Positions 1 to 64,000 of a stretch of DNA of 64,000 nucleotides are shown piece after piece. Origin of the DNA: Promethearchaeota archaeon (GTDB taxonomy: Archaea; Asgardarchaeota; Thorarchaeia; Thorarchaeales; Thorarchaeaceae); assembly GCA_014728035.1 (NCBI GenBank), contig WJMJ01000071.1:1-64000 (forward strand), given 5' to 3'. The notes beneath the pieces are model-generated. The model saw only the letters and a list, made by a program, of their open reading frames with translations. It was not told the DNA's origin and did not search any database. Position numbers and translations under genes: made by a program. Positions within the stretch are counted from its first letter, which is position 1. The number at the start of each line of letters is the position of its first letter.

Positions 1-282
1 AAACGGTACTGGAACTGGCTCGGTCCTGGTCAGGGATCCTGTGTCTGTAGACCAAATCTCTATTCCAGATCACTCCATATAAACTCCTATCAGATCTTGT
101 CCAACAATGTCCAAGTTTTCAGTAGCTGATTGCTACCCATAACCGCTCACGACCCATACGATATTCATTCAAAAACCATTAGCCCTTAAGATAAATATAA
201 AATAAGCAATCGTTTTAGGTAATATAGAGACATCGGACCAACAAGTCCAACTTTTACTTGGTCCACCTCTTATCGAATATAA

Positions 283-1098
283 TTGAATATGGAGCTGGAA
301 ATTCATTTGGAATTAAAGAAGCACAAGGATGAACTTGCAATCAGAATGAAGATATTAGATGATGTTGCAGATGGTACTCTGGCAAGTGAAATTATCGCCC
401 TCTATGAGACTAAATGTTCTGAGTGTCAAGAAGACAGACTTGCATGTACAGTTCGTCCTTCGTGTGAAGATCGAAACTTCCTAAATGCTTTAATTGAGGT
501 TGGAGTAGAGCCTGAAGATTTACCCAGTTTCTGTTATTCGCAATATCTAGATCAAATTAAACGCTACATTCTTGAACGTAAAGGTCGGACTTTATATGAT
601 CGAAGAGTTCCCATCAAAGATCTTCTATCGACACTACGAGTTAGTTCGATTAAACATTTTCTGACCCGGTTCAAGAAAATCTGGACTGATATGTCGGTTC
701 TCAGAGTGAACAACACCAAGATTGTAATTGGTGATGATTTATTATTTCATTTCGATTTTTCACGTGGAGTTGTTATTGTTAATCCACTGAATCATTTTAT
801 TTCCACGCTTGAAGTATTCAAGATTTATGTGGAAGTATTCTGTGAACATTATGACATAAAGTCTGAACTTATAGATTTCACCTCAAACTGGTGGATTCTG
901 AAGCTGGCGTCTGAGAAACTCAAACCTAAAAAGACTAAGGAGATTGCCAGCAAATTTGATGACGTGTTCGAGGATATTCATGTACTTCAAGATGCTGAAT
1001 ATCAAATTGAGGTGGAGATTGTATCTGATTTGGATGGTGCACGCATCAAAGTTGGAGATATCAAAGAGTTATTCTCCATGGCATCTGGGTCCGATTAG
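283..1098 (+). CDS. hypothetical protein with N-terminal Cys cluster
   Basis: 271-aa ORF, co-oriented with the next gene; CSEC-x6-C-x5-C...C motif; no family recognised. Confidence 0.7.
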   Translation: MNMELEIHLELKKHKDELAIRMKILDDVADGTLASEIIALYETKCSECQEDRLACTVRPSCEDRNFLNALIEVGVEPEDLPSFCYSQYLDQIKRYILERKGRTLYDRRVPIKDLLSTLRVSSIKHFLTRFKKIWTDMSVLRVNNTKIVIGDDLLFHFDFSRGVVIVNPLNHFISTLEVFKIYVEVFCEHYDIKSELIDFTSNWWILKLASEKLKPKKTKEIASKFDDVFEDIHVLQDAEYQIEVEIVSDLDGARIKVGDIKELFSMASGSD

Positions 1099-1153
1099 CT
1101 TAACCCAGCATCTATCGTTTAGAAGTCTAAACTAATCATCCGGTGGTACTAAT

Positions 1154-4100
1154 ATGAGCGGCAATTTATCGACTGAAACAGTCCCTATTTTGAAAACCAA
1201 TTTGGGACTTACAAAAACTGAAGCATCTGTTTTATATCCAATACTTGCTAGTGGGAATCTTACTGCAGAAGGAATCGCACTGCTTCTGGGAGAAAAAACC
1301 TCCAAGGTGAAATCCACCTTGAAGAAGTTAATTGACAAAGGGTATGTTGTTCAATTAGATGGAGTTATTCCTGTTTATCGTGCAATTCCGTTGGACACAA
1401 TGGTCAAGAGTTCCTTGGAAAAGTTATTGGAAGATTTCTCATCTTTACAAGAAACCTCTGAAGAAGTCATTACCCAACAGGAAGAGAATACAAGTAATCT
1501 TGCTCAAAACTTACTAGAAACTCAAAAGGATCGAGATGCGAAAGTTACAGGGATAATGGATGATTACGAAAAAGAAATGGTTACTACTATCCGCAATCAG
1601 GTTGATGAACTAACAAGTTCTGTTGGCAATATTCTTTCTTCCTTCGTAGAGATGTTGGAAACTAGTTTGAAGGAGATAGATACAAGATTAGATGATCGTT
1701 TGGGAGTTCTTTTGTCTGAATTACAAACATCTTTAGATGAGAGTCAAAAACAACTACATGAATCGACTGACGAATTTGCAAATGAGTTTGATGACTGGTT
1801 ATCTGATGAAACCACTACCATGTCCAGTACACTGGATGGCATTGTTGACAAAACCTCTGAATTAACAGAAAATATTCGTATTGCCGTAAACGATGCCTTA
1901 GCTCAATCTGAGGATGCCATTGATGCTGCTTCAAAAGAGATAATCCAAGCTGTAGTTGAGAAATCAACAGATATCTCAAAAGCCAATGTTGAACAAGTGA
2001 ATGAACTTCTTTCAAAATTAAAAGCTAATCTAAGTGAATTTGATAGTATGCTTGGAGAATCTTACCTTGCTGCAAAGGAATCACTAGATAACATGCTTGA
2101 AAGTGCTCGAGATATTCCTCGAGAGCAAGTAGAACATGTTCAACAAGAGATACAGACTGCAATAGATGCAACACAGTCAGTTATTAAAGATGTTGAATCT
2201 TGGAAAAAGGAAGTATCCGGGTTTATGGAAGTAGCAAATCAGTCTGTTACTGCTCAACTAGAACAGGTGTCAGATACTGATGACTCGTATCATGAGGTTA
2301 TTCGAACTTCTCTCAACTCATATTTTGATAAGACGAGTGCATTTCTGGGTGATGAATATACTCAATTGAAAACATTCGCTAAGTCAGTTAATTCTGACTT
2401 TGACGTTCATGTCGGTGAGATTAGAAATGCAGTTTTATTATTGTTGCAAAGTCAACTTGAAGCGGATGATAAACGAATAAAAAAAGATGGTGATACTCTA
2501 AATGCAGACATTGATGATTGGGCAGCCAGGAGCACATCCGAAATTGAAACAAAGTTGGAATCTGTGATTGAGGAGATTAGTCAAGTTCTTGATACGGAAT
2601 CAACGGAATTCAATTCTTTGGTCACCAATATGAATAGCAGATTAAAAACAGCATTCGACAGTATTATTTCTAAATCTTCCAGCCAAAATGAAGCAATACT
2701 TTCCGATGCAAAACTTGTATCTACTGAATTCGAATCTTCACTTGAAACTAAATTTACTGAGATTATCAACGATTTTGCTAAGACCACAAAAACCCAAGTT
2801 GATGTTACCAAGACTCTGTATCAGGAACTTGGCACCACTCTAAATGAAAGACTTGCTCAGAGTGTATCCACCCTTACTGGTCATGCGTCGAGAATACAAA
2901 AGGAAATTGACACAACGATTGAAAATCAGACAGGACGAATTGAACGTCTTGCTAAAGGTATTCAAGAAGAATTCCATGTCAAACTTGAAGAGATAACTAG
3001 GCAATTCATAACTCTGACACAAAGCACAGAATCTTCATTCAATGCGCTTATTTCTAGTCAGACATTAGAAGCAACGGATCTTATTGGTTCTGCTCACTCT
3101 GAATTCAGAAATGCCATCAAAACAGAGATTTCATCATTAGAAGCAGATTCGCTAAAACTCCAAGAAGAATATACAATGAAATTGCAAGGTCGTGTTGATG
3201 AGGTTGCAGAACATGCTGAAGAGATTCGAGAAACTCTCCAAACCGTAAGTTCTGAAAAACGTGAAGGAATTTTGTCCCTCATCAATACAGCTATTGAAAA
3301 TCTTGAAGCATCTATGAATACAACTGAAGAATCTTTGAGGGAAATGAGTACGGGCACGATAAGACAACTGGGAGAGAATCTGACTCAAGTTTCACGTGAA
3401 TTCAATGCATCAATTAATAGCAGCAGGAATACTGTTGTAGATCGAATAGGAAGTGCAAGAGATGAAGCTAAAACTTTCATCACGAAATCTTCTGGAGCTG
3501 TCAAAACAAAAGCAGAGTCATTTCTATCATCACAGAGCGATACTAAACAACGTGTTTTGGCTGAAACTAGCAAAAAACTTGATGCACTTTACAGCTCAAA
3601 AGCTAAAGTTTCTGCTGAACGCTTAGAGAAGTATCAGAGTTCCATTACTGAAGCAGAAACCAAGATAATAGAAGTTCGAAGTAAATCAAAAGAAGACATC
3701 ATAAAAGCTTTGGAAACACGCAAAAATGAAGTGTCTTTAGCCTTTGATGCTGCCTCTGTTTGGGTTGAATCTGCGGTATCGAATGTAGATTCATCTCTAT
3801 CTGCTTTAGGTGATAAGCTAGATAATGAACTTACACTTGTTCAGCAACAACTTACTAAAACTTCAGAAGAAGCAACTGATAACATCATTCAGAAGGGTGA
3901 TGAAACTATAGAAAAACTTGAGGCATTGAGCATTGGTCTATTTGACAAAACTGAATCCAAGCTCCGCTCGCAAGCAAATAATTTCGAATCGATAATGGAA
4001 ACAGCACTAGCAGAGGTTACCGAGTCAATCAGTAAGATTCCTGAACTAGAAGAATCAGGTATCGAAGAAGCTAGTCTTTCAATCAAGAAGAATACAACTG

Positions 4101-5035
4101 AAATACACGCTGAAGTGAATTCGGAATTGAATGGATATCTCCAAGAATACGCACTATCCTTAAAATCAGTTCATGAAGAAGTCACAAATCTTATTGACCG
4201 AACCATAACCAAATTGAAATCTAATTCTGGAGATCTCATTGATAAGACACGTCAAAGTGTAGTTGTGGCAAATCAACAGGCTTCTAGAAAGTTTGAATCA
4301 CTTGGTGTGGAATTGAAAACAGATGTAAGTACAAAATCCTATGAACTTATGGAATCTATTAGGGGTGATGTTGCAACTAAAAATATTGGATTGAATGATA
4401 CTGTTGCATCTGTGAACACTACTCTGACAGAGTCTACATCTGAACTCAGACAGACCAGCTCAGAAGTGTTTACTTCAGTAAGCATAGAACTCGACAAATC
4501 TGTAAGACGATGGGTCACAAATCTGGAAAAGCAATATACTGATTTTCAGAAAAATCTAGAAGAATCCTTTGAAGGGGTAAAATCGGTCACTGAGAAGTCA
4601 ATTGAGAGCTTGGAAGCAATTCAGAAAGCAAGCCAAGAACTTATTTCCCAACCTAGCAAAACGTGGTATCTAAAGGGTCAAGATGCAATCAGTGCACAAA
4701 TTATCGCATTAGCACAAGAGTCAGAAGATTCTATTGTAATTGCTTGTCCTAATCCTGAAAACTTGGATTTGAAGAAACTATCTAAGGTTACTAAGCCTCG
4801 TAGAAAGCTATTGATTGTACCTGCAAATGATGATGATGAACCAAGTGTCGAAGATTTACCCGGCTGGAGAGTAATATCTTCCAAGAATGCAATATTGATG
4901 GCGGTAGCCGATAACAGGGTTATACTTTTGGGTTCAAGTTCTGATGATGCTTTTGGAATTTTGTCAACGGATTCCTCCTATCTGGACTTGTATCATGATA
5001 TCCTTGGACCTCAACTGATACGCCCAACAAAATAG
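1154..5035 (+). CDS. giant TrmB-family protein: N-terminal wHTH, ~1100-aa helical repeat region, C-terminal TrmB effector-like domain
   Basis: N-term LGLTKTEASVLY...LKKLIDKGYV...VYRAIP fits TrmB HTH; C-term TWYLKGQDAISAQIIALAQESEDSIVIACP fits the TrmB middle/effector domain; Pro-poor amphipathic centre. Confidence 0.75.
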   Translation: MSGNLSTETVPILKTNLGLTKTEASVLYPILASGNLTAEGIALLLGEKTSKVKSTLKKLIDKGYVVQLDGVIPVYRAIPLDTMVKSSLEKLLEDFSSLQETSEEVITQQEENTSNLAQNLLETQKDRDAKVTGIMDDYEKEMVTTIRNQVDELTSSVGNILSSFVEMLETSLKEIDTRLDDRLGVLLSELQTSLDESQKQLHESTDEFANEFDDWLSDETTTMSSTLDGIVDKTSELTENIRIAVNDALAQSEDAIDAASKEIIQAVVEKSTDISKANVEQVNELLSKLKANLSEFDSMLGESYLAAKESLDNMLESARDIPREQVEHVQQEIQTAIDATQSVIKDVESWKKEVSGFMEVANQSVTAQLEQVSDTDDSYHEVIRTSLNSYFDKTSAFLGDEYTQLKTFAKSVNSDFDVHVGEIRNAVLLLLQSQLEADDKRIKKDGDTLNADIDDWAARSTSEIETKLESVIEEISQVLDTESTEFNSLVTNMNSRLKTAFDSIISKSSSQNEAILSDAKLVSTEFESSLETKFTEIINDFAKTTKTQVDVTKTLYQELGTTLNERLAQSVSTLTGHASRIQKEIDTTIENQTGRIERLAKGIQEEFHVKLEEITRQFITLTQSTESSFNALISSQTLEATDLIGSAHSEFRNAIKTEISSLEADSLKLQEEYTMKLQGRVDEVAEHAEEIRETLQTVSSEKREGILSLINTAIENLEASMNTTEESLREMSTGTIRQLGENLTQVSREFNASINSSRNTVVDRIGSARDEAKTFITKSSGAVKTKAESFLSSQSDTKQRVLAETSKKLDALYSSKAKVSAERLEKYQSSITEAETKIIEVRSKSKEDIIKALETRKNEVSLAFDAASVWVESAVSNVDSSLSALGDKLDNELTLVQQQLTKTSEEATDNIIQKGDETIEKLEALSIGLFDKTESKLRSQANNFESIMETALAEVTESISKIPELEESGIEEASLSIKKNTTEIHAEVNSELNGYLQEYALSLKSVHEEVTNLIDRTITKLKSNSGDLIDKTRQSVVVANQQASRKFESLGVELKTDVSTKSYELMESIRGDVATKNIGLNDTVASVNTTLTESTSELRQTSSEVFTSVSIELDKSVRRWVTNLEKQYTDFQKNLEESFEGVKSVTEKSIESLEAIQKASQELISQPSKTWYLKGQDAISAQIIALAQESEDSIVIACPNPENLDLKKLSKVTKPRRKLLIVPANDDDEPSVEDLPGWRVISSKNAILMAVADNRVILLGSSSDDAFGILSTDSSYLDLYHDILGPQLIRPTK

Positions 5036-5038
5036 AAT

Positions 5039-5503
5039 TTACAAACTAAGATAGTAGAGGATTGCATCTTCTTGTTCGTAGTAGTCCTCTATCCTTTCCT
5101 TTTTTTTCATTCCAATCTTTTCATATAGTTTTTGAGCTGACAAGTTACTCTCTCTTACTTCCAATACACAGAACAACATTTTACCAGCTCGCATCATATC
5201 TAGTGCATATCTCAGTAGTTTTTCTCCCCATCCTCGTCTGCGGTATTCCTCAGAAACCGCCAAATTCATGATATGTCCTTTTTTGGCAATCTTGTTTTCT
5301 TCCCATACAATATAACCTACTAGTTTGTGTTCGGACTCCAATACTCGCATCAATAATACGCGATGATTCTGAAATCTTATTTTTCCACCCCATGTAGCAA
5401 TAGCTTCAAAGATTGACTTGTTCCATGGAGTAGGAAAGTTTCGGCATTCTATTTCATATACCAGTTGAACATCTGATAGGACAATAGGCCGAATCACGCA
5501 CAA
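5039..5503 (-). CDS. rimI: RimI/Ard1-like N-acetyltransferase
   Basis: IECRNFPTPW, GHIMNLAVSEEYRRRGWG, LEVRESNLSAQKLYEKIG, YY...EDA motifs. Confidence 0.9.
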   Translation of the reverse strand: MCVIRPIVLSDVQLVYEIECRNFPTPWNKSIFEAIATWGGKIRFQNHRVLLMRVLESEHKLVGYIVWEENKIAKKGHIMNLAVSEEYRRRGWGEKLLRYALDMMRAGKMLFCVLEVRESNLSAQKLYEKIGMKKKERIEDYYEQEDAILYYLSL

Positions 5504-5531
5504 CTTGTATATCCTCGCAATATTCTATCTA

Positions 5532-5882
5532 TTACTCTGGAAGAACAGGGCTACCGCAAACTTGGCAAAATGAAGCATTAGTTGGAATTGCAGAACCGCA
5601 GTTATCACATTTTTTATCTGTTCTGAGATAGATGCTACCATCTTGAGTTGTTTTATGTGGATAATTACCAATTCGAGAAAAACCTCCGAGTAACAACCAA
5701 ACCATCAGACCAACCACCAAGAGAAAAACCCAAACTCCAATATCGCTACCACTCCCTATGAAAAAGAAAGGGAAAATAAAGTAGAAGGTTTCGAATTCTG
5801 TTACGTTTGACAGAAGTAGTATTGATAGTCCAATAAATACCAGAACCATTCCTACAATAATTTTATAGACCGGCTCTTTCAA
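5532..5882 (-). CDS. membrane protein with C-terminal zinc ribbon
   Basis: 2-3 hydrophobic segments then CDNCG...ASFCQVCG. Confidence 0.8.
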   Translation of the reverse strand: MKEPVYKIIVGMVLVFIGLSILLLSNVTEFETFYFIFPFFFIGSGSDIGVWVFLLVVGLMVWLLLGGFSRIGNYPHKTTQDGSIYLRTDKKCDNCGSAIPTNASFCQVCGSPVLPE

Positions 5883-5896
5883 TTAGTGAACTTCCC

Positions 5897-6241
5897 TTAG
5901 AGCATATCTCTTTCTCTCAACTGTGACACTATTTTTTCGTATCTTTCGTTGTCACTTATCATTAGATTGACTGCTTGTTCCTGAGAATGGGATCCAGGGA
6001 CTAATGAAACATGAATCTTCTCTTCTGGATATACTTCTGAGAGTCTATGGCGAATAAGAATTCCTATGAGGCCTCCCATTGGACAATATGGAACGGTTGG
6101 TTTGAATTGAACCTTGATACCATCATCAATTGAAATGAATTCTTTTTTCACAATTCCCATTTTTGGGTCTGTGATACTCACCGGATGTTCAGGGTCCATT
6201 ACAGGCTTTAATGCCTCAAAAACATCGTCAACTGTTGCCAT
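5897..6241 (-). CDS. DUF59 / MIP18 (FAM96/CIA2)-like Fe-S cluster assembly protein
   Basis: DPEHP, FKPTVPYCPMGGLIG, PGSHSQEQAVN motifs. Confidence 0.85.
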   Translation of the reverse strand: MATVDDVFEALKPVMDPEHPVSITDPKMGIVKKEFISIDDGIKVQFKPTVPYCPMGGLIGILIRHRLSEVYPEEKIHVSLVPGSHSQEQAVNLMISDNERYEKIVSQLRERDML

Positions 6242-6382
6242 TTATCTCGCCTGAGGAACCATTCGCTAAGTTGCACTTATTAATATGTAGTCTTGACAAA
6301 CCAATAAAGCACATAAGACATATCTATCAGTGTGATTCTAATAATTTAGAGTTAAACCTCTTACAAAATAGGAGAAAGTAAG

Positions 6383-6820
6383 ATGTCGCCAAATAAGGAT
6401 AGAAAAGGTCAGAGATTTCTGTTTAAGATCTCTTTGATGGGTCCTGATGAATCGCTCCTTGAAGAAGTTGTCCGAATTTTCAACAAAGACCTCGTATCAA
6501 TTGATGGCATAAGTATTGGGTCTGTAAAGCGAGAGAGTCATGGAGCTGATGTGAAGGCGGTTTTCATGTTTTCAAAGCACTCAGCATTGGATATCTTACT
6601 GACTTTAGCATATACTGGAGCACATGGGGCAATGATTGTTTTGGAATCTCCGAATCCTGAACTAGAATCTGAATATCGAAATAGAGTTCGGGAGAATATT
6701 GGTACAGTTCCATGTAGATTGCTTGTTTTAGATTCTCCTCTTGATAAGGAGGAGAGTAAGCGAATTATCGATGCTTTTGAGAATCTCGTAGAAGAGTTAC
6801 TTGAAGCTCGTAGTGTATAG
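6383..6820 (+). CDS. degenerate Rab/Ras-like small-GTPase-fold protein
   Basis: FLFKISLMG (beta1) and YTGAHGAMIV resemble Rab motifs; no GxxxxGKS, DxxG or NKxD. Confidence 0.55.
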   Translation: MSPNKDRKGQRFLFKISLMGPDESLLEEVVRIFNKDLVSIDGISIGSVKRESHGADVKAVFMFSKHSALDILLTLAYTGAHGAMIVLESPNPELESEYRNRVRENIGTVPCRLLVLDSPLDKEESKRIIDAFENLVEELLEARSV

Positions 6821-6825
6821 CAAAT

Positions 6826-7941
6826 ATGGCGGTGTGTAATGCAAAGGCTTTTCTCATAATTACACCTAGCTCTTTTCAGGTGTCACCATTGAGTTCGGAT
6901 AAGGACGAGAAATATTGGTTAGGTGTTCGTGACGCGTTAAGAATGGTTGATAGCTTTCTAAAGTGGTCACGACGCAATCCTGAACAAGCAAAATCTTTGG
7001 ATGATTTCATATCAGATGGTTTGATAGCTGCGGCAAAAAGATGTGAGAAGTGTCTCAGTGAGAAATTAGGTGTTGGTTTCAAAGACGGTTCAAAGTTTGA
7101 TGAAAAAGAAACATCTGATGAATTATTCGATTCTGATCCAGAATCCTCAGAATATTCTACTAGTCCCCCCTCTCGTGAATCACCCATAGAGCCAACCCAT
7201 GGCTCATCGTATTCAGAGGAGGATTATGAAGCTGAAGAATTTGAGATTCCAACTGAATCAAGAGAACCTATTGAGTCTGAAGTTTCAGTTGAGTCTGAAA
7301 CTGATGATATTGAACCAGTATCAGTTGAATCATTGGGTCGCTCTGAACAATCCGAAACTGACGATTATGCATTCAGTACACCAAGACATTTTGAGGAAGA
7401 TTTTGAACTAGTTGAACCAAGTCCGTTAGGCGTAGAATCACTTCGTTCTGAATCCGAACTGCCTCCTATTCCTTCAACAAAAGAGGAAATAGATGATACA
7501 ATGAGTGAAGATATTCCTTCAGCTCGATTTGAACGTTCACCTGTTCCTGAAAGCCGAACACCTTCTCCGGAAATCTCTGAACGTAGTGTGTCCTCAGAAA
7601 CGGAATCCCCATCGAGACCATCAGAAGGACCAGAATTCACATGGCGTGAATATGAAGAAACCATTGCACCCTCCGAAACTGAAGAATCAATTGAATCTTC
7701 AGAATCAGAAGATGAAGAATTAGAAGATGAAGAGCTGGAATCAAAATCGACACGTGTCTGGAGTCCTTATGATGAACCTTCTATGCCGGATGAAAAAACC
7801 GAGGAATCTGATGAGGATGAGACTGAAGAAGAAACAAAATCAGAGGAAAAAGCTAGTCCCCCACCACCACCACCGCCGCCAGATGATCAAAGTGATGAGG
7901 AACGAAAGAGAAGGGCGAAGCGATTATTCTTTGGAGCTTGA
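6826..7941 (+). CDS. acidic low-complexity protein with poly-Pro tract and basic C-terminus
   Basis: short helical N-domain, E/S/P/D-rich region, P8 tract, ends EERKRRAKRLFFGA; true start may be GTG/TTG near 6880-6889. Confidence 0.75.
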   Translation: MAVCNAKAFLIITPSSFQVSPLSSDKDEKYWLGVRDALRMVDSFLKWSRRNPEQAKSLDDFISDGLIAAAKRCEKCLSEKLGVGFKDGSKFDEKETSDELFDSDPESSEYSTSPPSRESPIEPTHGSSYSEEDYEAEEFEIPTESREPIESEVSVESETDDIEPVSVESLGRSEQSETDDYAFSTPRHFEEDFELVEPSPLGVESLRSESELPPIPSTKEEIDDTMSEDIPSARFERSPVPESRTPSPEISERSVSSETESPSRPSEGPEFTWREYEETIAPSETEESIESSESEDEELEDEELESKSTRVWSPYDEPSMPDEKTEESDEDETEEETKSEEKASPPPPPPPPDDQSDEERKRRAKRLFFGA

Positions 7942-8691
7942 AGCTCCACAGACTTCGCAGTTCTCATTTTTTTGAATCTCGAAAATGTCAAACGCAATAG
8001 AGTTAATATCAATAGATAATAGTTTGTTGAAGAGATTTGGCTTCTTTTTTGTGGCTATCAATACTGCTTCTCGTACCTGAATACTTGTAACTATTGGAAG
8101 TATTTCAGGAGTTATCCCTATAGAAGCAGCGGTCATTTCTGAATTATCTTTTGCATCACCCATTACGCAGTTCAGGCAGCCAGTTGAGCAAGGTAGAAAT
8201 GTTGTTGTATTAGCATAATATTCAACAGCACCTGCAAAGACATAGGGCTTTTTCTTTTCTATACTATATTCATTGACTATTCTTCTAGCCTTGAATGAAT
8301 CAAGTCCATCTATGATGATATCTACATCTCTTAGAATATCTGTAATGTTGTTGGATTGAATTGCCACATCGTAAGTTTCTATCTCAACTTGTGGATTCAA
8401 TTTCTGTAGATTGATTGAGGCAGCTTCAACCTTTTTTTTCCCCACATCTTCAGTATTGAAAAGTAACTGCCGTTGAATATTTGAAAGTTCAACTATATCC
8501 GGATCCACAAGAATCAATTTTTTGAAACCCATTGCTGCAAGAAGTCTTGATGATGAACTACCTAATCCTCCAACACCAATAACTCCAATATTTGTACTAT
8601 TTATGAGCTCCATATCTTCTTCATGGACATCAGTCAGGCGCAGAAATCGTGAATATCGATCTTTTTGTTCATCTGATAGCGGCATATCCAT
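7924..8691 (-). CDS. ThiF/MoeB/HesA family E1-like adenylyltransferase
   Basis: RYSR, GVGGLGS, DPDIVELSNIQRQLLF, GKKKVE, CLNC and CEVC Zn motifs. Confidence 0.9.
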   Translation of the reverse strand: MDMPLSDEQKDRYSRFLRLTDVHEEDMELINSTNIGVIGVGGLGSSSSRLLAAMGFKKLILVDPDIVELSNIQRQLLFNTEDVGKKKVEAASINLQKLNPQVEIETYDVAIQSNNITDILRDVDIIIDGLDSFKARRIVNEYSIEKKKPYVFAGAVEYYANTTTFLPCSTGCLNCVMGDAKDNSEMTAASIGITPEILPIVTSIQVREAVLIATKKKPNLFNKLLSIDINSIAFDIFEIQKNENCEVCGASSSKE

Positions 8692-8746
8692 CCTTTCTTA
8701 ATAGATATAGAGTGTGACTTAAAGCCTTGGAAATTTTCTGATACTC

Positions 8747-9568
8747 ATGGATTTCACATCAAAAGTTGCGGTTGCTGTAGATAGAACTCCTAAGGGTGCA
8801 CTACTTACAGCATTAACAACACTAAATATGCCACTTCATCTGGAATATGAAGTTGAACGCATTATCATAAAACCCTCAATATACAATCCAGCGTATCCTG
8901 GAAATACTAACATCGAATTGGTAGAAGGTCTTGTAAGTATGTTTCGAAATACTGGAAGGGTCTATATTGTTGAAAGTGATAATCCTGTTAGAACCGCTGA
9001 GGAAGCATTTGAAGACTGTGGATATCATCAATTGCAAGAAATTGGTGCAAAACTGGTAAACCTTTCAAAAGAACCATGTCATTCAATAGAGATGCCAGGT
9101 CATTTTTTCAAAGAACGAGAGATGCCAGAAATTCTCTCAGGAAATATTCTACAAGTAAATGTGGCAACACTTAAACAAGAATCCGATAAAAGAATCATGG
9201 GGGCAAGTATCAAGAATTTGTTTGGGTTTTTACCTGAGTTGGATAAATCTGTATATCATGAAAATATTCATGATGTATTAGTTGATTTACTGATAACATA
9301 CCCACCAACTCTTACTATCCTCGACTTAACAGAACTTGTCACTGGGCCACGTAGTCAAAAAATCACAAAACGGACAAAAGGTGTAGTTGTTAGTCAGGAT
9401 TCAGTGGCAATTGATGCATTTGGTGCACATCTTATTGGTATCGATCCCATGACGGTACCACATATTGAATTAGCGTATAATCTTGGATTAGGAGAAGCTC
9501 TTCTTGACAGAATACAAGTCCTTGGCACTGAACATCAGAAAAAGCTGATAGAAATGATTCAATACTAA
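8747..9568 (+). CDS. DUF362 family protein
   Basis: IIIKPS, IVESD, ASIKNLFG, DSVAIDA, IDPMTVPHI...GLG pattern. Confidence 0.8.
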   Translation: MDFTSKVAVAVDRTPKGALLTALTTLNMPLHLEYEVERIIIKPSIYNPAYPGNTNIELVEGLVSMFRNTGRVYIVESDNPVRTAEEAFEDCGYHQLQEIGAKLVNLSKEPCHSIEMPGHFFKEREMPEILSGNILQVNVATLKQESDKRIMGASIKNLFGFLPELDKSVYHENIHDVLVDLLITYPPTLTILDLTELVTGPRSQKITKRTKGVVVSQDSVAIDAFGAHLIGIDPMTVPHIELAYNLGLGEALLDRIQVLGTEHQKKLIEMIQY

Positions 9569-9641
9569 TATGACATATCCACAAACAATTTATGGATATA
9601 ATGAAGGCATTGATAGTGTTCGGCAGCTAGGTGGTAACTCC

Positions 9642-10808
9642 ATGGACTGGACATCTCATCATATGCGCAGGATTCCTGCATCTGGCACTTTGAAAATCTT
9701 TGAACTAGCAAGTCGTCTAGAATCTGAAGGACGCAAAATATATCATTTTGAAGTGGGCCAACCTGATTTTCCTACTCCTCCCAATATTGTTGAAGCTGCA
9801 GTAGAAGCTTTGCATGGAGGTCTCACTAGATATGTTTCAGCTCGTGGAATCAATCCGATTCTGGATGCAATTCGTGATATGTATGCATCTCGTAATATTG
9901 GTGTATCTGGGCGAAAAAATGTAATTGTGACGCCTGGCGCTAAGATGGCATTATTCATGGGTTTTCTATCCACCATAGATGTGGGAGACGACGTGATGTT
10001 ATTGACACCAGCATGGCCAAGCTATCGTGTAATGATAGAGCATGCTGGTGGAAAACCTGTTGATGTTGTGACTGATTCAAAATATACTGTTAATGAGGAG
10101 TCTATTAAGGAGAAAATTTCCGATAAAACAACTTGTATTGTAATCAACAGTCCAAACAATCCAACAGGTGGAGTGTTATCACGTGATGATTTGAAGTTGA
10201 TTTATGACCTTGCATGTGATCATGATTTTGTGATTTTTAGCGATGAGATCTACGAGTCCCTAGTGTACGAAGGCTTTGAGCAAGTTTCAATGTTAGAAAT
10301 AGACCCTGCAATGGAACGCACTCTTGTCATAAATGGATTTTCCAAAGCATATGCTATGACTGGTTGGCGTCTCGGTTATGCTATAGGAAACCCTGAAACG
10401 ATTAGCAATATGGTACGTATTCAACAGAATACAACTTCGTGTGCAACATCTTTTGTTCAATATGCTGGTGTTGAAGCACTCAAAGGTGATCAGAGTTTCA
10501 TTGGAGAGATGAGAGCTTCCTATCAAGAACGCCGTAATCGTATTACTGAGATATTTTGCTCAATTCCAGATGTAACATGTGTTAATCCAATGGGTGCTTT
10601 CTATGTGTTCCCTGATTTCTCCGCTTATGGTATTCCCTCTGAAGAGCTCGCTGAAAAAATATTGCAGGATACGGGAGTGACTTGTACCCCTGGTAAAATT
10701 TTCGGTGACCATTTTGATTATAATCTGAGGTTCTCTTATGCTACCTCTATTGATATTATTGAGGAGGGTCTGACTCATTTAGTTAAATATTGTCAGACAC
10801 TTAGATAA
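9642..10808 (+). CDS. PLP-dependent class I/II (aspartate-type) aminotransferase
   Basis: GQPDF, NSPNNPTG, SDEIY, GFSKAYAMTGWRLG; start moved to ATG 9642 after a GGTGG SD-like site. Confidence 0.93.
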   Translation: MDWTSHHMRRIPASGTLKIFELASRLESEGRKIYHFEVGQPDFPTPPNIVEAAVEALHGGLTRYVSARGINPILDAIRDMYASRNIGVSGRKNVIVTPGAKMALFMGFLSTIDVGDDVMLLTPAWPSYRVMIEHAGGKPVDVVTDSKYTVNEESIKEKISDKTTCIVINSPNNPTGGVLSRDDLKLIYDLACDHDFVIFSDEIYESLVYEGFEQVSMLEIDPAMERTLVINGFSKAYAMTGWRLGYAIGNPETISNMVRIQQNTTSCATSFVQYAGVEALKGDQSFIGEMRASYQERRNRITEIFCSIPDVTCVNPMGAFYVFPDFSAYGIPSEELAEKILQDTGVTCTPGKIFGDHFDYNLRFSYATSIDIIEEGLTHLVKYCQTLR

Positions 10809-11419
10809 TGGTGATAGTTCTGTCAACTAATGCTGAAAAACAAATTGAAACCGTCGATTTACAGTTTGAGTGCATAATGTGTGGAAAATGCTGCAAAGTT
10901 AGTAATCTCATTATAACTGTTACAGGAACAGATATTGTTAACATTGCAAAAGGACTTGATTTTGGACCAGATGAGATTCTAAGAGCTCTTGATTTCTATG
11001 TAATCAAAGATGATCGAAAATCACCTGAGGGAATGAGAGATTTTCCCTTGGTGCTTACTGAAAAGGGACCTGCATATGTAGCCCTTAAGAAGATGAATGA
11101 CGGCTCTTGCATTTTTCTTAAAGACAAGAAGTGCATGATTCATCCTATTCGTCCAGCTGTCTGTGCATCATTTCCATTCACTTTTCAGAAAAAAAATAGA
11201 GAATTAATATGGGGCCTTAATGCAATCAAGGATATATGTCCAGGTATTGGAAAAGGTGAATATGTGAAGAAGTCCTATCTTGAATCGATTGGTACTGTAG
11301 TATTAGAGAATTTATCGATCTACACCTGTTTTGTTGAAGACTGGAACCGGAGTACTGCAAATCATACTGCCAAGTCTTTTATCAAAGCAATATTAGAATC
11401 TCCTATGTTTTATGCGTAG
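10808..11419 (+). CDS. YkgJ/FliB family CxxCxxCC cysteine-cluster protein
   Basis: FECIMCGKCC, CIFL...CMIHPIRPAVCASFPF, CPGIG. Confidence 0.88.
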   Translation: MVIVLSTNAEKQIETVDLQFECIMCGKCCKVSNLIITVTGTDIVNIAKGLDFGPDEILRALDFYVIKDDRKSPEGMRDFPLVLTEKGPAYVALKKMNDGSCIFLKDKKCMIHPIRPAVCASFPFTFQKKNRELIWGLNAIKDICPGIGKGEYVKKSYLESIGTVVLENLSIYTCFVEDWNRSTANHTAKSFIKAILESPMFYA

Positions 11420-11462
11420 GAATATTTATTCATGATAGTCATTCCCATTCATTGTGAACTAT

Positions 11463-12413
11463 ATGAGCAAAGTACTTGTCACTGGTGGTGCTGGTTTTAT
11501 TGCAAGTCACATCGTAGACCGATACATAGTGAATCATGAAGTAGCAGTGCTTGATGATTTATCTGAGGGAAGAATTGAAAATATGGCGCCGCACTTGAGT
11601 AAAGATGAATTTACTTTCATTAAGGGGACCATTACATCGAAGGAAGATGTCAAAAAAGCACTTGAAGGTGTTTCAACTGTTTTCCATTTCGCAGCTCAAC
11701 CCGATGTTCGATTAAGCATTGATCGTCCAGTTTGGGATTTTGAAATAAATGTTGTAGGAAGCATGAATTTACTCGACGAAATGAGAAAATCTGATGTGAA
11801 GAGAATCCTTTTCGCTTCATCTGGAGGAACCGTATATGGAGAAACTGATGTATTTCCCACCCCCGAATCCGTTTCTTTTCATCCAATAAGTAACTACGGA
11901 GCAGCAAAAGGTGCTTTTGAGATGTATTTGTCTTCTTTTGCTGAACTCTATGGTTTCGAAGCAGTGAGTTGTAGATTTGCTAATATCATTGGACCCAGGT
12001 CCACACATGGAGTTATCTACGACTTTTATATGAAACTAAAACGGAATCCTAGCAAGCTAGTGGTACTTGGTGATGGAACACAAGAAAAAGCATACATGTA
12101 TGTTGAAGATACTATCAATGCAATTGAACTTCTTGAAAATAAAATGAAGCCGGGGCACACACCAGTGAATGTAGGTTCCGGTGAGCGATTGACTGTAACT
12201 AGAATTGCAGAGCTGGTAGTTGAAAGCATGAATCTTCCTGATGCCAAAATCGAATACACTGGGTCTAAGAGAGGTTGGGCTGGAGATGTAGTTATCACCG
12301 ATATTGATATCTCTCTACTCAAATCACTTGGTTGGAAACCGACAATCAAATTAGAAGATGGTGTTCGGAAATATGTCAAATGGCTGCTTTCAGAATTCGG
12401 TGATGTTTCCTGA
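11463..12413 (+). CDS. NAD-dependent sugar epimerase/dehydratase (GalE-like)
   Basis: VTGGAGFIASH, ASSGGTVYG, YGAAK. Confidence 0.92.
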   Translation: MSKVLVTGGAGFIASHIVDRYIVNHEVAVLDDLSEGRIENMAPHLSKDEFTFIKGTITSKEDVKKALEGVSTVFHFAAQPDVRLSIDRPVWDFEINVVGSMNLLDEMRKSDVKRILFASSGGTVYGETDVFPTPESVSFHPISNYGAAKGAFEMYLSSFAELYGFEAVSCRFANIIGPRSTHGVIYDFYMKLKRNPSKLVVLGDGTQEKAYMYVEDTINAIELLENKMKPGHTPVNVGSGERLTVTRIAELVVESMNLPDAKIEYTGSKRGWAGDVVITDIDISLLKSLGWKPTIKLEDGVRKYVKWLLSEFGDVS

Positions 12414-12434
12414 AGCAATTAATCTAAGACATAA

Positions 12435-13403
12435 CTAGAGTCGACTGAGAATTTGTAGAATATTTCCAAAGTTATGTTCTACTGTTCGGCTCTTTTCTGC
12501 ATATTTAGAAAGGGATGCTAGCTGTTCGTCATATTCTACAAGTTCACGAAATCTAGTACTCCGAATCTCGGTATGAATTTCTTCATTTAGGTCCAATATC
12601 TCACTAGAAGAATTCAGAATATATTGTAGCATCTTAATGAGCAAATGAAAATCATTTATGTCTCTCAGCTGCAAAGTTTGACTATAAAACTGAAATTCCA
12701 ACCTTGCAAGCTTTTCTCGTAACTCGAATAGTTCCTTCTTCCATTTTCCAATCTCTGTGTCTTCTGTATTATTTGCCCTTTCAGACCATTGTCTTTGCTG
12801 TTTAATCAATTGTACTAGGTATTCTCTGAGAAACGCAAAGTGATCAACTCCCTCTTCTATATCGTCCTCCGTACCAATTGGATCCATTCCCTCCATTTGA
12901 CTGTGTTTGACAGCAATCATTAGAGAAAATTTATCCACATATCTCTTTATTTCATCTGTTTTTTCCTTTTTGCTCATCATATCTGCAAAGATATCACTTA
13001 ATGTGAGAAGGAATTTGTACAAACACTCAGAACAAATTTCAGCACTTGCATCTTGGTCTTTTGTTGAAAGAAATTGAAGAGCGTCTTCAAGGTCTGTACC
13101 TGGGACATCTTCACCATGAATTCTTAGTTTCCAACCTTGTGATATACAATAGACCTTATTATCTGGGTAGTTGATGTAAATAGCACAATAACAGATGTTA
13201 TCTTCTTTTGCTAATTCTTCCTTCATTCCCTCACGGTCTGCATGAAAGGAAAAAAGGGATGGATGCACTTCTATAGCATCAATCTCAAGGATTTCATCAT
13301 CATTAACGCAGAGTTTCTCATCGCCAAAGACCTTGAAACATGGACATCCCCGTACAAGCCGGATTTCACCTTGATGTTCCATAGTTTCTTGACTTTCAAA
13401 CAA
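12435..13403 (-). CDS. hypothetical Cys-rich protein (paralog 1)
   Basis: VRGCPCFKVFG, YCISQG, ICSECLYKFL; helical C-terminal half. Confidence 0.8.
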   Translation of the reverse strand: MFESQETMEHQGEIRLVRGCPCFKVFGDEKLCVNDDEILEIDAIEVHPSLFSFHADREGMKEELAKEDNICYCAIYINYPDNKVYCISQGWKLRIHGEDVPGTDLEDALQFLSTKDQDASAEICSECLYKFLLTLSDIFADMMSKKEKTDEIKRYVDKFSLMIAVKHSQMEGMDPIGTEDDIEEGVDHFAFLREYLVQLIKQQRQWSERANNTEDTEIGKWKKELFELREKLARLEFQFYSQTLQLRDINDFHLLIKMLQYILNSSSEILDLNEEIHTEIRSTRFRELVEYDEQLASLSKYAEKSRTVEHNFGNILQILSRL

Positions 13404-13476
13404 GATAATTCTGCCCCAGTAGTTAGCTGTTTTTTTAAAAGCTTCTACTTCTAATAGATGTTATTATTGCTGTTAT

Positions 13477-14469
13477 TCAAGCTCCTACATCCACTTGACT
13501 TAGCACCTTCAACACATTGCTAAATCTTTGTTCAATTACTATTCGCCTTGCATTTTGCTCCTTGAGCATTTCATGAATGTCTGTAGGAATACCTCTCAAG
13601 GATTTTATCTTGAGATGGCTTTCTCGAATACTATCAATTACTTTGCTTACCTTCTCTGCAACCTCAATCATAAATCTAAGCAAGCCAAGAGCTACTAGCT
13701 CGTCAGTTGCATCACGTATGGTTAAAACTTGAAAGAGGAAAATAGCTTCTAATCTAGCTAGAGTTTTATAATGTTCCATTAAGTCGAGCAGGTCTGAATT
13801 TCCATCACGTTTCTGATACATGAATATTAGAGAACTCCAATCGCCTCGAATAGTCATGAGGTCTTTGATGTATTCTTTTAGGTGATGATTGTATGATTCT
13901 TTATCCAACATCTGATCTTCTGTTGCATCAGTCAAATCAACAGCCATCTTCGCAGCAATCTTCTGGATATATTCAGAGATTACTTTAGCTCTTTCAGATT
14001 CACTAAGCAGATCTTCGAATACATCTCCCATTGTGACTAAATATTTGTACAGGCATGTAGAACAGATTACTCCTGAACCTGATTTTTCCGCAGATGTGAC
14101 AAATTGTAAAGCTTCCCGGATATCAGAAGCTTGAACTGGTCGGCTGTTAATTCGTATCTTTTTTCCTTGACTGACACAGTAAGCTGAATTAGACTTGTCA
14201 TCTAGAAAAATTAAAAGATAGCACATGTTTTCATTATCGCTTCTGAATTCTTTAAGGTCTTCAACAGAATCAGCTGGAAAGAAAGTTGGATCAACCATGA
14301 TTGAGCTAATTGGCTGCACATCGTCATTATTGATACATACTTGCTCTTTTCCAAATTCCTTGTAGCATGGACATCCTTTAACTAGCCCTGTATCTTCGTC
14401 ATCCAGTGATGACATAAGGGATGAACCCACTTTCAATTTGGAAACCTCTGCTGTAAATTCTCTCCTCAA
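13477..14469 (-). CDS. hypothetical Cys-rich protein (paralog 2)
   Basis: VKGCPCYKEFG, YCVSQG, ICSTCLYKYL; start may be the internal Met (MSSLDD). Confidence 0.8.
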   Translation of the reverse strand: MRREFTAEVSKLKVGSSLMSSLDDEDTGLVKGCPCYKEFGKEQVCINNDDVQPISSIMVDPTFFPADSVEDLKEFRSDNENMCYLLIFLDDKSNSAYCVSQGKKIRINSRPVQASDIREALQFVTSAEKSGSGVICSTCLYKYLVTMGDVFEDLLSESERAKVISEYIQKIAAKMAVDLTDATEDQMLDKESYNHHLKEYIKDLMTIRGDWSSLIFMYQKRDGNSDLLDLMEHYKTLARLEAIFLFQVLTIRDATDELVALGLLRFMIEVAEKVSKVIDSIRESHLKIKSLRGIPTDIHEMLKEQNARRIVIEQRFSNVLKVLSQVDVGA

Positions 14470-14582
14470 TTTACTGACTGAGGGTCTTCAACCCTCACCA
14501 AGCTTCAGAACGGATTTGAATGAATATTAAACTTCCTTAGATAGTAATACAACAAGGAGAACTGGGAAAAGGCAGGAATGCC

Positions 14583-14723
14583 TTAACCCCAAAGTTCTCT
14601 TTTCAACAAATCTCGAATTGCAATTCTGATTGCTTCTGATCGATTGGGATAGAGACCACTTTCTACAAGCTTCTCAAGACCTTCAAGATATTGTGATGGG
14701 CAGTGTAATGTTACAAGCTTCAT
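14583..14723 (-). CDS. ribbon-helix-helix protein, CdrS/CopG-like
   Basis: 46 aa MKLVTLHCPSQYLEGLEKLVESGLYPNRSEAIRIAIRDLL; GGAGAGG SD before ATG 14723. Confidence 0.88.
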   Translation of the reverse strand: MKLVTLHCPSQYLEGLEKLVESGLYPNRSEAIRIAIRDLLKRELWG

Positions 14724-14931
14724 TTTTTTCCTCTCCGCAAATCTGTGTTCCTGACCGTATATTCCCGGCAGGATACGTCCATATTCGCTATGTATTCTCT
14801 GGGTCATACGTAAATTTGATACCTAGTATTACTCGGTTATATTAAGAAGCTAAAGCGGCGCGAGTAGCTTCATTTTCTCTAATATTAGCCATTAGCATAG
14901 CAATTATAACAAAGAAACGGAGCCAAAGAAG

Positions 14932-17079
14932 GTGAAGACTCTTGGGATGGAGTTACATCAGATGGACCGCCAGGAACTTATTGACGTATTATTCAATCCG
15001 CGTTCAATCGCAGTAATCGGTGCCTCAGAAACCAAAGGTAAACTTGGAAATGATGTTCTGAGAAACCTAATTGAGAGTGGCTTTCAAGGAAGAATCTATC
15101 CTATCAATCCAAAAGGTGGAGAGATTCTTGGCCAGAAAGTCTATAGAAAAGTAGGAGATATCGCTGGCGACGTTGACGTCGCAGTAATTGTCATTCCTGC
15201 ACGATTTGTGCTTCCAGTTGTCGAAGAATGTGGTGAAAAGGGAGTAAAAGCCTTAGTAATCATAACCGCGGGATTCAAAGAAATTGGTCATGAAGGTCAG
15301 GAAGCAGAGAAAAAATTAGTTGAACTTGCCAAAAAGTACGATATGATTATCCAGGGTCCAAATTGTCTTGGAATAATCAACACAAGCTCACCTTACAATG
15401 CATCTTTTTCTGCAGGAACCCCCTCTAAAGGCAGTATTGCATTCGCATCTCAATCTGGAGCCCTGATGACAGGAATTCTTGATTGGAGTCTTATGGAGAA
15501 GATTGGATTCTCAAAATTTGTTAGTCTTGGGAATAAGGCTGATCTTGATGAAGCTGATTTCATTGAAGCGTTTGGTAGAGACCCTGCTTCTACTTTTATT
15601 CTGTTGTATATTGAATCTGTAGTGAATGGACGCAAGTTTATGGAGGCATGTAAGAAAGTAGTGCCCAAAAAACCAATTTTCATTGTGAAATCCGGGGTAA
15701 GTGAAGCTGGTGCGCGAGCAGCATCCTCTCATACTGGATCCTTAGCAGGAAGTGATACTGCTTATGATGTTGCCTTCAAACAGAGTGGTGTGAGTAGAGC
15801 GGAGAATATGGCAAACCTGTTCGATGTAGCAAATGTATTTGATGATATGCATCTACCTGCAGGAAATCGTGTCGCCATTGTAACAAATGCTGGTGGACCC
15901 GGGATACTAACAACTGATGCGTGTGAAGCAAATGGATTGGAGATTGCAAAGCTCACAAATCAATCAATCGAGGTCTTAAAGGAGGGACTACCCCCTGCAG
16001 CATCAGTGTATAATCCAATCGATGCATTGGGTACTGCTCAACCAGAGGAGTATGAGTTATGTATCGAGACCGCTCTTGCTGATGAAAATGTGGATTCCGT
16101 TATCGTTCTGGTTACTCCGCAAGCAATGACTGATGAAACGGGTACAGCTCAGGTCTTAGTCGAGGCTCACAAAAAGTTCCCTGGTAAACCACTTGTTGCA
16201 GTTTTTATGGGTGGAAATTCAATGGTCTATCCACGAATCGTATTAAACGAAGGTGGTATTCCAGTATTTGATTTTCCTGAACGTGCTGTGTATGCACTTG
16301 CAGAATTATACAAATATACAGTCCGAAGAGATAGCCTGAAAGATGAAACCATACCGCGGTTTAGGGTTAGAAAATCTGAGGTAGCTGATATCATTCGAAA
16401 GGTCCGAGAAGATAACCGAACAGTACTTCTTGGAAGTGAAGCACATGCAATTGCTGAAGCTTATGGCATTCAAGTAGCAAAGATTCGTTTAGCTACAAGT
16501 TCTGAAGAAGCAGTGAGTCTTGCTGAAGAATTAGGATATCCAGTAGTTATGAAAATTGCCAGTCCTGATATTGTGCATAAAAGTGATATCGGTGGTATCA
16601 AAATTGGATTGAATTCTCCAGAAGAGGTAGAACAGGCATTTATTGAAATTCTTGAGAATGCTCAAAATCAGAGACCAAAAGCTATTGTATATGGTGTTGA
16701 TGTTCAGGAAATGGCAGATAAAGGCAAGGAAGTAATAATTGGTTGCTCAAGAGATATCCAGTTTGGGCCAATGATCATGTTTGGTGCTGGAGGCATTTTC
16801 GTTAACTATCTCAAAGACATCTCATTCAGATTAGCTCCAATGACACGTAGTGATGTACAAGAACTGATTGACGAAACCAAAATGGGAACTCTTCTAAAAG
16901 GGGTGCGAGGTGAACCTCCAAGTGATGTCAAGGCTATTGAAGATACAATTCTTAGAATCAGTCAACTCGTCACAGATTTTGAGGAGATTGTCGAGCTTGA
17001 TATCAATCCGTGTTTTGCTTATGTAAAAGGTAAGGGTATTTCTGCGGTCGATGTAAAAATTACGATTGGAGGAGAGTAG
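14932..17079 (+). CDS. acdAB: acetate/acyl-CoA ligase (ADP-forming), fused alpha-beta
   Basis: PRSIAVIGAS, GPNCLG, SQSGA, AASSHTGSLAG phospho-His motif, ATP-grasp HKSDIGGI, ELDINP. Confidence 0.93.
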   Translation: MKTLGMELHQMDRQELIDVLFNPRSIAVIGASETKGKLGNDVLRNLIESGFQGRIYPINPKGGEILGQKVYRKVGDIAGDVDVAVIVIPARFVLPVVEECGEKGVKALVIITAGFKEIGHEGQEAEKKLVELAKKYDMIIQGPNCLGIINTSSPYNASFSAGTPSKGSIAFASQSGALMTGILDWSLMEKIGFSKFVSLGNKADLDEADFIEAFGRDPASTFILLYIESVVNGRKFMEACKKVVPKKPIFIVKSGVSEAGARAASSHTGSLAGSDTAYDVAFKQSGVSRAENMANLFDVANVFDDMHLPAGNRVAIVTNAGGPGILTTDACEANGLEIAKLTNQSIEVLKEGLPPAASVYNPIDALGTAQPEEYELCIETALADENVDSVIVLVTPQAMTDETGTAQVLVEAHKKFPGKPLVAVFMGGNSMVYPRIVLNEGGIPVFDFPERAVYALAELYKYTVRRDSLKDETIPRFRVRKSEVADIIRKVREDNRTVLLGSEAHAIAEAYGIQVAKIRLATSSEEAVSLAEELGYPVVMKIASPDIVHKSDIGGIKIGLNSPEEVEQAFIEILENAQNQRPKAIVYGVDVQEMADKGKEVIIGCSRDIQFGPMIMFGAGGIFVNYLKDISFRLAPMTRSDVQELIDETKMGTLLKGVRGEPPSDVKAIEDTILRISQLVTDFEEIVELDINPCFAYVKGKGISAVDVKITIGGE

Positions 17080-17080
17080 A

Positions 17081-18148
17081 ATGACTAGGAATATTGTCAT
17101 CACAGGAGATACAATAATCGGAAAAACTCTACTTGCTCTCGGAATATCTGCGAAACTACGTGCCGAAGGAAAGTCTGTTGGATACTTCAAACCTGTAGGA
17201 TCAAAAAGCTATGATCTCAGTACAACAGATGTTGATATTGATGAAGATGCCGCTGTAATGAAGGAAGTTCTTGGACTAGAGTCAGATGTATCTTGCATCT
17301 GCCCACTAATTCGGCATAAGTCTAGCTATGATGAGTTTTTGCGGATTGGTAACGAAAAACTCCATGAAAAAATAATGAAATGCTTTTCTGAGATTTCCGC
17401 GGGAAATGAAATTATGCTCATCGAAGGCACTAAATCACCTTGGCACTTGCTTCATGTGAACCTTTCCACGGCTCAGATTGCGACATCTCTTGAAGCAAAT
17501 GTGATATGTCTTGTTAATTTTCCTGACATAACAGCAATCGATGATATATTACTCCAGCGTGACTTCTTCAAGATGCATGGTGTGGATGATATCACAATCG
17601 TCTTGAATCTTGTGCCGCCTATGCTCCGAAGTACTATTCAGGAACATATTCGTTCTTTTATTGAACAACATGGAATGCATTATGGTGGCACTATCTATCA
17701 AAATAGAGAATTATTCAGCCCCTCTGTGAGAGAGATTCTTCGAGCTCTTGATGGCGAGATTATTACCGGAGAAGATAAGATTGATGCAGTGATTGTCGAC
17801 CAATTCATGGTTGGAAGCATGGCTCCTGAAAATGCTCTGAAGTGGTTCCGTCGAGCAAAACACAAAGCTGTTATCACTAGTGGTGATCGAAGTGACATCT
17901 GTCTAGCAGCAATGGAAACCGATACAAATCTTCTAATTCTCACCGGTGGAATGGGGCCTGATATTCGAACTATTTCTCGTGCTAAAGAACTTGGCATTCC
18001 TATCATCATGACTGCTCATGATACATATTCTACAGGACAAATAGTAGATAATCTTGTAACAACGATAACACCTGAGAATAAGGAAAAAATTGCGTTAGTT
18101 GAGAAGATAATTGGTGAAGCTTTAGTACTCTCACATCTTGGCATATAA
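17081..18148 (+). CDS. phosphotransacetylase N-terminal-like protein (AAA_26 + DRTGG)
   Basis: GKTLLALG, GYFKPVG, VITSGDRSDI, LILTGG; no PTA catalytic domain. Confidence 0.85.
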   Translation: MTRNIVITGDTIIGKTLLALGISAKLRAEGKSVGYFKPVGSKSYDLSTTDVDIDEDAAVMKEVLGLESDVSCICPLIRHKSSYDEFLRIGNEKLHEKIMKCFSEISAGNEIMLIEGTKSPWHLLHVNLSTAQIATSLEANVICLVNFPDITAIDDILLQRDFFKMHGVDDITIVLNLVPPMLRSTIQEHIRSFIEQHGMHYGGTIYQNRELFSPSVREILRALDGEIITGEDKIDAVIVDQFMVGSMAPENALKWFRRAKHKAVITSGDRSDICLAAMETDTNLLILTGGMGPDIRTISRAKELGIPIIMTAHDTYSTGQIVDNLVTTITPENKEKIALVEKIIGEALVLSHLGI

Positions 18149-18151
18149 TCA

Positions 18152-18177
18152 AAGAAAAGGAGGAGCGAAAACGCTCC
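18152..18177. terminator. GC hairpin with A-tract on its left (U-tract on the minus strand)
   Basis: GGAGCG-AAAA-CGCTCC at 18162-18177 preceded by AAAGAAAA. Confidence 0.45.
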
Positions 18178-18190
18178 CGTTGCAAAACAA

Positions 18191-18242
18191 GTAGAACACA
18201 CTATCCGGGAATGTGTGTTCTATTTGAGGCACGTAGAACACA
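18191..18242. repeat. triple TAGAACACA motif (direct-inverted-direct)
   Basis: GTAGAACACAC 18191-18201, GTGTGTTCTA 18213-18222, GTAGAACACA 18233-18242. Confidence 0.7.
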
Positions 18243-18474
18243 AATATGTCAGCTTGTATGCTGGTCACATTATCCAGCCAATACTAACAACATCATATAC
18301 TACATTCACATGAACTTAATCAAGGACTTCATATTTTTAGTCAAACTATACTTGGACAATAAGTCATTCATAGTACTTTGTTGAAGGTGCTTATTAAGAA
18401 ACAATCTAACCTCTCGGAAAGGATTTAAACTAGTTTCTAGATTGGTCATAATATTCAAAGAATAAAGAGGTTAA

Positions 18475-19248
18475 GTGATGGCTGGCAGTGCTGCTAAGAC
18501 CAAATCGGATTCAGGTGGCGAAGCTCAAGAAGAGTCTCAGACCGCGATGAATTTACGCGCAATCGAGCTCGTTCGAGCAAGACGCTCTATCCGAGAATTT
18601 ACCGGAAATAAAATACCGGACGAACATATTGAATTAATACTTGAAGCTGCTCGACACGCTCCAAGTCCCGAAAACATGCTAATGATACGCTTTGTCGTCA
18701 TTCGTGATGACCAAGAAACAAAAGAATTTCTTGCAGATTTAGCTCAAGAAATGGCGGAAACTGCATTCGGTGGTGCACCATTCGAACTAACTTCAGGTCG
18801 AAACTGGTTCATTGCAGATCCTTATCGTGCATCAGTATATGCTCGAATGCGTGATGGTGAACTTTTCAGATATCCTGAAAAGAGTGACGCTGTCATAATC
18901 GTCTGTGCAAGTGATTCATGGCATGATGCAGGTTATCTCTATCCAAATGAACTATTTGGATCGGTGGTTGCAGGAATGGCTGTACAGAATATGTGGCTTG
19001 TTGCAACTGATCTTGGATATGGTTGTGGATATGAGGCATTAGTCTGTTCCGACCCTCGGCATGCAGAATTAATACGTGACCGTCTCGGAATACCCCCTAT
19101 TTGGACTCCTTTGACTGCGTTCTGTATAGGCGAAAGAGTTTCACCAAGAGCTCTTGGCCCCAGCAGAGTTCCACTTGAGGGATTAATGTACGAAGAAAGA
19201 TGGGGTAACCCATACAAGAGAATAGCCTTCAAGAAGGAGGAAAAGTAG
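18475..19248 (+). CDS. nitroreductase family protein
   Basis: RRSIREF, ILEAARHAPS, AVQNMWLVATDLGYG. Confidence 0.9.
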   Translation: MMAGSAAKTKSDSGGEAQEESQTAMNLRAIELVRARRSIREFTGNKIPDEHIELILEAARHAPSPENMLMIRFVVIRDDQETKEFLADLAQEMAETAFGGAPFELTSGRNWFIADPYRASVYARMRDGELFRYPEKSDAVIIVCASDSWHDAGYLYPNELFGSVVAGMAVQNMWLVATDLGYGCGYEALVCSDPRHAELIRDRLGIPPIWTPLTAFCIGERVSPRALGPSRVPLEGLMYEERWGNPYKRIAFKKEEK

Positions 19249-19249
19249 A

Positions 19250-19507
19250 ATGGATGTAACATTTGATAAAGATACTGAAGCTAAACTCAAGGAGCTTGCA
19301 GCAGAAGCAAACCTTTCTGCTGAAGGGCTAATAGAGGTCGTCATGCATCAATTCGCGAATAACACTGGCTCTCGAGTCTATACGGGACGATGGTCAAGTG
19401 GAGAAGTTGATGGTGTGAAAGGATTCCGATATGTCGTACAATGGCCTTTCAAACCTGGGTTCATTGAAGCACCTGGTGATATGGTCAAGAAATGGAGGTT
19501 AGAATAA
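19250..19507 (+). CDS. small protein with N-terminal RHH-like element
   Basis: MDVTFDKDTEAKLKELAAEANLSAEGLIEVVM; AGGAGG SD; tightly coupled in operon. Confidence 0.7.
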   Translation: MDVTFDKDTEAKLKELAAEANLSAEGLIEVVMHQFANNTGSRVYTGRWSSGEVDGVKGFRYVVQWPFKPGFIEAPGDMVKKWRLE

Positions 19508-19508
19508 A

Positions 19509-19781
19509 ATGGCGAAGTTTAGAGACCACCCAACTGGAGAATGGCCTTTCTATCCCCGACTAAAAGAGGGTGATATTGAACATGAATACTGGACATCAAA
19601 GAAGATGGCTCATCAGGCATTCATCAATGACCGAAAAGGTCGTGTTGTAGTTCTCATGGATGGAGAAAAATACGACAAGTTCCTAGCTAAGGTAAAAGAA
19701 GTGAAGGGCAATATATGGGCTAGTTCTGTGGACGCCGCAATGCATGAAGCAATAGATGCATGGATTGAGAAGGAGGATTGA
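19509..19781 (+). CDS. small protein with C-terminal RHH-like element
   Basis: RVVVLMDGEKYDKF...VDAAMHEAIDAWI; GGAGG SD; operonic. Confidence 0.7.
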   Translation: MAKFRDHPTGEWPFYPRLKEGDIEHEYWTSKKMAHQAFINDRKGRVVVLMDGEKYDKFLAKVKEVKGNIWASSVDAAMHEAIDAWIEKED

Positions 19782-20143
19782 ATGTGAGTCAACTACAAGA
19801 ATTCTTCAAGTTTCTACAATCAAAAGTCAACGAAAAAGATGACATCAAGAAATTCGTGATTGATTGGATTGGACCATATGATGGGAAAATCCTACAGGTT
19901 CATACCGAAGATGGCGATCAATATATCGTTATTACTCGTGATGGTATGACCATGCATGAGGGTACATACCCGAGTCCTGATGTTATTTACAAAGCCAGTG
20001 CAGAGGTTCTTCTTGGAATCTTTACTGGCGATGTGAAATTTAAGGACACAATGAAGGATGGCAGACTTGAGGTCATCGGAAACGCTCACGAAAGTGATCC
20101 ATTAGCCAATCTCATTCTACAAGCTCTTATGGGTGCAATGTGA
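19778..20143 (+). CDS. SCP2 sterol/lipid-binding domain protein
   Basis: EGTYPSPDVIYKASAEVLLGIFTG...MKDGRLEVIGN. Confidence 0.85.
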   Translation: MNVSQLQEFFKFLQSKVNEKDDIKKFVIDWIGPYDGKILQVHTEDGDQYIVITRDGMTMHEGTYPSPDVIYKASAEVLLGIFTGDVKFKDTMKDGRLEVIGNAHESDPLANLILQALMGAM

Positions 20144-20153
20144 GGTGGTCTCT

Positions 20154-21278
20154 TTGGACGTAAAGAAGATCACAGTCATAGGCGCTGGACTTATGGGCTC
20201 TGGGATTGCATATGTATCAGCTTGGAATGGCTATGAGGTTACACTTGTCGATATCAATCAAGATGCACTTGATGCAGGAATGGAACGTATCCGGACTGAT
20301 GTCATGACGGGTATCGATAAAGGAAAGATTGGACTGAGTGCTGCCCAGGAGCTTATGGGCAGACTTAATGGTACAACTGACATGGAAGCAGCTGTAAAAG
20401 AAGCGGATCTAGTTATTGAGGCAATCTTTGAGAATATGGAGGTCAAAAAGAAAGTCTTTGGAACCGTGGACAAAGCAGCTCCTGAACATACCATTCTAGC
20501 AACAAACACTTCATCCCTCAGTATCGATGAACTTGCTTCAGCAACTGATAGACCTGAGAAATTCATTGGCATGCATTATTTCTCCCCCGTGGCAGCTATG
20601 AAATTGATTGAGGTTGTCATCGGTGAGAAGACTAGTGATGATACTATTGAAACTGCTATGGCTGTCGGTGAGAAACAGGAAAAAATACCCATCAAAGCTA
20701 AGAACAGTCCTGGATTCATTGTCAACAGGATTCTCATGCCAGTTCTTCGTGAGGCTATCATTCTCTATGAAAAGGATGTAGCTACGAAGGAAGAGATTGA
20801 CACCGCAATGACATCTATTGCTAAATTCCCTGCAGGTCCTTTCGCTTTGGGTGACTTTGTTGGGCTTGATATCGCCTACAATGCTATGAGTACCCTCTAC
20901 CGTGAGTTAGGTGATTGTTTCAAACCTCCAGAAACACTCAAGAAATTGGTTGATGATGGCCACATTGGTACAAAAGCCAAGAGAGGGTTCTACGAGTATG
21001 GTGGTAAACCTGAAGAACCTGAACCTCCAAAAGGAGTAGATGCTGACTGGCTTGTTACACGTATAACTATTCCCGTTATCCGTGAAGCGATGCTTCTTGT
21101 TGATGAGGGCATTGCAGAAAAAGATGATATTGATCAAGCTATGAAGCTTGGTGCCAGTTTCCCAATCGGACCATTTAAGATGGCTGAAAAGATGGGAATG
21201 GATACTGTCAAGGCTGAGATGGAAAAACTCCATGAGGAACATGGTGAGTGTTATAGCATCCCAAAAATGTTACAATAG
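20154..21278 (+). CDS. 3-hydroxyacyl-CoA dehydrogenase with duplicated C-terminal domain
   Basis: VIGAGLMGSGIA, IEAIFE, ATNTSS, GMHYFSP, PGFIVNR; second IDQAMKLGASFPIGPF domain; TTG start after GAGGTG. Confidence 0.92.
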   Translation: MDVKKITVIGAGLMGSGIAYVSAWNGYEVTLVDINQDALDAGMERIRTDVMTGIDKGKIGLSAAQELMGRLNGTTDMEAAVKEADLVIEAIFENMEVKKKVFGTVDKAAPEHTILATNTSSLSIDELASATDRPEKFIGMHYFSPVAAMKLIEVVIGEKTSDDTIETAMAVGEKQEKIPIKAKNSPGFIVNRILMPVLREAIILYEKDVATKEEIDTAMTSIAKFPAGPFALGDFVGLDIAYNAMSTLYRELGDCFKPPETLKKLVDDGHIGTKAKRGFYEYGGKPEEPEPPKGVDADWLVTRITIPVIREAMLLVDEGIAEKDDIDQAMKLGASFPIGPFKMAEKMGMDTVKAEMEKLHEEHGECYSIPKMLQ

Positions 21279-21280
21279 TC

Positions 21281-21333
21281 TAAGAGATGCAGGATGAGTC
21301 CTGCATTTTCTCTTATTTTTTCTTTCTTTTTTT
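21281..21333 (+). terminator. hairpin + U-tract terminator
   Basis: ATGCAGGA-TGAG-TCCTGCAT followed by long T-rich run. Confidence 0.7.
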
Positions 21334-21474
21334 CAGAATCTTGCTTCCAAATCCAAACGACATATGTATATTAATCAAAATGAAATTATACATCTTGGAC
21401 CGTTCGGTTGTGAATGTGCTATTGAGAACTAGCGCATACATATTTCCGACGAATGTCTAGGGGACAAAATAACA

Positions 21475-21960
21475 ATGGACTTTCAACATCTAAAAGATAC
21501 TGCAAACTTCTTATTTGCATCAATGATGGACGCTATGGTTGACCTTGGTGTTAGCCCAGACTTGATGTTTGCTGGAATGGCACGATCCTTCGAAGGAGAA
21601 TGTCGTGAACTGCTAGCACGTGATGGTCTTGATCTAACCAAACTCGAAGATGCTGCTAATATGGAAGAGCTAGTACAGCACTGGGCAGATGCCCTTGAGA
21701 AAAACAAACTAGCTGCTCATGTTGAGATTCATCGTGTTGATGATGAAGAAATCGACGTCGAAATGGGTGGATGCGTATTTTCTGAGGCTTGCAAAATCAA
21801 TAAGCAACACCATGAAGGTGATATTCCACTATGCCCATGGATTGGTGTTTTATATGCTCTAGTTGAAGAGAAATATGGCAAACACCTACACCTTAATACT
21901 GCGGACCATCATGTTGAGAAGGATCACCACTTCTTCAACCTACACGTTACTGACTGGTAA
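21475..21960 (+). CDS. V4R / methanogen-output-domain-like protein
   Basis: VEMGGCVFSEAC...PLCPWIGVLYALVE pattern; His-rich C-terminus. Confidence 0.6.
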   Translation: MDFQHLKDTANFLFASMMDAMVDLGVSPDLMFAGMARSFEGECRELLARDGLDLTKLEDAANMEELVQHWADALEKNKLAAHVEIHRVDDEEIDVEMGGCVFSEACKINKQHHEGDIPLCPWIGVLYALVEEKYGKHLHLNTADHHVEKDHHFFNLHVTDW

Positions 21961-21975
21961 TATAAATTGGAAACT

Positions 21976-22013
21976 GGGTTCCCTTTTGGGCCCTTTTTCT
22001 ATTTTCTTTTTTT
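21976..22013 (+). terminator. hairpin + U-tract terminator
   Basis: GGGTTCCC-TTTT-GGGCCC then T-rich run. Confidence 0.5.
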
Positions 22014-22085
22014 CAAAATTTCTAACATATCTCTTATTATAGAAGATGTTTTTAAGGGGCATCTATACAAGCTAGTTATAGTCTC

Positions 22086-22913
22086 TTGAGGATGACATCA
22101 ATGCCAGAATTTGAGACAATGTTATACAGTAAAGAAGGCTCATTTCTCTCTCCGCAGAAGAATGTAGCTGTGATTAAGTTCAACCGAGTGGACGCATTGA
22201 ATAGTATCAACGATCAGTTCATTCAGGATCTTGTAGCCGCTCTAGAAGAGGCTGAGAAGGATCCAGAGGTTCGCTCAGTTGTTCTTGCATCTGCTCATGA
22301 CAAAGTATTTTGTACTGGGGCAGACTTGAAGATGGCCCAAGGTTTGCTTGGTAAACCTGATGAAGTAAAGGATCTTGTTGCCCAAGGTCAGAAAGCTATT
22401 GATAGGATTGCTACACTTGACAAACCCGTCATTGCAGCGATACATGGCCTCTGTCTTGGCGGTGGTACTGAGATTGCTCTTGCCTGTGATATTCGAATTG
22501 CAGATGATGAGGCAAAAATTGGCACCCCTGAAGTCAGTCTAGGACTTATCCCTGCTTGGGGTGGTTGTGTTAGACTTCCAAGAATTGTTGGTCTTGGTAA
22601 AGCAATGGAACTTGTTCTTACAGGTGGTCAGGTTACCGCAGAAGAAGCTCTTGAGATGGGATTGGTTAGCAAGGTAACATCTGTTGACGAACTCATGAGC
22701 CAGGCAATGTGGTACGGAGCTAAACTTGGAGGAAATGCACCTATTGCTCTGAAATTGGCGAAGAAAGCCACTCACATGGCTTTTGAGGATGAGTACGATG
22801 ACAACCTCGAATATGAGGTTGAAGCAGCTGTAGAATGCTTTGGAACAAAAGACTTAGCTGAAGGTATTTCTGCAGTATTTGAGAAACGTCGTGGGAAATT
22901 CGTAGGTGAATAG
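22086..22913 (+). CDS. enoyl-CoA hydratase/isomerase
   Basis: FCTGADL, GLCLGGGTEIALACDIRIA, PEVSLGLIPAWGG. Confidence 0.93.
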   Translation: MRMTSMPEFETMLYSKEGSFLSPQKNVAVIKFNRVDALNSINDQFIQDLVAALEEAEKDPEVRSVVLASAHDKVFCTGADLKMAQGLLGKPDEVKDLVAQGQKAIDRIATLDKPVIAAIHGLCLGGGTEIALACDIRIADDEAKIGTPEVSLGLIPAWGGCVRLPRIVGLGKAMELVLTGGQVTAEEALEMGLVSKVTSVDELMSQAMWYGAKLGGNAPIALKLAKKATHMAFEDEYDDNLEYEVEAAVECFGTKDLAEGISAVFEKRRGKFVGE

Positions 22914-22923
22914 TTTTTCAGTT

Positions 22924-22957
22924 GAGACCCCGGAGCTTGGGGTCTCCCTTTTGTTTT
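22924..22957 (+). terminator. hairpin + U-tract terminator
   Basis: GAGACCCC-GGAGCTT-GGGGTCTC-CCTTTTGTTTT. Confidence 0.7.
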
Positions 22958-22958
22958 A

Positions 22959-23267
22959 TTAGTGCCCTTGGTACTCTTCGTATCCTCGTTTAGCAGCTTT
23001 TTCGATCATCACTTTCATTTTTTCATAAATGTCTTTGAATGAATCATTGTGACACTCTGAATATCCATTAGGATGAAAATGAGCTAATAGATGCCCATCA
23101 CTATCTAGCACTCGGAATGTAGGCCTAGGTATTGGACCTGGCCTTGGGTCACGTTTTGGTTGGATGATATCTAATTCATATTCCTCTGGACAGTATTTCT
23201 CAAATGCCCGTGGTATCTCACTTTGTCTTGCGTCATCCATAGCCTGATATTTCGGATGTTTTACCAT
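22959..23267 (-). CDS. hypothetical protein (~102 aa)
   Basis: ORF from MVKHPKY; the upstream extension overlaps the thiolase promoter and start and was trimmed. Confidence 0.65.
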   Translation of the reverse strand: MVKHPKYQAMDDARQSEIPRAFEKYCPEEYELDIIQPKRDPRPGPIPRPTFRVLDSDGHLLAHFHPNGYSECHNDSFKDIYEKMKVMIEKAAKRGYEEYQGH

Positions 23268-23469
23268 TATGAATAGCACCACGTCTTTTGTAACAAGAAA
23301 CCTTTTTGGTTTTTCTAGAACCACGCAAACCAATACCATATAATTGAAAATATCTTTGAATTTTTGTTGAAACGTTAGCCTTAAGACTACAACTGCAAAT
23401 GTCACATAACTTATCAATTGATTCGGAAACTGGAAAAATTTCAATCCAGGATTATCCGGAGGAAAAAAT

Positions 23470-24636
23470 ATGGCAAGAAAGGTTGCAGTTGTGGCCGGAG
23501 GCCATTCCAAGTTCGGAAAGCGTTTCGATGCGACAATGAGAGAACTCAGCGCTGAGGCTTACAAGCCAATATACGACGAAGGTATCACTCAAGATAAGAT
23601 TGATGCCACTGTTCTATCATACGCAGCATCTCAATTCACAGGACAGGGAGCTGGATCAGCTCTGATAGCTGATTATCTTGGACTCTCTGATAAGCCTCAT
23701 CTTCGGGTTGAGTCAGCCTGTACTACTGGAACTGCTTCATTAAGAGCTGCTTGGGGAATGGTTGCTGCTGGTCTCTATGATGTTATGTTAGTACTAGGTG
23801 TAGAACAGATGAACCGAGTTTCATCTGCTACAGCTACAGAATATATGTCACAAGCTGGTGATATGCGTTGGGAGTATCCATATGGTATTTCTTTCCCTGC
23901 TTTCTATGCTCTTATGGCATCTCGGTATATGCACGAATATGATATGCCTCATGATGTCTTAGCAAAGATTGCTGTAAAGTCTCACCACTATGGTGCACAG
24001 AATCCAAAAGCCCATCTTCCAAAAGAAGTACCTTTTGAAGAGGCAAACAATGCAATTCCAATCGCCCGTCCATTGAATCTCTACGATTGTAGTCTGATTA
24101 CCGATGGTGCCGCTGCAGTTATCATTGCTGCGGAAGAACGTGTAAAGGAATTCACTGATCGTCCAATGTGGATTAAAGGAATTGGTGCAGGTGCTTCAGC
24201 AATGAAGATTCAAGACCGTGAATCATTGACATCCATTCCTGGAGCTAAGAGTGCTGGGAAGGCTGCCTATGAGATGGCTGGAATTGGTCCAGATGATATT
24301 GATATGGCTCAAGTTCACGATTGTTTCACTATAGCAGAGCTTATCGCTTATGAAGACCTTGGATTTGCAGAACCTGGTAAGGGACGAGAGATTGTTGAAA
24401 ACAAGGAAAACTATCATACCGGACGAATTCCAGTGAATTGTGATGGTGGTCTCAAAAGCAAAGGTCATCCATTAGGTGCTACTGGAGTTTCTATGACCTA
24501 TGAAATTATGAAACAGATGCGTGGCGAAGCAGAAGAATCATCCCGACAGATAAAGGATGTTAAGTATGGTCTAGCTCATAATGTAGGTCAGTCAGGGCAA
24601 TTTGTGAACGTATTCATTTTTGAGAGAGGTTGGTAA
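23470..24636 (+). CDS. SCP-x-type thiolase (acetyl-CoA C-acyltransferase)
   Basis: VESACTTG, DCSLITDGAAA, VHDCFT, GGLKSKGHPLGATG, AHNVG. Confidence 0.93.
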   Translation: MARKVAVVAGGHSKFGKRFDATMRELSAEAYKPIYDEGITQDKIDATVLSYAASQFTGQGAGSALIADYLGLSDKPHLRVESACTTGTASLRAAWGMVAAGLYDVMLVLGVEQMNRVSSATATEYMSQAGDMRWEYPYGISFPAFYALMASRYMHEYDMPHDVLAKIAVKSHHYGAQNPKAHLPKEVPFEEANNAIPIARPLNLYDCSLITDGAAAVIIAAEERVKEFTDRPMWIKGIGAGASAMKIQDRESLTSIPGAKSAGKAAYEMAGIGPDDIDMAQVHDCFTIAELIAYEDLGFAEPGKGREIVENKENYHTGRIPVNCDGGLKSKGHPLGATGVSMTYEIMKQMRGEAEESSRQIKDVKYGLAHNVGQSGQFVNVFIFERGW

Positions 24637-24639
24637 AAG

Positions 24640-25056
24640 ATGAGCGAACAGAAAGAACTCTATTTGGGCTACTCGACTGATAAAGCGGTTACACCCTTTT
24701 TCCAGAAATTCCTAGAGGCTCTTGACGAAGAGAAACTCATGAAGAGCAAATGTACTAAATGTGGTACTGAATATCTGCCACCTCGTGAATATTGTCAGAA
24801 AGATTTGTCCAAGTGCGAACTACATGAGCATACCGAGAAAGAAGCCAAGCTCTATAGTTATGTAATTGTGGACTTTGCTCCTGAAACACTCTCATCAAAA
24901 GCACCTTATGTTGTTGCGATTGGTGAATTCCCCTCGGGTCTCCGCCTTACAGCACATATAACTAATTTGATGAGCCAACCAAAAGTTGGAATGGATTTGA
25001 AACTTGCATTCGATAAGATTGACAAGAAGAAAATCACATACAAGTGGCTTGTATAA
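24640..25056 (+). CDS. DUF35 Zn-ribbon/OB-fold thiolase partner
   Basis: KCTKCGTEYLPPREYC, APYVVAIGEF; directly downstream of thiolase. Confidence 0.9.
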   Translation: MSEQKELYLGYSTDKAVTPFFQKFLEALDEEKLMKSKCTKCGTEYLPPREYCQKDLSKCELHEHTEKEAKLYSYVIVDFAPETLSSKAPYVVAIGEFPSGLRLTAHITNLMSQPKVGMDLKLAFDKIDKKKITYKWLV

Positions 25057-25062
25057 TTCTAT

Positions 25063-25093
25063 GAGGGCATTAGCCCTCTCTATTCTTTATTTC
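25063..25093 (+). terminator. hairpin + U-rich terminator
   Basis: GAGGGC-ATTA-GCCCTC then TCTATTCTTTATTT. Confidence 0.55.
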
Positions 25094-25137
25094 AAACAAT
25101 TATTTTCTATTACGGTTTTGAAAACTATTTTTTGAAG

Positions 25138-25536
25138 CTACCTTTGATATCTTAGAAAATCCTTATTCAAAACATCTAAACCATTGGTACTTTTTTCCAA
25201 TACTTTTGCCCATTTTGATAGTAGTGCAACAGATCTCAAAGTTCTAAGGTATATCATGGATGCTTGCTGCAAGCTACTTTGCTCTATCTCATGGATAGCA
25301 GTATCAATCATTTCAGCTACATCAGTAAATCGTCTAAAACCTTCATTTCTTCTATAGCCTGCGAATTTGATGTAGTCGTACCCATTTCCTGTAAGAGCGC
25401 GAATTAGTATTCGTTCTTCTTCAACAGCTGTCATCATTTCATAAGTTGTCATTAGGGAATTTTTCATTGCTAAGAGTGAATCCTTCCAGACATGGCGTTT
25501 ATCAGATAGTTCCACTTTGACCCCTCTTGCATTCAA
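25138..25536 (-). CDS. hypothetical helical protein (tandem paralog A)
   Basis: KDSLLAMKNSL...IYLRTLRSVALLSKWAKVLE. Confidence 0.75.
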   Translation of the reverse strand: MNARGVKVELSDKRHVWKDSLLAMKNSLMTTYEMMTAVEEERILIRALTGNGYDYIKFAGYRRNEGFRRFTDVAEMIDTAIHEIEQSSLQQASMIYLRTLRSVALLSKWAKVLEKSTNGLDVLNKDFLRYQR

Positions 25537-25654
25537 AGGATAACTTTTCTGTAAGTATTTCTCCTACTTAAATGCTCACTATCAACTCGATTTTGATTTT
25601 GGTTAGAAACGCTTCTAATAAAATTATTACTTCTTAACTACTCTACTCCATCTA

Positions 25655-25963
25655 TTAAGAAGATATTGAGGCCCTCTCTAAAATTCTAGTCCATTTTTGA
25701 ACAAGTGCTACACATTTCAGAGTGTCTAAATAAATCTTGGAGGCAGTTTTACTGTCACAATAATTCAGCTGCTGAATAGCAATATCAATTACCTCTGTGA
25801 TGTCTTTCAGTCTTCTTCTCCCATCATTCGCTTGATAGTCCCAGATTTTTAGAAAATCATCTTGATCAAAAATTGACATATCAAATGAATATGAATTTTC
25901 AAGAGAGCTTTTCATTGCAATGAGTGACTCTTTGCAAACATAGCTTACCTTCTCTTCTATCAT
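25655..25963 (-). CDS. hypothetical helical protein (tandem paralog B)
   Basis: KESLIAMKSSL...IYLDTLKCVALVQKWTRILE. Confidence 0.75.
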   Translation of the reverse strand: MIEEKVSYVCKESLIAMKSSLENSYSFDMSIFDQDDFLKIWDYQANDGRRRLKDITEVIDIAIQQLNYCDSKTASKIYLDTLKCVALVQKWTRILERASISS

Positions 25964-26138
25964 TATACGGTCCCCGTTCGTTCGCTGGTCCCACAGCGAA
26001 TTACTCTTCTATCTGAATTATAATACATAAAGCTTCGTTGTTTAAATTTTGATATGATTTTGTGTTTTATACCGTTCTCCGAAGCCTTATTACTAACCTC
26101 TAACCGATGGTTCGCATCATTCCGGAGTGGAGTAGACC

Positions 26139-26924
26139 ATGACTGAAGAAGTAGTTCTCTACGATAGTGATAGTGGTATTGCAACAATTACCATTAACAG
26201 ACCAAAGAAGTATAATGCATTGAATAGCCAAGTAGTGAAATCATTGCATGAGGCATTCAAGAAAGCTGAAGCCGATAACGATGTACGTGTTGTGATTTTG
26301 ACTGGTGCTGGTGAAAAAGCCTTCGCAGCGGGTGCTGATATTGGAGAGTTTCAGGATAAGGATGGTAATACCGTGTTACCTCTTGCTGAGAATGGGCAGA
26401 ACCTCTGTAAATTCATCGAGTCCATGAGCAAACCTGTAATTGCCGCAGTGAATGGTTTTGCGCTTGGAGGCGGTTGTGAAATTGCAATGGCGTGTGATAT
26501 TCGTTATGCTTCAACAAACGCGCGTTTTGGACAACCAGAGATAAATCTCGGAATCATTCCAGGCTTCGGTGGAACAGTAAGACTTCCACGAATAGTTGGA
26601 ATGGGTATTGCAAAAGAACTTGTTTACACTGGAGACCAGATTAAAGCCGAAGAGGCACTACGAATCGGCCTGATCAATCGAATGTTTGTATCTGTTGAAG
26701 AGTTGGTTGAAGGAACTAAGAAACTTGCTACAAAATTAGCTGCAAAGCCCGGTGTCGCAATTAAGTTAGCGAAAGCGTCTTTGAATAACGCTTTTGAGAT
26801 GACTATGGAGAAGAACCTCGAATTTGAAGTCAAGCAATTCTCTGCGGTTTTTGATACAGCTGACAAACAAGAAGGTGTAGATGCATTCTTGGATAAGCGA
26901 GATCCAACGTTCAAACATAAATAA
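26139..26924 (+). CDS. enoyl-CoA hydratase (crotonase)
   Basis: AFAAGADI, GFALGGGCEIAMACD, QPEINLGIIPGFGGT. Confidence 0.94.
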   Translation: MTEEVVLYDSDSGIATITINRPKKYNALNSQVVKSLHEAFKKAEADNDVRVVILTGAGEKAFAAGADIGEFQDKDGNTVLPLAENGQNLCKFIESMSKPVIAAVNGFALGGGCEIAMACDIRYASTNARFGQPEINLGIIPGFGGTVRLPRIVGMGIAKELVYTGDQIKAEEALRIGLINRMFVSVEELVEGTKKLATKLAAKPGVAIKLAKASLNNAFEMTMEKNLEFEVKQFSAVFDTADKQEGVDAFLDKRDPTFKHK

Positions 26925-26940
26925 CAGAGGCCTTTGGCCT

Positions 26941-27876
26941 CTACTTCCTTTCTATCATCAGAATCTCATTCTCTTCACGAATCATGCTCTTTGATTTCAA
27001 AATCTCTAGATGTTTTGATACCATGAACTCTTCAAAGATTAAAAACAAATCAAGAGGAATGCGTGGATAGATTGTTGGAGCTTTACATAGTTTATCCAGT
27101 GTGTTCAAACCCTGCTCAATATTTTTTAGAATCTTCATTTCGCGTTTTTCAAAGGATTCAAGGAAGTCCTGTAATCTTTTGATAAGGTTGTCTTCGACTG
27201 GGTTTATGAGATGACTACTTATACCCACATTGGGCTCTAAATCAATGATCAGTTGTACAGAATCTTTGAATTCGCTTATGATGCTTACCTCATTTCCATA
27301 CCAAGGCCCAAACCTTGTAAGGTCTATATCAACAAGCAAAATGGTATCAGTCCCATTGATACCGATACATGTATGATCTGGTGTGTGGCCAGGTGTATGA
27401 ATTGGTAGAAGTGATATTGATCCGCAGTCAATCTCTTTTCTGTCTTGAAAGTACCCCGTGATATTATAACTACTTTTAACATGCGGTAACCATTCTAGCA
27501 ATATTTTCTCCCAATATTTTCTGTATTTATGGTCTTGAACGCCATAATATTGCATCATACCTTCAAAGGTTTTCACTGCATCCTGACCTGCTGGATGACA
27601 TAATACCTCACAGTTTGTCTTTTCCCATATTTGCTGAGCATAGCCCTTATGATCGATGTGAAAATGAGTCAAAACTATTCTGTCAATATTATCAAAACTA
27701 TACTTGAGATCTCGGAGTGTCTGTTCTATATTGGTCAGAGATGATCCCGCATCAACAAGTGTTACTATCTCATCATCTATTAGAAGAGAATTTGCCTCTG
27801 GAAATTTTGACCGATTATCACCTCTGATAAGATGTACATTTGTTTGTATTTCCTTGTGGATTTGATAATCTGGCAT
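26941..27876 (-). CDS. metallo-beta-lactamase-fold hydrolase
   Basis: LTHFHIDH, HTPGHTPDH, DIDLTRFGPWYG. Confidence 0.88.
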   Translation of the reverse strand: MPDYQIHKEIQTNVHLIRGDNRSKFPEANSLLIDDEIVTLVDAGSSLTNIEQTLRDLKYSFDNIDRIVLTHFHIDHKGYAQQIWEKTNCEVLCHPAGQDAVKTFEGMMQYYGVQDHKYRKYWEKILLEWLPHVKSSYNITGYFQDRKEIDCGSISLLPIHTPGHTPDHTCIGINGTDTILLVDIDLTRFGPWYGNEVSIISEFKDSVQLIIDLEPNVGISSHLINPVEDNLIKRLQDFLESFEKREMKILKNIEQGLNTLDKLCKAPTIYPRIPLDLFLIFEEFMVSKHLEILKSKSMIREENEILMIERK

Positions 27877-27974
27877 ATTTGGTTCCTTCTATTCATACGT
27901 CAATGATTTCCGTACTATTCATATCTTAGAAGCCCCCAACAAAAAGTATCCCATAATGACATGTGGTGTTATCA

Positions 27975-29429
27975 ATGAGTCAGAGATTATTTGCAGTTTT
28001 CGATGTTGGAACAACTGGTGCAAGGTCTGTTATTGTAGATGAAGAAGGTAGGGAGGTCAGCAAGGCATATGAAGAATACCCTCAGAAACCCCGTGATATT
28101 AAGATACACGAGGAGCTAGCAGAAACCTATTGGCGTACTGCCTGCAATACGATGCAGAGAGCAATTGCAAAACATGGTTCAGCTGATGGGATAGTAGGGG
28201 TGGTTCTTGCAACAACAAGAGACTGTGTTACACCTATTGACAAGGATGGTAATCCCCTAGCACCTACCGTAACTTGGGTGGACAATCGGTCCACTGATAG
28301 TGCAAAAGAAATGGCGGAAGATATTGGACCTCGCAAGAGCGTTAACAAAATTCTTTGGTTTAAAGAAAATAGACCACAGTTATTTGACAAGACCTTCAAA
28401 TTTCTTCATTTGGATGCATATTTGAACTATCGTTTGTGTGGTGAAATGAAAAGTGAACCAGCAAATGCCAGATATGGTCCCATTGACCACGATACCCTTG
28501 AATGGTCCACTGCACTATGCGAGCAGATAGGAATACCTATTGACAAGCTTGCTGAGATTACTGAACCTGGAACTGTAATCGGAGGTATCACTGCTGAAGC
28601 ATCTAAGAAGACTGCTTTGAGAAAGGGTACTATGGTTATTATGGGTAGTGGAGATCAACAATGTTCTGCACTAGGAACTGGGACAATACAAAAAGGTATA
28701 CTAAAGGCCACGACAGGTACTGGAACATTTGTAATCACACATACTGATGAACACATAGAAGATCCATATGTGATGTTTTCAAATCCCTCAGCAATACCCG
28801 GAAAGTGGATATTAGAAGGAGTAACGCCAGGAACAGGACTTGCATATCGTTGGTATCGTGATAATTATTGTGAGCCAGAAAAAATGATGGCAGCTAAGAG
28901 CGATGAGGGAGTATATGATCTAATGGAACAATCAGCAAGTGCTATTCCTGCAGGAAGTGATGGGCTTGTTATTTTTCCATTTATGGCATATAACAAAGGG
29001 ATATTCTACAATGTTGGTTTCAATCACACTCGTGCTCATATTGCTCGTGGAATCATGGAAGCTAATGGCTATAGTATCAATATGTATGTACAAATGATGG
29101 AGGGTATTCTGGATATCGAATTTGACGAGATGCGAATTGACGGCGGCGGTTCTAATTCACCTCTATGGCGTCAGATTATGGCAGATTGCACAAATAAGAC
29201 AGTTCTTCTTCCTCGCTCTCGTGACTCTACCGTCATTGGAGCGGCAATCTTAGGAACTGTTGGAAGTGGACTCTATGGTTCCTATGAAGAAGCCGTTACA
29301 AATATGCTCAAGATTGATGAACGTAGAGAACCAATTCCTGAAAATGTAGAGATTTATGAGAAGCAGTTTGGAATATTCAATAAGATTATGCTAGCTGAGA
29401 TGGCGGATATTATAGAATTGACCTCATAA
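27975..29429 (+). CDS. FGGY-family kinase (glycerol/xylulose kinase-like)
   Basis: FDVGTTG, GSGDQQCSALG, TGTGTF, IDGGGSNSPLWRQIMAD. Confidence 0.9.
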   Translation: MSQRLFAVFDVGTTGARSVIVDEEGREVSKAYEEYPQKPRDIKIHEELAETYWRTACNTMQRAIAKHGSADGIVGVVLATTRDCVTPIDKDGNPLAPTVTWVDNRSTDSAKEMAEDIGPRKSVNKILWFKENRPQLFDKTFKFLHLDAYLNYRLCGEMKSEPANARYGPIDHDTLEWSTALCEQIGIPIDKLAEITEPGTVIGGITAEASKKTALRKGTMVIMGSGDQQCSALGTGTIQKGILKATTGTGTFVITHTDEHIEDPYVMFSNPSAIPGKWILEGVTPGTGLAYRWYRDNYCEPEKMMAAKSDEGVYDLMEQSASAIPAGSDGLVIFPFMAYNKGIFYNVGFNHTRAHIARGIMEANGYSINMYVQMMEGILDIEFDEMRIDGGGSNSPLWRQIMADCTNKTVLLPRSRDSTVIGAAILGTVGSGLYGSYEEAVTNMLKIDERREPIPENVEIYEKQFGIFNKIMLAEMADIIELTS

Positions 29430-29438
29430 AAGATAAGA

Positions 29439-29480
29439 ATGACTCAGAAAGGACCTCATCGATTGAGGCCCGTGAGTCAT
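29439..29480. terminator. inverted repeat between convergent genes
   Basis: ATGACTCA...CCTCA-TCGAT-TGAGG...TGAGTCAT. Confidence 0.5.
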
Positions 29481-29488
29481 AATAATCA

Positions 29489-29758
29489 CTATTTATTATC
29501 CGAGTTCTGTTCCCAGATTCTTCCAAGAATTATTAGAGCAAGCACTGCTTCAGAACCAGTTACTCTTTGAGCTACATATTCAATACTTTCTGAGATAGTA
29601 TCCTCATAGTCCCACGCTGAACGTGCGAGCTGTACTAAATCATCGAACCGATGCTCGGGAATACCAATAGCTTCAGTTAGTTTTGATGCATCATGTGATA
29701 CAATATTCAGAGTGCCTAAATTATATGTTGGCATGTTTTTCACCAATATTTTATCCAT
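29489..29758 (-). CDS. hypothetical small helical protein
   Basis: 89-aa ORF (start may be ATG 29734), fills the gap between kinase and glpA. Confidence 0.65.
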   Translation of the reverse strand: MDKILVKNMPTYNLGTLNIVSHDASKLTEAIGIPEHRFDDLVQLARSAWDYEDTISESIEYVAQRVTGSEAVLALIILGRIWEQNSDNK

Positions 29759-29955
29759 TTGGTATTTTACTTATCTATGTACCTTGCGTGGATACTAAAT
29801 AGAGTGTATACCTAATTGAATCGCAGATTATATACCAATAAAGGCTTTGCTCATATAATAATCGAAAGCCTTGTATTATTGTATCTGTTACAAAATATTA
29901 TCCCCAGAATCAGTTAATCTAGCTTATATCTCCAACAACAGGAGTCTTACTAAAA

Positions 29956-31611
29956 ATGGTTGATTATGATGTTGTAGTCATAGGTGGTGGCAGTACTGGT
30001 ACTGCTGTAGCTCGCGACTGTGCAATGAGAGGCTTTCGCACATTACTTCTTGAGCGTGATGATATTGCTTCTGCAACGGTTGGAACCTGTGCAGGAATGA
30101 TATCCTCTGGCCTGAAATACATGGATGAACCTGAGATTGTCGATATGTGTTCTGATGAGGTAGTTCACTTTCTTCGGATTGCTCGACATATCATTATGAA
30201 AAACCCTATACTAACACCTATGCTTGAGATGAGTGATCTCTCAAGTGGAGGGAATTTTGCAGAAGAGTATTCCAAACGGGCTGAATCACGAGATGTGCCT
30301 CCTGTGCTGTTTCTCACACCCGAAGACTCTCGTGAGATTGAACCCTCTCTAAATCCGGAGATTATTGCCTCTCTCTATTTCGAAGAATATTTCATAGATC
30401 CTTTTCGTTTATGTATCTTACAAGCAATGGATGCAAAGAACCATGGGGCTGATGTTAGAACGTATTGTGAATTGATAGATATTGATGTCAAAGATGGTAA
30501 GATTGCTGGAGTTGCATATTTCAATCGGATTACGCATGAAGAAGAGCGAGTTTCAACTAGCATTGTCATCAATGCAGCTGGTCCATGGGCATCAAAGGTT
30601 GCCAAATTTGCTGAGGCCAAGATTGATTTGCGTCTGAACAAGGGTGCACACGTAATCTTAGATCGAAGAGTTGTCAATGTAGGCGTAATTGCAAAAGCTG
30701 TTGATGGCCGGATGATCTATCTTTTTCCCCACGAAAACACTACACTTCTTGGTACAACTGCTATTGATACATGGGAAAACCCAGACACCCTTACAGCGAG
30801 TCACGATGAGATTGAATACCTATTACAGAGTATGGAGTGGGTAATTCCCTCTATTCGTGATGCACGAATAATTCGAACGATGGAAGGAGTTCGACCTCTT
30901 GTTGCAGACTGGAAGATTCCCGAGGGAAAAGTCACCCGTGGTTATGAGGTGATTGATCATTCTTCCCAGAATATTGAAGGTCTTATCAGCTTCACCGGCG
31001 GAAAACTGGTAATGTGCAGACATATGGCTGAAGCAGCCACTAATTTAGCTGCGGGAATGTTGAACGTAGAAACTGAATGCAGGACTCATCTGGAACCACT
31101 ACCCGGCAACGAAGATGATGTGGATGTTCTCGCTCTTGCTAAAGAATTCGATATAGCACAACATGCTGTAGAACGTCTGAGGGCTAGACGCGGAACTGAA
31201 ACAAGAATGATATTAGAATTAACAAGAGACCATCCAGAATGGAAAACAACAATCTGTACCTGTGAGCCAGTGATAGAGGCCGAACTTCGATACAGTATAC
31301 GAAATGAGTTTCCCCAAACTCTCAATGATTTACGTCGACGAGTTAGACTTGGCACTGGCCCCTGCCAAGCAACTTTTTGCACGTATAAGGCTGCTGCTAT
31401 CTTGGCGGACGAACGGGAACTAAGTGGGCATGATTTCCAACTGGATATACTCGATTTTCTATCCGAGCGATGGAAAGGCAAACGTCCCTCCTTCAGACGG
31501 GAACAGGTCATTCAGGAAGAGGTCGCTCAGGGAATGTACGCCTGTGTTGGAAATCTTGACTTGACTTTTGGGTCGGTCTACACTCGTAAACCATGGGAGG
31601 ATTGGTCATAA
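29956..31611 (+). CDS. glpA: anaerobic glycerol-3-phosphate dehydrogenase subunit A
   Basis: VIGGGSTG...RDCAMRG, VINAAGPW, GVRPL, GGKL, C-terminal BFD-like CTCE...RLGTGPCQATFC. Confidence 0.92.
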   Translation: MVDYDVVVIGGGSTGTAVARDCAMRGFRTLLLERDDIASATVGTCAGMISSGLKYMDEPEIVDMCSDEVVHFLRIARHIIMKNPILTPMLEMSDLSSGGNFAEEYSKRAESRDVPPVLFLTPEDSREIEPSLNPEIIASLYFEEYFIDPFRLCILQAMDAKNHGADVRTYCELIDIDVKDGKIAGVAYFNRITHEEERVSTSIVINAAGPWASKVAKFAEAKIDLRLNKGAHVILDRRVVNVGVIAKAVDGRMIYLFPHENTTLLGTTAIDTWENPDTLTASHDEIEYLLQSMEWVIPSIRDARIIRTMEGVRPLVADWKIPEGKVTRGYEVIDHSSQNIEGLISFTGGKLVMCRHMAEAATNLAAGMLNVETECRTHLEPLPGNEDDVDVLALAKEFDIAQHAVERLRARRGTETRMILELTRDHPEWKTTICTCEPVIEAELRYSIRNEFPQTLNDLRRRVRLGTGPCQATFCTYKAAAILADERELSGHDFQLDILDFLSERWKGKRPSFRREQVIQEEVAQGMYACVGNLDLTFGSVYTRKPWEDWS

Positions 31612-31612
31612 A

Positions 31613-32980
31613 ATGGAGCATGAATTTGATTTAGCTATTATTGGTGGTGGTATTGCTGGTCTCGCTGCTGGGACTATCGCTTCTGAATCTGGTCTAAAGA
31701 CAATCTTGGTCAGAAAAGGTCAAGGTTCGACATCCTACTCATCAGGGGCCATTGATATTCTAGGAAACCTTGTTGAGAGTCTATTCCCTTTGAGTCCTCT
31801 TGATACCTTATCTACTACTGGAGTGATTCGATCTACACATCCGTATGTCATTTTGGGTATTTCTGAGGATAATCGTGAAGTTGAGACCGAATTAATTGTT
31901 CAAAGGGTCAGAGACTCCACGAAATGGCTACAGAAGGGGCTGGATGGTTCTTGTGCTGAGTTTACTGGGGCTTTGGACCGAACTATGGAGGCAATAACCG
32001 TTCTAGGCACAACAAAACCCACATGCTTTGTTCAAAAGACGATGGATATGGGGAATCTTAGGGAGCATCACGACGAGAGTATTCTCCTCTTCGTTGACTT
32101 ATTAGGTCATCCTGATTTCAACGGTAGGCTTGCTGCACGGACTTTCGCAGAATTCCAGAGGTATGAGGATAAACCAGTCAAGAAAGTATCAAGCTGTTCA
32201 ATAACAATTGCTCCTTTTGGCAAACCTTACAATATTTCATCTGTGGAGATTGCCCGCCATCTTGATCATTCAGGACTACCTAGTGAGGCTCTCTCTGAGC
32301 TGAGAACGAATATTGAAAATACAGGTGCAACACATGTGGCTCTACCTCCTGTTATGGGAATTGAGTATGCTACTACTGTTTTACAGGAAATAGCGGACCT
32401 TGGCGTGCATCCATTTGAAGTCCTTTCTTTTCCACCATCAGTACCTGGTATGAGACTTCAACAATCACTGGACGATATGTATCTTGAATCTGGAGGGCAG
32501 ATGCATATTGGTACTGAAGTTGTGGGATTTGATTCTGCAGATGATAGAGTAAGTCGGATTATTGCGAAGAGTCCGCATAGACAGCTGGAAATTTCTGCTA
32601 CCGCAACAATACTTGCATCTGGGAAATTCATAGGTGGGGGAATTAGAGGAGCCGAGAGTGGCTTCAGAGAATCTATCTTTAATCTGGATACTGTAGATTT
32701 GAACTACAATCCAACAGATGATTTGAGACCTCAGAAGTTAACAGATCGCATTAATGTGAGTTACGAAGGTCACGCTGCTTTCAGTGTGGGTGTTCCCGTT
32801 GACCGATACTTCAGGCCTATAAATTATGATTCTCAAGTGGTATATGAGAATCTTTTCGCTGCTGGCTCTATTCTAGCTGGATACAATTATCCTGTTGAAA
32901 AGAGTGGTTTGGGTGTAGGTCTCACTACTGGTTATACTGCGGGATTGAACGCTATGAGATATATCAAGGAGGAACTCTAA
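31613..32980 (+). CDS. glpB: anaerobic glycerol-3-phosphate dehydrogenase subunit B
   Basis: IIGGGIAG, SSGAID, PPSVPGMRL, LASGKFIGGG, NLFAAGSILAG, GLGVGLTTG. Confidence 0.9.
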   Translation: MEHEFDLAIIGGGIAGLAAGTIASESGLKTILVRKGQGSTSYSSGAIDILGNLVESLFPLSPLDTLSTTGVIRSTHPYVILGISEDNREVETELIVQRVRDSTKWLQKGLDGSCAEFTGALDRTMEAITVLGTTKPTCFVQKTMDMGNLREHHDESILLFVDLLGHPDFNGRLAARTFAEFQRYEDKPVKKVSSCSITIAPFGKPYNISSVEIARHLDHSGLPSEALSELRTNIENTGATHVALPPVMGIEYATTVLQEIADLGVHPFEVLSFPPSVPGMRLQQSLDDMYLESGGQMHIGTEVVGFDSADDRVSRIIAKSPHRQLEISATATILASGKFIGGGIRGAESGFRESIFNLDTVDLNYNPTDDLRPQKLTDRINVSYEGHAAFSVGVPVDRYFRPINYDSQVVYENLFAAGSILAGYNYPVEKSGLGVGLTTGYTAGLNAMRYIKEEL

Positions 32981-34210
32981 ATGAATGAAGAAGAAGCCTA
33001 TGAATTTGTTAGGGGGACCTTGAAAGAAGAAAGAATTATCCCTTACAAAGAGGACGAATTGAAAATAATCAAATCTATTGAACAATGCATCAATTGTGGG
33101 ATTTGTATAAATCATTGTCCAGTTGTGGCCGGGGTAGGGGTTGACCAGTTTAGCGGCCCTCGTAGCATCGCAGTTGAGCTGAGCCGTTCCCCTCCTGAAT
33201 TCTGGACCACCGGCGACAAGGTATATCTCTGTACTGGCTGCGGCACCTGTAGAGAGGTGTGCCCAAAATCTGTCAACATTCCTGAGATCGTCAATATGAT
33301 TCGAGCAAGAATATTCGAACACCGTCCAGACCTTGTTCCAAAAGAATTGCACAAAGTACTAGAAACTATCCATGAACATAAGAAGGCATTTGCGCCATGG
33401 GATGACCCTGAAGATAAGATTGACAGTCGTGATATGAGACTGGATCGATTGGGTCTACCTCTAGTTGGTATTGAGCACAAAGAAAGTGTTGATGTTTTAT
33501 TCTACCCTGGTTGCCAAGCAGAAGAAATGGCTCAGGAAGTTAAGGAAGCCGCAAAAGTACTTCTAAAACGATTTGATGTGAACTTTGCAGTACTTGATGA
33601 ATTTAGCTGCTGTGGACTACCCGCTCGCTTGATTGGTGATGATAAGACCGCAAGAGAGCTGAATAAATCTCTGAAGGATAAGATAAACTCTCTCGGAGTA
33701 AAAATGTTGGTTACAACTTGTGCAGGTTGTACTTCCAATATTAGTGATATAGCAGAGCGTGACAACTGGGATATTCCCATCTATCATCTGATTGAATACC
33801 TTGCTGAACACATCGGTATCGACAAACTTCAAGCAGAAATGGCACCAGACAAATCGAAAACAAAAATCACTGTACATGAACCCTGTCATCTTATCAGACA
33901 CACCTCCCGACAAATATTGGATTATGCCATAGAAATTCTACAGACTATTCCGAATGTTGAGGTTATTTCCTCCTCTGCTCGAGATTCTTGTTGTGGTGGC
34001 GGTGGAATGGTTGCACATCATGCACCAGGTGTTGCAAAATCGGTCGTTAGGATTAATCTTGCAGCCATAGATGCTACATCTGCATCACGAGTTGTAACCC
34101 CCTGCCCGTTATGTACTGCAACGTTGGAAGATAATCTCTATCGAAGTGGCAGTTCTGTCGATGTTGATGATCTGACCGTATTTATCGCAACCCATCTTTC
34201 TAAGGAGTGA
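32981..34210 (+). CDS. glpC: GlpC/HdrD-like Fe-S protein (2x4Fe-4S + CCG domains)
   Basis: CINCGICINHCP, CTGCGTCREVCP, two CCG domains; follows glpAB. Confidence 0.8.
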   Translation: MNEEEAYEFVRGTLKEERIIPYKEDELKIIKSIEQCINCGICINHCPVVAGVGVDQFSGPRSIAVELSRSPPEFWTTGDKVYLCTGCGTCREVCPKSVNIPEIVNMIRARIFEHRPDLVPKELHKVLETIHEHKKAFAPWDDPEDKIDSRDMRLDRLGLPLVGIEHKESVDVLFYPGCQAEEMAQEVKEAAKVLLKRFDVNFAVLDEFSCCGLPARLIGDDKTARELNKSLKDKINSLGVKMLVTTCAGCTSNISDIAERDNWDIPIYHLIEYLAEHIGIDKLQAEMAPDKSKTKITVHEPCHLIRHTSRQILDYAIEILQTIPNVEVISSSARDSCCGGGGMVAHHAPGVAKSVVRINLAAIDATSASRVVTPCPLCTATLEDNLYRSGSSVDVDDLTVFIATHLSKE

Positions 34211-34216
34211 AACGCT

Positions 34217-35644
34217 ATGATTGATACTGATACACTTGAAGAGTTAACAGATAGATTACAATCTCTACTTGGACCTGATTATGTCACTGTGCAACAGACC
34301 GATAAAGTTCTCAATGCACATGATGCTTGGCCTCTTAGTGAGGCAAAAATCAGAGCGGGAGAGATGTTACCTCTTGCTGATATCATTGTATTTCCTTCAA
34401 CTACCAGAGAGGTTTCTGAAATTCTAAAAATTGCCAACCAATTCAAAGTTCCCGTGATTCCTGTAGGGGGTGGTGCTGGAACATGTGGTGGCACTCTTGC
34501 TATTTATGGTGGAATCCAACTAGACATGAAACGATTTGATAAAATTCTAGACCTTGATGAGACCTCTATGCTGGTCCATGTGGAGGCCGGGGTAGTAGGA
34601 GTAGACTTGGAGGAATATCTGAATCGTCATGGGTATACATCAGGTCATACCCCCACCTCTGTTAGATCGTCAAATGTTGGTGGTTTTATCGCAACACGAT
34701 CTGGCGGATCTATGTCATCACTATATGGAAAAATCGAAGACCTTACCTTGGGGCTGGAGTTTGTTTTACCTAATGGTGAAGTGATTTCTTGTAAATCTAT
34801 TCCTCGCCATTCTGTTGGTCCAGATTTGAAACAATTATTCATCGGATCAGAGGGAACATTGGGTGTTATTACTGAAGCTACTTTGAAGATATTTCCACTA
34901 CCAGAAGAAAGACGATTTCGAAGTGTTTCTGTTCCAGATGTTTCAACTGGGTTAACTGTTATTCGTAGGATATTTCGTGCAGGAATTACTCCATCAATAA
35001 TACGACTCTACGATCCCGAGGACACTGCATTCAGCGTAAGCACTCATTTCAGTGTTGATGAGGGTGATTGCATGTTAATGTTAGCTTTTGATGGAACCCC
35101 TGCTCAGAATGACCTTGATGAGGAATCTGTCATGCAAATCAGTTTAGCTGATGGTGCTAAAGATTATGGAGCGGAACCTGCCAAAAGATGGTGGGATCAC
35201 CGTTATGATATGTATTATCCTAGTCCATTCACTACCTCAGGATATGCAATTGGTGACACAATAGATGTTGTTGCGACATATGATAAATTGGAACAGGTCT
35301 ATCACGCAATGAAATCAGCTATGGAAGCACATGAAGCAGTGGTATTATCTCATTTCTCGCATATGTATCCAACAGGAGGGAGCATCTATATGATATTCTT
35401 TACAGCTCAACCTGATGCTGATACTGCTTGGGCCACTTACAGGAAAATCTGGGATGATGGTGTAGCTGCCTGTCTCAGAGAAGGTGGAACCATGTCGCAT
35501 CAACATGGAGTAGGACTCTCAAGAAGCACTTACACGGAGAACGAATTGGGTTCTAGCTTTTCAGTTTTGAAGCGTATCAAACAAATTCTTGATCCTAATG
35601 AGATTATGAATCCAGGAAAACTTGGTCTGGGGGTTCGTAAATAA
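34217..35644 (+). CDS. alkyl-dihydroxyacetonephosphate synthase (AGPS/ADAS)-like FAD-linked oxidase
   Basis: PVGGG, HTPTS..SNVGGFIATRSGG..YGKIEDL, PRHSVGPDLKQLFIGSEGTLGVITEA, PSIIRLYD, SHQHGVG, MNPGKL. Confidence 0.82.
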   Translation: MIDTDTLEELTDRLQSLLGPDYVTVQQTDKVLNAHDAWPLSEAKIRAGEMLPLADIIVFPSTTREVSEILKIANQFKVPVIPVGGGAGTCGGTLAIYGGIQLDMKRFDKILDLDETSMLVHVEAGVVGVDLEEYLNRHGYTSGHTPTSVRSSNVGGFIATRSGGSMSSLYGKIEDLTLGLEFVLPNGEVISCKSIPRHSVGPDLKQLFIGSEGTLGVITEATLKIFPLPEERRFRSVSVPDVSTGLTVIRRIFRAGITPSIIRLYDPEDTAFSVSTHFSVDEGDCMLMLAFDGTPAQNDLDEESVMQISLADGAKDYGAEPAKRWWDHRYDMYYPSPFTTSGYAIGDTIDVVATYDKLEQVYHAMKSAMEAHEAVVLSHFSHMYPTGGSIYMIFFTAQPDADTAWATYRKIWDDGVAACLREGGTMSHQHGVGLSRSTYTENELGSSFSVLKRIKQILDPNEIMNPGKLGLGVRK

Positions 35645-36750
35645 TGAGTGATGAAATTCTCTCTCAAGTGCGAATGTGTGCTGCATGCCCCAAAATGTGT
35701 AGACATGTGTGTCCTACATTTTTCGCATGGCGGTCTGATTCTCCTACTCCCCATGGACGTGCTTTATTAATTCATTTTGAAGGAAAGGGTATTCGCGATC
35801 TTGACGAACGCGCAATTGATGTTCTATACCAATGTCTTGAATGTAGTCACTGTTTAACTTGGTGTAAGCCTGAAATTGACATAGCATCAATTGTTGAAAC
35901 CAAAAGAAGAGAGATTGTTAGAAAATCCTGCGAACCTAAAGAAATCAGGGTCCTCTCAGAATGGGTGTTGAAAAATCACAATCCATTTAACGAACCTCAT
36001 AAAAATAGATTATCAAAACTGAATATTGAGGTTACTGATAACCCCGATATTCTCTATTTTGTTGGGTGTACATCATCCTATCGAGAAAGTGAAATAGCCA
36101 ATTCTACTATTAGTGTTTTGAATAATCTTGGATACGATGTAGCAGTTTTGGAAGATGAATGGTGCTGTGGTTCGCCGTTATTTAGAACTGGTTCAAACAC
36201 GAATGCTCTAACACAAGCTGAAAATAATGTAGAGCATTTGAACGAACATAAAGCAAAACAAATTATCGTTTCCTGTCCTGGATGCTTTAGGGCTTTAACT
36301 AAGGATTATCCTGAGCATGGTTTCGAGTTGAATAAACCCATCTTTCATATCAGTCAATTTCTTGATATGCATAGGGATCAGCTTCCTTCGTTCGATATTT
36401 CTTATCCTATTACCTACCATGATCCTTGTCATCTTGGTCGTCATTGTGGTGTATATGAAGAACCTCGAAAGGTGATAGAACATATTTCTGGAAAAGCACT
36501 TCATGAAATGGAAAGAACTCGTGATAATGCAATGTGTTGTGGAAATGGTGCTGGTTTAAGATTGATGTATCCTGAAAAAGCCAAAAAGATTGGCCATGAA
36601 AGAGTTAAACAGGCAAAGCAGACTGATTCTGACCTGCTTCTTAGTTCTTGTCCGTTTTGTAAAAATATGTTGAAACAACAAGCTGGAGAATCCATTGAGG
36701 TTCTTGATCTAGTTGAATTCGTACACAAACATCAGGAAGACGATAACTGA
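35644..36750 (+). CDS. Fe-S/CCG-domain oxidoreductase (GlcF/HdrD-like)
   Basis: CAACPKMCRHVCP, CLECSHC, CCGSP, YHDPCHLGR, CCGNG. Confidence 0.85.
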   Translation: MSDEILSQVRMCAACPKMCRHVCPTFFAWRSDSPTPHGRALLIHFEGKGIRDLDERAIDVLYQCLECSHCLTWCKPEIDIASIVETKRREIVRKSCEPKEIRVLSEWVLKNHNPFNEPHKNRLSKLNIEVTDNPDILYFVGCTSSYRESEIANSTISVLNNLGYDVAVLEDEWCCGSPLFRTGSNTNALTQAENNVEHLNEHKAKQIIVSCPGCFRALTKDYPEHGFELNKPIFHISQFLDMHRDQLPSFDISYPITYHDPCHLGRHCGVYEEPRKVIEHISGKALHEMERTRDNAMCCGNGAGLRLMYPEKAKKIGHERVKQAKQTDSDLLLSSCPFCKNMLKQQAGESIEVLDLVEFVHKHQEDDN

Positions 36751-36766
36751 AAGCAATTAAGGCCTA

Positions 36767-37906
36767 ATGAGGAAGTATGGTGGGATTGGAATGAATACGG
36801 AAGAGATACTCAGACTCAAAGTTAGATTGCTTACAGAGGGAGCATCAATTTCAGATTCGGAATTTCAAGGTAGGAAAGGAGGTGCTGGTCCAGTTGGAGG
36901 AAGATACTTTCTACTGCCAAATGGCCGTCCTGTTGGAATCCCAATCCGAAGTGGTGAGATGGCTGAGAAATTCAAATCTGCTCAACTAGAACCAACAGAA
37001 GACCCTATGATTTGGTTATATGATAGGTCGATAGAACTAGAACTCGTTCCAAAGCCTTCTTTTTACGATTTGAAAACAGATGACGGTATTCCCTACAACA
37101 AGATTGCTTTACTTCATGGCCGTGAAACTCTTGCTACTACATTGTATCAGAATTGTCGCTACTGGTTAACTGGTCAACAATGCAAATTCTGTACCATTCC
37201 TCATTCATATCAATCTAAAGACGCTCTTCTTGAAAAAACTCCTGAACAGTTCGTAGAAGTGTTACAGGCTGCTCTAAATGAAGGAGTAGTAAAAGACATT
37301 CTCATGACCACTGGAACCCCCGATGCTGATGATGTCGGAATTGAAAGAATATTATCTGTTGTCAGGGCTATTCGCGAAATCTCCGATATTCCGGTAGGAG
37401 TGCAATTTGAACCCCCTATAGATGCTGAAAAAATTCATGAAGTCTATAAGGTGGGAGTTAATGCGGTTGGGATTCATATTGAGAGTATAGATCCAGATAT
37501 TCGAGCAAAATACTGTCCCGGAAAAACCGAATATGGCTCTTATGAGTTATATATGAAGAGCTGGAAACTTGCTCTCGATCTTTTTGGAAAAGGAAATGTA
37601 AGCACATTCATTTTGTATGGTCTTGGAGAAGACCTATCTCTCACTTTATCGAAGCTGAATGAGATAGCTTCTACTGGAGTGCTTCCAGTAATCACTCCTA
37701 TTCGTCCGGCTCCAAATAGTCAACTTGGGAATTTCATTCCTTCATATTTGAAAAAACCAAAATTGTATTTCGAATTTGTAAAAGATGTTGGTAGAATTCT
37801 TTTCCGTGAAAAAATAAATCCGAAAGAAACTACTGCTGGGTGTCACCGGTGCGGCGGATGCACCCCAATTCAAGAAGCTTATGATTTTGCCCAGTCTGTT
37901 TTATGA
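36767..37906 (+). CDS. radical SAM protein, MSMEG_0568-like
   Basis: GRKGGAGP, IALLHG..TLATT, C-x8-CKFC, C-terminal AGCHRCGGC. Confidence 0.8.
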   Translation: MRKYGGIGMNTEEILRLKVRLLTEGASISDSEFQGRKGGAGPVGGRYFLLPNGRPVGIPIRSGEMAEKFKSAQLEPTEDPMIWLYDRSIELELVPKPSFYDLKTDDGIPYNKIALLHGRETLATTLYQNCRYWLTGQQCKFCTIPHSYQSKDALLEKTPEQFVEVLQAALNEGVVKDILMTTGTPDADDVGIERILSVVRAIREISDIPVGVQFEPPIDAEKIHEVYKVGVNAVGIHIESIDPDIRAKYCPGKTEYGSYELYMKSWKLALDLFGKGNVSTFILYGLGEDLSLTLSKLNEIASTGVLPVITPIRPAPNSQLGNFIPSYLKKPKLYFEFVKDVGRILFREKINPKETTAGCHRCGGCTPIQEAYDFAQSVL

Positions 37907-37950
37907 GCTACACCTATCCTTATGTAGCGGAAACTCCACAATAGGTATGA

Positions 37951-38445
37951 GTGACAATGAGCGAGATGCCTGCTGAAGAAATTCGTATCATTGAATTCAC
38001 AAAAGAAGATGCTGAAGAAATTTCAGACTTGTTCAAACAGGTATGGCCGTTGTGTGTCCAATATCCTGAAGAATGGCGAAAACACAGAATGTACACTCCA
38101 GAAGAAATCATCCACGAGATGGAAGAAGGATATCATTACTTTGGAGCACGTCTGGAGGGGCAAATTGTTGGAGTCTATAAAGCAATAATTACCGATAAAG
38201 GTCTCTATGGAGAACATCAAACCGTTTCTCCTCAATGTGGAAGGTCTGGCCTTGCATCTGCCATGTATATCCAATTTGCAGAATACGGAAAAGCCCATGG
38301 ATGTAAAAGGAACTATTGTAATGTATTGGTTGGCCAAGAAGCAGTTGAACGACTGATGAAAAAATTTGGATTTCGTCCTTGGGGTGAACCTTATGAGCAA
38401 GCAGAAGGTATGCTTGTTCAATGTTATGAACGTCTATTAGATTAA
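37951..38445 (+). CDS. GNAT family N-acetyltransferase
   Basis: GQIVG, TVSPQCGRSGLAS, LMKKFGF. Confidence 0.8.
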   Translation: MTMSEMPAEEIRIIEFTKEDAEEISDLFKQVWPLCVQYPEEWRKHRMYTPEEIIHEMEEGYHYFGARLEGQIVGVYKAIITDKGLYGEHQTVSPQCGRSGLASAMYIQFAEYGKAHGCKRNYCNVLVGQEAVERLMKKFGFRPWGEPYEQAEGMLVQCYERLLD

Positions 38446-38539
38446 GAGTGTATAACTACTCTTAAAATCAGTTCTTTCCCGAAAGACTATATACCATTTT
38501 GAAATCAATCATTTTCACATTCCACCTGAGGTTTTTACA

Positions 38540-40207
38540 ATGGATGTACATCCTATACTTGTTGATGGAGAAGAAATAGACACTGGGAAGTACACTTTCT
38601 TTCCTGACATGGATAAGGTAATACTAGATCCAGGTTTGGCAATTGCGTTACAGATGCGAGCAGCATCAAAAAGCCAACGCTTTGTTTTTTCTCGAATGCC
38701 TGGGCTCATTCCTTCAAAAACTGCGGAGATGCGATATCTTCGAGATTATCGAAAAGCACATGGTGTTCCAAAGTATAGCAAAGATGAACTTGATGACATT
38801 CTCTACGCTAAAATTGCTTTATCCCGTGATTCTGATATCAATAATGCGATTGCAGCAGGCGTCCGGGACCATCATGCATTATTCAATCCTTTCAGACGTC
38901 CCAGTATGGGCGTAACTCTTGATGATCGTGTTGACGCATTATACAATGCTGGATTGGCTGTAAAACAAGAATTTGAAACCGTACGGGAGATTTCAGTAAA
39001 AGAAGGTGTTCCGATAAAGACATTCGAATGGACTTGGAAAATGTTTACTGATTACCTTGAGAGAGAAACATTCGAACTGTGGGGAGAAGCACTAGATATT
39101 CGTGAAGACCCTGGACGTGATGGTGGTAAAAATTATCGATTTAGAGAACCTTATGGTGTATCCTGTCTATTTACACCCTATAACTCTCCATTGGCACTCG
39201 GAATTCTTAGCATTACCTCTTCAATACTCGCTGGAAACTCGACTATTTTGAAACCTCCAAGCAAAGTTCCACTAAGTACTATTCTGCTTGGCCGGATTTT
39301 CATGAAGAAGTTTTTAGAGCTAGGTCTCCCTCCTGGAATACTACAATTGCTCACAGGAGGTGGGAAACGGATGATGAATCGTTTTATGTCTGATTCCAAT
39401 GTGGGTGCAGTAGTTTGGTATGGAGATAGTGATACTGGACTTATGTTGTGGTCCGAAGCAGTTAGTAAAAGGATTCAGATGGCTCCAGAGCTAGCTGGAA
39501 GTGATGCAAGTTTGGTGTGGGGATCTGATGTTGACCTTGAGTTTGCAGCTAAAATGATTGTGAAAGGCAGATACCTTGGCAGTGGTCAGGCATGTATGGC
39601 TGTCAAGCGTCTTCTTGTACAAGAATCGCTTCATGATGACTTACTGGAGCTTATCATCGAAGAAGCTGAAAAATTGCAAGTTGGACGTCCATCCGATCCA
39701 AAAGTTGGGTTACCACCAGTTGGCTTGACAGCATTGTACATACTTGTAGATCAAATAGAAGACGCTCTTGCAAAAGGTGCGAGAATTGAAACTGGTGGGT
39801 ATCGTTGTAATTATCTTGCAGAAAAGGACCCTGCAGGTTTATTCTATAAACCAACTGTTCTAACAAATGTGACACCAGATATGAGATTATTAAGAGAGGA
39901 AGTATTCGCTCCTGCTTTACCTGTTATGAAAGTAACCAGTGTTGATGAGGCCATTTCAATTGCTAACTCATCCCGTTTTGGTCTGAGATCTTCTATTTTC
40001 ACTGATGATATCGAAGTTCGTAATAAATGGGCAAAAGAAATACAGGCAGCAGGGGTAAATGTTGGGCAAGATCATCTCTATTTTGATCCCTATATGCCGC
40101 ATCTTGGGGGCTATAAGGACTCGGGGATAATTGGAGGCAAATACTTCCCAGAGATGTTAACTCGGATGAAATATGTCCATGTAGGTCCAGAAGTAGACTT
40201 TGTATGA
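38540..40207 (+). CDS. aldehyde dehydrogenase family protein
   Basis: EPYGV..TPYNSP, ILKPPS, PELAG, GQACMA catalytic Cys, EEVFAP, GGYKDSG. Confidence 0.9.
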   Translation: MDVHPILVDGEEIDTGKYTFFPDMDKVILDPGLAIALQMRAASKSQRFVFSRMPGLIPSKTAEMRYLRDYRKAHGVPKYSKDELDDILYAKIALSRDSDINNAIAAGVRDHHALFNPFRRPSMGVTLDDRVDALYNAGLAVKQEFETVREISVKEGVPIKTFEWTWKMFTDYLERETFELWGEALDIREDPGRDGGKNYRFREPYGVSCLFTPYNSPLALGILSITSSILAGNSTILKPPSKVPLSTILLGRIFMKKFLELGLPPGILQLLTGGGKRMMNRFMSDSNVGAVVWYGDSDTGLMLWSEAVSKRIQMAPELAGSDASLVWGSDVDLEFAAKMIVKGRYLGSGQACMAVKRLLVQESLHDDLLELIIEEAEKLQVGRPSDPKVGLPPVGLTALYILVDQIEDALAKGARIETGGYRCNYLAEKDPAGLFYKPTVLTNVTPDMRLLREEVFAPALPVMKVTSVDEAISIANSSRFGLRSSIFTDDIEVRNKWAKEIQAAGVNVGQDHLYFDPYMPHLGGYKDSGIIGGKYFPEMLTRMKYVHVGPEVDFV

Positions 40208-40219
40208 TTGTGAGTAAAT

Positions 40220-41551
40220 ATGATTGATACAGGTGAAAGAGACCGAATATTACGCACCCATACAATCAAAGTCTTGGTTAACTATGAGAGGTCTTCTCAA
40301 TCACTGAAATCTTTACTTAGAGAAAGATACGATTCTTTTAGCGAATTGAAACAACATCGTAATCTTGTTGATTCACTCTCTTATGGCACCATTACTTATC
40401 TTAATACGATTGATTGGTTAATCTCACATTCTGGTCCCAAATCGGCTAAACAGTTACCAATCCTTGAGAGAACTATTGCTCGTTTAGCTGTTTATGAGGG
40501 TAGATGGTTAAACACAAAGATGCGTCAATTGATAGAATATTACTTACATAAAATTCCTGAAATGATATCTCCTATTCGTAATGCAATCAATACTGATTTG
40601 GAAGAGAAATTATCTTCGTATCCACTCATTAATCGTCTAAGCATTGAATTATCTCATCCAACCTTTCTTGTTGAAACCTTGTTAGATAATCTATCACATA
40701 AACAGGCAATTGAATTGATGCGGACAAATAATGGACAAAGAAGCTACTTCATGAGAATAAATAAGCTACTCCAATCACAGGAGTCAGTTTTGGAAGATAT
40801 TCGAGAGCTTGGTATTGATTTTATTGAAGATTCAGACATATCTGGTTTGTATCTTATCCGTGATGGAATTACCCAGTTAGTTCAATCTGAATCTTTCAAG
40901 AAAGGATATGTTCTAATCCAAGACAAGGCTAGTGTTCAAACCGTCAAGCTTCTCAATCCTAAATCTGACGAGGTGATTTGGGATGCGTGTGCTGCTCCTG
41001 GAATGAAGACTCAATTGATATCTGAATACACCTCTTATCAAGGTACAATTTTCGCAACTGAAAGTTCTAATGAGAGAATAAGTATTGCGAAGAAAAGGGC
41101 GAATGATCTGGGGTATTCTTCAGTTAAATGGATTCTAGCTGATGCTTCTTCTGTTCCTATTAGAAACGCTGATAAAATTTTGATTGATGCTCCTTGTTCA
41201 TCCACTGGTATCTTGTGGAGTTATCCCTCTTTCAAATGGACTCTGAATAAGGATTCATTAATGGCGTTAATGGTTGTGCAAAATAAAATTCTTGATGCTA
41301 TCATTGAAGCATATGAGCATAAAATCGGGACCGAGTTAGTCTATGCAACATGTTCGATTTTACCTCATGAAGGTGAGTCTCAAATCGATTCTGTACTTGC
41401 TCGATATCCTTTCATTGAACTGATTAATCCTGATGGTACTGGATCCATGGGGTATCCAGCTTTCGATTGTGCATCTAGGATTCAGCGATTCTTTCCTCAT
41501 ATACACAATACAAGTGGATTCTTCATATCGCATTTCAAAATTACTGGCTGA
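40220..41551 (+). CDS. RsmB/Fmu/NOP2-family RNA m5C methyltransferase with NusB-like N-terminus
   Basis: IQDKAS, WDACAAPGMKT, IDAPCSSTG, YATCS, GFFI. Confidence 0.9.
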   Translation: MIDTGERDRILRTHTIKVLVNYERSSQSLKSLLRERYDSFSELKQHRNLVDSLSYGTITYLNTIDWLISHSGPKSAKQLPILERTIARLAVYEGRWLNTKMRQLIEYYLHKIPEMISPIRNAINTDLEEKLSSYPLINRLSIELSHPTFLVETLLDNLSHKQAIELMRTNNGQRSYFMRINKLLQSQESVLEDIRELGIDFIEDSDISGLYLIRDGITQLVQSESFKKGYVLIQDKASVQTVKLLNPKSDEVIWDACAAPGMKTQLISEYTSYQGTIFATESSNERISIAKKRANDLGYSSVKWILADASSVPIRNADKILIDAPCSSTGILWSYPSFKWTLNKDSLMALMVVQNKILDAIIEAYEHKIGTELVYATCSILPHEGESQIDSVLARYPFIELINPDGTGSMGYPAFDCASRIQRFFPHIHNTSGFFISHFKITG

Positions 41552-42470
41552 CTCGTCTTTGAACCGAGTCCATGACTCTCTCTGCAAATTGCTTGTCATC
41601 TTTGAAAGCCCAAGGTAGCTGGAAAAAGAGTTTTTGCGCATCGTTCATCGGCTCCTCCTCTCGGGTTACGAAAGCTTTGAAGATTAATTTGGTCCATTTG
41701 AACATCTTAGATTTATGCCATTTTTCCTTTTGTTCTGAAGAATTAGCTGTCTTAGTTAGATACACGAGACCCTCCTTTGGCCTACCAAGCATCAACTCCG
41801 CAAGAGCTGCCATACATGCAAAAGTGACTGCGTTTTGCATTATTCCGGACTTGATGTAATTCTCAGCCCCTTCTTTGTACTCCTTGAGTTTCTTTGCATA
41901 TAGTGCACGTCCATGATAAATCACCAAATCTTTTGTATCATCTATCTCTGCTTTTTTCAGACTGACTCCTTCGAGCAAACTTGCTTTCAATTCCGCCTGC
42001 ACATCTGAAACTGCAGCTGATGTTAGCTGTTGTTTAACAGCTGAAATAATGCCGTTTCCTGCATCGATGAGTGTTCGTTTTGGGCCTGGTTGCATGACAG
42101 TAGGGTCTCCTTCCTGTAAGGCATTTTCTAGCATCATCCGCGCATAAACAAAAAATTCGTATGCTTTATCGGGCATATTCATTTTTGTAGCAAAAGTAAT
42201 TGCCTTAGATATTGCTATGATTGCATTATCAGTTTCTTTCAGGTTTTCAAAATGAGTTGCAGAATCGACTAACCAGGGAAATGCATCGGTACTCTTTTGT
42301 TTAATTGCATCTTGACCTCTAGAAAGTGATGTATAGGCATCAATACAAATGACTGATAGATCCGAACGTTTGCATTTAGCTTTAACCTCCCCATTGGATA
42401 AAACCACATTTCGCAATTTACAGGAAGGACCTCTTGATGAAGCTTCCAAGAATTTACAATCATCAGTCAT
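41541..42470 (-). CDS. alpha/gamma-SNAP-like helical-repeat protein with N-terminal Cys4 element
   Basis: SNAP/TPR-like spacing [28 protein letters not shown] and [24 protein letters not shown]; start at ATG 42470 or 42518. Confidence 0.55.
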   Translation of the reverse strand: [309 protein letters not shown]

Positions 42471-42603
42471 AATTTCAGCTCCGGTTATTGAATCTATCAG
42501 GTTGTCTATAGAATTCATTGTATCATGTACTAAAAAACCAATTCTCGTTGTATCGGTAAGCTTAACAACTATTTACAGTGGTCTGGTGACGAGGTTCTCT
42601 TAA

Positions 42604-42996
42604 TTGACTGACGATGACTCAGAATTGGCTATGATTCGTAAAAAGAAGATGGCCAAACTGATGGCCAAAGAGAAGGCACTCAAAGAAAAGCGTGAACATG
42701 CAGAGAAAGTTCAAAATGAACGAGACCGTCTTCTTAAACGATTTACAGCTCCTGATGCACTTCAATATCTAGAAGGATTATCTAAAACTGAACCAGCTGT
42801 AGCGAAAAGAATTGAAGAGATTCTTCTCTATCTCATAGTTTATCGTGGATTCAGACAGACTATTAGACAACTGGATATTCGTTACATTGAACGACAAATT
42901 AAAGGTGAAGAACCCAAAATCCGTATCCAACGAGATGGCGAAACATCAGATTTTGGATCCTATGTGAGAGAGGCAATAAAGAAAGGAGAAGAATAG
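42604..42996 (+). CDS. PDCD5/TFAR19-like DNA-binding protein
   Basis: DSELAMIRKKKMAKL, LLKRFTAPDA..L..L...PAVAKRIE, KIRI. Confidence 0.8.
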   Translation: MTDDDSELAMIRKKKMAKLMAKEKALKEKREHAEKVQNERDRLLKRFTAPDALQYLEGLSKTEPAVAKRIEEILLYLIVYRGFRQTIRQLDIRYIERQIKGEEPKIRIQRDGETSDFGSYVREAIKKGEE

Positions 42997-42999
42997 ATT

Positions 43000-43899
43000 C
43001 TAAGCGAGCGCTTCAGCTCGACCTTTCCACTCTCTTATAGTGTATTTCAATTCTTCCCGATCGCCCTCTTTCTTTCTCCATGCTCCAGCTGTCCTTCTCA
43101 TCTGAAATATTAAAGCACCCCCACGGGCCATTTTTGTTTCTAGGATGTCCACTGCAGTTTCTAGAGCTTTCACTATGTTTTCTGTTCCCTCTGCTTTTTC
43201 TACAATATCTTCTAAATTATCGAAAATATCTGACGGTTCCCAAGTCTTCCATTCCTCCGCTGGAATCTTGACTTCTCTGTATTTCTTTCCGGGAATTGCT
43301 GTTGTACCCTCTCGTAGTTCAACCTCTCCTGCTGACTGAAGTTCATCCAATATTCTCAACGCTTCAGATACATCAATTACCAATGTTGAGGCAATTTCAT
43401 CAATTCTGACAGAACGTCGATTCAATACTATATTTAATATCTTGAATTTCGGATCTCCTACCGCAAGCACCGCATCTCTTAGCGAATCAATAGCTCCGGG
43501 TTCCTGATTTAGCACATCCGTTGCTGCCTCACTCAGAAGTTTCATATCGTCCTTCATTGCAGCTACTCTTCGTTCAGCGGTTTCCAATTTTTCCTTCATA
43601 GAATATTCTGCACCGCCAGGACGTTGCTTTGACATACTAGCAACTTGCTCTGCTTTCATACCTCTAATTTCTGCACCTACTGTATCTAAGGCTCCCTTTG
43701 TTTTTTCCAGCTCTGACCGTAGCATTCTAATTTCAGAATCTTTCTCAGCAATAGTTCGTTCAAGTGTTTGAACAGATTCATTTAGCTTGTGTGCTCTCCT
43801 GTGAGCTCCACTCAGCTGCGCTTCTAGAGAACCTACTTTTTGCTGGAGTGCAGTGATTTGACGGGTCTTATCACGTAATCTCTCTTGTGGGTCGCTCAT
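43000..43899 (-). CDS. coiled-coil + winged-helix protein
   Basis: ~130-aa heptad region then DPKFKILNIV...IDEIASTL...ALRILDELQSAGEV. Confidence 0.7.
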   Translation of the reverse strand: MSDPQERLRDKTRQITALQQKVGSLEAQLSGAHRRAHKLNESVQTLERTIAEKDSEIRMLRSELEKTKGALDTVGAEIRGMKAEQVASMSKQRPGGAEYSMKEKLETAERRVAAMKDDMKLLSEAATDVLNQEPGAIDSLRDAVLAVGDPKFKILNIVLNRRSVRIDEIASTLVIDVSEALRILDELQSAGEVELREGTTAIPGKKYREVKIPAEEWKTWEPSDIFDNLEDIVEKAEGTENIVKALETAVDILETKMARGGALIFQMRRTAGAWRKKEGDREELKYTIREWKGRAEALA

Positions 43900-43963
43900 T
43901 GCTCATCCCGTTTATACTCCTTCCTCGAAGATTAAAAGGAAATCTAGTGCAGCATCAGTTAAC

Positions 43964-44731
43964 ATGGAGTTATCCTCTTTGAAGCTATTCGATGCTCATA
44001 CTCACATTGATATGAAACATTACAAAAATGATCGCGAAATGGTCATTCAACGCGCGAAAGATACGGGAGTTGTTGGTATGGTCACCTCTTCGATAAATCC
44101 CGGTTCTTTCAGGCGAACCCTCGGTATTGTCCAAAAACATGATACGTATATTTACCATACAGCTGGATGTCAACCATCCCTTCTAAAACCGGCCGAAGCT
44201 GAAAAAATACTTCATCTTATTGACAAGTATGCTGATGACATCGTTGCAATTGGAGAAGCTGGTTTGGACTATCACTGGGTAAAAGACTCTAAGAAAAGAA
44301 AAGCCCAAGAACCGCTCTTTGAAAAATTCATTACTAAAGCACAAGATCTTGGTCTTCCCATCGTTGTGCATGCAAGAAAGGCAGAGGGTAGAGCTGCTGA
44401 TATTCTTGAAGAATACAATATGGAAAATGTGCTGATGCATTGCTATGATGGCCCATCAGAAGTTACACAACGAATTGTCAAAAACAAGTGGTATGTCACC
44501 TTACCTGCGAATTTTGGTAGATATAGAAATCGTGTTCAGGCTGCAGAAATGATCCCATTAGAGTTGATAATGTTAGAAACTGATGGCCCCTATTTATCTC
44601 CAGTTGAAGGAAGGAATGAATCTGCAAATATTATTCATGGTGCAAAATCACTTGCAGAAATTAAGGATATTCCAATAGAAGAAGCAGCCAAAATAACAAC
44701 TGAAAACGCTATTTCTTTCTACGGACTCTGA
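43964..44731 (+). CDS. tatD: TatD family DNase
   Basis: FDAHTH, AIGEAGLDY, VVHAR, MHCY, LETDGP. Confidence 0.93.
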   Translation: MELSSLKLFDAHTHIDMKHYKNDREMVIQRAKDTGVVGMVTSSINPGSFRRTLGIVQKHDTYIYHTAGCQPSLLKPAEAEKILHLIDKYADDIVAIGEAGLDYHWVKDSKKRKAQEPLFEKFITKAQDLGLPIVVHARKAEGRAADILEEYNMENVLMHCYDGPSEVTQRIVKNKWYVTLPANFGRYRNRVQAAEMIPLELIMLETDGPYLSPVEGRNESANIIHGAKSLAEIKDIPIEEAAKITTENAISFYGL

Positions 44732-44783
44732 AATCGATGCTCCTAAATGGAATTATGTACAGATTGAAATGGAATGAAATGAA

Positions 44784-45575
44784 ATGTATTCAAGGCGCTA
44801 TATGGACATAGCTTCTGACTCTCTCAAAAATCCGGTTGTTGTATTAGGCATGCCTGGTATCGCAAACGTTGGGACTATCGCAGTTAGGACATTGGTCAAA
44901 ATCCTAGATGCGAAACCCGTACTAGATTTTTTCAGTGAAGATTTCCCTCCAAGAATTATTGTAAGAAAAGGTATCACGCACTTTCCAAAGTCCACTATCC
45001 ATCTCTATCGAGCCGCACCAGATGAACCCCATGATATCCTTGTAGTAACTGCAGATTTTCAACCCTCTTCTGCAGCTGGTGTCTTTGAATATGCTGAATT
45101 CTTAGCACAAGAATTTTCTGCATTGAATGTTTCTTCTCTTTATGCTCTTGCTGCCTATGAGGTTAGTTACGAGAGTTTCTTCGATGCATATCCTTCTCCT
45201 CCTAGAGTCTATGTGTCTGCTGGCTCAGAAAAAACCCTCAGACAATTAGAAATGATCAGTGGAACCATCGTGTCTGAAGAATCTGTGATTAATGGAGCAA
45301 ATGGATTCATTCCAGCATGGGTTTCATCTATGTATGATATGGAAGGTGCTTGTTTATTGGGTGAAACTATGAGTGTCATAAAGAGGGACTTTCGAGCATC
45401 AAAGAAACTCCTTGAAATATTTGCTGAATTAGTGAAAGTCAAACTCGATCTCGAATTGCTTGAAGCTGATGTTCAAAAAGTGAAAGAATTCATTGAATGG
45501 GCTAAAAGTGAGATTTCTGAACGAATACCTCAAAAAGAAAGCGATGAAAGTCCACCAGATCGATATATTGGATAA
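44784..45575 (+). CDS. PAC2-family proteasome assembly chaperone
   Basis: LGMPGIANVGTIA, GANG, CLLGET, C-terminal YIG. Confidence 0.88.
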   Translation: MYSRRYMDIASDSLKNPVVVLGMPGIANVGTIAVRTLVKILDAKPVLDFFSEDFPPRIIVRKGITHFPKSTIHLYRAAPDEPHDILVVTADFQPSSAAGVFEYAEFLAQEFSALNVSSLYALAAYEVSYESFFDAYPSPPRVYVSAGSEKTLRQLEMISGTIVSEESVINGANGFIPAWVSSMYDMEGACLLGETMSVIKRDFRASKKLLEIFAELVKVKLDLELLEADVQKVKEFIEWAKSEISERIPQKESDESPPDRYIG

Positions 45576-45584
45576 ATGGACAAT

Positions 45585-45776
45585 CTACTCAACCAAGTTC
45601 GGATGTAGAATATCTGTAACCCACGCATTGCTGTCCAAATTGATGTAGAAATAGTGATCTTTGTGTTTGACACGTATAGTGAATGGAAATCTTTTTGCGC
45701 CTTCAACAATATGTGGTGGAACATCAAGAACAGTTCTTACTCCACATACTGGACATTTTGCGTATCTTTTCATCAT
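45585..45776 (-). CDS. small CxxC/HxxH zinc-binding protein
   Basis: KCPVCG...FPFTIRVKHKDH; GAGGGAG SD. Confidence 0.75.
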   Translation of the reverse strand: MMKRYAKCPVCGVRTVLDVPPHIVEGAKRFPFTIRVKHKDHYFYINLDSNAWVTDILHPNLVE

Positions 45777-45823
45777 TTACTCCCTCAAGAGCATATTGTA
45801 TTGATTGGACCTTGGTTTTTAAG

Positions 45824-46228
45824 TTATTCAGCACGGACTTTGCTTTCCGAACTTACTATAATCATTGAATTTACTGGTTCAGCCAGAGAGTCTGTCACAA
45901 GCTTGATGATCTCCTCCGGTGTTTTTGACACGATCTCTGTATCGTCAGTTGCAACAATTCTCAAGTTCTCATATACCCCTGATTCCACAAGAATTCTGAA
46001 ATCTCTATCTGATATTTTTCCTTTGAGGATAAAGAATTTATCAAAATCTTTGAATTCATCTTTTGGCCCTCTAAGAGTAGCTTTTATTTTTTCAATTCTT
46101 GAATTCTCTATGATTGGTTTGAGCAAATAAGCACGAATAATTCTATTTCCAACTTTTCTTCTGATATCTGTAAAAGTTTCTATTGTTCCGTCTTCTAATT
46201 TTAGTTTCCAAGATATCTTTGAACTCAA
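45824..46228 (-). CDS. hypothetical protein
   Basis: 134-aa ORF co-oriented with the Zn-finger gene; AGGTG SD-like site before TTG. Confidence 0.65.
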   Translation of the reverse strand: MSSKISWKLKLEDGTIETFTDIRRKVGNRIIRAYLLKPIIENSRIEKIKATLRGPKDEFKDFDKFFILKGKISDRDFRILVESGVYENLRIVATDDTEIVSKTPEEIIKLVTDSLAEPVNSMIIVSSESKVRAE

Positions 46229-46324
46229 TTCAGCACCTTGAGTTTTTTGTTACTATTTTGTAATATAGAGCTATGCTTGTTGTACTGAGAATAGATAGAT
46301 ATTTGACCCGCGGAATATCTTTAT

Positions 46325-47107
46325 TTGGTAGGAAGTAGTCTGTTTCATAGGTATATAGCAAAAGCTTCATGGAGTACAACTATTATGCTACAACCAGTAG
46401 ATTTGGCAATTAGAGAGGTACATATTGGGCTCTGGTTCTTAGTTGTTGGATATTATTTCTACGTCTTCACGTTTCTTCTTATGTTTAGATGGAGAGAATC
46501 AAGAAATCCATTTCAACTAGCTATGGCATTATTCTTTCTATTGTTAGCAATAGGTAGATGTTTCTACTTCGTGGGTGACTTTTATGCTGACCCCAGTTCA
46601 TTGTATAATGATTTGACAAGCGTTTTCGGAATGACACCTTTACTTCCTGATGTGAATCCGTGGTTGGCGGCTGGAGCGTTGTTTCAATGGATGGCTTTAG
46701 CGACTCTTTCTGCTACAGCTGGATTTATGATATTCGGTAAGCGCTGGGCTGAAATCGCTTTTGCAATCCCTGCAATATTAATCGGAATTATTCTTGCAGT
46801 TGTTCCAATGGAACCTCTCGTTAAGGGTATTCTCTCAGGTGGAGCAGGTGCAATTTATGCACTCTTTATCCCGTTGTTGTTTTGGTATCTTGCTTATCAA
46901 TCTGGAGGCATTCTACGAAGATCTAATTTCCTTCTTGGATTAGGGTTTATGGTATTATTTGCTGGTCGCGTTATCCATGCACTTCGACATGCTCTTGCTG
47001 ATGTGATTTTTGGAACATACACAATACCAGGAGTTCTAGCTCCAGGTCTTATTGTAATAGGCCTAATTCTAATTGCTACTGGAAATGAATGGGGCCAAGC
47101 TCAATAG
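46325..47107 (+). CDS. multi-pass (about 7 TM) membrane protein
   Basis: about seven hydrophobic segments, no soluble output domain; start probably ATG ~46385. Confidence 0.75.
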   Translation: MVGSSLFHRYIAKASWSTTIMLQPVDLAIREVHIGLWFLVVGYYFYVFTFLLMFRWRESRNPFQLAMALFFLLLAIGRCFYFVGDFYADPSSLYNDLTSVFGMTPLLPDVNPWLAAGALFQWMALATLSATAGFMIFGKRWAEIAFAIPAILIGIILAVVPMEPLVKGILSGGAGAIYALFIPLLFWYLAYQSGGILRRSNFLLGLGFMVLFAGRVIHALRHALADVIFGTYTIPGVLAPGLIVIGLILIATGNEWGQAQ

Positions 47108-47129
47108 TCAAAAATATAATTATTAACAA

Positions 47130-47150
47130 GCTCGGGCGAATCGCCTGAGC
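47130..47150. terminator. GC hairpin between convergent genes
   Basis: GCTCGGGCG-AAT-CGCCTGAGC. Confidence 0.55.
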
Positions 47151-47181
47151 CTGTGAATTTCTTGAATGCAGTATTAGAATT

Positions 47182-47796
47182 TTAGTTTCCTATCTCTTTC
47201 CATTCAAGCATTTCCATGTCTTCTAGTGTATTCAATGCTCGTTGTACGTCTTTTACCTCAACACCTAATTGATCTGCAATTGACCTCGTAGTAAGTTTCC
47301 CTTCGCACATCTTTGCGACATCATAGACTTTCTGAGTCATTTGTCCTAATCGAACTAACATTGGCGATACTTTTCCTTTTAACACTGGAACAATTGTTCT
47401 CAGCTCAGATGCTTTACCATGCTTGGTAATCTCGTCTATCCTTGAAACGAAGTCTTCAAACGGTTCCAAGTTGCCATCCCAATCATCCAGAAGATGTCTG
47501 TACATGTCGATAAATGCGTTGTTAACATCGGCTAGAACCGCCATTGCTGCATTCCCATCATCTACTTTATCTACCGTGGCTGCAACAATAACATTTTCTT
47601 TGAGAGATAGACAAATGTCGAAAGCTCCAAAATCAATAACATGTACTCGATTTCCTTCTGCTAATTCTCGTCCAAATTGAATCAGAGCTGTTAGAAATCC
47701 AGCAATAAGATTTGGATCCATGTCTGCTTTTCCATATTTGCGGTCAACTACGCATAGACCGCTTTCTGCTATCAGGATGTAGACCGCTTGAATCAA
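47182..47796 (-). CDS. longin-like domain + C-terminal wHTH protein
   Basis: VYILIAESGLCVVDRKY..DPNLIAGFLTALIQFGREL (Asgard longin-like pattern); C-term LTTRSIADQLGV..VQRALNTLE. Confidence 0.78.
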   Translation of the reverse strand: MIQAVYILIAESGLCVVDRKYGKADMDPNLIAGFLTALIQFGRELAEGNRVHVIDFGAFDICLSLKENVIVAATVDKVDDGNAAMAVLADVNNAFIDMYRHLLDDWDGNLEPFEDFVSRIDEITKHGKASELRTIVPVLKGKVSPMLVRLGQMTQKVYDVAKMCEGKLTTRSIADQLGVEVKDVQRALNTLEDMEMLEWKEIGN

Positions 47797-47964
47797 GGGA
47801 TATCTCTCCTAGTAATGACCTGTTGAGTATTACACACTTGGATATATATCAGTTCTCTATGTTAATCATAAAAGGATATTTCGGTGGTAAAATATCAACA
47901 TCCAAATGATAACAATGAAATGTTTTAGTCTTTCTCATTGATAATGGTTTTAACTTGAAGAAAG

Positions 47965-48687
47965 ATGAAAACAGAATTGGTGGTGAATATGGATACTGCA
48001 AAAGATGCAAGAATACTTGTATTGGAAGATGCATTACGACGATTGAATGAGATAGTTGGTAATCGTAAGCTGAAGTTACATATTGAATATAGTAAATTAA
48101 ATAATGAGCTTAAGAATGCTGGTTCTAGACTATATGAAATCAAGTATGCATATACAGACGCTGAAACCTTGGCTGAATCCGAAGCAACAAAAAGCCTTAT
48201 CGAGTCTATCAAAAATTTCTCAGAAATTGTAAAAAGCTCTATTGCTTCTTCTGGATTCAATCCTTCGACTACCAAGGATCAATTGGTCTATGCTGACTTA
48301 CTATATTGTTTTAGAATTGTAGAAGGTTTTCAAACACGACTTCTAGATTTCGATGAAGATCCAGCTTTTGCAGTTGATATTCTTGCAGTGGAGGTCAGTC
48401 AGATGCAAGATGTATCTGGTTCTGATAACCTCTCAGTGTGTAGATGTACGGATGGTAAACGTATCTGGCGCATAGTAACAAATATTCAAAACATCCAGTT
48501 AGAATCCAAACTTGCTTGCGCCGTTCTTCCACCTGTGGATATGTTGGGAGTTGTTAGTGAAGCAATGTTTTTAGGTGCAACACAACTTGATTCTGAAATT
48601 CCATTAGGGCTATTGAAGGATTGCCCCTCACATGCTTTAGATCAAGCTCGAGCTCAGGTTCTAAAGATAACAAAGAGGATGTCTTAA
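47965..48687 (+). CDS. tRNA-binding (EMAP II/Trbp OB-fold) protein with helical N-domain
   Basis: AVDILAVEV, IVTN, LPPVDMLGVVSEAMFLG. Confidence 0.82.
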   Translation: MKTELVVNMDTAKDARILVLEDALRRLNEIVGNRKLKLHIEYSKLNNELKNAGSRLYEIKYAYTDAETLAESEATKSLIESIKNFSEIVKSSIASSGFNPSTTKDQLVYADLLYCFRIVEGFQTRLLDFDEDPAFAVDILAVEVSQMQDVSGSDNLSVCRCTDGKRIWRIVTNIQNIQLESKLACAVLPPVDMLGVVSEAMFLGATQLDSEIPLGLLKDCPSHALDQARAQVLKITKRMS

Positions 48688-49026
48688 TTGCATATTAGAG
48701 AGATTCAAGAAATAAAGCGTCAATTTGAAAAAGAACGAAAATGGGATAAGTTTGCAGCTTCTCAAATCTTCGTTCATCTGATAGAAGAGTTGGGTGAAAT
48801 TTCCCGTCATATCAGCTTTGAAGAAGGATATAAAGAAGTGGGACTTGGGCATGAAGCACCAAATCATTCTGAATTAACTCGTGAATTTGCTCAAGCCTTC
48901 TTTTTGTTCATGCAACTGGTCAATCATTTCAATGTTGATTTGGAATCTAGTATAATATCCGAACTAGAAATCATGAAAGAAAGATTTCCAGCAGAAGAAT
49001 GGGCAAAATATATGGATGGACGTTAA
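48688..49026 (+). CDS. MazG-like nucleotide pyrophosphohydrolase
   Basis: LIEELGEI...EFAQ; NVDLES. Confidence 0.8.
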   Translation: MHIREIQEIKRQFEKERKWDKFAASQIFVHLIEELGEISRHISFEEGYKEVGLGHEAPNHSELTREFAQAFFLFMQLVNHFNVDLESSIISELEIMKERFPAEEWAKYMDGR

Positions 49027-49271
49027 TCCACAGATTTTACAGATTCAATAGCAAATGTAACTACAGCTCTAATTACTCCCTCCATTGAACGAACCGTGGA
49101 ATTTACAAATTCATTGACCTCTTCCGTGTCTTCTCCTTTCAATATCAACAGAATGTCAAATTCTCCAGTAGTCAACCATCCTTCATCTACAATGTTGTAT
49201 TTTGCAAGGTCTTTCAATATTTCCTCATCTGAGCTTGGGGCAACTGACATACTAACAAAAGCAGTTATCAA
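49023..49271 (-). CDS. stand-alone Lrp/AsnC ligand-binding (RAM) domain
   Basis: AFVSM, TTGEFDILL, VRSMEGV. Confidence 0.85.
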   Translation of the reverse strand: MITAFVSMSVAPSSDEEILKDLAKYNIVDEGWLTTGEFDILLILKGEDTEEVNEFVNSTVRSMEGVIRAVVTFAIESVKSVD

Positions 49272-49426
49272 ATACTTTCCTCCTTACTGTGCGTAAGCTA
49301 CCAATTATGGACTTAACTTTATGGTGTTTTTGAAAGCGGATACACCATCTTATAGTAACTATACGAATGTGTGGAATTTTAAATGTAATCAAATATGCGG
49401 ATAAATATGAGAAATGAAGGAAATGA

Positions 49427-49870
49427 CTAATCCTTCATTTTTCTCCGTTGTTCAAGTGCTTTTTTCGCCATTTCTTCAAGGTCTTTTGTAGCAGCGAGTA
49501 GACCTAGTGCTTTATTCTGAACGACTTTAATCTGTTTTTCTTGAGCCCATTGTGCCAATCCTGTTACCAGTGGTCCCAGAGCTGTTTTTGCTGCTTCAAC
49601 AGTCCCTACCGCCTTCCCCAACAGTTCCACTCCATGCTTCTTGTCCTTTCCAGCTTCAGCAATCCTTAGCCACACTAGGGCATGAATCATGTATAGTGCA
49701 TCTAGCATGAGTGTAGGTGATTTGGGATTGTCCTGTACTTTTTTCAAAAGTCTTTCCTGTCTTTTCTCAAAAACATCTTTGAATAATGAAAAGGCCTTTT
49801 TGTCGTTACCCTTTTCTAATTCCATAATGCCTTTCTGTAGTTTTTCATCGCTTTCGGACAAAACATTCAC
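49427..49870 (-). CDS. hypothetical all-helical (TPR-like) protein
   Basis: 147-aa K/L/A-rich helical ORF. Confidence 0.65.
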   Translation of the reverse strand: MNVLSESDEKLQKGIMELEKGNDKKAFSLFKDVFEKRQERLLKKVQDNPKSPTLMLDALYMIHALVWLRIAEAGKDKKHGVELLGKAVGTVEAAKTALGPLVTGLAQWAQEKQIKVVQNKALGLLAATKDLEEMAKKALEQRRKMKD

Positions 49871-50027
49871 CTTCTAATCGAAATTATATTGTCAGTCGAA
49901 TTTGAAACGGATTCCCTGCTATTATGGCTTTCTGCTCTATCGTGAAAAAAGATGCTATCTCGCAATATTTATTATGAGCATATTCCTTTTGCTGATAAAT
50001 CCTATTGCATAACTAGAGGTTGTCCAA

Positions 50028-51620
50028 TTGACCAAGACCACTTTCTCTTTTAAGGAATTGAAACGCACTAATTATCGCGAAATAAAGGAAATGCAAGATA
50101 GAAAGTTCAGAGCTTTCATTAGGTATCAAGTGTGGCCAAATCATCCATATTACCGTAGACTGTTCAAAGAAAATGATATAGACCCCTACAATATTACCTG
50201 CATTGAAGATTGGGCCAAATATCAAATTCCTCTTGTCAAGAAACACGAATACAAGGATAATCTTACCCAATTTGTCTTGAATCCCTCGCAGGTTGAAGGA
50301 GAAGATCGCGAGCCTGCAAAAATAATTTCAAATCTGATGACTTACTCGAAACAATCTGGCAAGTCTTCTGAACATAAGTTCATTCGTAATAATGGCGTTA
50401 GAGTCAAACTACATCTTGGTGCAGATGGTGCGATGAAAAAGCTAAAGGACCATCTTACTTATCGCTATGCTCCTCTTCAATTCTGGTTGAGTTCAGGAAG
50501 AGCATCAGGTCTTCCATCTCCAGTATTTCTAACTCGGTACGATAATGAAATGCTATTCAAGAATTGTGTAAAAGTAGGTCAGATGGCAGTAGATCCTTGG
50601 GCTGAATCTGGTTGGGAATTATCGAGTATGAATCTCTTTCCTTATGCTCCTCATCTTGGATGGCATGCTGTAAATCTTGGTCTCAAACAAATGTCTAAAT
50701 TCTATATTGCTACTAGTGCTGGCGGAGCAATTCCAAGTGAGAAACTTGTTGAGATTGCTAAGTCCTTCAAAGCTAATGGTTTTGCTGGAATGCCTAGTTA
50801 TCTTCGAAATCGCTTTTTCCGAGCAATGAAGGAATCTGATTATGAGGCACCTGAAAAAGTAGTTGTTCTTCTTGCTGGTGAAAAAATCTACGACCCTGTA
50901 GCACAGGACATAACACAAACGCTTCAGGAGAAGGGTGCAAAAGATGTCAGAATCATTGGAGGTTATGCATCATCTGAAAGTAAGATTTCCTTTGCTGTGC
51001 AGTGTGCATATGATGGTCCCTATCATAATGTTTCACCTCTTATGCTCTCCTTCGAGTTCATTGCAATGAATGATGATGGAACATATGATTTTGTAGATGA
51101 GGATGAGTCGGGTCATGTCACTCTATTTCATCTGGACGGTTCTGGTACCATCTTTGAAGGTTTTCTGCTTGGTGATGTTGCTTCCCGTCATGAGAATGGT
51201 CCATGCCCAATATGTGGTATTGATGGTCCCTTCTTTTGGGATATTGGTCGTCAGAATGATGCTGAAGCACAAATTGACATTATGGGTCTCAGCGAGAAAA
51301 AGATCAAAGGCGCTACTGTAAATCTTACAGCTCTTCGAGAGGATCTACTTGGACTTGGTGAAGTTGAGGAAATTCAAGTTGAGGTTGCAAAGGAGAATAT
51401 GTCTGACCCTTATAGTATGGATGTTCTAAATCTCTATGTTGCACCTAAAGGTCCTGTCACAGCAAACTATGACTCATTGATTCTAGAAATCAAACGGATA
51501 ACAAAGAACTCTACCGAAGTCACTCCTAACGTGTTCATCATTTCTTTCGAGGAACTACTTGAGAAAGCGGGTGGAATGAAATTCATGGAGATTTGTGATG
51601 TGCGTCCAAAACCTGCCTAA
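50028..51620 (+). CDS. phenylacetate-CoA ligase (PaaK)-like adenylate-forming enzyme
   Basis: HPYYRRLF, IPLVKK, SSGRASGLP, GMPSY, LAGE, YASSE, LLGD, GR. Confidence 0.78.
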   Translation: MTKTTFSFKELKRTNYREIKEMQDRKFRAFIRYQVWPNHPYYRRLFKENDIDPYNITCIEDWAKYQIPLVKKHEYKDNLTQFVLNPSQVEGEDREPAKIISNLMTYSKQSGKSSEHKFIRNNGVRVKLHLGADGAMKKLKDHLTYRYAPLQFWLSSGRASGLPSPVFLTRYDNEMLFKNCVKVGQMAVDPWAESGWELSSMNLFPYAPHLGWHAVNLGLKQMSKFYIATSAGGAIPSEKLVEIAKSFKANGFAGMPSYLRNRFFRAMKESDYEAPEKVVVLLAGEKIYDPVAQDITQTLQEKGAKDVRIIGGYASSESKISFAVQCAYDGPYHNVSPLMLSFEFIAMNDDGTYDFVDEDESGHVTLFHLDGSGTIFEGFLLGDVASRHENGPCPICGIDGPFFWDIGRQNDAEAQIDIMGLSEKKIKGATVNLTALREDLLGLGEVEEIQVEVAKENMSDPYSMDVLNLYVAPKGPVTANYDSLILEIKRITKNSTEVTPNVFIISFEELLEKAGGMKFMEICDVRPKPA

Positions 51621-51691
51621 AGTATCCAAATTATCCTGTTCAATGACGTTATAAGCACGTCTTCTCAAGAAATCTCTGAGGAGGAACCTTA

Positions 51692-52660
51692 ATGGAAATT
51701 GACTCAGGACCTGATCCATTTGCTCCCGATGACGCTCAAGCTAATGCGTATAAGGTTGGAGCAATAGAATCAGTTTCAAGAACATTCAATCTATTCTTCA
51801 GGAAATTTGGAACATACGCACTAGTTGGTCTTGCCTCTGCAATATATGCACTAATTGTAGTCATGACTCTATTAGCAATTCTACCACCCCTCGATTTCGA
51901 GACCCTTAGTGCAATTATCAACGCTCAGGGTGACTTAGTTGCAATATTTACATTACTATGGGAATATCAGGCATCAACGTTAGCTACGTTCTTGCTGATA
52001 CTAGCCATCCTTGCTTTAATTGGTACAATTTATTATACCATAATAGGAGGAGCAGCAACTCAAATTGCTCTTGATAACTATGGTGCACCAAATCGTGGTG
52101 ACTTTCCTTCGTCTATATCTAAGGCAATTGGTCGAGCTCCAGCTCTAATATTGTATCAGCTTTTCATTGTCATCCTAACAGTAGTTTTGCTTCTGCCAGG
52201 GTCTATTGCCATCGCACCCTTATTCGAGTTGGACCCATATAACATTGACATGGCTGCTCTAGAAGCTGCTATGACTGGAGCTCTACTCCTGCTTGTTGGC
52301 ACAGTCATTCTCTTCTATATCACAATTCGATTGATTCCAACAATTGCAGTGATTATGGCTGAAGATGTATCAATTGTAGAAGCATTAAAACGATCATTCA
52401 ATCTGACAAGTGGCAATTTCCTTCATCTACTTGGTGCTAGAATCGTATTAGCTATTACTATAGTTGTATTTAGTTTAGTCATCGAGTTTGCGCTATTCTT
52501 CATTCCAACTGGAATAGTATACGCGATTACGGCACTGATGCTTTCAGCAATTCTTCTCACATCATTTGATTACATCTTCACAGCGGTTATTTACAAGGAT
52601 CTTAAGGCCCGTAAGACTGTTGTTGAAACGAGCGAAGGCTCAAATCAGGAATGGTGGTAA
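51692..52660 (+). CDS. multi-pass membrane protein (GPDPase-membrane-domain-like)
   Basis: about 6 TM segments; ED.SIVEALKRSFNLTSGN motif; YKDLKAR. Confidence 0.7.
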   Translation: MEIDSGPDPFAPDDAQANAYKVGAIESVSRTFNLFFRKFGTYALVGLASAIYALIVVMTLLAILPPLDFETLSAIINAQGDLVAIFTLLWEYQASTLATFLLILAILALIGTIYYTIIGGAATQIALDNYGAPNRGDFPSSISKAIGRAPALILYQLFIVILTVVLLLPGSIAIAPLFELDPYNIDMAALEAAMTGALLLLVGTVILFYITIRLIPTIAVIMAEDVSIVEALKRSFNLTSGNFLHLLGARIVLAITIVVFSLVIEFALFFIPTGIVYAITALMLSAILLTSFDYIFTAVIYKDLKARKTVVETSEGSNQEWW

Positions 52661-52666
52661 AATGAA

Positions 52667-52695
52667 AGGAGGCCATTGCCTCCTCTACTTTCTTT
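52667..52695 (+). terminator. hairpin + U-rich terminator
   Basis: AGGAGGC-CATT-GCCTCCT-CTACTTTCTTT. Confidence 0.55.
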
Positions 52696-52751
52696 ATAAT
52701 ACAAAAATAGTAGGACCCCGAGAGAGTTATTCTCTCTCAGGTATGTTTTGA

Positions 52752-54083
52752 TTATTTGAGTTTGTGTTTTTCTATAAACTCCGCAAGAACATCTTCCAGG
52801 TCTGGTTTTCCTATTTCTTGAAGGTTATACTTTACTCGCACACTTGGAGTTTTTATTTTGATAAGTTTAGCAAGATCTATTGGAGTACCAATCACAATAG
52901 CGTCTACATCTGCTTCATTGATAGTATTCTCAAGATCTTTCATCTGTTCCTTTCCATAACCCATTGCAGGTAGAACATCTTCTAGGTGATCGTATTTCTG
53001 GAAAGTTTCAATAATGCTGCCTTTTGCATAAGGCCGTGGGTCTACGATAATTGCTCCAGCTTTTCTAGCAGCTATATACCCAGCTCCATAAGGCATATCC
53101 CCATGAGTTACTGTTGGACCATCTTCAACCACAATTACTCTTTTACCTTTGATTTTAGAAATGTCCTCTATGACCAAAGGTGATGCTGCATCAATAATGA
53201 TTGCTTCCGGATTAACCTCCATGACATTTTCGCGAACTTCTTCCACATTCTCGTAATCTGCAGTTTCGACTTTATTGATGATTACAACATCCGCCATACG
53301 TAGATTTGTTTCTCCAGGATAATATGATATTTCATGACCTGGTCTGTGTGGATCTACAAGCACAATAAGAAGATCGGGTTTGTAGAATGGAAAGTCATTG
53401 TTTCCACCATCCCACGTAATGACATCTGCTTCTTCTTCTGCTTGTTCCAGTATCTTTCCATAGTCGACTCCCGCATAAAGGATTACTCCCATGTTTATCA
53501 TGGGTTCATACTCTTCTCGTTCTTCAATGGTACAATTGTATCTGTCCATGTCCTCTAGTTTTTCATATCTTTGAGCTATCTGTGTTGTAAGGTCAGGATC
53601 GTAGGGCATTGGATGTCTGATATTTACTGGCTTGACTCCCATATCCACCAAAATTTGATTTACTCGTCGAGAAGTCTGACTTTTTCCACAACCCGTTCTG
53701 ACAGCACAAACTGCAACAACTGGTTTCTTGCTTTCGATCATAGTGGTTTTGGTTCCCATTAATCTTATGTCAGCACCCAGTGAGTTAACCCATGCAATCT
53801 TTTCTCCAACTGTATCATACGGTAAGTCTGAATACGCCAGAATGCATTGTTCAACTTCGAATTTCTCAATTAGTTCTGGAAGATTTTCTTCTGGATAGAT
53901 CTTTATTCCCTCCGGATAGAGCTTACCTGAAAGCTCAGGAGGATACATTCTATCTTCTATTCCAGGAATCTGCTCAGCGGTGAACGCAACCACTTCATAA
54001 TCTTCATTGTCCCTGAAGAAAACATTGAAGTTGTGAAAGTCACGTCCGGCTGCACCCATTATGATTACTTTTTTCCTGCTCAT
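52752..54083 (-). CDS. COG2403 / cDPG-synthetase-like P-loop enzyme, probable arginine synthetase (ArcE-type)
   Basis: MGAAGRDFHNFN, AVRTGCGKSQ, RHPMPY, TIEEREEYE, WDGGNNDFPF, VEDGPT; start trimmed to ATG 54083. Confidence 0.8.
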   Translation of the reverse strand: MSRKKVIIMGAAGRDFHNFNVFFRDNEDYEVVAFTAEQIPGIEDRMYPPELSGKLYPEGIKIYPEENLPELIEKFEVEQCILAYSDLPYDTVGEKIAWVNSLGADIRLMGTKTTMIESKKPVVAVCAVRTGCGKSQTSRRVNQILVDMGVKPVNIRHPMPYDPDLTTQIAQRYEKLEDMDRYNCTIEEREEYEPMINMGVILYAGVDYGKILEQAEEEADVITWDGGNNDFPFYKPDLLIVLVDPHRPGHEISYYPGETNLRMADVVIINKVETADYENVEEVRENVMEVNPEAIIIDAASPLVIEDISKIKGKRVIVVEDGPTVTHGDMPYGAGYIAARKAGAIIVDPRPYAKGSIIETFQKYDHLEDVLPAMGYGKEQMKDLENTINEADVDAIVIGTPIDLAKLIKIKTPSVRVKYNLQEIGKPDLEDVLAEFIEKHKLK

Positions 54084-54361
54084 TCTTAGCGCCGCCTTCG
54101 AACAAGTATGAGTCTTGCCCCTCGTGGGTACGTTATGAAATTGTCGGTCACACCAATTACGCAATTTCCCTGATTTTGCCTTCGAAACTCAAAATTTAAC
54201 TCCAAAAAATCGATAATCATTCCGATTAATCTTATTTTGGATAAATTTTAAGAATGTTCGAAAAATCGCAGTTACAATACAAACACTCATATAGCTCCGG
54301 TGAGTGTTTAACTGGAAAGGTGCATTGTGGAATACCTCTTGCACAAATCCGGGGTGCAATA

Positions 54362-54913
54362 GTGAAATTAGTTGATTTAGCAGCTGAAGCAGTTAAAGTC
54401 TTGAAAGAATATGGAGAAGAAGGTATCAGAAGTGATATTCTTGCAGAACAACTTCGGACTCCGAAACGACGAGTATATGATGTTCTTGCTGTGCTGCGAG
54501 CTTTGAAATTAGTAAAGACAAATCGTAGATTTAATGGTACTACCGTTACGTGGGTAGATCCTATCAAAGATTTTGTACAACGCAATGAATATGAAGATAT
54601 CAAATCACAATTAGATGAAGAACGCCAATCCCGGAAAGATTTGCAGGTTCAAGTTGCCGAGCTGAAGGAGCAAATCCGAATCACAAAAAGCAAACTTCGT
54701 CGTGATACACCCTCCATTGAGGTATCTGAAAAAACAGAATTCAATACGACTCAACTAAGAATTCGGTCTCTTTCATCAAGTGGATTTGCTAGTGTGAAAG
54801 ATTCTGGGATGGAGGTCTACATTGAAACGCATGAACCAGGAATGGTTGTAGACCCAACTGTTAGTAAGAAAGATGAACACGAAGCTTTACTTCGGAGTCT
54901 TCAAAGAATATAA
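54362..54913 (+). CDS. E2F/DP-like winged-helix transcription factor (wH + coiled coil + C-terminal beta-rich domain)
   Basis: LAEQLRTPKRRVYDVLAVLRALKLV...VTW; coiled coil follows; GTG 54362 after GGGGTG SD. Confidence 0.72.
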   Translation: MKLVDLAAEAVKVLKEYGEEGIRSDILAEQLRTPKRRVYDVLAVLRALKLVKTNRRFNGTTVTWVDPIKDFVQRNEYEDIKSQLDEERQSRKDLQVQVAELKEQIRITKSKLRRDTPSIEVSEKTEFNTTQLRIRSLSSSGFASVKDSGMEVYIETHEPGMVVDPTVSKKDEHEALLRSLQRI

Positions 54914-54921
54914 AAATAGAA

Positions 54922-55314
54922 TCACACCGTTTTCTTTATTGTGATTCTACTTCCTCTTTTAATGGATTTTATTTCTTCCAAGAGTGATTCTTCCGATGTA
55001 ATTCGACCCAAAATATTCACAGGACTAAAAGTTTTCATATCTTTTAGGTAAATACATAGAGAATCTCCTAGAGGCATATATGCGATATCTCCTTTCTTAA
55101 CTTCTTTAACAGGTTTGATGTTTCCCTTTGATATTCCCAAAGTAATCTTTAGTTCACCTCGCATAACAGCACCTCTCCCAGTGAGTGGCAACCTTACCTT
55201 GATTTCTTCTACAATAAGGGGTGCTAGAACCCGGTCCAGTGTTCCTTCAAGTGATAAACCATTTTCAAATTCAAATACTATTTTTAAGTCACTCTCGCTC
55301 ATGATACTCACCAT
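54922..55314 (-). CDS. cyclophilin-like fold protein (TM1367/UPF0310-like)
   Basis: LAPLIVEEI..LP, VKKGDIAYMPLGDSLCI, PVNILGRI. Confidence 0.8.
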   Translation of the reverse strand: MVSIMSESDLKIVFEFENGLSLEGTLDRVLAPLIVEEIKVRLPLTGRGAVMRGELKITLGISKGNIKPVKEVKKGDIAYMPLGDSLCIYLKDMKTFSPVNILGRITSEESLLEEIKSIKRGSRITIKKTV

Positions 55315-55320
55315 CTAGTA

Positions 55321-56532
55321 GTGTGTTCATCCCTAAAACCTTCTGCTTTCATCAGCAAAGGCTTAATTGGAAACACATCCATTTTTCAATTGGAGTGGAT
55401 CGGGCTGGTTAAGACTCGTTTGGATGTTGCTTTCGTCGTAGATACGACAGGTTCAATGAAAGATGATATTAGCGCTGTAAAGGATAGTTTGTTTGATATC
55501 GTTGACAAAATCGTGAGAAAAACGGAAGATTTGGAATTTCGTTTTGGAATTGTTTCATATAGAGACCATCCACCACAAGACAGGTCTTATGTTACAAAAG
55601 TCTTCGATTTCACAGATGACATCAAAGAAGTTCACAAGAAAATATCAAAGCTAAAACCTTCTGAGGGCGGGGACACACCAGAGGCAGTTGCAGATGGTAT
55701 ACATGATGCTAGAACCAAATTAAGTTGGGGCGTCGATGCGTATAAGGTTCTTCTCTTGGTTGGAGATGCTCCTCCTCACGGAAGTAGATATAATTCACTG
55801 GGTGACGACTATTTTTCTCGTGGATGTCCTGAAGGGTATGATCCCTGCGATGAAGTTATCCAATTGAAAAAGGAATATGGTTCAACAGTCTTTATTTTCG
55901 TAGTTGGATGCAATCCATTGGTAGAAGAATCTTTCAGAACCATCGCAGATTCTGTCGAAGATGGCAAGTATTTTTCACTACATGAAGCAGATGAGCTTCC
56001 GGTGGCAATACTGGAAATTCTTGAAGGTGTTAGTGATCTAATTGAAGCTGACCGTAGAGTATTGACATATTATGAATCCCATGATGGTGTTTTTGACTTA
56101 CCTGAAGCAGCATCAAATATTGGAATGACTTTACGTGAATTAAAGACCTCTCTCTCGCGGCTGATTGAACTAGAACGAATTCCTCGTTGGCCAAAGGGCA
56201 GACCGTTATCTCCCAGTCAAATGGGAATAAAGGTAGACCTTGGAACAGTTCCAGATGCGATAGTTGGAGGAAAACCGTTTAAGTACTCCCTCCGTGTTAT
56301 GAACCCAAGTGCGACGATACTGAGTATTCGGGTTATTGTGTCTCTTGTCACATCAGAAGGTGTATCAGAAGTGACAAATGAACGTCACGATATTAGTCCT
56401 AGATCAGATAACCAGCTTGATCTGAAGCTAATTCCAATGTCTTTCGATGTAGGAAAGGCGAATATCAAAGTTGAAGTTCTCTACGGTTCTAAATCTATTG
56501 CAAGTCAAATCTATTCTACAAGATTGCATTAG
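55321..56532 (+). CDS. vWA domain protein with wHTH and C-terminal Ig-like domain
   Basis: DVAFVVDTTGSM MIDAS, YRDH, GGDTPEAV, LVGDAPPHG; true start probably ~55396-55410. Confidence 0.85.
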   Translation: MCSSLKPSAFISKGLIGNTSIFQLEWIGLVKTRLDVAFVVDTTGSMKDDISAVKDSLFDIVDKIVRKTEDLEFRFGIVSYRDHPPQDRSYVTKVFDFTDDIKEVHKKISKLKPSEGGDTPEAVADGIHDARTKLSWGVDAYKVLLLVGDAPPHGSRYNSLGDDYFSRGCPEGYDPCDEVIQLKKEYGSTVFIFVVGCNPLVEESFRTIADSVEDGKYFSLHEADELPVAILEILEGVSDLIEADRRVLTYYESHDGVFDLPEAASNIGMTLRELKTSLSRLIELERIPRWPKGRPLSPSQMGIKVDLGTVPDAIVGGKPFKYSLRVMNPSATILSIRVIVSLVTSEGVSEVTNERHDISPRSDNQLDLKLIPMSFDVGKANIKVEVLYGSKSIASQIYSTRLH

Positions 56533-56538
56533 TTACTG

Positions 56539-57681
56539 GTGTGTACAATGAATCTGCAAGCTATTATGGGTAGAAATCAACAAGGAATATGCTTTGTTTC
56601 AAAGTCAGTTAGTTTTTCTGATTACGTGACTATATCATCAAAACATCAAATTGTAATATCAGAAATTCGAAAATCAGAAAAAGTTCCTGAAGGGTCAATT
56701 GTGATTGATTCTAGGTTGTGGTTTTCTCTTGATATATCCCAGGATAAACTTGTTTCAGTTAAGAATCACGAAGCTGTACCTAAAATTCATACATTGACAT
56801 TAATAGCTACATCTGTAAATCCTGAAATTCCGCATCATGAAGTCGTTGAAGAGATGCGAAATAGAATTGATGATTTCAAAGATGATCTACATGGGCTTGT
56901 TGTAAGAGTTGGGCAAAAGATTCCTGTTCCACGTGTTGATGTTGAAATTACTATTTCAGAGATTGCACCTATTTCATCTGATGGATACGCACAGATAGAC
57001 TGGGATAATGTGTTCAAATTCGTTATCTCTCCAGGTTCAGTTTGTCCTCCATTTAACTTATCTTGCGTAATAGATTGTGGGGCATCATCACATAAGAAAG
57101 ATATTTTTCAAGTAATCGATGGAGTATCTAATTTGGTCAGTCGATTTGATGCTGTCACTACACTTATTGTCAACCTATTAGAAACCATTCTCATTCAAAA
57201 AGACAGTCATCTTCTTTCTATGATTTGCTTTTCATCTCACCTTGATATAATGCATACGTTTGATTCCATTACAGGAGCTGAAACAGCTGTATCTAGTATT
57301 GAATCTCCCGATATCATTGAAATTGTTAAAGAGTGGTTTTATGAGAAATTGGAAGTACATAGAACTGAGCCATCAAATCCATGTATTGGTCTCGAAAAAG
57401 GGATTGATTTAGCAAAAATTCAACACAAAATGAATAATCATCCCACAATTGTTCTATTCTTTTCTAGTGGGTCTTATTCTGAAGGTCGAAATCCGGTTTT
57501 TTGTTCACAAACAAATCATAATAGAATTTCTGTTTGCACTATTGGAATTGGTGAACATGCTGACCAAGAGTTATTACAGGGAATTGCTGAATCTGGAAAA
57601 GGGGTTCATCAAGATTATGTGAATCTTGAACAAATACCCAAAATAATTTCGAAAATTAAAGAGTTCATTTCAGGTATATAG
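56539..57681 (+). CDS. CDC48/NSF N-domain-like + degenerate vWA protein
   Basis: EIRKSEKVPEGSIVIDSRLWFSLDI..VSV; LHGLVVRVGQKI..VEITISEIAP; then FNLSCVIDCGASS...IVLFFSSG...TIGIG..LLQGIA. Confidence 0.65.
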   Translation: MCTMNLQAIMGRNQQGICFVSKSVSFSDYVTISSKHQIVISEIRKSEKVPEGSIVIDSRLWFSLDISQDKLVSVKNHEAVPKIHTLTLIATSVNPEIPHHEVVEEMRNRIDDFKDDLHGLVVRVGQKIPVPRVDVEITISEIAPISSDGYAQIDWDNVFKFVISPGSVCPPFNLSCVIDCGASSHKKDIFQVIDGVSNLVSRFDAVTTLIVNLLETILIQKDSHLLSMICFSSHLDIMHTFDSITGAETAVSSIESPDIIEIVKEWFYEKLEVHRTEPSNPCIGLEKGIDLAKIQHKMNNHPTIVLFFSSGSYSEGRNPVFCSQTNHNRISVCTIGIGEHADQELLQGIAESGKGVHQDYVNLEQIPKIISKIKEFISGI

Positions 57682-57686
57682 GAGAT

Positions 57687-58916
57687 GTGACGATGACTGA
57701 GGAATTAATGACCCGCTTACATGCGTTGTATCTGAGTGAAGAAATATCTGGGTACATATGCTCAAAACTCTCTGATTCATCAGTGAATCCAGGGTGGGTT
57801 GAGAGTGGCCTCATTTTGAAGGGCTTTGAGGGTCTCCTAAAAGATGAATCTATTCAGCAAGAATATGTCATTCCCACTGAACAAAGTATCAATCTTATGA
57901 TAGATCGAGGTATGGACTTGGTAAACAAGACCGGTCTTATTATCGTAGGAAGTCAAGGAATAATCTCAGAAAAACTTGCTATTTTGTTTACCGACGACAA
58001 GAAGAAACCAAATAGAAAACTGGCAATTGCATTTCGCTTGGAAGGATATACTCCTCAGGATATAGGCCGACTTATTTCCAAATATGAATTGGAAATCCCT
58101 CTGATGAGTGAATTTCACGAGCCCAATATTGATTATATTGAACAATTGAAAATAGATGTTGGCAATGGGTATGTAACTGATGCATTTGCTCTATCTATGC
58201 CTCGAGGAAAAATCAATCCTACAAAATGGATTCAAGAGTCTCTGGAAGAAAAATCAGATGATGTTATCTTCAGAACTAATAAATTAGAAATGTCTCCAAT
58301 CTTTGCATTACTTTTCAGTTCATGGATACTAGATTTTAAGGCGTATCAAGAGCTGAAGAAGGGTATTATCGCAGCTGTATTTATGCAAGAATCACATAAC
58401 GAAATGATCATTTGGGACTCTTCTCGGAAATATGCAATATTTGCAGTGATTAATGATATATCTCTGGAAGAAATCACTCATAGATACTTACTTTCATCAT
58501 GGCTTAGCACAAAAGAAAAAATGAAACCTCCCTCAAAAACCAAAGAGGTAGTCTTAGAAACAGAGACAGTAGATACACCAACGCGTCCAATCGTATCAGC
58601 TAAGAGAGATAAAACGAGTACAAAGGAGCATGTGATCCAAGAGAGGATTGATGCGATATCAACAAAGATTGAAAAATTGGAAGCTGCTGAGATGAGTAGA
58701 CGGCTTGGTATTATTGAAAAGAATTTAGAAGAATTGAAAGCATCTGAAGAATCTCATGATGCAATTTCTCTCAGTCCTGATATCACTACCATGATTGATG
58801 TATTTAGAAAGCGAATTGATTCCGTTGTTATGAGATTAGAACGGTTAGTTGAACGTTTGGATGACACTGAAAGAAGACTCGGTTCAAAAATAGGGGGTCA
58901 AATAGATGACAAATAA
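57687..58916 (+). CDS. hypothetical protein with C-terminal coiled coil
   Basis: globular N-part, linker, heptad C-terminus; GGAG SD. Confidence 0.72.
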   Translation: MTMTEELMTRLHALYLSEEISGYICSKLSDSSVNPGWVESGLILKGFEGLLKDESIQQEYVIPTEQSINLMIDRGMDLVNKTGLIIVGSQGIISEKLAILFTDDKKKPNRKLAIAFRLEGYTPQDIGRLISKYELEIPLMSEFHEPNIDYIEQLKIDVGNGYVTDAFALSMPRGKINPTKWIQESLEEKSDDVIFRTNKLEMSPIFALLFSSWILDFKAYQELKKGIIAAVFMQESHNEMIIWDSSRKYAIFAVINDISLEEITHRYLLSSWLSTKEKMKPPSKTKEVVLETETVDTPTRPIVSAKRDKTSTKEHVIQERIDAISTKIEKLEAAEMSRRLGIIEKNLEELKASEESHDAISLSPDITTMIDVFRKRIDSVVMRLERLVERLDDTERRLGSKIGGQIDDK

Positions 58917-59175
58917 TCATAATCGTTTGGAAATATTATTTAGAAGATTGAAAAATCTTCAGTCCATCCTGAGCCGTATTACGAATGCTGAGAACCTTCT
59001 AAATGCATTTATGCAATCAGAATCCGGTGAATCATTGCACTCGGATGATTCAGCTGAAAGAATGAAGGGGATTCTTATTACTTTGGAAGAACTAGATGAA
59101 ATAATATATCGCGCAGAGGTAGAAGTAGATATCATGGAGGATCGGATAACTGCTCTCCAGGAAGTTGAAAGTTAG
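58906..59175 (+). CDS. small helical-hairpin/coiled-coil protein
   Basis: 89 aa, overlaps previous stop, two heptad helices. Confidence 0.65.
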   Translation: MTNNHNRLEILFRRLKNLQSILSRITNAENLLNAFMQSESGESLHSDDSAERMKGILITLEELDEIIYRAEVEVDIMEDRITALQEVES

Positions 59176-61820
59176 ACTGATTTTCTTCTATTCACAAGAT
59201 CATAGACTGAAGAAACCAAATAGCCTGTAAAGCTATGAATTGAAAACTGTCGTATTGGAATTATTGAAGCATTAAGAGTTGTAAAGTAATCTTCTACTTT
59301 ACTTTGGTCAAAATCACTCCCAACTCCAAAATATTCAATATGGTATTGTTGAGTTTTTGATATTGCACGTAAAAAGGGACTTGGGTCGGTATCTCCAATA
59401 TCTAAATCATTGCCAATCATGCATACAAGAGTTGGTCTTTCGTTTCCAATATCTTCCATCATTTCCGCCACCGAACGGAATGCTAATGTGAAGTTATCTT
59501 CTCCTATCGGCTCTTTGTATGCATCGAGAATTGTGTAAATTAAAGCGGTTAGAACTTCTTCAGATTGCATATCATTAGAAAACGTGACGAATTCTTGAAC
59601 TATCTCTCCTCTTTGAATTGAGAATTTATCTACATTATCAGTCACAATACAAAGACCCAGCTTACCTTCACTTTGGTTGTCAATGAAAGCTTCAATTATC
59701 TGTAGAGCTATAAGACATGAAAGTTCCGCTCTAGAGATTTCACTTCCTAATCCTTCTAGAAATGATTTCAATTCTGGTACGAGGTCTACCAATCTATTAA
59801 ATCCGTTCCTAACAGAGTAAACTGTCTTTAATGGAATATCTTTGATATTCATTCCTTCATCTAAAACAATGCAAATTATTACATTGAGGTTATTGGTGGT
59901 CTGTAAAGGAGTAAATTCAATCTCTTGATATGGCACACGACCTAATTGTCCGATATCCAGGGGCGGTTCAGTTTTTTGAAGTGTTAGATATATTGGAGTT
60001 GGTTTGGTTTCAAACCATATCTTGTTTCCTTTTCCGTGAAGCCGGTTCGCTAATACTTCTTTGATTGCTTTCTCATGTAAATGTACGTAGGAAATCATTT
60101 CAGCATCTGATAGATTTCCAGGGGATTCATATGCAAACACTGCCTTTTGGATGTCATATACAAAACCATCGTATTTCACTAAATCAACCCTGGAATCTTT
60201 CTTCAAACGCATCAGGGTTGCATCATCATTTGATATCAGAACTTTCCTACTAGGACAATCTCCTTGGATTCCTACTTTACTTGGCCACCACTGACCAGAA
60301 ACGGTCTCAAGTATTAGTACTAGTTCATCTTCTTTGAGACCTAGGTCATTCAAATCTTTACTGCACAAGAATATGGTTCCATGATTCTGATGGGTTCTTT
60401 CAATTTCAAATTGAAGTGCAGGTAAAACCTCATGAGGGTTCTTTACACCAAGGATATCTAGTAATACTGGATTGAGATTACTCAACTTCGTTGGAGAATC
60501 AAAGAGGACAGCTCTTTGTTTTGCTTGTCCTATTATGGTACTGTAAAATATATCAAAATCTCGTGTTCGCATATCCATTCCTGTTTCTCTGTCCCATCCA
60601 GATATTATAGTAGAACCATCCTTCTCGAGAATCAACGCAAAACTCGATGCTGTTTTAGATGCTGGATCTTTTGCTGTAACAGCAACTTGATCCAGATTTA
60701 TTGTGCCTCCCATATCTCGAAGAGTGTGATCGACCGAAATAATTCCTTGAATTTGTTTAGCAGCTAAAACTTGTGAGATTCTTGATATCTCGGATATGAC
60801 TGACTTTCCTAACTTGGATTGTGCAATAAGACTTGTTCGACTCTCATTATATTGTAAATAGGGTGGTCTCATCGGGAGCAAAGATAGCAAATTTCCAGCA
60901 AGAATTCGTTGTATTTCCTTCGGAGCAGCATCTAAACTTTTGCTTAGAATGAAGCTTAATATTTCTGCAATACCGTCGCCTTTCTTTGTTTCAGGATAGG
61001 AACTAGAAAAGATGATTCTTGATGACCAATCAATCTTAGACTTTTTCTTTAGATGTTTGATGAGCATGTTTAATGAGCCAATAGTCGCTCCTGAAGTTGT
61101 AATTCTAACATGGGGGATATCCAGTAACCTTAGTATGTCCTTTCCCCATATCTTATGATCTCTTATACTCAAAACAAGTTTTGGAAATTTCAGCCCTGCA
61201 TCCTTGATAAAGATAATCCACTTTAATAATTTATCAAGGTCTTGAGGTGTGTTGATAAGTACAAATATTGGCAGCCCTGACCGAATATACTCTAATAGAT
61301 ACGACCTATTTGGTCCTTTGATTACATTATCCAATTCTTTAGCATCAATTCTACATGACCATCCTGGTGGATTCCGAAGCTCAAAACTCATCTCCTGCAT
61401 ATAATAGAATCTTGGACTATATGGTGGTTCCATTGATATTCTGTAGATATATTCCGTATTCGCAATTTGTTGATTTCGTGGTAGTGGAGAGTCTACGATT
61501 TTTAACAATGGATTAATGAAGAATAAGTCTATCAGCCAGTTATGTTCTTCTCTCTTCATTACATTTTTATATAGTTCACTTAGGATAGGTGGTCTTGTAA
61601 GATAACCATAAGCTTTTCTTGGTGTATAACGAAAAGCAGTTGGATACTTGTTTGCAAAATCAAAGAGCTGATTTTCGACTAATTTGAAATACGAAAACAT
61701 CCTCTTAGGAGTAAATTCCCTTTTTTCCTTTCCAATTTTCACATATCCTAATTCAATGTGTGCATCAGCAACAAGGAATCTACGAATTTCGCCTACCTCA
61801 TTATCTTCTACCACAATCAT
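59172..61820 (-). CDS. fusion: inactive amidohydrolase + CDC48-N-like + degenerate vWA
   Basis: VADAHIELG / IIFSSSYP / ILAGNLL; GTIFLCSKDLNDLGLKEDELV..KVLISNDDATLMRLKKDSRV; LNVIICIVLDEGM..RPTLVCMIG..YFGVG. Confidence 0.68.
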   Translation of the reverse strand: MIVVEDNEVGEIRRFLVADAHIELGYVKIGKEKREFTPKRMFSYFKLVENQLFDFANKYPTAFRYTPRKAYGYLTRPPILSELYKNVMKREEHNWLIDLFFINPLLKIVDSPLPRNQQIANTEYIYRISMEPPYSPRFYYMQEMSFELRNPPGWSCRIDAKELDNVIKGPNRSYLLEYIRSGLPIFVLINTPQDLDKLLKWIIFIKDAGLKFPKLVLSIRDHKIWGKDILRLLDIPHVRITTSGATIGSLNMLIKHLKKKSKIDWSSRIIFSSSYPETKKGDGIAEILSFILSKSLDAAPKEIQRILAGNLLSLLPMRPPYLQYNESRTSLIAQSKLGKSVISEISRISQVLAAKQIQGIISVDHTLRDMGGTINLDQVAVTAKDPASKTASSFALILEKDGSTIISGWDRETGMDMRTRDFDIFYSTIIGQAKQRAVLFDSPTKLSNLNPVLLDILGVKNPHEVLPALQFEIERTHQNHGTIFLCSKDLNDLGLKEDELVLILETVSGQWWPSKVGIQGDCPSRKVLISNDDATLMRLKKDSRVDLVKYDGFVYDIQKAVFAYESPGNLSDAEMISYVHLHEKAIKEVLANRLHGKGNKIWFETKPTPIYLTLQKTEPPLDIGQLGRVPYQEIEFTPLQTTNNLNVIICIVLDEGMNIKDIPLKTVYSVRNGFNRLVDLVPELKSFLEGLGSEISRAELSCLIALQIIEAFIDNQSEGKLGLCIVTDNVDKFSIQRGEIVQEFVTFSNDMQSEEVLTALIYTILDAYKEPIGEDNFTLAFRSVAEMMEDIGNERPTLVCMIGNDLDIGDTDPSPFLRAISKTQQYHIEYFGVGSDFDQSKVEDYFTTLNASIIPIRQFSIHSFTGYLVSSVYDLVNRRKSV

Positions 61821-61955
61821 TGAGTTTTCACATCGGATTATATTATTTGATTATGCTCTTGAAACGATATATGCCTACTGGGAAAAGGCGACATATTTTG
61901 TGTTTACACAATACTTTATCATCATTTTGTATCATAGACTCTTGAGGTTAGCTAT

Positions 61956-63446
61956 GTGCTACATATCAGAGCGACTCGTGATATTCCTAGACAAAATATT
62001 AGGAAAGGTGATGAATTTCACCTCTATATAGTTGATTTTCACCATCATATGGGGCGCGAAAAAAGTCATCAAAACACACCGTCTGGAGCATATGAATTCT
62101 ATACCTTACTTTGGTTTGAAATGCAGAAAATTTCTAAAGATATGAGCGAGTCCGATAGTTTTCTTTTCGAGCCTTTAGGGGTGGTGCCTACTCCTATGGT
62201 TTCAGACTTATTTGAAGCAAAAAAGAGTTGGAATCGATTGAATCATGGATGGCTTATTGATAGAAGCGTCGTTTTTCCATATACTGATGACTATTCAATG
62301 AGTGGTTATCCCGACAAACCCTCCTTTCATACCTCAAATGAGAAAATCGCAGGATGGACAACCCGCCCGCCAAATTCAGCTCGTCTTATTGGTTTTTGTA
62401 GGGTGGATCCACTCGATGGATCTAAGATTTCTAAGGAATCAGCTGTAAAAGAGTTAGATTATGCAATTGGAACTTTAGGTCTACGAGGACTAAAATTACA
62501 TCCGTTGGCTCAATTATTTGTTGATGCGATAGAAGATGATTTGACTGCACGCGTAATGAAGCGAGCTGCGGAATGGTGTATTCCTGTAATTTTTGATACT
62601 CGCAACATAAATACTGCAATAAAGATTCAGAACCTTGTTTCTCAGGTACGAGAAGATAATCCTTCGTTATCTAATGATTTGAAGGTCGTATTAGCTCATT
62701 GTGGAATGAATCCAGGAGACTCTCGTCTTTATAGAATTCTTAGAGACCCCGCCATCTATGGTGAAACTTCCAGTCTACATGGGAAGGACATTCCCGTTCT
62801 TTTCGAAATGGCACAAGAGCGTATACGTATCATGGGTGAGAGCTGGTCTAACAAAATCCTATTTGGTACTGATTACAGTTTCTTATCTGTACAAGCAATT
62901 GACCTCATTCTTTTTTTACTCACTCACGAGTTTCCTGGCACTTTAGCTGATGCTCAAAAAATATTAGCAGGTAATGCTCTCACACTGATAAATAGACCAT
63001 TTTTCTCAAAATCCAAAACCATTACAAAATCTCAACAATATTCATTCTCTTATGATAGAGCTGAACCGATCAAGGAGTTTCTGATCAAGCTATTCCTGAA
63101 AAAAGATATTGATTTGGCTTCTTTAGACGTGATGATTCCTCCGTCTTCTACCTGGCCTGATTTGGAGCCATTGCAAAATGGTGGTTATAATGGAATTCAT
63201 TTCGACTCACTTATAGCTTCACTTAGAAAACGTGATGGGTCTAAAGAATTACATCTATGGCTAAGAGAAAATCTTGGATTAGTAAGACTATCCCTGTTAC
63301 AAAGTCATGGTGATAAATCTTTGAAAAAACTAGAATTAACGTCTGATTCTATACCTCAATCTCTTTATGAAGAATTGGAATCAACCAACGTTCAGACCGA
63401 TTCATTTGGTGAGATTCTAAGTCACGTTTCAGAGATATTTTCATAG
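61956..63446 (+). CDS. Amidohydro_2-family metal-dependent hydrolase with C-terminal extension
   Basis: IVDFHHHMG, RLIGFCRVDP, GLRGLKLHP, LAHCG, ILFGTDY, ILAGNA. Confidence 0.88.
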   Translation: MLHIRATRDIPRQNIRKGDEFHLYIVDFHHHMGREKSHQNTPSGAYEFYTLLWFEMQKISKDMSESDSFLFEPLGVVPTPMVSDLFEAKKSWNRLNHGWLIDRSVVFPYTDDYSMSGYPDKPSFHTSNEKIAGWTTRPPNSARLIGFCRVDPLDGSKISKESAVKELDYAIGTLGLRGLKLHPLAQLFVDAIEDDLTARVMKRAAEWCIPVIFDTRNINTAIKIQNLVSQVREDNPSLSNDLKVVLAHCGMNPGDSRLYRILRDPAIYGETSSLHGKDIPVLFEMAQERIRIMGESWSNKILFGTDYSFLSVQAIDLILFLLTHEFPGTLADAQKILAGNALTLINRPFFSKSKTITKSQQYSFSYDRAEPIKEFLIKLFLKKDIDLASLDVMIPPSSTWPDLEPLQNGGYNGIHFDSLIASLRKRDGSKELHLWLRENLGLVRLSLLQSHGDKSLKKLELTSDSIPQSLYEELESTNVQTDSFGEILSHVSEIFS

Positions 63447-63509
63447 TCCACCTCAGATTTTATAACACAAATTAGAGATAGCATATCATCAGATAAGGAG
63501 GCTACTACG

Positions 63510-64000
63510 ATTACAAAATCAGTGAAATTGGAAATCATTGATGGTGGAGACCTTAGAGGTTACGCCAATTTGCATCCCGCTACAGCAAAAAGATTGAATT
63601 CAGATATTGGGTCGATTGTTATTTTTGAAGACCCCCATAGCAGTTTTTGGGGCGCAGCGGAGATTCGGAAAAGCAAGGATATTGATGAGAACCAGATAGT
63701 AGTAGACTCGCTAGTACTTGAGGCATCACTTCTTATGGAAGGTGATGAGGTAGAAGTAGTTCTTTATGATGAAGATATGATTGCTTTAGAGTATGTTGAA
63801 TTTGGATTAAAACCCCTCACAGAAGATGCGAATACTGATGATTTGGTTAGTAGAGCAGCTGAATCATTTGATACTCTTGAAAAATTAATTGGGGGTCGGT
63901 TGGTATATCCTGGTATGTCCTTTAATTGGCCAGAGTTGGATGTTAAAGTTGAAATCTTGACAACACGACCTTCTCTTTCAGGAAAAAGTTTTGCGAAGCT
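63510..64000 (+). CDS. partial ORF, CDC48/NSF N-domain-like protein (runs off window; absent from ORF track)
   Basis: hand translation ITKSVKLEIIDGGDLRGYANLHPATAKRLNSDIGSIVIFEDPHSSFWGAAEIRKSKDIDENQIVVDSLVLEASLLMEGDEVEV...LIGGRLVYPGMSFNWPELDVKVEILTTRP; GGAGG at 63497; start ATT 63510 or GTG 63522. Confidence 0.8.
   Translation, partial: MTKSVKLEIIDGGDLRGYANLHPATAKRLNSDIGSIVIFEDPHSSFWGAAEIRKSKDIDENQIVVDSLVLEASLLMEGDEVEVVLYDEDMIALEYVEFGLKPLTEDANTDDLVSRAAESFDTLEKLIGGRLVYPGMSFNWPELDVKVEILTTRPSLSGKSFAK

Follow-up and report, generated by a model that had tools for sequence, protein, structure and literature searches.

Asgard archaea are the closest prokaryotic relatives of eukaryotes. The pseudoGTPases that have been described, such as CENP-M, AAGAB, and domains of p190RhoGAP, have been viewed as a eukaryotic reuse of dead switches as binding modules. 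The domains that bind Rabs are usually helical hairpins or coiled coils, for example in the pairs Rab7-RILP and Rab4-Rabenosyn-5. Among the live proteins, Thor-Rab (PDB 7EZB) binds GDP/GTP and hydrolyses GTP (PMC10933270). CENP-M, a pseudo-GTPase of the kinetochore, has lost the α1-β2 loop and strand β2, that is, switch I (PMC4080450). The N-terminal domain of AAGAB/Irc6 is a class i pseudoGTPase, a class without nucleotide binding, and serves as a protein-binding module (PMC12490416).

A literature search revealed no paper connecting pseudoGTPases with Asgard archaea, and none on the protein family described here. The family was encountered on a stretch of 64,000 nt from a member of the Thorarchaeaceae (positions 1 to 64,000 of contig WJMJ01000071.1, hereafter the window). 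A first-pass annotation had placed an open reading frame of 145 codons for amino acids at 6383–6820, and it was found exactly there: the gene at 6383..6820 (+ strand, stop codon included) encodes a Rab-like pseudoGTPase of 145 aa, here called pG, as judged from the open reading frame, the orthologs, the AlphaFold2 model, and the matches to Rabs. It is followed by the gene of an acidic protein with a long disordered region, here called the partner.

Like the Asgard and eukaryotic Rabs (Rab23, Rab8, Rab11/Ypt32), pG is predicted to have the G fold from β1 to β5 plus the last helix (Z 14–15.4). Unlike the Rabs, it lacks G1–G4, its P-loop is four residues shorter, the helix-strand unit with G5 is missing, and its length is 145 aa instead of about 180–200 aa. 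In contrast to Thor-Rab, it is predicted neither to bind nor to hydrolyse GTP. CENP-M resembles the predicted pG in that it is a small G-fold protein of its own, related to Rabs, with five strands in its sheet and without the GTP signatures (PMC4080450). CENP-M works as a structural subunit of a protein complex, and a subunit role is also proposed for pG. However, pG keeps the β2-β3 hairpin and has lost four P-loop residues and α4-β6, and CENP-M is found only in eukaryotes, whereas pG is archaeal. AAGAB consists of a G-like domain and a non-globular/helical C-terminal region, like pG and its partner taken together (PMC12490416). In AAGAB, however, domain and tail form one polypeptide that chaperones its target, AP1/AP2 sigma, whereas pG and the disordered arm are encoded by separate genes and no adaptin-like target is known for pG.

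pG is an archaeal version of an already known kind of protein, the pseudoGTPase. We consider it rather probable that it is a Rab-derived pseudoGTPase of the class i type that acts as a nucleotide-independent binding subunit, probably of the downstream partner. The family would show that Asgard archaea, which are rich in live Rab-like GTPases, also reused dead switches. It is under strong selection, and its gene is constantly paired with that of a disordered protein of eukaryotic style (polyproline, short linear motifs). Through this pair, scaffolding without GTP could become accessible for the first time in the cell biology of Asgard archaea.

Loss of the nucleotide-binding elements

The pG gene starts with an ATG that is preceded, at a distance of 8–12 nt, by the motif GGAG. 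The closest database protein is a hypothetical protein from a Candidatus Thorarchaeota MAG (76% identity), the one close homolog retrieved by a word-index protein search that was limited to similar lengths. In Pfam, no match was found for the protein of the window at E ≤ 1, no Ras match for any of the 20 orthologs at E ≤ 10, and no meaningful family for the orthologs. pG does not pass the curated threshold of PF00071, and none of the 38 matches to PF00071 in its genome is pG. An Rfam search of positions 5000–9000 also found nothing.

The first-pass annotation had recognized several segments of the protein as Rab-like, and each of them recurred at the corresponding position of the AlphaFold2 (AF2) model or of the profile alignments (hhalign). 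The protein begins with an N-terminal tail (residues 1–10; 6383..6412) that is predicted to be disordered (pLDDT 57); in the 20 orthologs, this tail comprises 9–25 residues and is mostly rich in Lys/Arg (2–14 K+R, 0–3 D+E). The following segment (residues 11–23; 6413..6451), delimited by hhalign and by conservation, contains β1 and the P-loop remnant G-P-D-E. The string RFLFKISLMG, which had been read as Rab β1, coincides with β1 at residues 11–19 (AF2, hhalign). At the P-loop position, hhalign aligns G-P-D-E, followed by a gap of four residues, with GxxxxGK[ST], so that neither the Lys nor the Ser/Thr is present. G20 and P21 are invariant among the 20 orthologs, and D23 is conserved in at least 90% of them.

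The switch-I-like loop and the β2-β3 hairpin occupy residues 37–64 (6491..6574), as indicated by conservation, AF2, and hhalign. The hairpin strands comprise residues 43–52 and 55–64 (AF2, hhalign), in agreement with the β2-β3 spacing that had been noted before. The column of the Mg-binding switch-I Thr of G2 contains the hydrophobic residue I40 (hhalign), and D41, G42, I43, and I45 are invariant. The remnant of G3/switch II (residues 61–73; 6563..6601), in which a conserved A-L-D-x-L-L comes after the DxxGQ positions, was located from hhalign columns and conservation. The position of DxxG reads F-x-S-K in pG, with the family consensus M-S-P-K; the columns of D, G, and Q in DxxGQ are occupied by F63, K65, and H66 in pG and by S, K, and H in the family (consensus M-S-P-K-H).

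A Rab-type block of YxGAxG and β4 is retained (residues 77–86; 6611..6640; hhalign versus the Rab-like proteins of the same genome). It is the YTGAHGAMIV that had been likened to the Rab block, and it aligns with YYRGA..LVYD of these proteins. G79 and A80 of the block are invariant, and the F-K-I motif of β1 is also kept. Helix α3 (residues 92–105; 6656..6697) has a conserved face formed by E95, Y98, R99, N100, and R103 (conservation, AF2). After β5 follow the loop at the former G4 site, in which no [NT]KxD was found, and a single long last helix (residues 122–144, AF2 secondary structure; loop and helix, 6728..6814), which is the previously reported C-terminal helix.

With a single helix after β5, strand β6 and the SAK loop of G5 are gone relative to Rab. 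The end of the pG model aligns near residue 175 of Rab23 and Rab8, and therefore the last helix is regarded as the equivalent of α5. According to the model, the unit of α4 and β6 with the G5 loop would be the piece that was deleted.

All five nucleotide-contacting elements of pG are gone or replaced. This extends the earlier description of a P-loop reading GPDESLL and of absent DxxG and NKxD, which was correct: G1, G3, and G4 are missing both in the hhalign comparison and in the alignment of the family. The loss of G1–G5 allows the strong prediction that pG binds neither GTP nor GDP and hydrolyses no GTP. Since pG has none of the nucleotide motifs, it would be wrong to classify it as a GTPase.

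Predicted fold and relationship to Rabs

The structure of pG was predicted with AlphaFold2 from an alignment of the 20 orthologs (mean pLDDT 80.6, pTM 0.76). The model consists of five main strands and four helices (AF2 secondary structure) in the order β1, α1, β2, β3, α2, β4, α3, β5, and one long last helix. A Foldseek search against the PDB yielded at least 500 matches at E ≤ 0.001. All of the listed matches are Rab or Rho small GTPases, and the best are Rabs (E 3e-7, TM 0.66–0.72). In a VIA-align search that was exhaustive over 48,161 chains, Rab23 ranked first (Z 15.4, rmsd 2.5, 135 aligned residues), and seven of the eight top entries were Rabs; in a second look, the best 50 matches were all Rabs, with Z from 14.1 to 15.4. 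The structure neighbours of pG in the ESM Atlas belong to the Ras/Rab families. These results support a model in which pG adopts a G-domain fold with an antiparallel β2-β3 hairpin and has the Rabs as its nearest neighbours. The structure prediction and Foldseek search that had been suggested as a check on the first-pass annotation thus gave a predicted G domain, again with Rabs nearest.

The similarity to Rabs was also found at the level of sequence profiles. With a profile built from the pG orthologs (A1), 13 matches were obtained among the PDB sequences, 11 of which are Rabs (Rab23, Ypt32, Ypt31, and Rab5), including the top eight; the best match is Rab23 (E 1e-3). An hhalign comparison of A1 with 11 canonical Rab-like GTPases of the same genome gave a probability of 93% and E 3.5e-7 over a region spanning β1 to β5. 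A1 also matches motif-intact, live Rab-like GTPases of another Asgard family (E about 1e-7 per genome). The resemblance between pG and Rabs exceeds chance.

Distribution and conservation of the family

Of the family, 27 members were examined, namely 20 orthologs from Thorarchaeaceae, one ortholog from a sister family (genome G037), and six paralogs from a third family, designated f16. The shortened loop G-P-[DN]-[DE] and the absence of DxxG and NKxD are common to all 27 members from these three Asgard families, and the representatives of the pG clusters have the same loop shortening and the same motif losses. Orthologs with intact G1/G3/G4 motifs had been named as the finding that would mark pG as a decaying copy; such motifs are intact in none of the 27 members, and pG is not such a copy. 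In a maximum-likelihood (ML) tree with 15 live Rab-like proteins, all 27 pG sequences group together (100/99), separate from the live proteins; a long branch leads to them, and the tree gives it no definite point of attachment among the Rabs. The simplest reading of these sequence comparisons would be a single, ancient loss of the motifs.

Overall, the family is rare, with 11 clusters among 1.84 billion representatives in an exhaustive search. pG is present as a single copy in 33 of 36 genomes of the same family and in 65 of 76 genomes of a larger sample of Thorarchaeaceae. The 20 orthologs, which are 41–76% identical, share 19 invariant columns, and dN/dS ranges from 0.04 to 0.18 in closely related pairs. 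Because these values reflect purifying selection, decay of pG is ruled out; judged from the sequences, pG is kept by selection as a functional protein.

Conservation is not uniform along the protein. It peaks in β1, the P-loop remnant, the switch II remnant, and α3, with the segment of β1 and the P-loop remnant (residues 11–23) being the most conserved part, and it is lowest in the loop at the former G4 site, the last helix, and the N-terminal tail. From this pattern, we infer that the formerly nucleotide-proximal face was remodelled into a conserved, putative protein-binding surface.

In f16, pG occurs as two tandem paralogs (147 and 148 aa; locus L036, 1765–2910; L042, 3478–4624; L043, 3029–4176), and in both, the P-loop is shortened as in the other members. 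According to the ML tree, the duplication is older than the split of the three f16 genomes. The second of the two paralogs itself has a basic-aromatic C-terminal tail, and no hairpin partner was detected in the f16 genomes.

The partner protein

The partner gene (6826..7941, + strand) encodes 371 aa when read from the ATG, as delimited by the open reading frame and by ortholog comparison. Alternative start codons are a GTG at 6880 and a TTG at 6889. The stored gene call has 350 aa, and together with the orthologs it suggests that one of these two codons is the true start. The distance between the two genes is 5 nt from the ATG and 59–68 nt from the GTG or the TTG. The partner has a pI of 4.15, contains 28% D+E, and includes an acidic disordered region of about 270 aa.

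The one confidently folded domain of the partner in the AF2 model is a helical hairpin of about 55 residues (residues 24–81, pLDDT about 90; 6895..7068), which has many invariant residues. The database contains 240 relatives of the partner, all annotated as hypothetical and none with a Pfam domain, and the labels of these relatives are Thorarchaeota almost throughout. Pfam gave no meaningful family for the partner itself. A structure search with the partner model returned generic helical hairpins only (Z ≤ 6.5); the match of the hairpin to RILP (Z 5.1) is tied with those to many unrelated hairpins. A search of the ESM Atlas with the hairpin gave no usable match.

Within the acidic region, three short motifs stand out in the ortholog consensus and its near-invariant columns, namely D-F..D-F-E-L..E-P (7384–7428), W-S-P-Y-D-E-P (7759–7779), and F-T-W..Y-E (7636–7659), the last of which AF2 predicts to contain a short helix (residues 273–280). 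They are followed by a tract of eight prolines (Pro8; 7858–7881), which is invariant or near-invariant in 18 orthologs, and by an Arg-rich C-terminal helix that ends in R-L-F-F-G-A (7897–7938) and is near-invariant in the same number of orthologs. In the AF2 model, this helix comprises residues 357–369 (pLDDT 75–83). The tail motif was found nowhere else in the genome.

The membrane-targeting sequence at the C-terminus of E. coli MinD is KGFLKRLFGG (PMC5471200). The C-terminus of the partner, a basic helix followed by L-F-F-G and one further residue, resembles the K-R-L-F-G-G of MinD in composition and position, but it is far more basic and less hydrophobic, with a mean hydrophobicity of −0.66 versus 0.04 and a hydrophobic moment of 0.37 versus 0.45. 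By analogy, a membrane anchor would be a lead only, and a peptide-docking role is equally possible. The PIP-box, HbYX, and MIM1 motifs were also considered for the tail and rejected, as judged by eye, since their consensus motifs call for another spacing of hydrophobic residues.

Proline tracts of 6–8 residues are also present elsewhere in the genome (G000, contigs C25, C27, and C37:~120470), in a 131-aa open reading frame, a 679-aa Ser-rich protein, and a 928-aa protein encoded on the contig of the window. These proteins are possible co-clients of a polyproline reader. A search for profilin (PF00235) in the same genome gave no match, but the controls gave none either.

Pairing of the two genes

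In each of the 20 loci, the partner gene lies directly 3′ of pG and has the same orientation. In the first sample, the coordinates show this arrangement in each of the 34 genomes that contain either gene, and both are missing from the same three genomes of the family. In the sister-family genome G037, the two genes adjoin but point away from each other; with 156 aa, the partner is short there, yet the hairpin and the basic L-F-F tail are kept. Taken as a comparison of genomes, this is good evidence that pG and the partner constitute a functional unit. Part of the adjacency is general synteny, because the synteny with G037 extends to the wider neighborhood, which includes the genes for a ThiF-like protein, a GNAT protein, a Zn-ribbon membrane protein, and a giant coiled-coil protein.

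The arrangement fits co-transcription of the two genes, with a 5-nt gap, no terminator-like site between the genes, and invariant adjacency. A scan for promoters and terminators remained at chance level, with bacterial-type models that are ill-suited to archaea. No fused pG-partner protein was found in a search for longer homologs, which is weak evidence.

A further family, f12, in which no pG was detected, also has hairpin proteins (L033, 1383–3592, in genome G057; L034, 1360–3500, in genome G047). Their linker is rich in Pro/Glu, and their basic tail ends in three Phe residues. Each module can therefore exist alone, since the pG paralogs of f16 occur without the partner and the hairpin proteins of f12 without pG. 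The hairpin genes of f12 are convergent to a cluster that encodes an MglA-like GTPase, in which both P-loop and NKxD are intact, as well as a thioredoxin and a protein of the Roadblock/LC7 type. This GTPase was considered as a live counterpart of pG and rejected, as it gave no match to A1.

A CxxC motif (partner residues 73–76; nt 7042–7053) lies inside the second helix of the hairpin and is invariant; it is kept in the hairpin proteins of f12 and lost in G037 and in G041. The two cysteines may form a redox pair or contribute one half of a metal site.

A probable fixed binding module and its alternatives

pG is most likely a fixed binding module and not a switch, because it has the shape of a Rab without the parts that hold GTP and is always paired with a disordered acidic protein. 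In the mechanism that we propose, an Asgard Rab-like GTPase would have shed four P-loop residues, including the phosphate-binding Lys and Ser/Thr, and further the switch-I Thr, DxxGQ, NKxD, and the helix-strand unit with the G5 loop, with a five-stranded minimal G-domain core being left over. The old nucleotide-side face (β1/P-loop remnant, switch II, and α3) would now be a fixed protein-binding surface. Its likeliest ligand would be the helical hairpin of the downstream protein, and the pair would correspond to a Rab-effector complex frozen in one state. pG and the hairpin partner do resemble Rab-effector pairs in shape. In trans, the partner would contribute an extended acidic arm that bears short docking motifs, the Pro8 tract, and the basic-aromatic C-terminal helix, by which the complex could be tethered to a membrane or a further protein. 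Both the physical binding of pG to the partner and the role of the tail are thus predictions of the model.

A more far-reaching version, which we regard as unlikely, is that pG and the partner form an Asgard-specific peripheral-membrane scaffold. The frozen Rab-effector pair, with the acidic arm, the polyproline tract, and the basic-aromatic anchor as the equivalent, in trans, of a very long hypervariable tail, would then recruit cytoskeletal or membrane-remodelling factors to the membrane without a GTP cycle; a polyproline reader such as profilin would be an example of a recruited factor. The basic-aromatic tail that one f16 paralog carries itself, in genomes in which the partner is missing, gives a hint of such a membrane scaffold. 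If true, adaptor and nucleation-promoting architectures of eukaryotes would have a prokaryotic forerunner in this pair.

The main rival reading, conceivable albeit doubtful, is that pG acts independently of the partner. It would permanently imitate a Rab without nucleotide and so sequester or scaffold effectors of live Rabs or their regulators (GEF-like TRAPP, longin, or Roadblock proteins). Targets for such a mimic would be abundant, with at least 36 PF00071 matches above the cut-off in the genome. Several of the very top structural neighbours of pG are nucleotide-free Rab:GEF complexes (Rab23-Fuzzy/Inturned, Rab8-Rabin8, Sec4-Sec2, Rab11-SH3BP5, Ypt7-Mon1/Ccz1, and Ypt32-TRAPPII), the Z values of which are tied with those of other Rabs. 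GEFs contact the P-loop/switch II/α3 region of Rabs, and it is this region that forms the conserved face of pG. The f16 paralogs, which occur without a partner, would also be in line with an independent function. However, genes of the GEF, GAP, Roadblock, or longin type are not linked with pG in Thorarchaeaceae, and the strict co-occurrence, shared absence, and adjacency point to the hairpin protein as the primary partner of pG.

The fact that the remnants of the P-loop and of switch II are the best-conserved parts of pG would also be expected of a ligand site. Accordingly worded, pG would be a sensor and not an inert scaffold, with a remodelled pocket (for example, the acidic P-loop remnant, Ser/His of the former switch II, and Asp70) that holds a small ligand or a metal. 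We consider this quite improbable, as the loop is four residues short and acidic, the guanine-binding walls (NKxD, β6, and the SAK loop) are gone, and no known ligand-binding motif was found by Pfam. That pG is a decaying or mis-called Rab copy, or an α/β fold unrelated to GTPases, as the blindness of Pfam to 20 of 20 members might suggest, is highly improbable and already contradicted by the data, namely by the low dN/dS, the single-copy conservation through three Asgard families, the profile-profile homology to Rabs (hhalign), the antiparallel β2-β3 hairpin, and structural match lists composed entirely of GTPases.

Genomic neighborhood

Upstream of pG, the window contains a gene for a 1293-aa protein (1154–5035, + strand). 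At its N-terminus, this protein has a winged helix of the TrmB type (PF01978, E 3e-10), and the next 1100 aa or so are amphipathic helical repeats like those of apolipoproteins (PF01442, eight stretches). A long coiled-coil protein is also encoded in the syntenic block of G037 (L037, 4515–6848). Next come the genes for a GNAT acetyltransferase (5039–5503, − strand) and for a small membrane protein that has a zinc ribbon at its C-terminus (5532–5882, − strand). Both of these genes also flank pG in G037 (L037, 3747–4512), and the block is therefore syntenic across families.

The gene immediately upstream of pG (5897–6241, − strand), which is divergent from it, encodes a protein of the FeS_assembly_P/DUF59 type (PF01883, E 3e-7), and the intergenic region between the two genes comprises 141 nt. 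Homologs of this protein (56–84% identity) are encoded within the 1.5-kb flank of 10 of 19 ortholog loci. On the other side, the partner gene meets a convergent gene for a ThiF/E1-like protein (7924–8691, − strand; PF00899, E 3e-63), with an overlap of 18 nt between the two 3′ ends. A ThiF-like gene adjoins the locus in G037, too (L037, 1710–2750).

Follow-up and report, generated by a model that had tools for sequence, protein, structure and literature searches.

An AGPS-like flavoprotein encoded behind glpABC in a Thorarchaeia genome is most likely half of a two-subunit dehydrogenase

Introduction

In a Promethearchaeota archaeon (Asgardarchaeota, Thorarchaeia; assembly GCA_014728035.1, contig WJMJ01000071.1), a flavoprotein resembling AGPS (P0001) is encoded directly behind the genes of a GlpABC-type dehydrogenase, which raises the question of whether this locus acts on ether lipids or on something smaller. 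The window analysed here is the whole stretch of 64,000 nucleotides, positions 1 to 64,000 of the contig. A preliminary description proposed an ether-lipid pathway, in which an FGGY kinase would form alkylglycerol phosphate, GlpABC would convert this to alkyl-DHAP, the AGPS-like protein would exchange or cleave the ether, and an aldehyde dehydrogenase (ALDH) would deliver the product to beta-oxidation, or in which the same steps would run in reverse for synthesis. Our analyses support that interpretation in part: the resemblance to AGPS is upheld, but an ether-lipid enzyme is not the likely reading of P0001, which is most likely half of a two-subunit dehydrogenase instead. The pair encoded at 34217-36750 is probably an FAD/Fe-S, YgcU-like enzyme that acts on a small polyol or polyol phosphate.

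Results

Open reading frames and family matches confirm that the kinase, the GlpA, GlpB and GlpC-like proteins, the AGPS-like flavoprotein and a second CCG protein are packed on the plus strand, as first described. With the three genes that follow, they are:

27963-29429, plus strand: FGGY-family kinase (Pfam FGGY_N/FGGY_C)
29956-31611, plus strand: GlpA-like catalytic subunit, anaerobic glycerol-3-phosphate dehydrogenase (Pfam DAO, DAO_C and Fer2_BFD; BFD-type 2Fe-2S; FAD)
31568-32980, plus strand: GlpB subunit (NCBIfam TIGR03378, 204 bits, cut-off 174)
32981-34210, plus strand: GlpC-like Fe-S subunit (Pfam 2x CCG and Fer4_8; two 4Fe-4S motifs)
34217-35644, plus strand: AGPS-like (YgcU-like) VAO-family flavoprotein P0001 (Pfam FAD_binding_4 and FAD-oxidase_C)
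35644-36750, plus strand: CCG Fe-S partner, the second CCG protein (HdrD/GlcF/GlpC-like; Pfam 2x CCG and Fer4_8)
36767-37906, plus strand: radical SAM protein, MSMEG_0568-like (TIGR04043, 280 bits, under 303.7; NF045502, 162 bits, over 125)
37951-38445, plus strand: GNAT acetyltransferase (Pfam Acetyltransf_1)
38540-40207, plus strand: ALDH (Pfam Aldedh, 286 bits)

The tight spacing from glpA to the second CCG gene (in order, a 44-nt overlap, an abutting pair, a 6-nt gap and a 1-nt overlap) fits a single operon; the kinase gene is a transcription unit of its own, 526 bp 5' of glpA. The beta-oxidation and SCP2 genes reported nearby lie upstream, and comprise a weak SCP2 match (24.9 bits), a 3-hydroxyacyl-CoA dehydrogenase, two enoyl-CoA hydratases, and a thiolase with DUF35. 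The ALDH does lie downstream, but the radical SAM and GNAT genes, which had gone unmentioned, separate it from the CCG gene; its best NCBIfam match is lactaldehyde dehydrogenase, far under the cut-off.

Comparison of Asgard loci separates a conserved core from a variable periphery. The CCG gene adjoins the flavoprotein gene in all 20 Asgard loci examined, from 13 families, with its Cys motifs conserved, and genes in this order are found again in other Thorarchaeota and four more Asgard families, so the arrangement is not due to chance. The module is present in 33 of 40 genomes of family f9 and 16 of 19 of family f12, families in which 2/40 and 0/19 genomes, respectively, yielded a close GlpA. 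Both the radical SAM and the GNAT gene are confined to loci of family f1; the former is a piece of a Thorarchaeota-specific operon tail and the latter is likewise Thorarchaeota-specific. The ALDH adjoins the cluster in this genus only (it is next to it in locus L091, and undetected in L092 or beyond), and the ALDH and beta-oxidation neighbours as a whole are specific to genus or family.

All four motifs quoted for the flavoprotein are present in its translation: YGKIEDL (170-176), GPDL..GSEGTLGVITEA (201-221), PSIIRLYD (259-266) and SHQHGVG (427-433). Among PDB entries, phmmer matches P0001 to AGPS (2uuu and 4bby, 209 and 199 bits) ahead of the lactate dehydrogenase LctD (162 bits), and Foldseek matches its AF2 model (pLDDT 88) to AGPS with a TM of 0.89 at 29% identity; mouse LDHD is also a good structural match (TM 0.83). 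The best NCBIfam match is GlcD (TIGR00387), at 217 bits far under the cut-off of 568. The catalytic positions of AGPS are occupied by R263, Y391 and H428/H430, where R263 corresponds to R352 of the Dictyostelium and R419 of the guinea pig enzyme and Y391 to Y508 and Y578, both being invariant in Asgard orthologues; the roles of the catalytic residues in AGPS, and the handling of the DHAP moiety by its site, have been described (PMC3509576). P0001 has an AGPS-type active site (Arg, Tyr, His-x-His) in an AGPS fold. The His/His/Glu metal site (H-x-GDGN-x-H, GEHG) is absent from P0001, in which these positions read SHMYPTGGSIY and SHQHG (pattern HSHY..G..Y). These features support the view that, within the VAO family, the protein sides with AGPS and not with GlcD/Dld, in agreement with the preliminary description.

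The resemblance to AGPS is nonetheless incomplete. The second catalytic Arg (Dictyostelium R447) is absent from P0001, aligning with S336 in a loop of low pLDDT where the alignment is less sure; across Asgard orthologues the position is S, D, Q, L, N or a gap, and the Arg is retained only in a GlpD-linked bacterial clade and in YgcU. The His-His-His loop is intact in most of the wider family and in the remaining Asgard orthologues; it reads H428-Q429-H430 in P0001, and the middle His is Gln in family f12 as well. The ADPS-specific N-terminal gating domain is likewise absent from P0001, whose alignment reaches back only to about residue 125 in the Dictyostelium and 178 in the guinea-pig protein; this extra domain bears the gate-keeping helix controlling the C16 channel (PMC3509576).

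Trees were made by FastTree and by a quick IQ-TREE run whose backbone was unresolved, eukaryotic AGPS being in neither; on these, P0001 falls within a CCG-coupled clade (support 0.976), apart from the clade of the bacterial sequences closest to solved AGPS, and the GlcD-type sequences group on their own with 100% support. The phylogenetic check proposed at the outset, AGPS versus GlcD/Dld, hence sets P0001 apart from GlcD and also outside the AGPS-proximal clade. L115 and L116 (328 bits to 2uuu) belong to the Arg-retaining clade (support 1.0). We conclude that P0001 belongs to an uncharacterised prokaryotic YgcU-like radiation. As a true AGPS it is rejected, with no N-terminal gating domain, one catalytic Arg missing, a place in the CCG-coupled clade and an Fe-S partner.

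The gene context of relatives is rich in sugar and polyol functions. The Fe-S-coupled tree neighbours of P0001 include bacterial enzymes from sugar/polyol clusters, and its FastTree companions (support 0.76) stand beside KduI/IolB, PfkB, a class II aldolase and an RpiR regulator, one of them having a LysR regulator, an SDR, a TRAP transporter and an FGGY kinase above the XylB cut-off. Elsewhere in the trees, an Afipia locus combines a LacI regulator, a CUT1 ABC transporter, an SDR and an FGGY kinase, again above the XylB cut-off. Fusions of such flavoproteins also exist, one with a PfkB sugar kinase and one with a HAD sugar phosphatase. GlpA/GlpD-type genes lie near the family in 30 of 55 bacterial loci, from many phyla, and in at least seven Asgard families, and two different sets of G3PDH subunits are represented; some of the GlpA-linked loci carry a set of Thermococcus-type GlpA, NOX and DUF1667. 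An Acidimicrobiia locus has GlpD, an AGPS-like protein and an FGGY kinase that scores best with the GlpK model, at 383 bits short of the cut-off of 590.

The kinase of the window is predicted to be of the sugar type and not a canonical glycerol kinase. Its NCBIfam scores are 238 bits for LsrK, 217 for XylB and 148 for GlpK (TIGR01311; cut-off 590), none reaching its cut-off, and its best PDB match is LsrK (179 bits), against 131 bits for Thermococcus GlpK. A second FGGY protein elsewhere in the genome is more GlpK-like (392 bits, versus 145 for the window kinase). When aligned with Thermococcus GlpK from the PDB, the window kinase retains the R/D, DQQ and GTGTF elements and has a gap opposite the 'AYFS' stretch, which we take to carry a glycerol-binding Tyr. 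By tblastn, a kinase of this FGGY family is present in 17 of the 20 Asgard loci, immediately adjacent to the module in roughly half. The GlpA-like protein, the sole one in the genome by the TIGR03377 model, scores 410 bits (cut-off 552.8); the GlpC-like protein is best matched by TfrB and LdhH and reaches 119 bits with the GlpC model (cut-off 278), all of these being under their cut-offs.

Several observations bear on the pairing of P0001 with its CCG partner. A model of the complex scored 0.94 against 0.00 for the best control, a mark that 58 of 80 solved complexes attain, as do 2 of 110 mismatched pairs; these counts apply only roughly here because our own alignments were used. At least 99% of contacts agreed between runs, the partner had a pLDDT of 93, and in the model the CCG protein rests against the FAD domain with its ferredoxin-like N-terminus. 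The library of relatives includes a single-chain FAD, Fer4 and CCG form (P0141), and an ETF gene occurs in a Clostridia locus. Together, the Fe-S pairing, CCG fusions, ETF neighbours and complex model indicate net redox chemistry.

Discussion

The placement of the module in one operon behind a GlpABC-type dehydrogenase in Thorarchaeota suggests that the locus is a unit for oxidation of polyols or glycerol phosphate. In the preferred reading, the FAD/Fe-S pair, with P0001 as its catalytic subunit, would oxidise a small, soluble substrate with hydroxyl groups, most probably a C3-C5 polyol, a ketose or a phosphate of either, which the co-inherited FGGY kinase would make or consume; electrons would leave FAD for the two 4Fe-4S clusters of the adjoining CCG protein, then move to the CCG-domain clusters and on to an acceptor. 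The substrate class is deduced solely from gene context, within an uncharacterised clade. Since the AGPS-type site (R263, Y391, H428/H430) is suited to carbanion/N5-adduct chemistry on a DHAP-like ketone, non-standard chemistry is conceivable. Two further observations count against this reading: part of the wider family adjoins DAGK/YegS lipid kinases, and the strong GlpA/GlpD link favours glycerol-phosphate chemistry more specifically than 'any polyol'.

That link is one argument for a glycerol-phosphate-level complement to GlpABC, which we regard as unlikely. Archaea possess a reversible NAD-dependent dehydrogenase for the opposite enantiomer, sn-glycerol-1-phosphate (G1P), which speaks against a role for the pair in oxidising G1P to DHAP, or in acting on DHAP itself. 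The co-localisation across many bacterial phyla and Asgard families, the Acidimicrobiia locus with its GlpK-leaning kinase and the DHAP-handling site of AGPS are all consistent with such a role, and G1P recycling has been called unexplored (PMC12718374); were it true, both backbones of mixed sedimentary lipids could be respired. Yet the window kinase scores higher with LsrK and XylB than with GlpK, the FastTree companions of P0001 sit in hexose/pentitol-type clusters, and R447, a possible ligand of the DHAP moiety, is lost.

The ether-lipid pathway is improbable. It draws on AGPS being the nearest solved structure in both sequence and fold, on the matching catalytic residues, on GlpABC in the same operon, on nearby SCP2, beta-oxidation and ALDH genes, and on the lipid kinases of the wider family. 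Against it, P0001 has neither the gate-keeping helix and its domain nor the second Arg, has Gln for the middle His, and falls outside the AGPS-proximal clade; a redox-neutral exchange has no use for an Fe-S partner conserved in 20 of 20 loci; the kinase and the contexts of relatives are sugar-type; and the ALDH and beta-oxidation neighbours are confined to the genus or family. Occurrence of the module in Asgard families where a close GlpA was not found makes a linear alkylglycerol route unlikely, and a recent preprint reports no evidence for a plasmalogen pathway in Archaea (10.1101/2025.10.10.681575). A GlcD/GlcF- or Dld-type dehydrogenase for D-lactate, glycolate or another D-2-hydroxyacid, for instance clearing D-lactate formed from DHAP via methylglyoxal, would explain the two-gene VAO and CCG architecture, the top NCBIfam match and the similarity to LDHD, but is very improbable given the sub-threshold GlcD score, the replaced metal site and the separate GlcD-type clade. 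The alternative first offered, a GlcD/GlcF-like dehydrogenase for a small polyol, came closer, in its substrate class if not in its GlcD-like active site.

Four known systems place the locus. AGPS/ADPS (EC 2.5.1.26; PDB 2uuu, 4bby) shares the VAO-type FAD and cap domains and is the best solved match, with the Arg, the Tyr and the first and third His kept; it is longer (584-658 aa versus 475 aa) and is redox-neutral without an electron-transfer partner, whereas P0001 is paired with an Fe-S subunit, and no FAR, GNPAT or acyltransferase gene was found among the window ORFs scanned. GlcDEF and YdiJ-type VAO and CCG dehydrogenases have the same electron route, from a VAO flavoprotein to two 4Fe-4S and two CCG units, but their His/His/Glu metal site for 2-hydroxyacids is replaced in P0001 by AGPS-type residues. 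The GlpABC anaerobic G3P dehydrogenase shares the architecture and order of its three genes with the window, where GlpB passes the curated cut-off and GlpA and GlpC do not; the window differs in its non-GlpK-like kinase and in an operon that runs on into a second dehydrogenase. YgcU of E. coli (b4463), an uncharacterised FAD-linked oxidoreductase encoded in the ygc cluster, is 30% identical over its full length (213 bits), although its long branch makes orthology uncertain. It retains the second Arg that P0001 lacks, and its neighbours include MFS transporters, an SDR and a GlpP-like antiterminator. Its size and its HSHY..G..Y / HHHG active-site pattern are common to both, as are a neighbouring FGGY kinase (ygcE) and a dedicated electron outlet, which is the ETF ygcQR with the ETF-QO-like ygcNO in E. 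coli and the CCG protein here. P0001 combines the traits of YgcU-like proteins: a length of about 470-490 aa, the R / HSHY..G..Y / [ST]HHH[GA] signature, a sugar or lipid kinase neighbour, and an electron outlet or GlpD-type neighbour.

Gene organisation around the flavoprotein

The window is Thorarchaeota (Asgard) DNA, and the closest matches to its proteins bear that name. Its alkyl-DHAP synthase (AGPS)-like flavoprotein, P0001, is encoded within the following run of forward-strand genes:

27963-29429, +, FGGY kinase, with a 526-bp gap before the GlpA-like gene
29956-31611, +, GlpA-like protein
31568-32980, +, GlpB
32981-34210, +, GlpC-like Fe-S protein
34217-35644, +, VAO-type flavoprotein P0001
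35644-36750, +, second CCG Fe-S protein
36767-37906, +, radical SAM protein of MSMEG_0568 type (280 bits, just under the 303.7 cut-off)
37951-38445, +, GNAT protein
38540-40207, +, aldehyde dehydrogenase (ALDH)
following the ALDH in gene order, +, RsmB

From glpA through the second CCG gene, neighbouring genes overlap, abut or lie 6 nt apart. Kinase, GlpABC, flavoprotein and second CCG protein are all found on this strand as the preliminary description had them, and the four motifs it quoted (YGKIEDL, GPDL, PSIIRLYD and SHQHGVG) are all present in the P0001 translation. The ALDH is indeed downstream, but radical SAM and GNAT genes, previously overlooked, intervene between it and the CCG gene. 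These two genes (36767-38445) trail the CCG gene at gaps of 16 and 44 nt. We take the pair to resemble the rSAM+GNAT pair of the mycobacterial MSMEG_0567/0568 cluster; no nitrilase is present beside it in the window. Upstream of the cluster are genes for SCP2 (a weak match), 3-hydroxyacyl-CoA dehydrogenase, two crotonases, thiolase/DUF35 and an ADP-forming acyl-CoA synthetase. The last of these (715 aa) overlaps a gene for a DRTGG/AAA_26 protein, the two together spanning 14932-18148, with nitroreductase, SCP2 and beta-oxidation genes downstream. A search for public sequencing runs covering 29900-38500 found none.

Relationship of P0001 to alkyl-DHAP synthase

By sequence, the best solved relatives of P0001 are the AGPS of Dictyostelium (209 bits) and guinea pig (199 bits), followed by the lactate dehydrogenase LctD (162 bits) and LDHD. 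The AlphaFold model (pLDDT 88) has AGPS as its top fold match (TM 0.89, 29% identity) and LDHD as its second (TM 0.83). R263 and Y391 align with the catalytic Arg and Tyr of AGPS, which are R352 and Y508 in the Dictyostelium enzyme (PMC3509576), and in the HHH loop H428 and H430 are kept while the middle His is replaced by Gln. The preliminary description had held that affiliation with lactate or glycolate dehydrogenases would count against its reading; P0001 does not group with these enzymes, since the AGPS-type Arg, Tyr and His positions are kept and alignments show the His/His/Glu metal site of D-2-hydroxyacid dehydrogenases to be absent. P0001 further differs from AGPS in two respects. At 475 aa, where AGPS has 584-658 aa, it lacks the ADPS-specific N-terminal domain with its gate-keeping helix, and the alignment begins only at residue 125 or 178 of the AGPS chain; in addition, S336 aligns with R447, the third residue implicated in AGPS by mutagenesis.

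A full-library search with P0001 recovered thousands of relatives; a single search at E <= 1e-30 gave 2,239 representatives, a count that takes in other VAO-family relatives. Architectures in the family are varied: the CCG Fe-S module can be part of the same chain, a PfkB sugar kinase or a HAD sugar phosphatase can be fused on, and FAD_binding_4 can occur as two stretches in tandem. A table of active-site positions in 108 sequences fell cleanly into two classes, a GlcD type (E, HG--D..H, GEHG) and an AGPS type (R, HSHY..G..Y, [ST]HHH), and E. coli YgcU (30% identity and 213 bits to P0001) is of the AGPS type. The 'AGPS motifs' thus mark a large prokaryotic family and not alkyl-DHAP synthase activity. 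The literature searched yielded no assigned reaction for YgcU or AGPS-like flavoproteins, nor any functional study of ygcU, Rv2251, the AGPS-glpD pairing or FAD-dependent catabolism of sn-glycerol-1-phosphate (G1P).

In trees built without eukaryotic or M. xanthus AGPS (a quick ML tree in IQ-TREE and a FastTree), whose most AGPS-like marker was the myxobacterial L116 (328 bits to the Dictyostelium structure 2uuu over one full-length stretch), the AGPS and GlcD types separated with 100% support (quick ML tree). A strongly supported clade of actinobacterial, Bacteroidota and myxobacterial sequences retains the R447 equivalent, and in the FastTree the two sequences nearest solved AGPS, L115 and L116, also fall there. 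P0001 sits in another clade, that of the CCG-coupled enzymes (support 0.976), within which Thorarchaeota join, weakly (0.76), a bacterial set drawn mostly from sugar-type clusters. Four other candidates (P0203, P0133, L112 and L113) were discarded as references for true AGPS, being no nearer solved AGPS than P0001 (190-234 bits), and L116 was not accepted as a demonstrated true AGPS, a DAGK fusion and not FAR/GNPAT coming next to it. All three ADPS catalytic residues and the HHH are kept at L116:6376-10981 (Myxococcota genome G273), L028-L049 and similar actinobacterial loci, where the Arg-retaining flavoproteins neighbour a GlpD-like gene, TetR and a DAGK/YegS lipid kinase.

The CCG partner

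A model of the complex between P0001 and the CCG protein scored 0.94 against 0.00 for the best control. Of 80 complexes with solved structures 58 attain that mark, as do 2 of 110 mismatched pairs, these counts being rough since our own alignments were used. The runs share at least 99% of contacts (partner pLDDT 93), and place residues 7-76 of the CCG protein, its ferredoxin-like N-terminus, against the FAD domain and loop 330-340. The predicted geometry is that expected of FAD-to-cluster electron transfer. The model supports binding of the two proteins, although, should a similar complex have been solved, its pass could mirror that likeness.

The kinase and GlpABC

The kinase reaches 238 bits with the model for LsrK and 217 bits with that for XylB, as against just 148 bits for GlpK; among solved structures its nearest relative is LsrK, followed by Thermococcus GlpK. 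It retains the R/D, DQQ and GTGTF elements; the 'AYFS' stretch of Thermococcus GlpK, which presumably bears a glycerol-binding Tyr, aligns to a gap. A second FGGY kinase in the same genome (G000:C108:26878-28344; L114:7855-9390) resembles GlpK much more closely (392 vs 145 bits to TIGR01311), and lies apart from glpABC on a different contig among unrelated neighbours, a LarA-like gene and large unannotated ORFs. GlpB exceeds its curated cut-off, while GlpA and the GlpC-like protein are right in architecture but under theirs; the name 'GlpABC-type glycerol-3-phosphate dehydrogenase' is reasonable, with some doubt over the exact substrate.

Distribution among Asgard archaea

Orthologues of P0001 occur in 116 of 201 Asgard species genomes (58 of the 85 of high quality). 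Across 20 Asgard loci from 13 families the flavoprotein always adjoins a CCG protein. Searches of these loci turned up an FGGY kinase in 17, and in roughly half of the 17 it is the module's immediate neighbour. In the same loci GlpABC is adjacent (in one case within ~3 kb) in five families only, Thorarchaeota among them; radical SAM and GNAT genes adjoin the module in Thorarchaeota only, and the ALDH only in the genus of the window. In two more families the module is adjoined by the Thermococcus-type set of GlpA, pyridine-nucleotide oxidoreductase and DUF1667 (PMC11962113). The flavoprotein and a close GlpA do not go together across Asgard families: 33/40 and 2/40 genomes respectively in f9, 16/19 and 0/19 in f12, and 0/5 and 5/5 in f16. 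Searches with a GlpA model returned only distant GlpA/D-like genes elsewhere in the genome in three f9 genomes (169-201 bits), and no match over 89 bits in two f12 genomes. As the two do not track one another, the core unit is the flavoprotein and CCG protein, usually with the kinase, and GlpABC is a frequent but dispensable neighbour. An obligatory route from kinase through GlpABC to the AGPS-like enzyme, as previously proposed, misfits a module present in families where a close GlpA was found rarely or not at all. Nor is the second CCG protein a mere spare GlpC, because it stays with the flavoprotein where GlpABC is missing.

At four f9 loci (L099, L100, L106 and L110) the genes for flavoprotein, CCG protein and FGGY kinase form a trio with an alpha/beta hydrolase gene (Abhydrolase_1/Hydrolase_4) after it and no GlpABC nearby; at two of these the adjacent kinase is of another FGGY subtype (23-25% identity to that of the window).

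Bacterial neighbourhoods

The commonest neighbours in 55 bacterial loci (ORFs called with GC3-awareness, high-GC loci included) were GlpD/GlpA-like genes (30), DAGK/YegS-type kinases (14), FGGY (12), TetR (11) and CCG (9). The GlpD and DAGK arrangement is a property of the Arg-retaining, AGPS-proximal clade, which is a better candidate for AGPS-like acyl/alkyl chemistry than the Asgard clade. Loci of highest identity to P0001 (38-45%) carry KduI/IolB, PfkB, class II aldolase, an RpiR regulator and an ETF gene. A Castellaniella locus (33% identity) has LysR, SDR, Fe-ADH and a TRAP transporter, and an Afipia locus a LacI regulator, CUT1 ABC transporter and SDR, each with an FGGY over the xylulokinase cut-off; an Acidimicrobiia locus combines GlpD, the flavoprotein and an FGGY matched best by the GlpK model (383 bits, under cut-off). 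Two unrelated electron outlets, the CCG protein and nearby ETF genes, thus surround one flavoprotein family, which argues that it performs net oxidation.

Compact operons of PfkB, a fucose-isomerase-like protein, KduI/IolB, FGGY, AGPS-type flavoprotein, CCG and class II aldolase occur at L012:68-8071, L015:8332-14333 and L016:8962-17844, the Clostridia locus additionally having ETF and RpiR. Such a combination of genes points to an undescribed route, using an AGPS-type flavoprotein, for the catabolism of a hexose or cyclitol-type compound.

Function of the module and comparison with known systems

The module is probably an FAD/Fe-S dehydrogenase of YgcU-like kind, acting on a small polyol or ketose or on a phosphate of either; in Thorarchaeota its genes would form one operon with those for a kinase and for a G3P dehydrogenase. 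Rather unlikely is a related reading in which the pair oxidises G1P, the archaeal lipid backbone, or a DHAP-level intermediate, complementing GlpABC, which takes G3P; if true, Asgard archaea could respire both glycerol-phosphate enantiomers, as could the numerous bacteria that have GlpD and AGPS-like clusters, and AGPS would be a later offshoot of such DHAP-handling dehydrogenases. The ether-lipid enzyme originally proposed now appears improbable, given the absent gate domain, the R447 to S336 replacement, the position of P0001 outside the AGPS-proximal clade and the families in which no close GlpA was found, and a GlcD-type 2-hydroxyacid dehydrogenase, of which the metal site is missing, is slightly more improbable. 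The anticipated bearing on the lipid divide is mainly negative, the locus providing no evidence that Asgard archaea make or break down G3P-based ether lipids.

A large prokaryotic family bears the active-site pattern of the eukaryotic ether-lipid enzyme, and across Bacteria and Asgard archaea it is tied to electron outlets, sugar or lipid kinases and glycerol-3-phosphate dehydrogenases. Identifying the substrate of the putative polyol or ketose dehydrogenase would close a gap in the carbon and energy metabolism of Asgard archaea and reveal the ancestral chemistry behind AGPS. A known system for comparison is the E. coli ygc cluster, in which YgcU stands beside the FGGY kinase YgcE, an ETF (YgcQR) and the ETF-QO-like YgcNO, together with a GlpP-like antiterminator, an SDR and two transporters.

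What the first reader, a model, noticed from the sequence alone, without database searches (positions are those of the whole stretch)
41541..42470. Alpha-SNAP (Sec17)-like protein in an archaeon
Seen versus recalled alpha-SNAP: [48 protein letters not shown] aligns with [62 protein letters not shown]...[28 protein letters not shown] aligns with AKDYFFKAALCHFCID...[28 protein letters not shown]. Size (~310 aa) also fits, with an added N-terminal 4-Cys element. Known: SNAPs recruit NSF via its N-domain to disassemble SNAREs. Inference: a possible prokaryotic SNAP-family adaptor, and NSF/CDC48 N-domain proteins occur 14-20 kb away. Caveat: TPR-like repeats give spurious matches easily.
Basis: partly seen in the sequence, partly recalled or inferred. 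Interest (0 to 1): 0.72.

Follow-up and report, generated by a model that had tools for sequence, protein, structure and literature searches.

The report
SNAP-like helical adaptor, Thorarchaeota-specific
This gene encodes a conserved, unnamed Asgard-archaeal helical-repeat protein whose closest structural look-alikes are the eukaryotic SNAP/Sec17 vesicle-fusion adaptors, but it fails the sequence test and lacks SNAP's working parts, so it is best read as a lineage-specific binding scaffold with an unknown partner.

Summary
The ORF is real (41541-42470, minus strand, 309 aa). It is single-copy and syntenic in essentially all Thorarchaeota searched, with a longer-linker clade annotated Sifarchaeia/Borrarchaeum. 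No Pfam, NCBIfam or PDB-sequence hit was found.

AlphaFold models show four parts:
- an N-terminal 4-Cys hairpin;
- three TPR-like hairpins;
- a ~35-residue disordered linker with a very conserved motif (QAELKAxxLGGxSLKKA);
- a confident seven-helix C-terminal module.

SNAP membership is not shown:
- The Pfam SNAP model misses this protein (best relative 21.9 bits, cutoff 25) and cross-reacts with plain TPR proteins.
- The acidic tail with penultimate Leu and the N-terminal FxxLFGG loop are absent.
- The two halves are separable domains.
- No SNAREs were detected, and the nearby "CDC48-N" genes are vWA proteins without an ATPase domain.

The scan has reported SNAP-fold Asgard proteins on other DNA before, but not this family.

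The parts
41541..42470 (-). Coding sequence, 309 aa plus stop (P0002). The longer ORF from the ATG at 42518 adds 16 non-conserved residues.
   Evidence: ORF list; 178 homologues at ~50% identity that start near this Met; single copy in 16/17 same-family genomes and 1/1 sister-family genome.
42336..42470 (-). N-terminal 4-Cys cap (residues 1-45): beta-hairpin 8-17 plus the first helices; C5, C17, C33, C42. Probable structural metal (Zn) site; this is inferred.
   Evidence: Three of the four Cys invariant and C5 nearly invariant (>=90%) in 40 sequences; spacing x10-13/x15/x8 kept in the Sif-type clade; hairpin in the model, pLDDT 72-85. Metal binding was not tested.
42021..42365 (-). N-domain of three TPR-like helix hairpins plus a long capping helix (residues 36-150).
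41916..42020 (-). Flexible linker (residues 151-185), pLDDT below 50 in both models.
   Evidence: Replaced by a ~100-residue acidic disordered linker in the Sif-type clade.
41946..42008 (-). Conserved linear motif [21 protein letters not shown] (residues 155-175; family consensus dMQAELKAaVLGGvSLKKA). WH2-like: amphipathic helix, Gly, then LKK[AV].
   Evidence: Among the most conserved 10-residue windows of the protein (entropy 0.69); E160, K162, A163, G168, L171 invariant; Pfam WH2 hit on exactly this stretch in 5/40 members, 16.6 bits vs cutoff 23.1; the strict 14-mer pattern occurs once in the proteome vs 0.2 expected.
41544..41936 (-). C-terminal seven-helix module (residues 179-309), SNAP-C-half-like fold, ending in a basic, highly conserved helix (KDDxEFARRVMxSVxRRI).
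   Evidence: pLDDT ~90-96, pTM 0.70 when folded alone; top structural hits Sec17, gamma-SNAP and alpha-SNAP C-halves; occurs as a stand-alone 165-203-aa protein in two other Asgard families.
42479..42482 (-). GGAG, Shine-Dalgarno-like, 8 nt upstream of the ATG at 42470.
   Evidence: Read from the sequence; inference only.
42531..42537 (-). T-rich TATA-like box (TTTTTTA) in the 133-bp region shared with the divergent PDCD5-like gene.
   Evidence: Read from the sequence; inference only. A transcription start ~25 nt downstream would exclude the ATG at 42518.
42604..42996 (+). Divergently transcribed PDCD5-like gene (Pfam dsDNA_bind), a conserved neighbour.
   Evidence: Pfam 28.3 bits; adjacent to the target in 18/18 genomes.
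40220..41551 (+). Convergent RsmB/NOP2-type RNA m5C methyltransferase gene, a conserved neighbour whose 3' end overlaps the target's by 11 nt.
   Evidence: Pfam Methyltr_RsmB-F 142 bits; adjacent in 18/18 genomes.

Best explanation
The gene encodes a soluble, cytoplasmic, lineage-restricted (Thorarchaeota plus a clade annotated Sifarchaeia/Borrarchaeum) protein-binding adaptor built from two separable alpha-solenoid domains. The first is a Cys4-capped three-TPR N-domain of the kind that clamps peptide tails. The second is a seven-helix C-module whose fold is closest to the C-terminal half of SNAP/Sec17. They are joined by a disordered tether carrying a strongly conserved short linear motif. 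It most likely works as a scaffold: each solenoid surface holds a partner, and the tethered helix-plus-LKKA motif docks onto a third, conserved partner. My leading candidate for that partner is the barbed-end cleft of the genome's actin, WH2-style, at roughly 20-25% likelihood. The protein belongs to the broad TPR/SNAP-like solenoid superfamily, and its nearest detectable relative is another Thorarchaeal SNAP-like family. It is not a demonstrable member of the SNAP family and probably does not do the SNAP job of recruiting an NSF-type ATPase to SNARE bundles. Shown: gene, conservation, domain layout, fold ranking, absence of SNAP hallmarks. Inferred: metal binding, scaffold role, partner identity.
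For: Real and conserved: 178 homologues at ~50% identity; single copy in 16/17 same-family and 1/1 sister-family genomes; fixed synteny in 18/18. Narrow family: only 10 representatives among 1.8 billion proteins, and a profile search finds only Asgard proteins. Layout from two models. N-domain matches 3-TPR domains at 2.3-3 Å. C-module matches SNAP C-halves best. Modularity: the C-module occurs alone in families f15 and f18, and Sif-type proteins separate the halves by ~100 disordered residues. The linker motif is as conserved as the folded core yet stays unpacked. Profile-profile matrix: target vs the Thor 243-aa Pfam-positive SNAP-like family 62% (E 7.6e-5, 154 collinear columns), against 3% for an ordinary TPR family and about 1% for metazoan SNAP. 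That SNAP-like family is itself 91% to ordinary TPR and 79% to SNAP. Soluble: maximum hydropathy 1.52.
Confidence: 0.6

Rival explanations
1. It is a WH2-type actin regulator. The conserved linker motif (helix QAELKAxxL, Gly-Gly, then SLKKA) binds the hydrophobic cleft of Thorarchaeal actin as eukaryotic WH2 domains do, and the two solenoids couple actin monomers to other partners. This is a specific version of the best explanation, not an alternative to its architecture.
For: Position-by-position match to the WASP/WAVE-type core L-x-x-x-[IV]-x-x-G-x-x-L-K-K-[VA]. The motif lies in a disordered tether, the usual setting for WH2. Pfam WH2 hits exactly this stretch in 5/40 members. The strict pattern is unique in the proteome (1 observed vs 0.2 expected). 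In G005 the best genome-wide WH2-profile hit lies inside this gene by coordinates, and in four more relatives it falls in an ORF of family length at the same profile region. The genome encodes a canonical actin (419 bits). In the papers found, the only Asgard WH2-like elements are the 4-residue LKKT-like strands of gelsolins (PMC9433394; bioRxiv 10.1101/2025.11.30.690169).
Against: All WH2 scores are below threshold (16.6 vs 23.1 bits). Genome-scale E-values of 0.06-1 equal the noise seen in 8/14 control bacteria. This window's own copy gives no hit at all. The pattern was defined after seeing the motif. The basic LKK is Thor-specific: relatives have LKPA, ILSPV, IIPA or KHYS, so the ancestral motif may serve the C-module in another way.
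Confidence: 0.2
2. It is a genuine, highly diverged SNAP-family homologue that acts as an adaptor for an archaeal Cdc48-like AAA+ unfoldase (a 'proto-SNAP').
For: SNAPs rank first in four structure searches by two methods, on the whole protein and on the C-module. Size and helix count are alike (13 vs 14 helices, ~300 aa). There is a collinear sub-threshold Pfam SNAP hit over the C-half in relative P0093 (167-305 vs profile 105-245, 21.9 bits). There is a 62% profile link to a Pfam-positive Thor SNAP-like family. A recent preprint on Heimdall SNAREs leaves open that a Cdc48-like ATPase disassembles them and names no adaptor (bioRxiv 10.64898/2026.10.19.760048).
Against: No Pfam SNAP hit for this protein, and divergent relatives hit GET4 or Cnd3 instead. 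The SNAP model scores an ordinary TPR protein at 39.5 bits. Profile vs metazoan SNAP is about 1%. The C-terminus is basic (RRVSQ/RRISA) whereas 12/12 SNAPs end DEEDL[RK]. The FxxLFGG loop is absent. The two halves are separable, whereas SNAP's helical sheet is known to be continuous. No SNARE or synaptobrevin hit exceeds control noise. Better SNAP candidates exist in the same genome.
Confidence: 0.1
3. It is a Get4-like or co-chaperone-type TPR scaffold, for example in tail-anchored protein targeting or chaperone tail binding.
Against: GET4 is below threshold (cutoff 30) and seen in one relative only. SNAPs outrank Get4 everywhere. No Get3/Get5 linkage was examined, and clamp residues were not verified.
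Confidence: 0.05
4. It is a fragment-sized Vps35 (retromer)-like protein. Vps35 is the commonest weak Pfam hit, and Asgard 'Vps35' ESPs have been called by best Pfam hit (Eme et al. 2023, PMC10307638).
For: Vps35 is hit in 23/40 members (best E 1e-4; residues ~55-125 vs profile 530-604 of 726). Eme et al. report sparse Asgard Vps35 homologues and describe their best-Pfam-hit criterion.
Against: Among ten members scanned singly, scores were 11-16 bits against a cutoff of 35, over only ~70 residues of a 726-position model. Vps35 is absent from the listed top matches of the four fold searches. The protein is 309 aa, far shorter than the 726-position Vps35 model.
Confidence: 0.02

Closest known systems
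SNAP family: alpha/beta/gamma-SNAP and yeast Sec17 (Pfam PF14938; PDB 9cru, 2ifu, 6mdm, 1qqe)
   Different: No significant sequence match. A Cys4 hairpin replaces the hydrophobic membrane loop. A 35-residue disordered, motif-bearing tether splits the solenoid after helix 6. The halves are separable domains. The C-terminus is basic, without the acidic run and penultimate Leu. No SNAREs were detected in the genome.
Thorarchaeal 243-aa SNAP-like family (own genome contig C130:105754-106482; Pfam SNAP 28.1 bits)
   Same: Nearest detectable relative by profile comparison (62%, E 7.6e-5, 154 collinear columns across both halves); same lineage distribution (17/17 same-family genomes plus the sister family).
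   Different: It lacks the 4-Cys cap spacing, the long helix and the linker motif, which appear as an insertion in the target. It is itself as close to ordinary TPR proteins (91%) as to SNAPs (79%).
Three-repeat TPR peptide-binding domains (Hop/Sti1 TPR2A/B, Sgt2, CHIP, FLU, TSK)
   Different: Cys4 cap at the N-terminus; carboxylate-clamp residues not verified; profile comparison with an ordinary TPR family from the same genomes gives only 3%.
Get4 and PCI-type lid subunits (Rpn, CSN8)
   Different: Ranks below SNAPs; no winged-helix (PCI) domain; no Get3/Get5 context examined.
WH2 domain (Pfam PF02205; WASP/WAVE/WIP, thymosin beta-4) and the LKKT-like strand of Asgard gelsolins
   Same: Amphipathic helix, Gly, then L-K-K-[AV] at canonical spacing, in a disordered segment; the organism has actin.
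   Different: Below the Pfam threshold; not in a gelsolin; LKK not conserved outside Thorarchaeota; actin binding untested.

Membership tests
SNAP (PF14938) | Sequence match to the curated family model at or above its gathering score (25 bits) | tested here: not met
   No hit at E<=10 for this protein and none in the whole-genome scan. Four of 40 relatives hit, the best at 21.9 bits. The model also scores an ordinary TPR protein at 39.5 bits and rings in 11/14 control genomes.
SNAP (PF14938) | C-terminal helical bundle fold | tested here: met
SNAP (PF14938) | One continuous twisted sheet of nine N-terminal helices joined rigidly to the bundle | tested here: not met
   Six helices, then a disordered 35-residue tether. 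Whole-model superpositions have rmsd 18-22 Å. The C-module occurs alone, and the halves lie ~100 residues apart in the Sif-type clade.
SNAP (PF14938) | Acidic C-terminal tail with penultimate Leu (NSF binding and ATPase stimulation) | tested here: not met
   12/12 SNAPs end ...D/E-rich-D-L-[RK]. The family ends ...RRVSQ/RRISA, with median net charge +2 over the last 15 residues and a Leu in the last three residues in only 4/40.
SNAP (PF14938) | N-terminal hydrophobic membrane-insertion loop (SFFGxLFGG) | tested here: not met
   Present in the SNAP consensus. The family N-terminus is a Cys4 beta-hairpin.
SNAP (PF14938) | Cognate SNARE substrates and an NSF-type ATPase in the same organism | tested here: inconclusive
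   Pfam SNARE and Synaptobrevin give only sub-threshold hits (E 0.1-0.3), at the noise level of control bacteria. Divergent SNARE-like proteins could be missed. The nearby CDC48-N-like genes are vWA proteins without AAA domains. Cdc48 itself was not searched.
WH2 (PF02205) | Match to the family model at or above 23.1 bits | tested here: not met
   Best relative 16.6 bits. No hit in this genome. Genome-scale E 0.06-1 in relatives, the same as control noise.
WH2 (PF02205) | Amphipathic helix followed by LKK[TVA] at canonical spacing, in a disordered segment | tested here: met
   L161-x3-L165 (V/I in most members)-x2-G168-x2-L171-K172-K173-A174. The block is invariant or nearly so in 40 sequences. 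pLDDT is below 50 in two models.
WH2 (PF02205) | Binds monomeric actin in the barbed-end cleft | not testable with these tools
A binding assay is needed.
TPR-like alpha-solenoid superfamily | Stacked helix-turn-helix repeats with TPR geometry | tested here: met
GET4 (PF04190) | Match to the family model at or above 30 bits | tested here: not met
Vps35 (PF03635) | Match to the family model at or above 35 bits, and a long HEAT-like solenoid | tested here: not met
   11-16 bits over ~70 residues in the ten members scanned singly; hits in 23/40 members, best E 1e-4. The protein is 309 aa.

The most novel reading that the evidence does not exclude
The conserved tether motif is a genuine stand-alone WH2 domain. 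That would make this the first non-gelsolin WH2-type actin-binding protein in Asgard archaea: a Zn-capped TPR/SNAP-like scaffold that hands actin monomers to, or recruits them at, other cellular partners. It would imply that WH2-style actin regulation predates eukaryotes or arose independently in Thorarchaeota.
Probability: 0.2. Interest if true: 0.8.

Novelty: new variant of a known kind. Interest (0 to 1): 0.4.

Why it matters
Whether Asgard archaea had parts of the membrane-fusion machinery (SNAREs, SNAP, NSF) is an open question in eukaryogenesis. This protein shows how easily a SNAP-like fold appears among the expanded Asgard solenoid families without the features that make a SNAP work, so fold-based 'eukaryotic signature' calls for SNAP need hallmark checks. 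In its own right it is an undescribed family, universally kept in Thorarchaeota, with an unusual layout: a Cys4 cap, a TPR domain, a tethered linear motif and a SNAP-like module. The motif gives a cheap, decisive experiment (actin binding) that could add a new class of actin regulator to the Asgard cytoskeleton.

Tried and rejected

2. hhalign of the family against a metazoan-only SNAP alignment gave about 1%. An ordinary TPR protein that scores 39.5 bits on Pfam SNAP gave only 2% as a single sequence, so that negative is weak. The comparisons were repeated with real alignments and controls.

3. Direct BLASTP against alpha-SNAP gave E 0.86.

5. The WH2 profile at genome scale is indistinguishable from noise.

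6. SNARE and Synaptobrevin profiles in the genome gave noise only.

7. By eye, the linker and C-terminal helix do not fit p97/Cdc48-binding motifs (SHP, VIM, VBM) or the MIM1 consensus.

9. PDB sequence searches with the single protein and with the profile found nothing significant.

10. Literature searches for Asgard plus alpha-SNAP, Sec17 or 'NSF attachment' found no report of an Asgard SNAP homologue.
Full report
**Observation**

The window has an intact minus-strand ORF at 41541-42518. Homologue N-termini, database gene calls and a GGAG 8 nt upstream support the ATG at 42470. It has no hit in Pfam, NCBIfam or PDB sequences. The profile of 40 relatives gives only a non-significant match of one hairpin to designed consensus TPRs.

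**Family and distribution**

A word-indexed search found 178 relatives, nearly all labelled Thorarchaeota, at ~50% identity and without any Pfam domain. An exhaustive HMMER scan of 1.8 billion representatives found only 10 clusters.

In 121 sampled Asgard genomes:
- The full-length gene is single-copy in 16/17 genomes of the window's family and 1/1 of the sister family.
- Only its C-terminal ~130 residues recur, as a stand-alone 165-203-aa protein, in two other families (f15 4/4, f18 1/1).
- Nothing was found in the other families searched.

A profile search that included distant members found only Asgard proteins. Among them is a 385-397-aa clade annotated Sifarchaeia/Borrarchaeum, in which the same N- and C-domains are separated by a ~100-residue acidic disordered linker.

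Gene order is conserved in 18/18 genomes: RsmB/NOP2-type methyltransferase, then the target (convergent), then a divergent PDCD5-like gene. This is a housekeeping neighbourhood and gives no functional pointer.

**Architecture**

AlphaFold2 on the 40-sequence alignment gave pLDDT 79.8 and pTM 0.49. The model has:
- a beta-hairpin (residues 8-17) followed by the first helices. Three of the four Cys are invariant and C5 is nearly so (C5, C17, C33, C42; spacing conserved even at 22% identity);
- three TPR-like hairpins and a long helix (to about residue 160);
- a segment with pLDDT below 50 (161-185);
- seven more helices.

Folding residues 146-309 alone, with a more diverse alignment, gave a very confident core (179-308, pLDDT ~90-96, pTM 0.70). 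The conserved motif upstream of it stayed unpacked. There is no transmembrane segment.

**The SNAP question: structure**

- *Whole model, Foldseek against PDB.* The top ~20 chains are all Sec17, alpha-SNAP or gamma-SNAP (E from 8e-3, probability 1.0). TM-scores are only 0.26-0.33 and rmsd ~20 Å, because the two halves do not superpose together.

**The SNAP question: sequence**

*Pfam SNAP model.* It misses this protein. It reaches 21.9 bits (cutoff 25) in one relative, collinearly over the C-half. The same model:
- rings in 11/14 control genomes;
- gives 14 other hits in this genome;
- scores a textbook TPR protein at 39.5 bits.

Divergent relatives of the target hit GET4 or Cnd3 instead of SNAP.

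BLASTP gives E 0.86.

*Controls with real alignments.*

| Pair | hhalign result |
|---|---|
| target vs a Thorarchaeal 243-aa family whose only Pfam hit is SNAP (28.1 bits) | 62%, E 7.6e-5, 154 collinear columns, with the target's long helix and linker as an insertion |
| target vs an ordinary TPR family | 3% |
| that SNAP-like family vs ordinary TPR | 91% |
| that SNAP-like family vs metazoan SNAP | 79%, 51 columns |
| ordinary TPR vs metazoan SNAP | 56% |

The chain leads into the general TPR/SNAP solenoid superfamily, not specifically to SNAP.

**SNAP hallmarks**

- All 12 SNAPs end in an acidic run with a penultimate Leu. The family ends in a basic RRVSQ/RRISA.
- The SFFGxLFGG membrane loop of SNAPs is replaced by the Cys4 hairpin.
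- The separable halves contradict a continuous SNAP sheet.
- SNARE and synaptobrevin profiles give only control-level noise in this genome.
- The 'CDC48 N-domain' genes 14-20 kb away are vWA proteins with no AAA domain. This agrees with earlier notes on this window.
- No paper in the library reports an Asgard SNAP. The recent Heimdall SNARE preprint only speculates about a Cdc48-like disassembly enzyme.
- The scan itself holds 32 earlier SNAP-like Asgard findings in at least 25 genomes. The eight shown, seven of them with a follow-up verdict, read them as SNAP-like scaffolds rather than working SNAPs. None concerns this family.

**The linker motif**

Residues 155-175 (consensus dMQAELKAaVLGGvSLKKA) are as conserved as the folded core yet disordered in both models. 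The motif aligns position by position with the WASP/WAVE-type WH2 core (L-x3-[IV]-x2-G-x2-L-K-K-[VA]).

*In favour.*
- Pfam WH2 hits exactly this stretch in 5/40 members (16.6 bits, cutoff 23.1).
- The strict 14-mer occurs once in the proteome against 0.2 expected.
- In G005 the best genome-wide WH2-profile hit lies inside this gene by coordinates. In four more relatives it falls in an ORF of family length at the same profile region.
- The genome has a canonical actin.

*Against.*
- The genome-scale E-values (0.06-1) equal control noise.
- This window's own copy gives no hit.
- The pattern was defined after the fact.
- The LKK is Thor-specific: relatives have LKPA, ILSPV, IIPA or KHYS. The ancestral element is therefore the helix-Gly-hydrophobic part, which always accompanies the C-module.

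In the papers found, Asgard WH2-like elements are only the four-residue LKKT-like strands of gelsolins.

**Conclusion**

This is a real, conserved, undescribed Thorarchaeota/Sif-type family: a modular alpha-solenoid adaptor made of a Cys4-capped TPR domain, a tethered linear motif, and a SNAP-C-half-like module. It resembles SNAP in fold more than anything else solved. It fails the sequence test and every functional hallmark tested, and it is not the best SNAP candidate in its own genome.

**Limits**

All structures are predictions compared with PDB only. The SNAP profile I could build was metazoan-only. Metal binding, partners and actin binding are untested.

Noticed in passing
Own genome, contig C103 (outside the window): L009:1052-1081, within the actin gene L009:1054-2157 (-): The canonical actin gene carries a 30-nt insertion with an in-frame TAA between ...LKTFQ and (K)MWVSRKEFEEAGPEVIHRCI. 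Removing it restores the canonical frame. Two relatives (G069, G075) have the same insertion and other relatives lack it. All three fold into the same helix-bulge-helix-bulge-helix shape, whose bulges bracket exactly the 30 nt, with compensatory changes in the inner stem (z -4.5, -5.1, -2.1; an intact relative gives -0.6). This is a candidate BHB-type mini-intron in a protein-coding (actin) mRNA.
   Followed up: partly
Own genome, contig C130:105754-106482 (+) and about 106488-107780 (-) (L005:1471-2199; L006:712-2001): A convergent pair of Pfam-positive SNAP-like genes. One is a 243-aa protein whose only Pfam hit is SNAP (28.1 bits); it is present in 17/17 same-family genomes. The other is a 430-aa protein with SNAP (25.3 bits) plus CARDB/DUF11 Ig-like domains. 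The 243-aa family is 91% (hhalign) to an ordinary TPR family and 79% to metazoan SNAP.
   Followed up: partly
window 43000-43899 (-): A 299-aa protein with an N-terminal coiled coil and a C-terminal winged-helix-like region (faint MarR/TrmB hits). It is a conserved neighbour in 12 of the 18 loci with a full-length target gene; function unknown.
   Followed up: no
window 40220-45575: A stable housekeeping block conserved across Thorarchaeota: RsmB/NOP2-type methyltransferase, the target, a PDCD5-like dsDNA_bind protein, the coiled-coil/wHTH protein, TatD and a PAC2-family protein. In the sister family the PDCD5-like gene is co-directional with the target instead of divergent.
   Followed up: partly
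Own genome, contig C34:19550-20533 (-) (L010): A second, divergent actin-family gene (Pfam Actin 174 bits, 369-aa frame) beside the canonical actin; possibly an Arp-like paralogue.
   Followed up: no
Relatives G016:C69:3824-3862, G069:C32:23229-23267, G027:C9:152652-152690: Recurrent sub-threshold WH2-profile hits (profile positions 2-14) in other ORFs of 175-515 aa in several Thorarchaeota genomes; not examined.
   Followed up: no
P0130, P0292-P0303 (annotated Sifarchaeia/Borrarchaeum; not in the window): A sister clade of the family keeps the Cys4-TPR domain and the C-module but inserts a ~100-residue acidic, Thr/Pro/Glu-rich disordered linker between them.
   Followed up: partly

Follow-up and report, generated by a model that had tools for sequence, protein, structure and literature searches.

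An E2F-family gene of a Thorarchaeaceae genome: winged helix, predicted coiled-coil homodimer and a candidate E2F-type element upstream of thyA

The E2F-like locus and its neighbourhood

The window, a stretch of 64,000 nucleotides from a Promethearchaeota genome of the Thorarchaeaceae, comprises on its forward strand an open frame of 183 residues and a stop codon at positions 54362-54913 (Table 1). The translation of this frame is identical to the sequence quoted in an earlier interpretation of the same DNA, here called the sequence-only reading, and confirms the location of the KRRVYD motif claimed there (54464-54481). The gene is an intact and real member of the published family of Asgard E2F/DP homologues. 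GTG 54362 is likely the start codon, because most homologues (n = 182 found) display a length of 180-183 aa and because a GGGGTG box is located immediately upstream; G-rich boxes of the GGGGTG/GAGG type likewise precede the starts in most related loci. An alternative, longer frame opening at ATG 54254 (219 aa) was rejected as an over-extension, the conserved 'WGA/RGA' residues of the over-extended ORF calls being explained by the Shine-Dalgarno-like box read as codons.

Table 1. Genes and features of the E2F-like locus, in positions of the window.
Feature	Position	Strand	Basis and remarks
E2F-like gene	54362..54913	+	183 codons plus stop, GTG start; sole E2F_TDP match in the 4.33-Mb genome
Shine-Dalgarno-like box GGGGTG	54351..54356	+	5 nt before the GTG start; read directly
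E2F/DP-type winged-helix domain (residues 1-65)	54362..54556	+	PF02319, hhalign, pLDDT 85-93
RRVYD (R36-D40), E2F/DP base-contact motif, recognition helix	54467..54481	+	Conserved in 60 Asgard sequences
Heptad-repeat helix (residues 74-115), predicted to pair as a parallel, in-register homodimeric coiled coil	54581..54706	+	AF2 pLDDT 81-97
Beta domain (residues 124-165)	54731..54856	+	F..T..L.IR......I..V...G.EV.IE...PG..V.P; conserved, four predicted strands
C-terminal helix (residues 172-182, DEHEALLRSLQR)	54875..54907	+	Predicted helix; Thor clade only
Cyclophilin-like gene (PF04126)	54922..55314	-	Pfam E 7.6e-12; tail-to-tail with the E2F-like gene, 8-nt gap
Divergent upstream P-loop gene (CobW/HypB/UreG-type match)	52752..54083	-	Pfam cobW 24 bits

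The convergent arrangement of the E2F-like gene and the PF04126 gene is found in 22 of the 24 related loci with a match and extends to at least eight Asgard families (f1, f2, f6, f8, f15, f16, f19 and f21); in families carrying two PF04126 genes, the more divergent copy adjoins the E2F-like gene. A strict co-occurrence of PF04126 and E2F was not found, with 47 of the 68 genomes of the E2F-negative family f9 carrying PF04126. Association with the divergent P-loop gene is conserved in six Thorarchaeal loci but not in any other family, and the VWA genes located downstream are likewise restricted, as neighbours, to Thorarchaeal loci.

The Asgard E2F/DP homologues have been described as the source of the eukaryotic family, which would have arisen by duplications of the inherited Asgard gene together with domain fusions; the base-contact residues were reported as conserved, similar DNA motifs were predicted, and the dimerisation domain was said to be lacking (Eme et al. 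2023, Nature 618:992, Suppl. 4.1.5). A 2024 review restates the presence of E2F homologues in Asgard genomes (PMC7617429), and relatives of the protein already bear the NCBI name 'E2F family transcription factor'. The central inference of the sequence-only reading, a pre-duplication E2F/DP ancestor in Asgard archaea, is already published, and since the Asgard E2F DNA-binding domain is part of that record, the window adds no new family. The protein is a member of the published set (arCOG02749), with the same PF02319 domain and the same base-contact residues, and the lineages covered by Eme et al. (2023) include Thorarchaeota. The features considered here beyond the published homologues are the heptad coiled coil, the conserved beta domain, the predicted homodimer, the candidate DNA sites and the conserved neighbour.

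Domain organization of the E2F-like protein

The Pfam E2F_TDP family (PF02319) matches residues 11-64 with 33.6 bits, compared to a gathering cut-off of 25.7; a scan of the whole genome gives 35.2 bits for the same gene, and all 30 of the aligned Thorarchaeal homologues pass. Within the recognition helix, 60 Asgard sequences whose identity falls to ca. 21% have R36, R37 and D40 without exception and Y39 conserved to at least 90%, a degree of conservation that argues against a chance occurrence of the RRVYD motif, which aligns with the RRIYD of E2F8 and E2F4. A family profile run against 1.84 billion representative proteins retrieves 60 clusters at E<=1e-3, comprising Asgard proteins and eukaryotic E2Fs; the 20 distant non-Asgard matches that were checked all contain E2F_TDP, most of them combined with E2F_CC-MB or, in the manner of E2F7/8, with a further E2F_TDP domain; DP was not among the proteins retrieved. 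Among solved structures, the profile search of the PDB returns E2F8 (PDB code 4yo2, E 1.6e-6) and E2F4 (1cf7_A, E 0.015), and no DP chain at E<=10, although the E2F4 chain of 1cf7 was matched. When a profile of 16 diverse Asgard sequences is compared by hhalign to one of 10 eukaryotic E2Fs, the match reaches Prob 98.9 and E 3e-17 over 107 columns, and the winged helix by itself reaches Prob 99.2 and E 3e-19. As judged by these comparisons, the N-terminal domain belongs securely to the E2F/DP winged-helix family, and the assignment proposed in the sequence-only reading stands on the E2F_TDP score, the hhalign alignment at 99% and the retrieval of eukaryotic E2Fs. Fold searches with the whole model (Foldseek against the PDB; VIA-align against ca. 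48,000 representative chains) return generic winged helices aligned to residues 1-72, as expected for so common a fold.

The model obtained by AlphaFold2 with the 60-sequence alignment displays a mean pLDDT of 85, and comprises, downstream of the winged helix, a single helix of 42 residues (residues 74-115), a floppy linker (residues 115-122) and four β-strands between residues 133 and 164, in agreement with the layout read earlier from the sequence, i.e., a DNA-binding domain, a coiled coil of ca. 40 residues and a beta-rich segment; with a shallower alignment, the tail falls to a pLDDT under 50. The a/d positions of the long helix are occupied by the hydrophobic residues Y77, I80, L84, L94, V98, L101, I105 and L112. 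A two-copy prediction of residues 66-183 scores 0.45, the best of three controls scoring 0.00, and the mark applied to such predictions was calibrated on solved proteins, being reached by 20 of 30 whose structures contain two copies of one chain and by 1 of 23 whose structures contain a single chain. The two-copy runs show a contact agreement of at least 49% and a partner pLDDT of at least 51, with predicted contacts that are parallel and in register (84:84, 94:94, 101:101) and span residues 69-112; the beta domain appears in the two-copy model at low confidence (pLDDT ca. 52). The full-length hhalign alignment with the eukaryotic E2Fs runs through this region, the helix being collinear with the E2F coiled coil, with the spacing from the winged helix seen in E2F, and the coiled coil taken alone matches E2F weakly (Prob 18-34; reversed control 3), so that it may be either a homologue of the E2F zipper or an analogous zipper in the same position. 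These models predict that the protein forms a homodimer through a parallel coiled coil comprising residues 74-115, as the sequence-only reading had considered probable. For the long form, the published statement that dimerisation domains are lacking in Asgard E2Fs seems too strong. The single-copy claim of the same reading is also borne out: the genome (4.33 Mb, 98% complete) encodes one E2F_TDP gene, and hence no pair of E2F and DP paralogues, and most Asgard genomes carry one copy.

The beta domain is predicted to comprise strands at residues 133-136, 142-147, 152-156 and 161-164 (pLDDT 71-90), followed by the helix of residues 172-182; the helices and strands of the tail as a whole span pLDDT 71-97. 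Comparison of the Asgard relatives discloses three layouts, including (i) a long form, to which the protein of the window belongs, comprising the winged helix, the coiled coil and the beta domain, (ii) a short form (114-133 aa) devoid of the coiled coil, with the same conserved beta domain following the winged helix directly, and (iii) a form of 147-161 aa, the C-terminal part of which is unrelated to the beta domain, one example having a start identical to that of the Hermodarchaeia entry in the table of Eme et al. The beta domain is a separate module, since it persists in relatives without the coiled coil, and its candidate roles comprise a second pairing surface, partner binding and ligand binding. 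Searched alone, it matches zero Pfam families, and its best PDB sequence matches are non-significant, an SH3-like domain (E 0.25) and the KH region of an archaeal CPSF (E 0.47). The fold-search lists obtained with the whole model are entirely filled by the winged helix, a feature search of the atlas with residues 66-183 gives no usable match, and the match obtained in the atlas with a eukaryotic E2F cluster is restricted to residues 1-96.

Two alternative views of the protein bear on these domains. According to the one, the protein would be an ordinary archaeal regulator of the TrmB/MarR type whose RVYD helix became E2F-like by convergence. The TrmB family (PF01978) resembles it in that the winged helix is followed by a long helix for dimerisation and then by a C-terminal domain; 23 of 30 members give a secondary Pfam match to TrmB, TrmBL2 figures in the Foldseek list, and the top ranks of the fold searches are held by generic winged helices (TtgV, Zalpha, MepR). 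Nevertheless, the TrmB match of the protein amounts to 15.0 bits, under a cut-off of 25.6, so that the winged helix does not score better to TrmB than to E2F_TDP, for which it lies above the family's own cut-off; TrmB-family proteins account for none of the 60 library-wide profile matches, among which eukaryotic E2Fs are present; and the hhalign probability to E2F is 99%. Since true eukaryotic E2Fs give a secondary TrmB match too, that match reflects the kinship of the two families. On these profile comparisons the TrmB/MarR view is largely refuted, and we regard it as scarcely credible. The other view, that of the sequence-only reading in its full extent, holds that the coiled coil and the beta domain are truly homologous to the E2F/DP pairing module and that the protein is a miniature E2F/DP. 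The domain order is that of E2F/DP, the coiled coil is in register with that of E2F at the same spacing from the winged helix, four strands follow it, as the Pfam E2F_CC-MB region of the aligned E2Fs suggests, and the homodimer prediction exceeds its best control; in the best local match, which is non-significant, the last hairpins pair (EV.IE..PG..V with YQI.LKS..GPI). Against this, the beta domain aligned to the E2F marked box by hhalign gives Prob 0.1, and the coiled coil and beta domain together give Prob 18.5 against CC-MB, contributed by the coiled coil only. None of 60 beta domains matches PF16421 (E2F_CC-MB) or the DP family at E<=10, none of the 30 full-length Thorarchaeal homologues shows a PF16421 or DP-family match, and no CC-MB chain appears at E<=10 in the PDB profile searches. 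The restriction of the atlas match to residues 1-96, the small size of the beta domain (ca. 45 residues) and its occurrence without a coiled coil in the short forms point in the same direction. Homology of the beta domain to the E2F/DP marked box is thus unsupported by sequence, and the marked-box-like C-terminal domain claimed earlier was not recovered in these sequence comparisons; the likeness drawn between DEHEALLRSL and the DDIEVLKRM of DP rests on the terminal helix, which is confined to the Thor clade and absent from the Hel-, Loki-, Odin/Baldr- and Jord-type relatives. The miniature E2F/DP is accordingly judged unlikely, and the protein is treated below as an E2F-family winged helix with a predicted pairing helix and a separate beta module.

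Compared to the eukaryotic E2F1-6 (PF02319 and PF16421), the protein shares the RRxYD winged helix and a coiled coil that follows after about 10-20 residues, but differs in that no marked box is detectable by sequence, that a protein of 183 aa cannot accommodate a tail for transactivation or pocket-protein binding, and that it is encoded by one gene per genome without a DP partner. DP1/DP2 resemble it in general layout and in having an RRxYD winged helix; nevertheless, neither a DP chain among the PDB profile matches (E<=10) nor a Pfam DP-family match was obtained for this family. The atypical E2F7/E2F8, comprising two tandem E2F_TDP domains, include the best solved-structure sequence match, E2F8 (4yo2), and, as predicted for the protein of the window, use two E2F-type winged helices without a DP partner; they hold both domains in one chain, whereas the present protein would bring them together by coiled-coil homodimerization.

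Distribution of the family and candidate DNA targets

PF02319 was found in 124 of the 301 Asgard genomes searched, including 68 of the 76 of the own family, and was not found in families f9 (68 genomes), f5 (28) and f22 (21) among those searched. Named relatives derive from Hel-, Loki-, Odin-, Baldr-, Jord- and Ranarchaeia. An unrooted tree of the winged helix, calculated from 75 columns and without DP, separates 14 of 15 eukaryotic sequences, as a single clade (SH-aLRT 98), from those of Asgard archaea.

The genome has a G+C content of 39.5%, and its intergenic DNA (554 kb) contains 66 SGCGCS cores. One of these, CGCGCCAA (the reverse complement of TTGGCGCG), is located on contig 44 (position 2597), 96 nt upstream of the thyA gene (PF00303) of the same genome. 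Of 30 Thorarchaeal loci, 26 carry a site of the TTTSGCGCS type at a distance of 90-175 nt upstream of thyA; between -250 and -50 of these 30 loci there are 26 SGCGCS cores, mostly TTTGGCGCG(G/A)A, corresponding to a density of 4.36 per kb, compared to 0.24 per kb elsewhere in these loci, counts that overstate independence given that the genomes compared are kin. The consensus of the element, (A/T)TT(G/C)GCGC(G/C)(A/G)A(A/T), is quasi-palindromic, and perfect TTTGGCGCGAAA and TTTCGCGCGAAA sites occur at thyA in two genomes; the candidate E2F-type element of the thyA promoter is of the TTTGGCGCGGAA type. The element is retained while its flanks diverge and its position and orientation drift. It matches the consensus DNA site of E2F1-6; in animals, thymidylate synthase counts among the classical targets of E2F. 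A second conserved box, CTAGAATAGG, lies ca. 50-60 nt downstream of the site and may be the core promoter of thyA, in which case the position of the site would suit an activator. As judged from the aligned promoters, Thorarchaeaceae conserve a genuine element at thyA, which agrees with the consensus to be expected of an E2F-like protein; that the E2F-like protein reads it we infer solely from the resemblance of the element to the E2F consensus of eukaryotes.

Additional promoters were compared. Less regularly than at thyA, the core also precedes a MutS-like gene (MutS_V and HHH_5): 17 of 30 loci carry it at no more than 300 nt upstream of the gene, in 11 cases near -145. The promoters of MCM, the three Cdc6/Orc1 genes and PCNA of the own genome are devoid of a GCGC core, and a ribonucleotide reductase class with a site at -246 was found in only 2 of 60 relatives. 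Genome-wide, the GCGC-core hexamers show no enrichment in intergenic DNA, and the density of TTGGCGCG in intergenic DNA, where 8 of its 25 occurrences lie, is only 2.5-fold that in coding DNA. Outside the Thorarchaeal loci, the site precedes none of 10 thyA-like genes in E2F-positive Asgard families and none of 20 in f9 (68 genomes, no E2F gene found), the DNA of which is poorer in G+C.

Proposed role and origin

The reading that we consider probable is that the gene encodes a sequence-specific Asgard E2F-family transcription factor, predicted to form a coiled-coil homodimer and having thyA as a presumed target in Thorarchaeaceae. Two copies would pair via the parallel coiled coil of residues 74-115, and this pairing would put two winged helices on a quasi-palindromic E2F-type site, TT(G/C)GCGC(G/C)(A/G)A. 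Comparative genomics points to the thyA promoter as one target in Thorarchaeaceae, with the MutS-like gene as a second, weaker candidate, and to a placement of the site upstream of the likely core promoter, i.e., an activator-type position.

This reading has to be weighed against a different assignment of the thyA element and against a different origin of the gene. The TTTSGCGCS element may be real but read by another factor, or serve as a structural or promoter element, with the E2F-like protein having its targets elsewhere. Consistent with this, the thyA-like promoters of the other E2F-positive Asgard families are devoid of the site, the Thorarchaeal genome G093 (91% complete) presents the thyA site with no E2F gene detected, and other conserved elements (CTAGAATAGG, TCTAGTGAA..ACCAA) accompany the thyA site in several genera. 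The element nevertheless fits the consensus of precisely that family whose base-contact residues the protein keeps, is preserved despite the drift of its flanks, position and orientation, and is quasi-palindromic, as would be expected of a homodimer; a separate reader of the element is therefore held to be somewhat doubtful, though a possibility of some weight. As to origin, the Asgard genes might have been acquired from eukaryotes by horizontal transfer instead of being ancestral, and their patchy presence (124 of 301 genomes, none found in f9, f5 and f22) would agree with such a history. However, many Asgard classes of deep divergence carry the gene, with identities of 21-34%; it lies beside a conserved archaeal neighbour, and its product shows no marked-box part recognizable by sequence and no pocket-protein-binding part. 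Moreover, the Asgard sequences lie outside a well-supported clade that unites the eukaryotic E2Fs, which argues against a recent transfer from eukaryotes. Acquisition from eukaryotes is in consequence considered highly improbable.

E2F/DP is the driver of the eukaryotic G1/S transcription programme, and its origin bears on the rise of the eukaryotic cell cycle. The more far-reaching proposal that the Asgard protein was already a self-pairing E2F, acting on TTTSGCGCS palindromes and controlling genes of DNA precursors (thyA) and of DNA repair (the MutS-like gene), and that its tail was the forerunner of the eukaryotic pairing module, is speculative and in our estimate improbable; if true, it would make the link between E2F and nucleotide metabolism older than eukaryotes. 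The elements that go beyond the literature, all of them predictions, comprise (i) the self-pairing coiled coil, which, if confirmed, would provide a pairing tail contrary to the absence claimed in the literature, (ii) the E2F-consensus element at thyA, in which case a textbook E2F site at the Thorarchaeaceae thymidylate synthase would supply a concrete probe and target for archaeal E2F biochemistry, and (iii) the conserved cyclophilin-like neighbour, which would have been kept across Asgard classes. The promoter of the E2F-like gene itself contains no such site in the Thorarchaeal loci; in the Odin/Baldr-type loci, a TTGGCGCC site is located 123-130 nt upstream of the E2F-like gene.

Domain architectures of the E2F-like proteins

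The E2F_TDP winged helix (PF02319) occurs in architectures other than the long form encoded in the window, in which it is followed by a coiled coil and a β domain. Short E2F-like proteins of 114-133 aa, found at loci L002, L023 and L046-L053 (Asgard families f14, f25 and f26, and as a second copy in f16), fuse the winged helix directly to the β domain of the long form, without the coiled coil; what always accompanies the winged helix in these two forms is thus the β domain, whereas the coiled coil is dispensable. The third architecture, of Hermodarchaeia type, comprises proteins of 147-161 aa with an unrelated C-terminal domain displaying the conserved motifs WGANAVS..V.L.. or NETWQ.MM.RD.KRN (families f3, f12 and f21; L009, L014, L017, L024, L025, L027-L029, L035 and L038-L045). 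Family f21 genomes contain both this and the long form.

E2F-type cores upstream of E2F-like, thyA and MutS-like genes

Odin/Baldr-type genomes (f15; L015, L016, L021 and L026) and f21 genomes (L018 and L020) carry E2F-type cores in front of their own E2F-like gene, at a distance of 123-130 nt or 221 nt, reading TTGGCGCC and including one perfect ATTGGCGCCAAT, a placement that suggests autoregulation in these genomes. In the Thorarchaeal genomes, an E2F-type site upstream of the E2F-like gene itself is absent.

Comparison of the thymidylate synthase (thyA) loci L074-L103 and the copy of the source genome (G000) discloses further promoter elements. Alongside the E2F-type site, many Thorarchaeal thyA promoters share a CTAGAATAGG box ca. 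45-65 nt before the start, and one genus group shares a TCTAGTGAA(G/A)GATACCAA....ATGAAACA element ca. 25 nt upstream of that site. In the MutS-like comparison (L054 and L154-L183), 11 of 30 Thorarchaeal loci place an E2F-type core ca. 145 nt upstream of the gene, and six others display a different core, CATGGCGCG, near -60.

Features of the source genome
Feature	Location	Strand	Remarks
E2F-type site of thyA	G000 contig 44, 2597-2604		
MCM gene	G000 contig 9, 162530-166171	-	within 1214-codon open frame
Ribonucleotide reductase	G000 contig 161, 1921-5373	-	1151 codons
MutS-like gene	G000 contig 25, 82761		740-aa product; MutS domain V and HhH motif
Cyclophilin-like gene (PF04126)	window 54922-55314	-	tail-to-tail with long-form E2F-like gene
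Two von Willebrand factor A domain genes, side by side	window 55321-57681	+	beyond cyclophilin-like gene

MCM and ribonucleotide reductase genes

The Pfam match of the G000 MCM is broken into two pieces along its reading frame, and the gene may thus contain an intein. Among 60 genomes of the family, just 2 carry close relatives of the ribonucleotide reductase, so the gene may derive from transfer or contamination; the contamination estimate for G000 is 8.5%.

Convergent cyclophilin-like neighbour

The 3' ends of the E2F-like and cyclophilin-like genes lie 8 nt apart in the window, and the tail-to-tail pairing recurs at 22 of the 24 related loci that gave a hit (range L003-L037), spanning at least eight Asgard families. 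Where a family contains two PF04126 copies, the more divergent one adjoins the E2F-like gene. Convergent pairs kept across classes are unusual, and this conservation hints that the two genes are linked in function or through regulation at their 3' ends. The von Willebrand factor A products comprise 403 and 380 aa, and the first of these genes keeps the same position in Thorarchaeal relatives.
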